DNA of 24,000 bases, from assembly GCA_964367975.1 (NCBI GenBank), contig CAYIYS010000006.1, positions 1 to 24,000 on the forward strand, given 5' to 3'. This document shows positions 1-24,000 of the stretch, in pieces. The stretch is from an uncultured Eubacteriales bacterium. GTDB taxonomy: Bacteria; Bacillota_I; Bacilli_A; RFN20; UBA1709. Position numbers and translations under genes: made by a program. Numbering within the stretch: position 1 is the stretch's first letter; each line of letters begins with the position of its first letter. A model generated the notes under the pieces. It did no database searches, was not told the origin of the DNA, and saw nothing but the letters and a program-made list of their open reading frames with translations.

Positions 1-1
1 T

Positions 2-304
2 TCTTTTAATAATATAGCCCAGTCCTTGAACCATTCCATTCTTTATTCCTCTATTTCAACAAGCGAGGTCATGGAGATGGTATTTGTAGGTATCAATCAA
101 GAAAACTTTGAAAAAAAGGTGGTTGAATTTTTACAATCATCTAAGGCGAATATACCATTAACATTATCTTACTATTACTATAATCACGATGGTTCGTTCT
201 GTGAAATTAATCAGTGCGATAGTGTCCAATTAAAGATTGCCAGTCAAAGCGGTATCATCAAATTAGCGAAAGAATTTAATTATCAAGTGAGTTTTAATTT
301 ATGA
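2..304 (+). CDS. Hypothetical protein, C-terminal fragment with the frame open to the 5' window edge; first visible gene of the Tad-like cluster
   Basis: There is no in-frame stop between nt 2 and the TTG at 26 used by the ORF track, so the real start is probably upstream of the window. The TGA stop overlaps the next ATG (ATGA, 301-304). I recognise no motif. Confidence 0.4.
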   Translation, partial: SFNNIAQSLNHSILYSSISTSEVMEMVFVGINQENFEKKVVEFLQSSKANIPLTLSYYYYNHDGSFCEINQCDSVQLKIASQSGIIKLAKEFNYQVSFNL

Positions 305-1353
305 AGTCATTAGCTGGAACGTTTCTAGAAGAATCGATCTTTGGTCAGTACTTTAACGAAAATGTCTCAGAAATATCTTTTAATGGGAGCGAGGTCTATA
401 TCAATTACATCAATCAACCGCGTGCAAAATTAGAGTTAGAGTTTGATAGTGATTCGGCTTATGATTTTGTTCGTCATATTGCTGATTTAACTGGCAAGAA
501 TTTCAATAACACCACACCAATTCTCGATGTCTCTTTTGATAATTATCGTATCAATGCTATTCATTCAAGTGTAGCTAGTTGTAATAATGAAGGGGCCATT
601 ACTTTCATTATTAGATTAATTTATCCTTCTTTTCGGATAAAAAAAGATGATCCTCAACTCTGTAATATTAAGGTGCATCATTTATTAGCCAAGATTATTA
701 AGGATAACCATTCAATTATGATTAGTGGGGTGACAGGCGCAGGTAAAAGTGAACTGCAAAAGTATTTGATATCTTTAATTCCAAAATATCATCGAATTGT
801 CATGATTGAAGATACTTATGAAACGCATATCAAAGAGTTAATCTCCGATTTAGATATCAATATTTGGATAGCTAAAAGTGTGCCTTTATCATATCGCGAA
901 AATCTTCAAAAATTAATCAAGGCGGGCTTAAGAAATAATCCCGATTGGTTGATGATTTCGGAAGTCAGAGGCAATGAAATGGTTGATTTATTGCAAACAG
1001 TCAGTTCAGGGATTTCAATTATTACAACGATTCATGCTCAAAGTGCGCTAGACACACCGGGTCGGATGTTGATGCTACTAACCGAAGCCAGTCATCTAAA
1101 TCTTGAACATTTAGCAACTGAAATCTATTCGCATATTCATATCTATATTCATCTGCGTAAGAGTTATTCGCCAAAGGGTCTGATTAACCGTTATATCAGC
1201 GAGATTGCGGTTGCTAATATTGTTAATAATCAGAAAGTTTTATATTTAATTTATGCTAATGATGATGAGGGAAATCAATTTTTTGATGGCTTAGATGAAA
1301 CGACTGCCAAACTGTTAAAAGTAAAGGAGAGATGGTATGAAGGAAAGTATTAA
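301..1353 (+). CDS. tadA: CpaF/TadA/VirB11-type secretion NTPase (T2SS-E family), 350 aa
   Basis: Walker A GVTGAGKS, an acidic box MIEDTYE, Walker B-like DWLMISEVRG and a His-box TTIHA appear in the order typical of T2SS-E/CpaF ATPases. The start is coupled to the upstream ORF by an ATGA overlap. Confidence 0.8.
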   Translation: MKSLAGTFLEESIFGQYFNENVSEISFNGSEVYINYINQPRAKLELEFDSDSAYDFVRHIADLTGKNFNNTTPILDVSFDNYRINAIHSSVASCNNEGAITFIIRLIYPSFRIKKDDPQLCNIKVHHLLAKIIKDNHSIMISGVTGAGKSELQKYLISLIPKYHRIVMIEDTYETHIKELISDLDINIWIAKSVPLSYRENLQKLIKAGLRNNPDWLMISEVRGNEMVDLLQTVSSGISIITTIHAQSALDTPGRMLMLLTEASHLNLEHLATEIYSHIHIYIHLRKSYSPKGLINRYISEIAVANIVNNQKVLYLIYANDDEGNQFFDGLDETTAKLLKVKERWYEGKY

Positions 1354-2044
1354 TCTCAAAGGCTTAGGCTATGTAATTGCTTTTTCTGCCGGCTTTATAG
1401 TTTTTGCTTTTTATTTATTAGACAACATTATTTTTAGTATTGTACTCGGTATTATCTGTTTTCTAATTGGTTACAAGATTGTCATAAACTACCTACTGAA
1501 AGTTAAAGATTATTTAAATCGCCTCGATGAATTGCATACATTTACTACCTCAATAACCATGCAACTTTCATCAACTCCTTCGGCTTTTGAATCAATTCAG
1601 CAATGTGAGCCTTATTTTAAAAGTGGAGTTAAGCAAGTTTTTCAACAATATGGCGATGATATGCAAGAATTTTTGGAAGCTTTAAGCCCACTATTTAGAA
1701 ATAAATCATTTGATGTTTTTGCAAAACTCTTGTTGATTTATGAAAAATCAGGTGGTGATATTCTGCATATTTCTAACTCCATTTTAGAGGAAATTGCTTT
1801 TAAAAAAAGTAGTGCGGAAGAACTATATCGAATCAAGAAAAGAAAAATAGTGGAACTATTTACGATGTGGTTTTTTGCCTTTATCTCCTTGTTTTATTTA
1901 AGAGTCGGACTTGAGTCTTATTATTTAGAGATGGTGCAAGGCAATTTATTAATCGCCGTTGTGTTAGCTTTATTGCTTTTCTTACTAAGTGGGGCCAAAG
2001 CCTTTTTGGGCTTAAAGGGTGTCAGTTTTGAGGGGGAATTATAA
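1337..2044 (+). CDS. TadB-like (T2SS-F single-domain) integral membrane protein, 235 aa
   Basis: RBS GGAGAG lies 6 nt upstream, and the start overlaps the ATPase gene by 17 nt. The protein has N-terminal hydrophobic helices, a soluble helical middle and two C-terminal hydrophobic helices, which is the TadB/TadC layout. Confidence 0.6.
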   Translation: MKESINLKGLGYVIAFSAGFIVFAFYLLDNIIFSIVLGIICFLIGYKIVINYLLKVKDYLNRLDELHTFTTSITMQLSSTPSAFESIQQCEPYFKSGVKQVFQQYGDDMQEFLEALSPLFRNKSFDVFAKLLLIYEKSGGDILHISNSILEEIAFKKSSAEELYRIKKRKIVELFTMWFFAFISLFYLRVGLESYYLEMVQGNLLIAVVLALLLFLLSGAKAFLGLKGVSFEGEL

Positions 2045-2541
2045 TGATATTAGAAAAAATCAAGCAAAAATTTCCAATTAAAAAGAAAGAAGATAATACC
2101 AAAATCCAATTTCAATTCATTTCTTTTTTGGCTTATTTCAATGCTTTTTTGACCTGTGGCGAAAACGTTTATCAAGCCCTTAAATCAACTAGTGAAAGTG
2201 TTGATGGGAAACTGCAAATGGATGCATCAGATTTATTGCATGAGATAGATATTGATAAATCCATCAATCCTTTTTTGCATTTTGCTAATAAGTTTAATAA
2301 TGAAACAATCTCACAAATAATTACCATGATCTATCAATTTTCTGTTAATGGCGTGGGAGAAGATAGAATCGTGGCGATGATACCTTTACTAGATCGTCTA
2401 AAAAACATCACAATAAATGAATATATTAAAAAAGAGAGTAGTGACTTAAATTTATATTTATCAACTCCTTTGATCGGAATCTCGATTGTGAGTGTCTTCT
2501 TTTCATTAGGGGTATTGGCAACTATTATGGCAGGTGTTTAA
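2044..2541 (+). CDS. TadC-like (T2SS-F-like) membrane protein, 165 aa
   Basis: TAATG stop/start overlap with the previous gene and RBS GAGGGGGA upstream. A helical soluble region is followed by a C-terminal hydrophobic helix (LIGISIVSVFFSLGVLATIMAG). It sits where the second platform gene is expected, after the ATPase. Confidence 0.5.
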   Translation: MILEKIKQKFPIKKKEDNTKIQFQFISFLAYFNAFLTCGENVYQALKSTSESVDGKLQMDASDLLHEIDIDKSINPFLHFANKFNNETISQIITMIYQFSVNGVGEDRIVAMIPLLDRLKNITINEYIKKESSDLNLYLSTPLIGISIVSVFFSLGVLATIMAGV

Positions 2542-2881
2542 GGTGTCAAATAAAGTGAGTTTATTGTTGTGCATGTTGTTTTTGTTAGAATTTGTCATTT
2601 TCTGTGGCGACATTATCGGCTATCAATTAGCCTTATCGAAAGCTTATAGCGTTATTAACTATGTTAACGCTTATATTGAAGAGAAAGGAGAGGTGGATGA
2701 TGAAATTCAAATTTATGTCGAACAAACGCTTAAGAGCAACATTATCTGTGCTGATACCTGTCATGTTAGTAGTGGTTCAAATCTTGACTATCATGTGGAG
2801 ATCCCCTACCGACCTGTTTTGGCAATTCTTCAAAAAAATACTAGTGGTTTTGTTATAACCCAAAGAGTTTACATCAAATAA
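2534..2881 (+). CDS. Membrane-anchored protein of the pilus cluster, possibly a TadE-like pseudopilin; 115 aa
   Basis: The GTG start overlaps the previous stop. An in-frame GTG at 2555 preceded by AGGTG is an alternative start. The N-terminal hydrophobic segment contains LLEFVIF and is followed by a soluble domain. The TadE-like assignment rests only on position and architecture. Confidence 0.45.
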   Translation: MFKVSNKVSLLLCMLFLLEFVIFCGDIIGYQLALSKAYSVINYVNAYIEEKGEVDDEIQIYVEQTLKSNIICADTCHVSSGSNLDYHVEIPYRPVLAILQKNTSGFVITQRVYIK

Positions 2882-2894
2882 GGAGGTGAAATTA

Positions 2895-3055
2895 TGGGAG
2901 AATTTAAAGCGCAAATCCTAGGGATTATTTTAGTTTTAGGCATATTTGGTGTTTTAGCTGGGCCGGTAAAGGAAACTTTTACTGGAGCTTGGAGCCAGAT
3001 TGCCACTCAAGTAAGTACAGAAATTAGTAATGCAATTACTCCACCGCCCACTTAG
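2895..3055 (+). pseudogene. Flp-type pilin-like small ORF, frame-disrupted
   Basis: RBS AAGGAGGTGA (2881-2890) precedes the ATG at 2895. That frame reads MGEFKAQILGIILVLAYLVF and stops at TAG 2955-2957. The -1 frame is open from 2909 to TAG 3053-3055 with no ATG, GTG or TTG start, and encodes ...IFGVLAGPVKETFTGAWSQIATQVSTEISNAITPPPT. Adding one base near 2940 joins the two into a 53-aa protein with one hydrophobic helix. Confidence 0.5.
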
Positions 3056-3118
3056 GAGCAAGATGCGGGGAACTTTGATTCGAACCCTACACAGCCTTGA
3101 TAGTTCTAAAATTATTCT

Positions 3119-3147
3119 TTGCTTAATAAACAATTCTTTGCTATAAT
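3119..3147 (+). promoter_or_regulatory. Sigma-70-type promoter for the acyl carrier protein gene
   Basis: TTGCTT (3119-3124), a 17-nt spacer, then TATAAT (3142-3147), 24 nt upstream of the RBS GAGGTGAAG and the ATG at 3171. Confidence 0.6.
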
Positions 3148-3170
3148 CAATTCGTGTGAGGTGAAGTTTT

Positions 3171-3389
3171 ATGGATTACCAAAAGGAATTTATTGAACTA
3201 TTGAAACAAAAAGTCGGAAACAAAGAAATTAAAGAAGAGACAGATTTAAGAGGGTTAGGAATTGATTCATTAGATTTGGTTGAAATTATTATGCAAGCAG
3301 AAGAAAAGTTTGGCATTCAATTTACTAATGAAGAATTAAATAGCTTTCAAACTGTTAAAGATGTTGTTGCAGCAATTAAATCAAAGTAA
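3171..3389 (+). CDS. acpP: Acyl carrier protein, 72 aa
   Basis: The phosphopantetheine attachment motif GIDSLD is present, and size and acidic helical composition are typical of ACP. The gene has its own promoter and terminator, and no fab or pls genes are adjacent. Confidence 0.8.
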   Translation: MDYQKEFIELLKQKVGNKEIKEETDLRGLGIDSLDLVEIIMQAEEKFGIQFTNEELNSFQTVKDVVAAIKSK

Positions 3390-3400
3390 AGTAGCAATAT

Positions 3401-3428
3401 AAAACCGACCTTAAAAGGTTGGTTTTTT
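3401..3428 (+). terminator. Rho-independent terminator after acpP
   Basis: The arm AAAACCGACC (3401-3410) pairs with GGTTGGTTTT (3417-3426), with one G:T pair and a 6-nt loop, and the structure runs into a T tract. Confidence 0.6.
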
Positions 3429-3444
3429 ATAAGGATGGTAAAAT

Positions 3445-5328
3445 ATGGCATTATTAGAAGTGAATAAATTAAGAAAAGACTTCGCGGGTGAAGTCCTTTT
3501 TGATAATGTCAATTTCGCTATTAATAAAGGCGATAAGCTCGCAATTATTGGTAATAATGGGACCGGTAAAACCACTATCCTCAAGATTATTCTCAAGCAA
3601 TTGGATGCCGATGGTGGTAATGTCAACATCTCACATAACACAAGTGTTGGCTATTTATCACAAGTGATGATTCACTCATTTGATAACACTTTGCATGAAG
3701 AAATGCTCATTTCTTTTGCTGAAGTAATTGCTAAGGGCGAAGAGTTAAAAAAAGTAACTAAGGAGTTAGCGAAAGACCCCACTAATGAAATCTTACTAAA
3801 ACGTTATGGTGTTTTAGAAAACGCCTTTATGAGTATGCATGGGTATGATTATGAGTATTTAATCTCAACCATGGTTTCTAAGTTTGGCTTTAGCAAGAAT
3901 GATTATGAGCGAAAGATTTCCTCTTTTAGTGGTGGAGAAAGAAATAAAATAGCTTTTACTAAATTATTACTTTCTAAACCTGATATCTTAATTTTAGATG
4001 AACCAACCAACCATCTAGATGTCACCACTATTGAGTGGTTAGAAGATTATTTAAAGAATTATGAGGGCAGTGTCTTAATTGTCTCTCATGATAGATATTT
4101 TATTGATAATGTCTGTAATGGTGTGGTGGAAATTGCTAACCATACCTCGGATTTTTATTCCGGCAATTATTCATTCTATCTCAATGAAAAAGTGGTTAGA
4201 TATGAACAACAAATGACGGCTTTTAATTTGCAACAAAAAGAGATTGAACATCTCGAGATGTTGATTAAAAAGTTTAAACCCAAGCCGACCAAAGTCAGTT
4301 TGGCCAGAGATCGGGAAAAGAAATTGGCTCGAGTCTTAGAAAATAAGATTGATGCTCCCAAAAACAGAACCAAAGCCATTCATTTAAATTTAAAGACAGT
4401 TGATGAGCGAAGAGTTCGGCAAATGACACTTAGTAACTTGCGGTTTGGTTACCAAGAGCCACTAACTGATAATGCTTTAGATTTAGCGGTTTTCTTTGGC
4501 GATAAGATTGGTATTATTGGCCCGAACGGTTCGGGTAAAACCACTTTGCTAAAAACGCTGGCTGAAATGTTACCAATGCTAGCGGGTAAGTATCAAAAGC
4601 ATCGGGAACTTAGGAAGGGTTATATAGACCAAAATCAAATTCAAATTTCCTCTTCCAAATCAGTTTTTGATTACTTTCATGATGACTATCCGCTCTTATC
4701 AAATTATGATGTACGCCATAAACTTGGAGCTTTTCTATTTACTGGTGATGATGTTGAAAAAAGAGTTGATGATTTGTCGGGTGGCGAAAAAGTTCGATTA
4801 TCTTTTGCTAAACTAATCATGAAAAAATATGATATTTTGTTATTAGATGAACCGACTAACCATTTGGATATGGATACTCGTAAAGTACTGGAGAGTGCTT
4901 TAAGTGAATATGTAGGAACCATTATCTTTGTTTCGCATGATAGATACTTTATCGATGAATTAGCGACATCTATTATTGCAGTTGATAATCGCCAAGTGAA
5001 AGTATTCAATGGCAACTATAATCAATATAAACAACACTTAAAGGGTATTGAAGTGACTGTTGAAGATAAAATCGCAGAAAACGTAAATACTTCTAAAGAA
5101 GAAAAAGTTAAAACTGTTAAAAAGGCTTCGCGCTTATCACCGGAAAAGATAGAAGGAAAAATCTCGCAACTCGAGGCTGAAATTGAAAGCATAAAAGAGT
5201 TGATGTTTGAAGAAGAGTATTATACTGATTCAAGAAAAATGAATGAATTAGATGAGCAGATAACCGATAAGAAGATTGAACTTTCAAAGTTAGAACAAGA
5301 TTATCTTGAAACAATGAAAGGAAGCTAA
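3445..5328 (+). CDS. ABC-F family ATPase: two ABC domains, no transmembrane domain, C-terminal coiled coil; 627 aa
   Basis: Two Walker A motifs (GNNGTGKT, GPNGSGKT), two signature motifs (SGGERNK, SGGEKVR) and two Walker B motifs (ILILDEPTNHLD, ILLLDEPTNHLD). There is an inter-domain linker and a Lys/Glu-rich C-terminal tail. Confidence 0.85.
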   Translation: MALLEVNKLRKDFAGEVLFDNVNFAINKGDKLAIIGNNGTGKTTILKIILKQLDADGGNVNISHNTSVGYLSQVMIHSFDNTLHEEMLISFAEVIAKGEELKKVTKELAKDPTNEILLKRYGVLENAFMSMHGYDYEYLISTMVSKFGFSKNDYERKISSFSGGERNKIAFTKLLLSKPDILILDEPTNHLDVTTIEWLEDYLKNYEGSVLIVSHDRYFIDNVCNGVVEIANHTSDFYSGNYSFYLNEKVVRYEQQMTAFNLQQKEIEHLEMLIKKFKPKPTKVSLARDREKKLARVLENKIDAPKNRTKAIHLNLKTVDERRVRQMTLSNLRFGYQEPLTDNALDLAVFFGDKIGIIGPNGSGKTTLLKTLAEMLPMLAGKYQKHRELRKGYIDQNQIQISSSKSVFDYFHDDYPLLSNYDVRHKLGAFLFTGDDVEKRVDDLSGGEKVRLSFAKLIMKKYDILLLDEPTNHLDMDTRKVLESALSEYVGTIIFVSHDRYFIDELATSIIAVDNRQVKVFNGNYNQYKQHLKGIEVTVEDKIAENVNTSKEEKVKTVKKASRLSPEKIEGKISQLEAEIESIKELMFEEEYYTDSRKMNELDEQITDKKIELSKLEQDYLETMKGS

Positions 5329-5340
5329 GCTGTTACTATT

Positions 5341-5380
5341 GAAAAGCAAGAATTAAAATGATACAATACACTTGCTTTTC
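5341..5380 (+). terminator. Hairpin terminator after the ABC-F gene
   Basis: A perfect 10-bp stem, GAAAAGCAAG (5341-5350) with CTTGCTTTTC (5371-5380). The 20-nt loop contains TGATACAAT, an extended -10-like sequence placed upstream of tRNA-Trp. Confidence 0.5.
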
Positions 5381-5387
5381 GATTATT

Positions 5388-5461
5388 AGGGGTGTGGTTC
5401 AATGGTAGAACAGAGGTCTCCAAAACCTTTGACGAGGGTTCGATTCCTTTCACCCCTGCCA
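5388..5461 (+). tRNA. tRNA-Trp (anticodon CCA), CCA end encoded
   Basis: A manual cloverleaf fits: acceptor AGGGGTG/CACCCCT, D arm GTTC-AATGGTA-GAAC, anticodon stem GAGGT/ACCTT with loop CTCCAAA, T loop TTCGATT, discriminator G and an encoded CCA. Confidence 0.85.
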
Positions 5462-5471
5462 TTATTGAATA
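5442..5471 (+). repeat. att-like direct repeat, copy 1 (3' end of tRNA-Trp plus 10 nt)
   Basis: GATTCCTTTCACCCCTGCCATTATTGAATA matches 6857-6886 at 26 of 30 positions. Confidence 0.75.
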
Positions 5472-5479
5472 GAACAACG

Positions 5480-5510
5480 GGAACTCCTTATTTTATGGGA
5501 GTTTTTTGTT
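5480..5510 (+). terminator. Rho-independent terminator downstream of tRNA-Trp
   Basis: AACTCC (5482-5487) pairs with GGAGTT (5498-5503), followed by TTTTTTGTTT. Confidence 0.5.
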
Positions 5511-5695
5511 TAAACCTTTTATGATACAAGAAATTGTGCGAATTTATAAGTCATCTATCACTTTTATGGCTTGAACGATTGGTTATTCTTAGCTTTCCAG
5601 ACTCTGATGTCGGTTGGGGATATTTTGTCAATTACGCGTTTTCTAGAATTTTGGCAATAGGCCATTGGAGGCTATCCTTACGATAACCTCATTTT

Positions 5696-5731
5696 AATAA
5701 AAAAGGGGATTAGTCTATTGACCAATCCCTT
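5696..5731 (-). terminator. Rho-independent terminator of the MazF-like gene (minus strand)
   Basis: On the minus strand, GGGATT and AATCCC arms (plus-strand 5705-5711 and 5724-5730) are followed by CTTTTTATT. Confidence 0.55.
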
Positions 5732-5792
5732 AGGCTCAATGGAGCCTCTGTGTCTAATTGAATATGGGCCTAAGCCTCTGTTCAATTTCATA

Positions 5793-6605
5793 CTACTCGA
5801 TTCGGGTTGTTTTGTCAACGTTTTCGAAAGTGAATTTTTCTACTAGAGCTTTGTCAATATCAATCATAGCTTCTTTATTAACTTTTACTCCAATGATTGG
5901 ATCGTATTTGTTGAAAACAAGAATTCTATCTTTGCTTATAGTAGTTATATTTTCGATCAATACATAACTAATCCCCGCCAGATTTTCGTATGCGTCAAAT
6001 AAGGGCGATATTCTTTCGTAATCTTTTTGTATACTTTTGCACTCGCTTATTAATTCAGTTTATTCTTTTTTTATTTCGGCAATTAATTTGTCATTTTCTC
6101 CCTTTTCAACTAAATCATTCGTGGCTGAAACAATATTAATTTTTCTTTTGGTTGTTGCAGCTTTTGCTTGTGCAAATTCTGTTCTTTCGCCAAAATTGAG
6201 ATCTTTACATTTTGTGAGTAATCTATTCGTTAAATCGAGAGAGATGAAGTGTTTTAATGTAAGATAGTGTGGTTTGTGCTTTGATGATAAAGGAACCACA
6301 GTGAGAGTGGCGTTCCGTTTGTTGTCTGTTTTGTTAAGAACAATAGCGTAATGAATCATTGACAATTCGCTTCCAAAATTGAGACCGAAATTGACTCTTA
6401 CTAATTGACCTCTTTTATAGATTCTGTATTTTTTCTTTTCAGTGTTATTTTGCTCAAAAGAAAATTGGTTTGCTTGAAGTAAAAGGAATCGAGATAAACT
6501 TCTGAATTTGCCTTTTCCATTTGAATTATTTTGTATCGTTTTGAATTTATCGAAAGCCTCATCTATTCTTTCTTCGTGTGTTATATTGGTTTTTTCCTTG
6601 TTCAT
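5793..6605 (-). pseudogene. Full-length PemK/MazF-like gene, about 270 codons, interrupted by one in-frame TAA at 6060-6062
   Basis: The same frame stays open for 88 more codons after the TAA, to TAG at 5793-5795. That part encodes ...GISYVLIENITTISKDRILVFNKYDPIIGVKVNKEAMIDIDKALVEKF, which resembles the C-terminal MazF segment (compare B. subtilis EndoA ...SVILLEQIRTIDKQRL...MDKVDEAL, quoted from memory). It has no start codon or RBS of its own. Confidence 0.55.
6060..6605 (-). CDS. PemK/MazF-fold protein, N-terminal portion as far as the in-frame TAA; 181 aa
   Basis: YKRGQLVRVNFGLNFGSELSMIHYAIVLNK...ATLTVVPLSSK matches the first beta-strands of MazF/PemK toxins, including the G-S-E loop and the V-x-P-L-[ST]-S pattern. 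RBS GAAGGGAAA lies upstream of the ATG at 6605. Confidence 0.65.
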   Translation of the reverse strand: MNKEKTNITHEERIDEAFDKFKTIQNNSNGKGKFRSLSRFLLLQANQFSFEQNNTEKKKYRIYKRGQLVRVNFGLNFGSELSMIHYAIVLNKTDNKRNATLTVVPLSSKHKPHYLTLKHFISLDLTNRLLTKCKDLNFGERTEFAQAKAATTKRKINIVSATNDLVEKGENDKLIAEIKKE

Positions 6606-6856
6606 AGTTTATTTTCCCTTCTCTTTTCCTTGTTCGTGTGTTAATTGAGAGTTTTCTCTTAATTTTTCAATGCAAAAACGGTCATAAATATATCACCTCA
6701 CCATAATAATATCGTTTTTTGAGTAAAAATCCCCAAAAACCCATTGGCAGAGTTAAAAATAATCGCTTTACTTGTGCTAGAATTAAATTAACTCGAAAGG
6801 GGTACATATGGATATAATAGTTATTAGTCCAAAAAGATCTGAAAAAGTCCATTTTT

Positions 6857-6886
6857 GATTTTCTTCACCCCCGCCATTATTGAATA
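6857..6886 (+). repeat. att-like direct repeat, copy 2 (degenerate tRNA-Trp 3' fragment)
   Basis: GATTTTCTTCACCCCCGCCATTATTGAATA has 26 of 30 positions identical to 5442-5471. It has no matching tRNA 5' half and is followed by a T-rich tail (AGTTTTTTATTTT) like the one after copy 1. Confidence 0.75.
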
Positions 6887-7159
6887 TTAATGCTGAGAAT
6901 TATATATTGGCAGTTTTTTATTTTATTGGCCGATTAATGGTTAAAAAATGAATTGGAAGAGGAAGATTAATCAAAGAGATAGTAATACTATTGCGTTAGA
7001 CTTCAAATAATGAGAATATATATTCAATATGATAGAAGAAAATTAATGATAGAGAAAATAAAATTGCCGACTGTGTCGTAAACTATAAGGATGTCAGTAC
7101 TTGAAGATGATTATTGATAATAACAATAGATTAAAGAATCGCCAAGAAAGAAAGAAGGA

Positions 7160-8260
7160 ATGATGATGCAAGTTAATCTCAACAAAGAAGATTTAAAACA
7201 TTTACGCAAACAAATCGATCAGAATGAACAAAATATTTTTTTATCAAATGTAGTGATGGTATATGTAAATAATTATTATGAAACGATTAGCCTCCAAGAT
7301 ATTGCAAATTACACCAAGCAAGGTTTAAGCCAAGATGCAGCTGTGATTCGCTATCATGTAGAGCGAATTGCAACAGAGTTTACTGTGAAAGAAAAAGATG
7401 TTTTAACAAAAGCATTAACCAAGCTTCATCAATTAGATTACGCTCAATATAGTGATAATCCCTATTTCAAAGATATTCAAATCCCCACCATCGACGAAAA
7501 TGGTTGGAGTTTGACTCGCATTGGTTATCCACCTTATGAAGTCTTCATTGATGATGATTTGTCTTATGGTCCAGACTACCAAGAAGAATTATCTTTAGCC
7601 TATTTTGATCAAGAATATACTTATCCAGTGGCTATTCAAAATGATGAAATATGGATGGCTGTTACACCTAATGAAATAAAGACTGCTCAAAGCTATGTTG
7701 ATGAAGCCAAGGGGCGGGTTATTACTTTTGGTTTGGGCCTCGGCTATTATCCATATATGGTTAGTTTGAAACCCGATGTTGAATCAGTCACTATTGTAGA
7801 AAAAGATGAAAATGTCATTAATCTATTCCAAAAATTTATTCTTCCTCAATTCAAACATAAAGATAAAATTAAGATCATCCAGGCCGATGCTTATGAAGTG
7901 CTCACAAATAAAACTCAAATGACTCAATATGACTATATCTACATTGATATTTGGCATGGTCCAGAAGAGGGAGTATATCATTATATTAAAATGAAACAAA
8001 TCGAAAAGAGAGATGACCTGGTCTTTCATTATTGGCTACAACCTTCCATCCTCGCTTATTTAAGAAGAGCAATGATAGCTTTATTGCAAGAGAATTTAGC
8101 TGGGTATCAGCAATCTGCCTACCAAAAATCTAAAAATGAGTTTGATGACTTAATGAATGGATTATATAAAGTCAGCCAAGAGATTAAACTCACAACTTAT
8201 CAAGAGATAATTGATCTTTTAACAGATCAAAGTCTGACAGCACTAATCTTGAAATTATAA
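7160..8260 (+). CDS. Class I SAM-dependent methyltransferase / spermidine-synthase-like fold protein with an N-terminal region I cannot assign; 366 aa
   Basis: A Gly-rich loop VITFGLGLGYYP is followed by an acidic strand end (IVEKDENV), IQADAY and YDYIYIDIW, which is the Rossmann-type MTase/aminopropyltransferase motif order. There are three tandem ATGs (7160, 7163, 7166) after AGAAGGA, and 7166 has the best spacing. Confidence 0.5.
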   Translation: MMMQVNLNKEDLKHLRKQIDQNEQNIFLSNVVMVYVNNYYETISLQDIANYTKQGLSQDAAVIRYHVERIATEFTVKEKDVLTKALTKLHQLDYAQYSDNPYFKDIQIPTIDENGWSLTRIGYPPYEVFIDDDLSYGPDYQEELSLAYFDQEYTYPVAIQNDEIWMAVTPNEIKTAQSYVDEAKGRVITFGLGLGYYPYMVSLKPDVESVTIVEKDENVINLFQKFILPQFKHKDKIKIIQADAYEVLTNKTQMTQYDYIYIDIWHGPEEGVYHYIKMKQIEKRDDLVFHYWLQPSILAYLRRAMIALLQENLAGYQQSAYQKSKNEFDDLMNGLYKVSQEIKLTTYQEIIDLLTDQSLTALILKL

Positions 8261-8291
8261 GCAGTAGATAAGCTAATAAAAACAATTATTT

Positions 8292-8326
8292 ACTCCTTTT
8301 GCCTTTAATAAGGAGTCTTTTGTTTT
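8292..8326 (+). terminator. Rho-independent terminator
   Basis: ACTCCTT (8292-8298) pairs with AAGGAGT (8310-8316), followed by CTTTTGTTTT. Confidence 0.65.
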
Positions 8327-8378
8327 GATTTCATCTATGTTAAAATATTTGTATGTTTTTTTAAAAGGGGTGACATGA

Positions 8379-8894
8379 ATGGTTATTGAAACCAAAAGAT
8401 TGATCTTAAGACAACCAGTTGTCAGTGATGTTAAAGAAGCATTACAGATTCATAATCAAGAATTCGTTTTGCAATACAACTGTATGCATAAATTCTCAAA
8501 GCCAGAAATGCTTGAAGAGATCAAAAAATCTAAAGATAATACTCTTTTTATAGAACTGAAAGAATCACATCAACTCATAGGGGCAATTACCCTTGAAGAA
8601 GATAATCTGCGCTATTGTGTAGCAGCGATAAATCTGACTTACTATCTAGCCAAAGATTATACTAAAAAAGGTTATATGAAAGAGGCTTTACAAGCCGTTA
8701 TTCAACACCTATTTGAAGAACAAAAAAATGTCATTTCGGCCCGAGCATTTACTAAAAATATTGCTTCTAATGCTTTGTTGAAAAGTTTGGGCTTTCACCA
8801 CGAAGGCACACTTAAGTATGCCGTAAAAGGCTATAATGATATCGTTTACGATGATGAACTATACGCTTTATATCGGAGTGACTGGGGGAAATAA
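8379..8894 (+). CDS. GNAT family N-acetyltransferase (RimJ/RimL-like), 171 aa
   Basis: The N-terminus ETKRLILR, ...IGAITL..., the motif A region KKGYMKEALQAVIQHLF and the tail SARAFTKNIASNALLKSLGF are typical of RimJ/L-type GNATs. RBS AAAGGGGTGA. Confidence 0.7.
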   Translation: MVIETKRLILRQPVVSDVKEALQIHNQEFVLQYNCMHKFSKPEMLEEIKKSKDNTLFIELKESHQLIGAITLEEDNLRYCVAAINLTYYLAKDYTKKGYMKEALQAVIQHLFEEQKNVISARAFTKNIASNALLKSLGFHHEGTLKYAVKGYNDIVYDDELYALYRSDWGK

Positions 8895-9584
8895 ATGATG
8901 GATAGACCGATTACCACGCTGTTTTTAATTGAATCTCTAGACGGTAAAATCAACAGTGGTTCTACCGATGATTTAGATGTGGATCGCGATTGGTGTACAA
9001 TAGATGGAGTTAAAGAAGGCCTACATCAATACTATGAAATTGAGGAAACTACTGACTCTTTTTCCTTAAATACCGGCCGAGTTATGGCCAAGATTGGAAT
9101 TAATGAAAGACAAGATTCTCCCTATAAAATGTCTATTAGTTTTGTGCTAATTGATAATAAGCCCCATCTTACTTTAGCCGGGGTCAACTATCTTTGTAAG
9201 TGGGTTAACCATCTTTATGTCATCACGACTAACTTTAATCATCCAGCCTATTCTACCAGCGCCCCTAATATCACCATTATCAAACAAGAACAGTTGGATT
9301 TAAAAGCGGCTTTAGTCGAGTTGAAGCAAAAATATGGCGTGGAAAGAATTACACTGCAATCGGGTGGAACCCTCAATTGTGAGTTGCTAAGACACAAATT
9401 AATTGATTATGTTGATATTATCATTGCCCCTTTATTAGTGGGTGGTAAAGATACTACTACTTTGATAGATGGACCTTCGATTACTAAAGTTTCACAACTG
9501 AATCAATTGCAACCTTTACAATTATTAGAATGTAAAGTTTTAGCAGATTCTTACATTAGACTTAGATATAAGGCCATCAAGTAA
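8895..9584 (+). CDS. RibD C-terminal / dihydrofolate-reductase-like domain protein, 229 aa
   Basis: N-terminal LIESLDGKI and C-terminal LQSGGTLNCELL...DYVDIIIAPLLVGG match the RibD_C/DHFR-like reductase fold pattern. The start immediately follows the stop of the previous gene. Confidence 0.6.
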   Translation: MMDRPITTLFLIESLDGKINSGSTDDLDVDRDWCTIDGVKEGLHQYYEIEETTDSFSLNTGRVMAKIGINERQDSPYKMSISFVLIDNKPHLTLAGVNYLCKWVNHLYVITTNFNHPAYSTSAPNITIIKQEQLDLKAALVELKQKYGVERITLQSGGTLNCELLRHKLIDYVDIIIAPLLVGGKDTTTLIDGPSITKVSQLNQLQPLQLLECKVLADSYIRLRYKAIK

Positions 9585-9586
9585 AA

Positions 9587-10108
9587 ATGGAAATTAGACT
9601 GGCGCAGCACTTTGATTTTGCGGAGATTAAACAAATCTTTAAAAGTGCTATTTCATATATGCAAGCTGAAGGAAATGTTGTGCAATGGCAACAAAAAGAG
9701 ACTTTGAGTGAAGCTGAAATCAAAGAACTTATTGCCTCCAACACTTTTTATGTGGTTTTAAACAATGCTGAAATAATTGGATGTTATAAATTGGTAATGG
9801 GTCTTGAACCAACCTATCGCCAGATTAAAGGTCAATGGTTAAATGATGAGCTCTATGCTACCATTCATAAAATAGTGGTAAAGTATCATGGAAAGGGAGT
9901 GGCCGACTTCATGCTTTACCAAATTGAACAAAGTTTAATCAAGCAAAAAATAAGAAACTTAAGAATAGATACTTATCAAGCTAATGTTTCGATGCAAAAG
10001 TTTTTAGCTAAACATGGCTTTATAAAATGTGGCGTGATTTCGCTTGATTGCGACTTTTCTAACTCGGATAGTTTGCGGTTGGCATATCAAAAGGTTTTAA
10101 TTGAATAA
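9587..10108 (+). CDS. GNAT family N-acetyltransferase, 173 aa
   Basis: The segment HKIVVKYHGKGVADFML...LRIDTYQANVSMQKFLAKHGF shows GNAT motif A/B character. The start is 2 nt after the previous stop. Confidence 0.6.
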   Translation: MEIRLAQHFDFAEIKQIFKSAISYMQAEGNVVQWQQKETLSEAEIKELIASNTFYVVLNNAEIIGCYKLVMGLEPTYRQIKGQWLNDELYATIHKIVVKYHGKGVADFMLYQIEQSLIKQKIRNLRIDTYQANVSMQKFLAKHGFIKCGVISLDCDFSNSDSLRLAYQKVLIE

Positions 10109-10240
10109 TTTTTGCTTCTTTTTTGTCTATTAAAGAGCAAAATAAAAATGAATTGAAAAAAAGTGAGTGAAAAACTACGCTAGAATCATAGGTTTTTAAA
10201 TTGTAAACGCTTTTATATTTAATTATAAAATTCTTTGTTG

Positions 10241-10246
10241 TATAAT
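10241..10246 (+). promoter_or_regulatory. Candidate -10 element (TATAAT) for the nrdG-nrdD operon
   Basis: TTGTTGTATAATG is the only good -10 hexamer I found in the 328-nt gap. No convincing -35 is present. Confidence 0.35.
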
Positions 10247-10295
10247 GTAGATACGAATGATATTAGAACCATAAGCGACTAGTATTACTCAACGA

Positions 10296-10360
10296 AGAAA
10301 TCTTGCTAAATATGAAGATTTCTGCAAACTTGGGCCTTTTTTAGAACTCTTAAAAAAGCC
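10296..10360 (+). promoter_or_regulatory. Structured 5' leader upstream of nrdG (two hairpins)
   Basis: A perfect 9-bp stem, AGAAATCTT (10296-10304) with AAGATTTCT (10315-10323). A second bulged stem, GGCCTTTTTTA (10333-10343) with TAAAAAAGCC (10351-10360), is not followed by a T tract. Confidence 0.3.
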
Positions 10361-10436
10361 TTAAGCATTATAGTTGACTAGTCAGATAAACTTCGGTATT
10401 ATTTGGACATTCACGGTTAATCAACAGGGGAGTTTG

Positions 10437-11129
10437 ATGATTATGTTAAAGATTAATGGTTATCAAAAATTGACATTGCTTGACTATCCGGGTCACTTAG
10501 CTTGTATTCTATTTACGCAAGGTTGCAACTTTGCCTGCCCATATTGTCATAACTCAGAATTGATTCAAAATACCGGGTTAAGTAGTGTGGAACAGCAGGA
10601 AATACTGCAATACCTTGACAAGCGTAAAGGAATCCTTGAAGGTGTCGTTATTAGTGGCGGAGAACCACTAATCCATAACGACATAGTAGATTTGCTCAGA
10701 AAAATAAAAACTCTGGGTCTCAAGATTAAACTTGATACTAACGGTACTAATCCCGTGTTATTGAAAAGAATTATTGATGAAAAATTGGTTGATTATATTG
10801 CCATGGACATCAAGAATTCGCCCGATAAATATGAATTAACATGCGGTATTAGTCATATTTTTATAGGTGATATTATGCAATGCATAGTATTAATTCAAAA
10901 AAGTGGAATCGACCATGAATTTCGCACCACTGTGGTGGATGAATTCCATACTCTACAAGATATTGAAACAATACTAAAGATGATTGGAAGCACATCCAAA
11001 TATTACATTCAAAACTTTCAAAACAGTGAGAATGTATTAAATCACAATTTACATTCGTTTAGTGACGAAAAACTAAATTTATTGAAAGATACACTGGGCC
11101 AAAAGTATCAAAACTTAGTTATTCGTTAA
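10437..11129 (+). CDS. nrdG: Anaerobic ribonucleoside-triphosphate reductase activating protein (radical SAM)
   Basis: The motifs LDYPG and CNFACPYCHN (CxxxCxxC) plus GGEP are present, and the gene lies directly upstream of nrdD. The track ORF starts at 10374, but GGGGAG (10427-10432) favours the ATG at 10437 or 10443. Confidence 0.85.
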   Translation: MIMLKINGYQKLTLLDYPGHLACILFTQGCNFACPYCHNSELIQNTGLSSVEQQEILQYLDKRKGILEGVVISGGEPLIHNDIVDLLRKIKTLGLKIKLDTNGTNPVLLKRIIDEKLVDYIAMDIKNSPDKYELTCGISHIFIGDIMQCIVLIQKSGIDHEFRTTVVDEFHTLQDIETILKMIGSTSKYYIQNFQNSENVLNHNLHSFSDEKLNLLKDTLGQKYQNLVIR

Positions 11130-11158
11130 ATAAAAGAACCATTAGGGAGGGTTTACAC

Positions 11159-13531
11159 ATGTATACAGTCAGAAAAAGAGAAGGAAAAGTTGTTAGTTTT
11201 GATCTTACCAAAATCAAGAATGCCATTATTAAAGCTTTTGAATCTGTTGAAAGGCAATATAATGACGATGTCATTGATTTTCTTGCCATTCGGGTAACAG
11301 CCGACTTTGAACCAAAACTCAAAGACGGGATTATTAGCGTGGAAGACATTCAAGATAGTGTCGAAAATGTTTTGATTAAAGGCGACTACGCGGATGTGGC
11401 CAAAGCCTATATTTTATATCGTAAACTTCATGAAAAAATGCGAAATATCAAAACAACAATCCTCGACTATAAGGATGTTGTTAATAGTTATGTGAACGTC
11501 ACTGACTGGCGTGTTAAAGAAAACTCAACTGTAACTTATTCAGTGGGCGGCTTAATTTTATCTAACTCAGGGGCTGTAACGGCCAATTACTGGTTAAGTG
11601 AAATCTATGATGATGAAATAGCCCGCGCTCACAAAAATGGCGATATTCATATTCATGATTTATCGATGCTGACTGGCTATTGTGCCGGTTGGTCTTTAAA
11701 ACAACTTATTCAAGAGGGCTTGGGTGGTATTTCTGGTAAAATAACTTCTTCACCAGCGAAACACTTGGCCACTTTAAGTAACCAAATGGTCAACTTTTTA
11801 GGAATTATGCAAAATGAATGGGCCGGAGCACAAGCTTTCTCTAGTGTTGATACTTATTTAGCCCCGTTTATTAAAGTTGATAATCTGCCATATAAAGAAG
11901 TTAAACAATGTTTACAATCATTTATCTATGGCGTTAATACCCCTTCCAGATGGGGGACACAAGCCCCATTTACCAATGCCACCTTCGACTGGGTAGTACC
12001 TAATGATTTAGCGGAATTAAACGCCATTGTTGGTGGGGAAGAAATGCCTTTCAAGTACAAAGATTGTAAAAAAGAAATGGATATGATTAACAAAGCTTTC
12101 ATCGAAATCATGATTGAAGGCGATGCAAATGGCCGTGGCTTCCAATATCCAATTCCAACTTATTCAATTACCAAAGATTTTGATTGGTCAGAAACCGAAA
12201 ACAATAAGTTATTGTTTGAAATGACCGCTAAATATGGCACTCCTTATTTTTCCAATTATATCAATTCGGATATGGAACCAAGCGATGTTAGATCCATGTG
12301 CTGCCGTTTAAGACTGGATTTAAGAGAACTTAGAAGAAAATCTGGCGGGTTCTTTGGTAGCGGTGAATCGACTGGCTCAGTTGGGGTAGTAACCATCAAT
12401 ATGCCAAGAATAGCTTACCTTGCTAAAGATCCACAAGATTTTTATAATCGTCTCAAAAAGGTTATGAATATCGCTGCTAGATCCATTAAAGTCAAAAGAA
12501 ATATCATTACTAAACTCTTGAAAGAGGGCTTATATCCATATACTAAGCGCTACCTTGGTAATTTTGATAATCACTTCTCAACCATTGGCATAATTGGTAT
12601 GAATGAAGTGGGTCTTAATGCCAAATGGTTAAGGAAAGACTTAACTCATAAAGAAACTCAAGAATTCACCAAAGAAGTCCTGAATTTTATGCGTAATAAA
12701 TTGTCTGATTATCAAGAAGAATATGGTGATCTATATAACTTAGAAGCCACACCAGCTGAATCAACAACCTATCGTTTAGCTAAACGCGATGTCGAACAAT
12801 ATCCAGATATTATTACGGCTGCTGAAAAAAATGGCACGCCTTACTATACTAATAGTTCGCACTTGCCTGTTGATTACACCGCCGATATTTTCGATGCTCT
12901 TGATATTCAAGATGAGCTTCAAGTGCTTTATACCTCGGGAACTGTCTTTCATGCTTTCTTAGGCGAAAGATTAACTGACTGGAAAGCAGCCGCTAAATTG
13001 GTGAAAAAGATAGCAGAAAACTATAAACTACCATATTACACTTTATCGCCAACTTATTCGGTTTGTGAAGAGCACGGCTATATCAATGGTGAACATGCCA
13101 CTTGTCCAACTTGTGGTAAAGAAACCGAAGTCTATAGTAGAATTACTGGTTATTATCGCCCAGTTAAGAACTGGAATGCGGGTAAGACTCAAGAATTTAA
13201 ACAAAGAAAAGCCTATGATGTTGATCATTCGGTTCTCTCACATAAAGCTAACAGTGTCGCTGTTGTCGCGCCAGAGCATCTACCAGTTTATAAAGACGGA
13301 CTTTACTTATTTACCACTCCGACTTGCCCTAACTGCATCATGGCAAAACAATTACTCGAGAAGACCAAACAAGCAGTAAGAGTAGTTAATGCTAATGAGG
13401 AAGTTGATCTTGTCAAACTCTTTGGGGTCAAACAAGCGCCGACCTTGTTAGTTATCAAAGACCATCAACCGGAGAAAATCGTGAATGTTTCGAATATCAA
13501 AAGATATATTCATGAAGAGGGACTGGCCTAA
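11159..13531 (+). CDS. nrdD: Class III (anaerobic) ribonucleoside-triphosphate reductase with a fused C-terminal thioredoxin/glutaredoxin-fold domain, 790 aa
   Basis: An N-terminal ATP-cone-like region (VRKREGKVVSFDLTKI), a Zn-ribbon-like CEEHGY...CPTCG and the glycyl-radical motif SRITGYYRPV are present. An extra region of about 85 aa follows, with LYLFTTPTCPNCIMAKQLL...APTLLV (CPNC redox motif). RBS GGGAGG. Confidence 0.9.
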   Translation: MYTVRKREGKVVSFDLTKIKNAIIKAFESVERQYNDDVIDFLAIRVTADFEPKLKDGIISVEDIQDSVENVLIKGDYADVAKAYILYRKLHEKMRNIKTTILDYKDVVNSYVNVTDWRVKENSTVTYSVGGLILSNSGAVTANYWLSEIYDDEIARAHKNGDIHIHDLSMLTGYCAGWSLKQLIQEGLGGISGKITSSPAKHLATLSNQMVNFLGIMQNEWAGAQAFSSVDTYLAPFIKVDNLPYKEVKQCLQSFIYGVNTPSRWGTQAPFTNATFDWVVPNDLAELNAIVGGEEMPFKYKDCKKEMDMINKAFIEIMIEGDANGRGFQYPIPTYSITKDFDWSETENNKLLFEMTAKYGTPYFSNYINSDMEPSDVRSMCCRLRLDLRELRRKSGGFFGSGESTGSVGVVTINMPRIAYLAKDPQDFYNRLKKVMNIAARSIKVKRNIITKLLKEGLYPYTKRYLGNFDNHFSTIGIIGMNEVGLNAKWLRKDLTHKETQEFTKEVLNFMRNKLSDYQEEYGDLYNLEATPAESTTYRLAKRDVEQYPDIITAAEKNGTPYYTNSSHLPVDYTADIFDALDIQDELQVLYTSGTVFHAFLGERLTDWKAAAKLVKKIAENYKLPYYTLSPTYSVCEEHGYINGEHATCPTCGKETEVYSRITGYYRPVKNWNAGKTQEFKQRKAYDVDHSVLSHKANSVAVVAPEHLPVYKDGLYLFTTPTCPNCIMAKQLLEKTKQAVRVVNANEEVDLVKLFGVKQAPTLLVIKDHQPEKIVNVSNIKRYIHEEGLA

Positions 13532-13535
13532 GTCT

Positions 13536-14441
13536 ATGCTCTATGATGTTATTATTGTTGGCAGTGGCCCGGCTGGCTTAACAGCCGCCATCTATGCTTT
13601 AAGAAGTAATAAAACAGTCTTGGTTTTAGAAAAGGAAACGCTAGGTGGCCAAATTACATCATCTCCAATGGTGGAAAATTTTCCGGGTTACCAACATATT
13701 TCTGGTAATGAATTGGTTCAAAATATTATGGATCAAGTTATTAATTTAGGTGGAATAATCGAACTCGAAGAAGTTATCCATATTGTTGATGGCAAGGTGA
13801 AAAAGATTATTACCGATCTGAACTCATATGAAGCTAAAGCTATTATCTTTGCTGCAGGAGCCAAGCATCGCCGCATTGGGTTACCCAAAGAAGAAGACTT
13901 TGTTGGAAATGGTATTAGTTTCTGTGTGACTTGTGATGGACCTTTCTATAAAGATAAGGTCGTCGGAGTTATTGGCGGAGGCAATACCGCTATCATTACG
14001 GCCTTAACTTTATGTGATATTTGCCAAAAAGTCATTATTGTGCAAAATTTACCTAAATTAACAGCCGAGCCAAATCTCCTTGATAAATTAGCTAATCGCA
14101 AAAATGTCGAAATAATTACTAATTCTACTGTTTGTGAGATTCTCGGTGAAGATGAATTAAAAGGTCTTAAAATAAATGTGGCAAGCAAGGGAATTAAACA
14201 ACTTGATTTGGATGGGATGTTTGTCTCGATTGGCCTAGTACCTAATACTGAGTTAGTCAAAGGTCTTTTAAAACTTAATGATTTCAACTATGTTGATGCT
14301 AATGAATGCCGCTCAACTATCCCTGGCATCTTTGTGGCCGGCGATGTTCGCTCTAAAAGAGTACGGCAATTAACCACAGCGGTTAGTGATGGCACGATTG
14401 CAGCAATTGAAGCCATTAATTACATCGATAACGAATATTAA
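13536..14441 (+). CDS. trxB: Thioredoxin-reductase-like flavoprotein (low-Mr TrxB family) lacking the NADPH HRRxxxR motif
   Basis: The FAD motif GSGPAG, the redox centre CVTCDG and a second dinucleotide loop GGGNTA are present. The protein appears to align with E. coli TrxB along its whole length (aligned by eye from memory). The track ORF starts at 13485 and overlaps nrdD. The ATG at 13536, 4 nt after the nrdD stop, gives the usual short N-terminus, but the start remains uncertain. Confidence 0.8.
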   Translation: MLYDVIIVGSGPAGLTAAIYALRSNKTVLVLEKETLGGQITSSPMVENFPGYQHISGNELVQNIMDQVINLGGIIELEEVIHIVDGKVKKIITDLNSYEAKAIIFAAGAKHRRIGLPKEEDFVGNGISFCVTCDGPFYKDKVVGVIGGGNTAIITALTLCDICQKVIIVQNLPKLTAEPNLLDKLANRKNVEIITNSTVCEILGEDELKGLKINVASKGIKQLDLDGMFVSIGLVPNTELVKGLLKLNDFNYVDANECRSTIPGIFVAGDVRSKRVRQLTTAVSDGTIAAIEAINYIDNEY

Positions 14442-14457
14442 TTATCAAGCATATTGT

Positions 14458-14487
14458 TTGAGTGAGACATGATTTATCAAGTATAAT
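14458..14487 (+). promoter_or_regulatory. Candidate promoter upstream of desulfoferrodoxin
   Basis: TTGAGT (14458-14463), an 18-nt spacer, then TATAAT (14482-14487). RBS AGGAGG precedes the ATG at 14517. Confidence 0.4.
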
Positions 14488-14516
14488 TAAATTAAGCAGA
14501 AATTAGGAGGAATAAT

Positions 14517-14888
14517 ATGAAATTTTATAGATGTCGTCATTGTGGCAATATTATTGCTTATGTCAAAAGTAGTGGCGTTAAAGTCATTTGCTGTGGAGAG
14601 GAAATGCAAGAGTTAGTTGCTAATACAACTGATGGAGCCCTTGAAAAACACGTTCCCGTAGTCGAAGTCAAAGGTAACATTGTAACGGTTAAGGTTGGTT
14701 CTACTGAACACCCAGCCACCGAACAACATCACATTGAATGGATTGCTTTACAAACTAAGTTTGGCGAACAAAGGAAAGAAATTCCAGTTGGTGCTAAACC
14801 AGAAGTGCAATTTGCTCTTGTTGATGGTGATGAAGTCGTTGCCGCCTACGAGTACTGCAATTTGCATGGCTTGTGGAAATCAAAATAG
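14517..14888 (+). CDS. dfx: Desulfoferrodoxin (2Fe superoxide reductase), 123 aa
   Basis: The N-terminal desulforedoxin-like CxxC...CC (CRHCG...CCG) is present. The centre II ligand pattern is EKHVP, TEHP, QHHIEW and CNLHG. Confidence 0.85.
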   Translation: MKFYRCRHCGNIIAYVKSSGVKVICCGEEMQELVANTTDGALEKHVPVVEVKGNIVTVKVGSTEHPATEQHHIEWIALQTKFGEQRKEIPVGAKPEVQFALVDGDEVVAAYEYCNLHGLWKSK

Positions 14889-14904
14889 TTAATCATCCTT
14901 CCAG

Positions 14905-14927
14905 CCCACTTCGGTGGGTTTTTTTAA
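14905..14927 (+). terminator. Rho-independent terminator after dfx
   Basis: CCCAC-TTCG-GTGGG followed by T9. Confidence 0.8.
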
Positions 14928-14989
14928 TGCTTGCCGTGAGCAGTTTTGTTTTTGGCTATTATTCTTTATGACCCATAGAGGGCTTAATG

Positions 14990-15018
14990 TTTACTTTTAG
15001 ATTTCATTGTTGTAAAAT
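14990..15018 (+). promoter_or_regulatory. Candidate promoter for the ABC exporter / NUDIX operon
   Basis: TTTACT (14990-14995), a 17-nt spacer, then TAAAAT (15013-15018). Confidence 0.35.
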
Positions 15019-15044
15019 GAACGAATATGAAAGAAGGCGGTTTA

Positions 15045-16766
15045 ATGTTTAAAAAGTTTATGTCATATTATAAACAACATATCGGCCTTTTTATTTTTGA
15101 CTTAATTTGTGCCCTTTTAGTGGCCGCCATGGATTTGGTTTTTCCACTCGCAACTAAATACATCTTAAATGAAGTAATACCCGATAAAAATATGCAATTA
15201 CTAATTATTTTTGGAGTGGCATTACTAGCAATGTTTGCTCTGCGTTTCCTACTTTCTTATTTTATGGGTTACTATGGTCACGTTTTAGGTATTAAGATAG
15301 AAACCTCAATTAGAGGGGATTTATTTAAAAAATTTGAAACTCTTGATTATCAGTTTTATGATAATAAAAAAACGGGTGAGTTGTTAGCTAACCTTACTTC
15401 GCATATGGCAGATTTAAGTGAAATGGCCCACCATGCGCCAGAAGACATTCTGACTTCTGTGTCCATGATTGTTGGCAGTTTTGTAATCTTAGTCACGATT
15501 AGTTGGCCCTTAACTTTAATTATTTTTGCAGCCATTGCTTTATTAACTATCTTTGCTTTGTCTAGAAAAAAGAAGAGATTAACTGCTTTTCGCGGAGTAA
15601 GAACGCAACAAGGTGAACTGATAGCCAAGATGGAAAATTCCTTAAGTGGAATTCACTTAACCCAAGCTTATAGTAATGAAGATTTTGAATTGGAAAAATT
15701 TGCTGAAGTGAATAATCAATACAAAAATGCTAGATCTAAAGTCTTTAAAGAATTAGGAATATATGGTAGTGGCATTACTTTCTTTACTAACTTAGCTAAC
15801 TTATTCTTGCTGGTCTTTGGTGGCATTTTCGTTTTTAATGGCACTATTGACTATGTAGATTTGATTACCTTTTTCTTATATATCAATTTTTTGATTACAC
15901 CGATTCGCATGTTGGCCAATTCAATGGAACAGATTCAAAGCGGTTGGACCGGTTTTGAAAAGTTTTATGAAGTGATGCAAACAGATTCTAAAATCAAAGA
16001 TAATGACCATCCAATAATTGATCATGATTTTGTCGGTAATATTGTCTTTGAAAACGTCAACTTTGAATATCATAACAATGAAGAAAATGTTTTGTCTAAT
16101 TTCAATCTTACTATCCCGGCTGGGCAAAGTGTGGCTTTGGTGGGTGAAACCGGGGTTGGTAAATCTACCATTTCCAAACTTATTCCACGCTTTTATGATG
16201 TCTCGCAAGGAGCAATTAAAATCGATGGGATTAATGTTAAAGATTTTGATTTATATTCACTTAGAAGCGCCATTGGTCATGTCCAACAAGATGTTTTTAT
16301 TTTCTGGGGTACGATTAAAGATAATATTCTATATGGTGATCCGCAAGCTAGTGATGAACAAGTAATAGTGGCAGCTAAAAAAGCTAATATTCATGATTTC
16401 ATTATGTCACTCGAAGAAGGGTATGAGACCTTGACGGGTGAAAGAGGAATTAGATTATCAGGTGGCCAAAAGCAAAGAATTGCCATTGCACGTTTATTTT
16501 TAAAAAATCCCAAGATTATCATTCTTGATGAAGCGACAAGCTCTTTGGATAATGTGACCGAGCGCCAAGTTCAAAAAGCTTTTGAGCAATTAGCGCAAGG
16601 TAAGACCACTTTGATTATTGCGCATAGATTAACCACAGTACGCAATTGTGACCAAATTGTGGTGCTAGGTAAAGATGGAATTATTGAAGCGGGTAGTCAT
16701 GACGAATTAATGAAAACAAAAGGTGCCTATCAAAAGATGTATGATGCATTTTTGGAGTTTGATTAA
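15045..16766 (+). CDS. ABC transporter, fused permease/ATP-binding protein (type I exporter, MsbA/multidrug-like)
   Basis: An N-terminal six-helix-type hydrophobic domain is followed by Walker A GETGVGKST, signature LSGGQKQR and Walker B IIILDEATS. The track start is 15027, but GAAGG (15033-15037) favours the in-frame ATG at 15045. Confidence 0.85.
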   Translation: MFKKFMSYYKQHIGLFIFDLICALLVAAMDLVFPLATKYILNEVIPDKNMQLLIIFGVALLAMFALRFLLSYFMGYYGHVLGIKIETSIRGDLFKKFETLDYQFYDNKKTGELLANLTSHMADLSEMAHHAPEDILTSVSMIVGSFVILVTISWPLTLIIFAAIALLTIFALSRKKKRLTAFRGVRTQQGELIAKMENSLSGIHLTQAYSNEDFELEKFAEVNNQYKNARSKVFKELGIYGSGITFFTNLANLFLLVFGGIFVFNGTIDYVDLITFFLYINFLITPIRMLANSMEQIQSGWTGFEKFYEVMQTDSKIKDNDHPIIDHDFVGNIVFENVNFEYHNNEENVLSNFNLTIPAGQSVALVGETGVGKSTISKLIPRFYDVSQGAIKIDGINVKDFDLYSLRSAIGHVQQDVFIFWGTIKDNILYGDPQASDEQVIVAAKKANIHDFIMSLEEGYETLTGERGIRLSGGQKQRIAIARLFLKNPKIIILDEATSSLDNVTERQVQKAFEQLAQGKTTLIIAHRLTTVRNCDQIVVLGKDGIIEAGSHDELMKTKGAYQKMYDAFLEFD

Positions 16767-16768
16767 AG

Positions 16769-17290
16769 ATGAAATATAAATTATTAGGTAAATTAAAAGA
16801 TGATATCTATCCCACAAGCTTGATTAATGAGGTTAGATTTTGCTCACGTGGCTTAGTCTTCAATGATAATGATGAGATTGCTATCATCCATGTGGTTGGT
16901 CAAGACGACTTTGGAACGAAAGATTATTATGAACTACCAGGCGGGGGAGTCGAAATTGATGAAGGTTCTATTCAGACCTTTAAACGCGAAATGGCCGAGG
17001 AATTAGGTGTGCAAGTTAACAAGGTAGAACCTTTAGGGGTTATTATTTATGACTTCAATATTTTGCACTTAAGAAATATTGCAACTTATTATCTGGCCCA
17101 TGTTGAAAAAGCGGCGACTAAACACTATACCAAAATTGAATTGGAACAGTTTGAAAGCATCAAATGGATCAAGGTCGATGAACTCATGCAACTCTTAAAA
17201 AATCCTCACACTCAAAATGTGGGAAAACTTATACATCGTCGCGAATCGTTAGCCTTAATGGAATATCTTCGCAATAATCATAGAAATTAG
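16769..17290 (+). CDS. NUDIX hydrolase, 173 aa
   Basis: The Nudix box is GGGVEIDEGSIQTFKREMAEELG (GX5EX7REUXEEXGU). The start is 2 nt after the ABC exporter stop. Confidence 0.8.
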   Translation: MKYKLLGKLKDDIYPTSLINEVRFCSRGLVFNDNDEIAIIHVVGQDDFGTKDYYELPGGGVEIDEGSIQTFKREMAEELGVQVNKVEPLGVIIYDFNILHLRNIATYYLAHVEKAATKHYTKIELEQFESIKWIKVDELMQLLKNPHTQNVGKLIHRRESLALMEYLRNNHRN

Positions 17291-17375
17291 GTTACAAATG
17301 GGTTATTTGACTTTACAAAAGCACTTTAATTAGTTAGAATATAATGGCGCACTTAATCGTACGCAAATATTTAAT

Positions 17376-17453
17376 GGCGGTAGTGGCGAAGCGGTTTAAC
17401 GCACCTGACTGTGACTCAGGCACGCGTGGGTTCGATCCCCATCTGCCGCCCCA
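17376..17453 (+). tRNA. tRNA-His (anticodon GTG) with encoded G-1 and CCA
   Basis: Acceptor GCGGTAG/CTGCCGC with one T:G pair, an extra 5' G (G-1) opposite discriminator C, anticodon stem CCTGA/TCAGG with loop CTGTGAC, and T arm GTGGG-TTCGATC-CCCAT. Confidence 0.85.
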
Positions 17454-17515
17454 TTTTTATTGAGTATGCTCCCAAAATTTGGACCGAAAAGGTACAATGA
17501 ATAGGAAGCATTTTT

Positions 17516-17671
17516 TTATATAGGTAAACAAAAGGAAATTAAATCAAAAAGAAATTGGTGTTCCCCAATTGATGCGACAATTCCAGTTAATAGCATAAAA
17601 ATAATAGGGAATAGTAATAGTTTAGTTTTGACAATTATCATTAATTTTGAAAGAATGTTTTGCTTCTTCAT
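17516..17671 (-). CDS. Small hydrophobic membrane peptide, 51 aa
   Basis: A consensus RBS AGGAGG lies 6 nt upstream of the internal ATG at 17671 (minus strand). The peptide MKKQNILSKLMIIVKTKLLLFPIIFMLLTGIVASIG... contains one clear transmembrane helix. The longer track ORF, starting at 17716, has no RBS. Confidence 0.45.
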   Translation of the reverse strand: MKKQNILSKLMIIVKTKLLLFPIIFMLLTGIVASIGEHQFLFDLISFCLPI

Positions 17672-17745
17672 GATAAGCCTCCTTATCAATACATTTGTAA
17701 TAATTTGTTTTCTCATCCAGCTAAATAATTAAACTCAAATTTTCT

Positions 17746-17761
17746 ATAACTTAGAAGTTAT
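17746..17761. repeat. Perfect palindrome ATAACTT-AG-AAGTTAT, with the half-sites repeated at 17783-17789 and 17798-17804
   Basis: Read directly from the sequence. The second site is AAGTTAT-N8-ATAACCT. TTTCTATAAC also occurs twice (17741-17750 and 17793-17802). Confidence 0.6.
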
Positions 17762-18037
17762 TTTAAATGCATATCTTATATTAAGTTATTAATTTCTATA
17801 ACCTATAATCATTATGATTTAATTAACGAAAAATACTTCATATTCAGCAAAAAAGATATTGTCATAACAGTTACTTTCTTAACCACAATATCGCCAATAT
17901 AACCAATTGCGTAGTAGATATCAATTACATAAAATGATAAAATAAGTATATTAAATTGTTTTAAATAAACCCAACAGGATCTAACGATTTGAACAAATAG
18001 GACAAAAACTCAATATTATGATTAAGGAGGAATAAGT

Positions 18038-18685
18038 ATGAAAGTAATTGATCTGAATACATGGAAGGGTAAGAAGCATTATGAGTGGTTCAAACAATAT
18101 GATTTTCCATGCTATTGTTTTAGTAAGAAATTGGATGTAACTTCGGTAGTGGAATTTACTAAACAACACGATTTATCTTTCTTTATAACAATCCTTTATT
18201 TATTTAATACTGCCTTAAATGGAATTGAAGAAATGAGAATTAGAGAAGTAGAGGGTCAGGTAGTCATCTATGATGTGATTCACCCAGCTTATACTGTTAT
18301 GACACATCAAGGTGTCTTTGAAAACTGTGATAATGAATATGACGCTGATTTCAACAAGTTTTATCAATTAACCAAACAAGCGATTCATAACAAGGGAAAT
18401 GGCATAAATGAAGAAAGTTATAACGATTATACAAGACTTGATCAATACTACTTTACTTGTGTTCCTTGGTGTAGTTTTGATAGCGCTACTCATCCAATGA
18501 CCAAAGATCCAACTATTTCGGTTCCCCGTATTGGTTGGTGTAAATATGAGTTAATCAATGACAAGTATATGATGGCGGTTAGCTTTAATGCTTATCATGC
18601 TATTATTGATGGCTATCCATTATGTTTGGCATTTAATAAAATGCAAGAATATCTAAATAAAGTAGCCGATATTATCAAGTTATAG
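18038..18685 (+). CDS. cat: Type A chloramphenicol O-acetyltransferase family protein (CAT-like), 215 aa
   Basis: The protein appears colinear with classical CAT, aligned by eye from memory: DLNTWKGKKHYEWF against DISQWHRKEHFEAF, HPAYTVM against HPCYTVF, VPWCSFDS against NPWVSFTS, and the catalytic region YHAIIDGYP against HHAVCDGFH. RBS AAGGAGG. Confidence 0.75.
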   Translation: MKVIDLNTWKGKKHYEWFKQYDFPCYCFSKKLDVTSVVEFTKQHDLSFFITILYLFNTALNGIEEMRIREVEGQVVIYDVIHPAYTVMTHQGVFENCDNEYDADFNKFYQLTKQAIHNKGNGINEESYNDYTRLDQYYFTCVPWCSFDSATHPMTKDPTISVPRIGWCKYELINDKYMMAVSFNAYHAIIDGYPLCLAFNKMQEYLNKVADIIKL

Positions 18686-18737
18686 AGAGCAAATTCTTTG
18701 CTGTCGATATCTTGGCTGATTAAGATTATTGTTTGCA

Positions 18738-18763
18738 AAAGATGGGACGAGCCATCTTTCTTG
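18738..18763 (+). terminator. Hairpin terminator downstream of cat
   Basis: AAAGATGG (18738-18745) pairs with CCATCTTT (18752-18759), followed by CTT. Confidence 0.45.
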
Positions 18764-18790
18764 AAAAAAGTGAATTAATTGAGAGTAAAT

Positions 18791-18815
18791 AGGTATGCAC
18801 TAGCATACCTTTTTT
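18791..18815 (+). terminator. Rho-independent terminator
   Basis: AGGTATGC (18791-18798) pairs with GCATACCT (18803-18810), followed by TTTTT. Confidence 0.7.
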
Positions 18816-18816
18816 G

Positions 18817-18825
18817 TGATATAAT
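18817..18825 (+). promoter_or_regulatory. Extended -10 promoter (TGaTATAAT) for the MBL hydrolase / M32 peptidase operon
   Basis: TGATATAAT at 18817-18825, 27 nt upstream of the ATG at 18852. Confidence 0.5.
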
Positions 18826-18851
18826 GAGTGATAATTGTTAGGAGGATAGTT

Positions 18852-19487
18852 ATGGAAATTAAACAAATCAAATTAAATCTAGTTAATGTTTATTTGTTAA
18901 TTGATGGAGAAAATTCTATTCTTATTGATGCTGGTAATAGCAATGAAAGAAATCAAATTCTTGAGGCAATTGCAGGACATAAACCCCAACTTTTGATTCT
19001 CACTCACGGGCATTTAGATCACATTGGATCAGCCTTAAGAGTTGTTGAATATTTACATATTCCAACCGCCATGGCTAGTGAAGATATAGAACTAATCACT
19101 AATCCTTCCTCTCGCCAGTTATATGGACATACAACTCTTGGTAAAATGCTGGCTAAATCTGCCAGATCTAATAGCAAAAATATCAAAAATGATGTTTTTG
19201 TACCTGATATTATTCTGCATGATGGCGATAGTTTAGAGCAATATGGTATTCAAGCTAAAATTGTGGCATTACCAGGGCATACCAAGGGCTCAATTGGCAT
19301 TGTCTTTGCTGATAATTTAATCGCTGGTGATGCTTTCTTTAATGTGCTGAAACCAACGGTTGCTAGAATCTATGAAGATCGTCAAGCCATGGAGGATAGT
19401 GTGCAAAAGATTAAAGATTTAGGTATTAAAATGATTTATCCAGGGCATGGTAAACCCTTTAAACTGCAAGACCTAAAAGAGAAATAG
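18852..19487 (+). CDS. MBL-fold metallo-hydrolase, about 211 aa
   Basis: The HxHxDH motif is LTHGHLDHIG, with a later GHTKGS and a terminal PGHG. RBS AGGAGG lies 6 nt upstream of 18852. The GTG at 18828 used by the track lies over the promoter. Confidence 0.8.
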   Translation: MEIKQIKLNLVNVYLLIDGENSILIDAGNSNERNQILEAIAGHKPQLLILTHGHLDHIGSALRVVEYLHIPTAMASEDIELITNPSSRQLYGHTTLGKMLAKSARSNSKNIKNDVFVPDIILHDGDSLEQYGIQAKIVALPGHTKGSIGIVFADNLIAGDAFFNVLKPTVARIYEDRQAMEDSVQKIKDLGIKMIYPGHGKPFKLQDLKEK

Positions 19488-19497
19488 AGGTAATAAA

Positions 19498-20991
19498 ATG
19501 AATGAATTAGTTAAAAAATATAAGACCACTCAAGAGTATTTGGAAAAATATCGCTATGCTTGTTTTATTATGGGATTTGATCAAGAAACTGACTGCCCAT
19601 TAAAAGATGTCGAACATTCCATTGAAGTGCAAAACCACTTTAAGAAATTGATGATGGATGTTGAATTATCTGACGATTACAAAAATAACATCAAGGAATT
19701 GTTTAAGATTAAAGAGCAAATCGATCAAGTTACAGCCAAGAGTGTTGAAATTGAATATCGCGAGATGGCTAAACTAGAAAGAATACCAAAAGATGAACTA
19801 TATAGGCACATTGATAATAGTTCTGAATGTGGTTATTTATGGAAACTAGCCAAAAAAGATGGAGATTGGAGCAAGTTTGCTGTGGCTCAAACGGAGCTTA
19901 TTAATTACTACAAGCAATATATTGGGTGGCAATCCTATCGAAACTTAAAAGGCTATGATGTCTTACTTGATGATATGGAAAGAGGCTTTACAGAAGCCAA
20001 ATATGAAGAATTTTTTACAGTTATTGAAAAAGAATTGGTGCCTTTTGTCAAAACAGTTTTAGCAAAACCCCAAAAGTATAATCCTAAACTTGATTCGCTG
20101 AAGTTTGATATCGATAAACAAAAGAAACTAACCAAAAGAATAGCAGAAATAATGGGCTATACCAATGAAGTTGGTTGCATTAGAGAAACGCTGCATCCTT
20201 TTACCAGCTATGCTAACTGTAATGATGTTAGAACAACTACTAGATATGAAGAATCATTGCTGTTTTCTAATTTATATTCAATCATGCATGAAATTGGTCA
20301 TGCCTTATATCAAATTCAAATGAATCCTGTCTATAACAATACGCCAATCTTTAATGATGTAACTTGTGCGACTCATGAATCGCAATCGAGATTTTATGAA
20401 AACTATTTAGGTAGATCGCAAGGCTTTGTTCATTATTTATATCCAATTTTACAAGAAATCTTCCCACTTGAGTTTGCTGATATTAGCGAACAGGATGTTT
20501 ATTATTATGCCAATAAAGCCAGTGCTCAACTCATTCGCTGTGAAGCAGATGAATTAACTTATCCTTTACATATCTTGCTAAGATATCGAGTTGAACAAAA
20601 ACTCTTTCATAATGAAATAGAACAAAAAGATATTGAAAAAACTTTCAATTATTACCTGCATGAATTCTTTGGTATTACACCACAAAATAAAGCGGAAGGT
20701 TGCTTCCAAGATGTGCACTGGTCTGGGTCTTTTGGATATTTTCCAACTTATGCTTTAGGTAGTGCTTTTGGAGCTCAATTCATCAAAGCAATGAAAAAAG
20801 ATCTCGCAGTTGAAAAACTATTAGCTAAAGGTGATTTTAAGACCATCAACAAATGGTTGAAAGAGCATATTCATGATTGTTCTTCTTTGATTCAAGGTGA
20901 GGCCTTAGTTGAAAAGGTCTGTCAAGAAAAGTTTGATCCCCACGTTTATGTGGATTACTTAAAAGAAAAGTTTACCGCCTTATATTTATAA
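19498..20991 (+). CDS. Carboxypeptidase Taq-type (M32 family) metallopeptidase, 497 aa
   Basis: The HEXXH zinc motif is MHEIGHALY. A downstream HESQS and an IRCEADELTYPLHILLRY segment are characteristic of M32. Size fits the family. Confidence 0.8.
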   Translation: MNELVKKYKTTQEYLEKYRYACFIMGFDQETDCPLKDVEHSIEVQNHFKKLMMDVELSDDYKNNIKELFKIKEQIDQVTAKSVEIEYREMAKLERIPKDELYRHIDNSSECGYLWKLAKKDGDWSKFAVAQTELINYYKQYIGWQSYRNLKGYDVLLDDMERGFTEAKYEEFFTVIEKELVPFVKTVLAKPQKYNPKLDSLKFDIDKQKKLTKRIAEIMGYTNEVGCIRETLHPFTSYANCNDVRTTTRYEESLLFSNLYSIMHEIGHALYQIQMNPVYNNTPIFNDVTCATHESQSRFYENYLGRSQGFVHYLYPILQEIFPLEFADISEQDVYYYANKASAQLIRCEADELTYPLHILLRYRVEQKLFHNEIEQKDIEKTFNYYLHEFFGITPQNKAEGCFQDVHWSGSFGYFPTYALGSAFGAQFIKAMKKDLAVEKLLAKGDFKTINKWLKEHIHDCSSLIQGEALVEKVCQEKFDPHVYVDYLKEKFTALYL

Positions 20992-20997
20992 TAAAAA

Positions 20998-21024
20998 AGA
21001 GATAAATTACTTGAATTTATCTCT
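20998..21024. terminator. Bidirectional terminator between convergent genes
   Basis: A perfect 11-bp stem, AGAGATAAATT (20998-21008) with AATTTATCTCT (21014-21024), flanked by an A run on the left and a T-rich run on the right. The right arm overlaps the last codons of the minus-strand regulator gene. Confidence 0.65.
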
Positions 21025-21385
21025 CTTTATTTAATGTTTTTATAATAGCTTCATAAGTTTCCTGTGATAAGTCATGTTCAATCTTACAGGCATCCTCTTT
21101 GGCTATTGTTTCGCTGACCCCTAACTGCATAAAATATTGCGTCAAAGAGGTGTGTCGATCTAAAATTTTTGAGGCAAGTTTATAACCTTTTTGGGTGAAT
21201 TGAATAATTCCATTTGGTAAAACGATAATGTATTTATTGGCCTTTAAGTTGGTAATAGCTCGTGAAATAGAGGCCCGTGAATAATTAAAGGAAGTTGCTA
21301 AATCAACCGACCTAACAGATTTACCTTCATTTTGTAACATTAAGATTCTTTCTAAATAGTTTTCCGCCGATTCATTGCTGTTCAT
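21017..21385 (-). CDS. DtxR/MntR-family metal-dependent transcriptional regulator, short form, 122 aa
   Basis: N-terminal SAENYLERILML...VRSVDLATSFNYSRASISRAITNL (winged HTH) followed by LDRHTSLTQYF...EDACKIEH (metal-binding/dimerisation helices). RBS GAGGTG. Confidence 0.8.
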   Translation of the reverse strand: MNSNESAENYLERILMLQNEGKSVRSVDLATSFNYSRASISRAITNLKANKYIIVLPNGIIQFTQKGYKLASKILDRHTSLTQYFMQLGVSETIAKEDACKIEHDLSQETYEAIIKTLNKER

Positions 21386-21452
21386 TATTATTCACCTCAT
21401 TTGGCTTCATTATAGGGTTTTAACATAAATAATTCAACCCCTTTTAATTTTT

Positions 21453-21468
21453 GTTAGCAATTGCTTAC
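21453..21468. promoter_or_regulatory. Operator-like palindrome 1: GTTAGCAATTGCTTAC
   Basis: Near-perfect inverted repeat immediately upstream of the -35 element. It shares the GTTAGC half-site with the two sites below. Confidence 0.55.
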
Positions 21469-21476
21469 AATATTGC

Positions 21477-21505
21477 TTGACATCGGAAAGTTTGGGGACT
21501 AGAAT
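21477..21505 (+). promoter_or_regulatory. feoAB promoter
   Basis: TTGACA (21477-21482), a 17-nt spacer, then TAGAAT (21500-21505). Confidence 0.7.
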
Positions 21506-21511
21506 AATTCC

Positions 21512-21527
21512 GTTAGCATCTGCTAAC
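21512..21527. promoter_or_regulatory. Operator-like palindrome 2: GTTAGCATCTGCTAAC
   Basis: Perfect 7-bp arms, GTTAGCA-TC-TGCTAAC, starting 7 nt downstream of the -10 element, that is, over the transcription start region. Confidence 0.6.
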
Positions 21528-21544
21528 AATTCTTTTACCGAGTG

Positions 21545-21560
21545 GTTAGCTTAAGCTGAC
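21545..21560. promoter_or_regulatory. Operator-like palindrome 3: GTTAGCTTAAGCTGAC
   Basis: Contains a perfect 10-bp palindrome, AGCTTAAGCT. It lies between the promoter and the feoA RBS (GAAGGGGGA). Confidence 0.5.
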
Positions 21561-21575
21561 TAGAAGGGGGACAAT

Positions 21576-21839
21576 ATGAGTAAAGGGAAACTATTACAAA
21601 AAGGTGAGACTGGTCATTTATCAGATTTGCGTAAGGGGCAAATTGCTAAAGTGACTGGATTGCATAATGACAATTTAGCCTTACGCCGAAGATTATTGGA
21701 TATGGGTATAACAACAGGAGTAAAAGTTGGCGTCAAGAAGATTGCTCCTTTAGGTGATCCGGTAGACATTGAACTGCGTGGCTATGAATTATGTATTAGA
21801 TTGGCTGATATGAAAAATATAGATATCGAGGTAATATAA
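21576..21839 (+). CDS. feoA: Ferrous iron transport protein A (FeoA, SH3-like), 87 aa
   Basis: LSDLRKGQIAKVTGL...RRRLLDMGITTGVKV...GDPVDIELRGYELCIR is the FeoA domain pattern. The gene lies directly upstream of feoB. Confidence 0.85.
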   Translation: MSKGKLLQKGETGHLSDLRKGQIAKVTGLHNDNLALRRRLLDMGITTGVKVGVKKIAPLGDPVDIELRGYELCIRLADMKNIDIEVI

Positions 21840-21840
21840 T

Positions 21841-23820
21841 ATGAATATAGCTTTAGTAGGAAATCAAAACAGTGGTAAAACCACTTTATTTAATGCTTTA
21901 ACCGGTTCTAATCAAAAAGTTGGCAACTGGCCAGGCGTAACAATTGATCGCAAAGAAGGTAATCTTAAGGGTACCAAGCACACGATAGTTGATTTACCTG
22001 GAATTTATTCTTTAAGCCCTTATACATCTGAAGAAGAAATTTCGCGAAAGTATGCTTTTGATGAAAAACCCGATCTAATTATCAATATTGTGGATGCAAC
22101 TTCAATTGAAAGAAGTTTATATTTAACTACTCAATTATTAGAACTTGATTGTCCGGTAATTGTGGCTTTAAACATGTCTGATATACTTGAAAAGAAAGGT
22201 TTAAAAATAGATGTTGACCAATTATCTAAAGAGTTAGGTGCTACTATTGTTGAGATTTCGGCCTTAAAAAATACAGGCGTCAAACACATGATTGAACTGA
22301 TTGATAAGCATCAATACATCACCAATAGTCATCAACATATATTTAGCGAGCGCATTGAAGAGGCTATTAATCAAATTTTACCTACTTCGAGAACAGTTCA
22401 TTCACGCTTTGTAGCTGTCAAAGTTTTGGAAAATGATAAACTATTTAGTCAATATCAAACTGAAACATCTAAGTCTTTAGCCGCTGAAATAGAAAAATAT
22501 TATGGACTTGATATGGAGCAATTATTTGCTGCTCAAAGATATGATTATATTGTTAAAGTTTATGAAAAATCTGTCATTAAAGTACCAGTAAAAGAGACCA
22601 TTACTGATAAGTTAGACAAAGTATTTTTAAATAAATGGGCGGCTTTGCCAATTTTTGCCGTTATCATGGCTTTAATTTATTTCTTGGCGGTTGGGGTAGT
22701 TGGCACTGCAACTGTTGATTTTATGGATTCTACTATTGGCCAATTTGGCGAAATAGTTGGTAATTGGTTAACTAATATTGGAGCATCCGAATGGGCAGTT
22801 TCACTAGTAGTAGATGGAATTATCGCTGGTGTCGGAGCCGTCTTAAACTTCATTCCGCAATTAATCATTTTATTCCTCTGCATTTGCTTGCTTGAATCGA
22901 GTGGTTATATGTCGCGGATTGCCTTTTTACTGGATAAAATCTTTGTTAGATTTGGTTTAAGTGGAAAATCCTTGATTCCTTTTATTGTTGGATCTGGTTG
23001 TTCAGTCCCGGGAATTATGGCGGCGAGAACTATTGAAAGTGAGCAAGAGAAAAGAATTACCATTATGGTTACTCCTTTTATCCCTTGTTCGGCTAAATTA
23101 CCTATTATTGCTTTATTTGCAGGTGCATTTTTCCCAAATTCAGCTGGAATGGTATCCTTTTCGCTTTATGTGTTTGCGATTGTTGTAATTATCCTTTCAA
23201 GTTTAATCTTGAACAAAATCTTTAAAAAAGACGGTCAAACCGCTTTTATTAGTGAATTACCTGAATATAAATTCCCAAATCTTAACTATGTAGTTAAAGA
23301 TGTGACTGAAAAGACTGGTGCATTCATTAAAAGAGCGGGTACTATTATTCTTTTATGCTCGGTAGTTGTTTGGTTTTTACTATCATTCAATTTCAAATTT
23401 GAATATGGAATGGGAGTGGAAGGCTCTATGTTAGCTAGTATTGGTAATCTCTTCTCTTGGATTTTTTATCCAATGACAGGGGAGTTATCGTGGGCCGCTA
23501 CGGTTAGTGCGCTGCAAGGACTAGTGGCTAAAGAACAAGTTGTGTCAAGTATGAATATCATTGCGGGACTAAGTGAAGATAGTGGAGATGTGGTGGCTTT
23601 ATTTAACTCGCCTGCTTTCGCTTTCTTTAATCCTGCTAGTGCTTATGCCTTTTGCGTTTTCAACTTATTTAGTGCTCCTTGTTTTGGAGCAATCGGAGCT
23701 ACCAGAAGAGAGTTAGGATCAACTAAAAGAATGTTGCAAACTGTTGGCTTTCAAACCGCTCTTGCTTGGGTATTAGGCTGTTTGGTCTATGGAATTGGAT
23801 TATTAATAATGAGGTTATAG
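21841..23820 (+). CDS. feoB: Ferrous iron transporter FeoB, 659 aa
   Basis: The N-terminal G domain has GNQNSGKTTLFNALTG, DLPG and NMSD, followed by a polytopic membrane domain. The start is 1 nt after the feoA stop. Confidence 0.9.
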   Translation: MNIALVGNQNSGKTTLFNALTGSNQKVGNWPGVTIDRKEGNLKGTKHTIVDLPGIYSLSPYTSEEEISRKYAFDEKPDLIINIVDATSIERSLYLTTQLLELDCPVIVALNMSDILEKKGLKIDVDQLSKELGATIVEISALKNTGVKHMIELIDKHQYITNSHQHIFSERIEEAINQILPTSRTVHSRFVAVKVLENDKLFSQYQTETSKSLAAEIEKYYGLDMEQLFAAQRYDYIVKVYEKSVIKVPVKETITDKLDKVFLNKWAALPIFAVIMALIYFLAVGVVGTATVDFMDSTIGQFGEIVGNWLTNIGASEWAVSLVVDGIIAGVGAVLNFIPQLIILFLCICLLESSGYMSRIAFLLDKIFVRFGLSGKSLIPFIVGSGCSVPGIMAARTIESEQEKRITIMVTPFIPCSAKLPIIALFAGAFFPNSAGMVSFSLYVFAIVVIILSSLILNKIFKKDGQTAFISELPEYKFPNLNYVVKDVTEKTGAFIKRAGTIILLCSVVVWFLLSFNFKFEYGMGVEGSMLASIGNLFSWIFYPMTGELSWAATVSALQGLVAKEQVVSSMNIIAGLSEDSGDVVALFNSPAFAFFNPASAYAFCVFNLFSAPCFGAIGATRRELGSTKRMLQTVGFQTALAWVLGCLVYGIGLLIMRL

Positions 23821-23822
23821 AT

Positions 23823-24000
23823 ATGAGTTATGTAGATATTATCATTTTAGTAATAGTCTTTGTCATTCTCGGCTTAATCGTGTATTTTTCCATTTGGAAG
23901 AAAAGAAAAGAACCTTGTAAAGGTTGCGCCTATGTTCGAGAATGTGATAAAACTGAGTGTGCCATGATAGAAAAAGCTGTCAAAGAATATAAAAAAAGCA
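23823..24000 (+). CDS. FeoB-associated Cys-rich small membrane protein, 3' end beyond the window
   Basis: The ATG lies 2 nt after the feoB stop. The sequence MSYVDIIILVIVFVILGLIVYFSIWKKRKEPCKGCAYVRECDKTEC... has one transmembrane helix, then a basic patch, then a C-x2-C-x5-C-x5-C cluster. It is not in the ORF track because no stop is reached. Confidence 0.65.
   Translation, partial: MSYVDIIILVIVFVILGLIVYFSIWKKRKEPCKGCAYVRECDKTECAMIEKAVKEYKKS

Follow-up and report, generated by a model that had tools for sequence, protein, structure and literature searches.

Toxins of the MazF, PemK and EndoA type, e.g. the MazF proteins of B. subtilis (4MDX) and S. aureus and MazF-mt1 of M. tuberculosis, share a beta-barrel fold and have the gene of an antitoxin, MazE or PemI, upstream of their own. 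Here, we analysed a gene from a stretch of 24,000 nucleotides, hereafter the window, whose product has this same fold once an internal stop codon is disregarded. Yet, this product departs from canonical MazF in several ways: it has 270 aa instead of about 115, an N-terminal extension of 62 aa, an insert of about 80 aa and a histidine in place of Arg25. Moreover, neither the window gene nor its relatives have the antitoxin gene of the canonical systems.

The phage proteins of PHROG 1412 are much closer to our case. They show the same N-extension, the same MazF core split by a helical insert, the same ITTISKxRI motif and the same lack of antitoxin. The window copy differs from them in being at most 38% identical to any member, cut by a TAA, and located outside any prophage, without the flanking repressor and integrase. 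Papers on staphylococcal phages list this family as a PemK/MazF-family toxin gene, with no functional test (PMC6507118, PMC11018700). In the literature that we searched, we found annotations of the long PemK-like family and no functional test of it.

Two prophage-encoded defences offer further terms of comparison. CapRel(SJ46) is a fused toxin-antitoxin made of a single polypeptide, where a toxin domain is joined to extra domains, with possible inhibition in cis and sensing of phages. It differs from the PemK-like family in toxin fold and chemistry; auto-inhibition in the latter is purely conjectural, and some members have no N-extension. Tha, from the S. aureus phages 80alpha, phi11 and phiNM2, is a HEPN RNase acting as a single-protein defence from the cI operon, next to int; it is triggered by tail proteins of the incoming phage and is restrained by a small phage inhibitor, Ith, during the phage's own lytic cycle (PMC11087260). 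The Tha/Ith pair and the PemK-like family occupy the same slot, i.e. a cI-driven lysogeny operon by the integrase, and Tha and the PemK-like proteins each consist of one large polypeptide, in which an RNase-type domain is accompanied by an extra domain of poor conservation, and have no classical antitoxin. But their folds, HEPN and MazF, are unrelated, and the likeness is an analogy in the way they would work. Tha also has its Ith inhibitor and a phenotype of activation and defence, which for the PemK-like family are hypothetical.

Finally, the locus resembles CIME-type remnants, which are att-flanked islets lacking a recombinase at the 3' ends of tRNA genes: direct repeats carrying a tRNA 3' end bound a short segment without integrase. 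It differs from them in that we found no related full-size element at a tRNA-Trp site among metagenome and viral contigs, and mobility in trans is hypothetical. Taking these comparisons together with the evidence below, we favour the view that the window gene is a pseudogene of the long MazF/PemK-like family PHROG 1412, interrupted by one TAA (6060-6062) and left behind in what remains (1415 bp) of an integrative element at tRNA-Trp. We give this reading about three chances in four.

A MazF/PemK fold encoded in two pieces

The initial annotation had described a minus-strand ORF of 181 aa ending at a TAA and followed by 88 open codons, and had taken the two parts for the halves of one gene. Coordinates and frame agree with this. 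The ORF runs from an ATG at 6605 to 6060, with the TAA at 6060-6062, and the unchanged frame then continues through 88 sense codons to a TAG at 5793-5795. The elements of the gene are the following:

6606-6853, minus strand: leader and promoter region inside the islet, with an RBS-like AAGGGA about 10 nt before the ATG and no coding partner
6060-6605, minus strand: 5' part of the long gene, made of 181 codons and the TAA, matching positions 6-180 of the family profile with 133 bits; aa 1-62 form the helical N-extension, aa 63-118 the MazF strands 1-4, followed by the first three helices of the insert
6060-6062, minus strand: in-frame TAA, the single lesion, in the predicted loop between the insert helices H171-180 and H184-209
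5793-6059, minus strand: 3' fragment, which stays in frame for 88 codons before a TAG and by itself matches positions 165-244 of the family profile with 77 bits; it covers the end of the insert (its last helix), the C-terminal strands, which carry the family motif ITTISKxRI, and the helix at the C-terminus
5696-5729, minus strand: intrinsic terminator 3' of the complete two-part frame, with a 10-pair stem (5729 to 5706) followed by CTTTTTTATT, a T run

The TAA is codon 182, lies in the context GAA TAA ACT and comes directly after an A-rich run. With the base composition of the window, stops should occur about once in 15 codons, and 88 open codons after a stop have a probability of about 0.002. 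A longer in-frame continuation follows only one other long ORF of the window, in a pair of adjacent real genes. The terminator had been placed after the second part only, which the stem and T run corroborate.

Both fragments together make one MazF/PemK fold, as shown by the conceptual fused protein of 270 aa. The Pfam profile PemK_toxin (PF02452) matches residues 64-118 with positions 1-56 of its 109; the 181-aa ORF alone scores 26.7 bits and the fused protein 36, both above the gathering cut-off of 23.1. The first part was thus rightly recognised as the N-terminal half of the fold. The AF2 model of the joined 270 aa has a mean pLDDT of 76.6. Its elements are an N-extension of two helices, three strands, four helices, one last strand and a helix at the C-terminus. 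When the fused protein is compared with the PDB by Foldseek, the top matches are all MazF, EndoA, MoxT or PemK structures, with probability 1.0; where the alignment is full-length, it spans about 200 columns, bridges the insert and both halves, and has a target TM-score of 0.70-0.79. Hence, the profile and Foldseek searches that the initial annotation had proposed as a check recover PF02452 and MazF structures. Against MazF chains, the family profile aligns in two pieces, one (66-95) to MazF residues 4-33 and the other (182-236) to residues 62-108. The second fragment falls on this same MazF segment, 62-108, and keeps the invariant T222, I223, S224, K225 and I250. With its score against the family profile, this vindicates the idea that it is the missing C-terminal half.

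The extra mass lies where it had been surmised. An N-extension of about 60 aa was claimed and 62 aa were measured. From the PLxS to the TTISK motif (S108 to T221) the window protein has about 112 aa, where B. subtilis MazF has 31, which implies an insert of some 80 aa between strands 4 and 5, close to the 85 aa of the initial annotation; the AF2 model confirms that it is helical. The 181-aa product that is actually encoded has an incomplete fold. It lacks strands 5-7, the C-terminal helix and the region of the invariant Q-I-T-T-I-S-K-x-R motif, and cannot form the MazF fold because the C-terminal strands and helix are missing.

The motifs shared with canonical MazF are KRG...GSE...GG and QIxTIxKxR. 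Yet, where MazF has its catalytic arginine (R25 in B. subtilis, R29 in E. coli) the window protein has His85. Ser107 would stand at the position of the catalytic threonine (T48 in B. subtilis, T52 in E. coli), in a register of PLSS against PCTT/AITA that was set manually. The window copy also departs from the family at two conserved positions, with M83 for G and N219 for Q.

A phage gene family with an oversized MazF core

The fused protein matches PHROG 1412 with an E-value of 3.8e-53, its residues 11-259 covering positions 5-235 of the 237 in the profile. This family is placed in the category 'moron' under the label 'antitoxin mazE-like'. The label can be ruled out, fold and motifs being those of MazF. 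Among 5.8 billion clustered proteins we found 26 matches, which besides the identical 181-aa entry are all distant relatives (25-38% identity); most are uninterrupted proteins of 213-299 aa that span both halves. Searching 1.84 billion representatives with a profile, we obtained 1906 matches at E<=1e-3, at least 546 of them at E<=1e-30, and the best 150 of the 1906 are mostly 230-290 aa long and nearly all aligned in one full-length stretch. By tblastn, the family occurs in 111 records of temperate phages and satellites, 63 from Staphylococcus and 48 from Streptococcus, under annotations such as 'PemK domain phage protein', 'hypothetical' or 'Pathogenicity island SaPIn2'. Its members include CDL74015.1 of the S. 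pneumoniae phage K13, ORF005 of the S. aureus phage PT1028 and a 226-aa protein of phage Hesat, and the full-length structural matches in BFVD are named 'PemK-like protein'. An NCBIfam scan of the fused protein matched no family, and none of the defence-system models of PADLOC-DB 2.0 matched it at E<=1. The window gene is a new, divergent member of a phage gene family that is catalogued and functionally uncharacterised.

In this family the insert is highly variable: between the two motifs lie 55 to 191 aa (median 98). The N-extension, 65 aa at the median, is absent from some members. The oversized architecture, in which an N-extension precedes the core and helices of variable extent are inserted between strands 4 and 5, is therefore standard for the family and not a peculiarity of the window gene.

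Intact relatives, which belong to temperate phages and satellites of Firmicutes, are found in a regular context. In nine of ten distinct contexts the gene lies in the lysogeny module, downstream of a CI-type repressor and on the same strand, with the integrase next. In one of them (P0010), the order at the junction between prophage and host is CI (HTH and S24 domains), PemK-like gene and tyrosine integrase, and in Javan178 it is CI-like repressor, PemK-like gene and integrase. In the pneumococcal phage K13, a DNA-binding protein is followed 2 nt on by the PemK-like gene and then by the integrase. In locus L015 the stop of CI overlaps the start of the PemK-like gene by 4 nt, i.e. the two are translationally coupled. 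Elsewhere the arrangement is looser, with an HTH protein, the PemK-like gene and a serine recombinase further along (P0014), or with another ORF in between: S. aureus prophages have CI, a 181-aa ORF, the PemK-like gene and a serine integrase, and P0002, from the subclade nearest to the window gene, has cro/CI, a 142-aa ORF, the PemK-like gene and a serine recombinase. We found no antitoxin or conserved small partner gene in these loci, where a CI-like repressor or an unrelated ORF of 142-181 aa lies upstream, and no antitoxin-like ORF adjoins the window gene. The absence of an antitoxin, first noticed in the window, thus extends to the relatives.

Since the initial annotation had also asked whether homologues are uninterrupted at the position of the TAA, we note that 90 of 91 related loci are. 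An independent in-frame TAA was found at codon 122 of the copy of the S. aureus phage phiST9-C, a finished phage genome. This shows that knock-outs of this gene recur, with no conserved split point. A recurrent programmed split is ruled out, because a split occurs in only two of some 12 distinct copies, at a different codon in each.

These data bear on whether the interrupted gene might still be functional, either by readthrough of the TAA or as a two-piece protein whose C-terminal piece is started internally. The place of the lesion would suit such a protein, as a predicted loop between two helices of the insert is where folding should be least disturbed, and the terminator is found only beyond the second part. 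There is also an in-frame TTG at codon 216 with a GGGG about 12 nt upstream. But this TTG lies inside the strand preceding ITTISK, and the other in-frame start, an ATG at codon 247, is beyond that motif; neither has a convincing RBS, and neither start codon nor RBS is found within 33 codons past the TAA. The statement that the second part has neither RBS nor start codon is thus right for the RBS and wrong for the start codon. Readthrough, one of three readings in the initial annotation, finds no support either: TAA is an ordinary stop in this genome region, since it terminates 15 of the 20 genes in the window (TAG the other five and TGA none), no recoding signal is evident, and the relatives are single polypeptides. 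As the 15 are housekeeping genes, reassignment of TAA in the genetic code is ruled out. Given that the other split copy is cut elsewhere, a functional split gene seems to us hardly credible.

A putatively decayed islet at the tRNA-Trp gene

The pseudogene reading, which we prefer, also draws on the surroundings of the gene. It points towards a tRNA-Trp gene whose 3' end is repeated on its other side:

5388-5461, plus strand: tRNA-Trp (CCA), presumed integration target
5439-5471, plus strand: proximal att-like repeat, made of the last 23 nt of tRNA-Trp and 10 further nt
5488-5511, plus strand: second repeated segment, just past the tRNA, T-rich and terminator-like, with its partner at 6900-6923
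6854-6886, plus strand: distal att-like repeat, a piece of the tRNA 3' end displaced to the far edge of the islet, identical to the proximal one at 28 of 33 positions
6900-6923, plus strand: distal partner of 5488-5511, 79% identical and at the same spacing (1412 nt)

The two att-like repeats are spaced by 1415 nt, which is the length of the islet (1415 bp). The 23-mer at 5449-5471 recurs once in the window with one mismatch, when 0 occurrences are expected from 100 shuffles. Such direct repeats are the mark left by an element that integrates into a tRNA gene at its 3' end. The 1.4-kb segment between them contains only the PemK-like gene, its leader and its terminator.

Little else of the putative element is left. 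There is no repressor, integrase or any other phage gene in the window, i.e. nothing of the lysogeny module of the relatives, and a tblastn search with 12 proteins from related loci found no significant remnant of integrase or repressor in the islet or in the whole window. By blastn, the islet DNA matches none of 50,697 phage records. All other genes of the window are chromosomal housekeeping genes, all but one on the plus strand: a T2SS-type ATPase, an ABC-F protein, a spermine-synthase-like protein, GNATs, NrdG, NrdD, TrxB, desulfoferrodoxin, an ABC exporter, a NUDIX protein, an M32 peptidase, a DtxR-like repressor and FeoB.

We looked for the same site in other genomes. No relative of the fused protein was found in the GTDB species genomes. 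The predicted empty site (tRNA-Trp followed by ATTATTGAATA and TTAATGCTGAG...) and the right junction had 0 matches in metagenome contigs, as had the tRNA 3' end and the att core in viral contigs. The tRNA 3' end matched four metagenome contigs, one of them from a related species (ABC-F gene about 70% identical in nucleotides) where tRNA-Trp has neither the PemK-like gene nor the 10-nt extension ATTATTGAATA; the synteny there differs anyway. The only match of the flanking ABC-F protein is from a MAG of a 'Bacilli bacterium', 69% identical and non-syntenic downstream. Thus, no empty or fully occupied tRNA-Trp site of the same species was found among GTDB species genomes, metagenome and viral contigs.

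The history that we propose, inferred from the att-like repeats and from the usual context of the family, would then be as follows. A prophage or satellite carrying a PHROG 1412 gene may have integrated at tRNA-Trp and later been deleted down to the single PemK-like gene in a scar of 1.4 kb. The surviving gene would have gained its TAA after, or possibly before, the deletion of the element. The kept frame, the 77 bits of the distal part and the retention of all invariant residues indicate a recent inactivation, though the nearest relative is only 38% identical. Of the readings in the initial annotation, that of a recently inactivated solitary toxin is thus the best supported.

The main rival to this history of inactivation is that the gene is intact in the organism and that the TAA is an error of sequencing or assembly. 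There is only one lesion, it follows an A-rich run, and all that surrounds it looks sound: the second half is fully family-like, and the RBS on the promoter side and the terminator are intact. Furthermore, the nearest genome found is a MAG and our source, an uncultured Bacilli bacterium, looks like a draft or metagenome-type assembly. But since the frame is kept, the change is of the substitution type and not an error in homopolymer length. The TAA of phiST9-C, in a finished genome, shows that real knock-outs happen, and loss of function is what one would expect of a gene already orphaned in a decayed islet. On balance, we regard an error as quite improbable.

Possible roles of the intact relatives

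If the window copy is a pseudogene, as we think, clues to function must come from the intact members. Among 186 members of at least 200 aa, G66, E80, P105, S108 and K225 are invariant and Q219, T222, S224, R227 and I228 nearly so. Position 107, the presumed equivalent of T48, is T or S in 157 of the 186 and otherwise K, I, M or G. Position 85, where MazF has its catalytic arginine, is a histidine in 184 of the 186.

This histidine can be read in two ways. The conserved residues of the groove, together with His for Arg, suggest a modified but active RNase rather than a mere scaffold. Conversely, the change could mean that RNase activity was lost, by analogy with a non-canonical PemK with altered catalytic residues that was shown to be inactive (PMC11915791). 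The family might then be a non-nuclease protein of MazF fold with a binding or regulatory role in the lysogeny module, e.g. modulating the repressor or the host MazEF, and the window copy would be a pseudogene all the same. Besides the near-universal change of the catalytic residue, such a role would fit the co-transcription with CI, would need no antitoxin, might be hinted at by the PHROG label of MazE-like antitoxin, and has a precedent in the non-canonical staphylococcal PemK, neither toxic nor active (PMC11915791). But the fold is that of MazF and not of MazE, and the near-invariance of residues of the active site and RNA groove (E80, T/S107, S108, Q219, K225, R227) goes beyond the needs of a scaffold. 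Histidine is a common general acid or base in RNases, and recurrent nonsense knock-outs fit an activity that is costly. We therefore find a non-nuclease role unlikely, although less so than an error in the sequence of the window gene.

The intact family is instead probably an RNase-type defence expressed in lysogens, expression in lysogens being implied by the location of the gene in the cI operon. Its members might be RNA-cleaving effectors with His85 in place of the catalytic Arg and with Thr/Ser107, Ser108, Glu80 and Lys225 conserved, acting in defence against superinfecting phages or in the maintenance of the prophage. Having no antitoxin, they might be restrained by their own helical N-extension and insert, or by a narrow substrate specificity. 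The built-in regulator among the readings of the initial annotation is likewise a conjecture about the family. The variable insert sits in the loop between strands 4 and 5, beside the substrate groove, where it could gate activity. The lack of N-extension in some members argues against that part being an obligatory inhibitor in cis.

One might speculate further that the family is an unrecognised single-gene effector, free of antitoxin, for defence or maintenance of temperate phages, i.e. an RNase derived from MazF by the change of Arg to His, in which the hypervariable insert beside the groove, with or without the N-extension, auto-inhibits and senses a component of the invading phage, and whose cost is reflected by the knock-outs in the window and in phiST9-C. 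We put this forward tentatively, as possible rather than probable. If true, it would make the family a MazF-fold counterpart of Tha or of CapRel-like fused toxin-antitoxins, and the copy in the window would still be dead.

For the annotation of the window, the two ORF fragments should become one phage-derived PemK/MazF-like pseudogene, and the segment 5472-6853 the scar of a decayed integrative element at tRNA-Trp. For the family, these results bring together hundreds of diverged members that lack an antitoxin and lie in the repressor operon of prophages and satellites, with staphylococci, streptococci and gut Bacilli as hosts. Mislabelled in PHROGs and missing from the defence catalogues that we checked, it is a reasonable candidate for work on prophage-encoded immunity, for which the intact relatives, and not the broken copy of the window, are the ones to study.

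Interrupted copies and the name of the family

The window's PemK-like gene, minus-strand and with an in-frame TAA at 6060-6062, is not the only interrupted copy among its relatives.

4001-4705, Staphylococcus phage phiST9-C (OQ578995.1): homologous gene, likewise broken by an in-frame TAA

Here the TAA lies at codon 122 in a finished phage genome, and the gene is annotated as two hypothetical proteins. PHROG 1412 is the phage family of which the window gene is a divergent member. The library labels it 'antitoxin mazE-like', whereas its members have the fold and motifs of MazF, the toxin. The label, which RefSeq phage records have inherited, is probably a propagated misannotation.

Stop codons, leader repeat and other genes of the window

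The 20 confident genes (long ORFs, window 301-23820) end in TAA (15) or TAG (5) and never in TGA, nor does any of them contain TGA. These counts, from a small sample of 20 genes, could hint that TGA is very rare or unused in this low-GC Bacilli lineage.

6557-6596 and 6617-6656: imperfect direct repeat of 40 nt, 73% identity, spacing 60 nt
11159-13531: NrdD, anaerobic ribonucleotide reductase, 790 aa
13485-14441: thioredoxin-reductase-like ORF
17377-18037: tRNA-His (GTG), then a gap of ~580 bp without long ORF
18038-18685: chloramphenicol-acetyltransferase-family gene, next after this gap

Through the repeat, the PemK-like gene has a copy of its opening codons in its own leader (AACACACGAA...AAGGAAAA), possibly the result of a small tandem duplication. 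Elsewhere, NrdD carries a C-terminal glutaredoxin/thioredoxin-like domain (residues ~715-776) and its end overlaps the start of the thioredoxin-reductase-like ORF by 47 nt, apparently a reductant supply in fused or linked form. The tRNA-His region could be a further tRNA-adjacent accessory site.

Neighbours of the phage relatives

4699-4830, minus strand, Streptococcus phage K13: antisense ORF of 43 aa, flanked by the PemK-like gene and the integrase
4339-5600, viral locus IMGVR_UViG_3300021254_000128: region with a family member of 202 aa, without the helical N-terminal extension

The K13 ORF resembles in its antisense position ith-1, the gene of phage 80alpha for an inhibitor of the HEPN RNase defence protein Tha. 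In the viral locus, the stop of a LexA/S24-type CI repressor gene overlaps the start of the PemK-like gene by 4 nt, and this overlap indicates that the two are translationally coupled. Such an arrangement raises the idea that the CI repressor might itself restrain the PemK-like protein.
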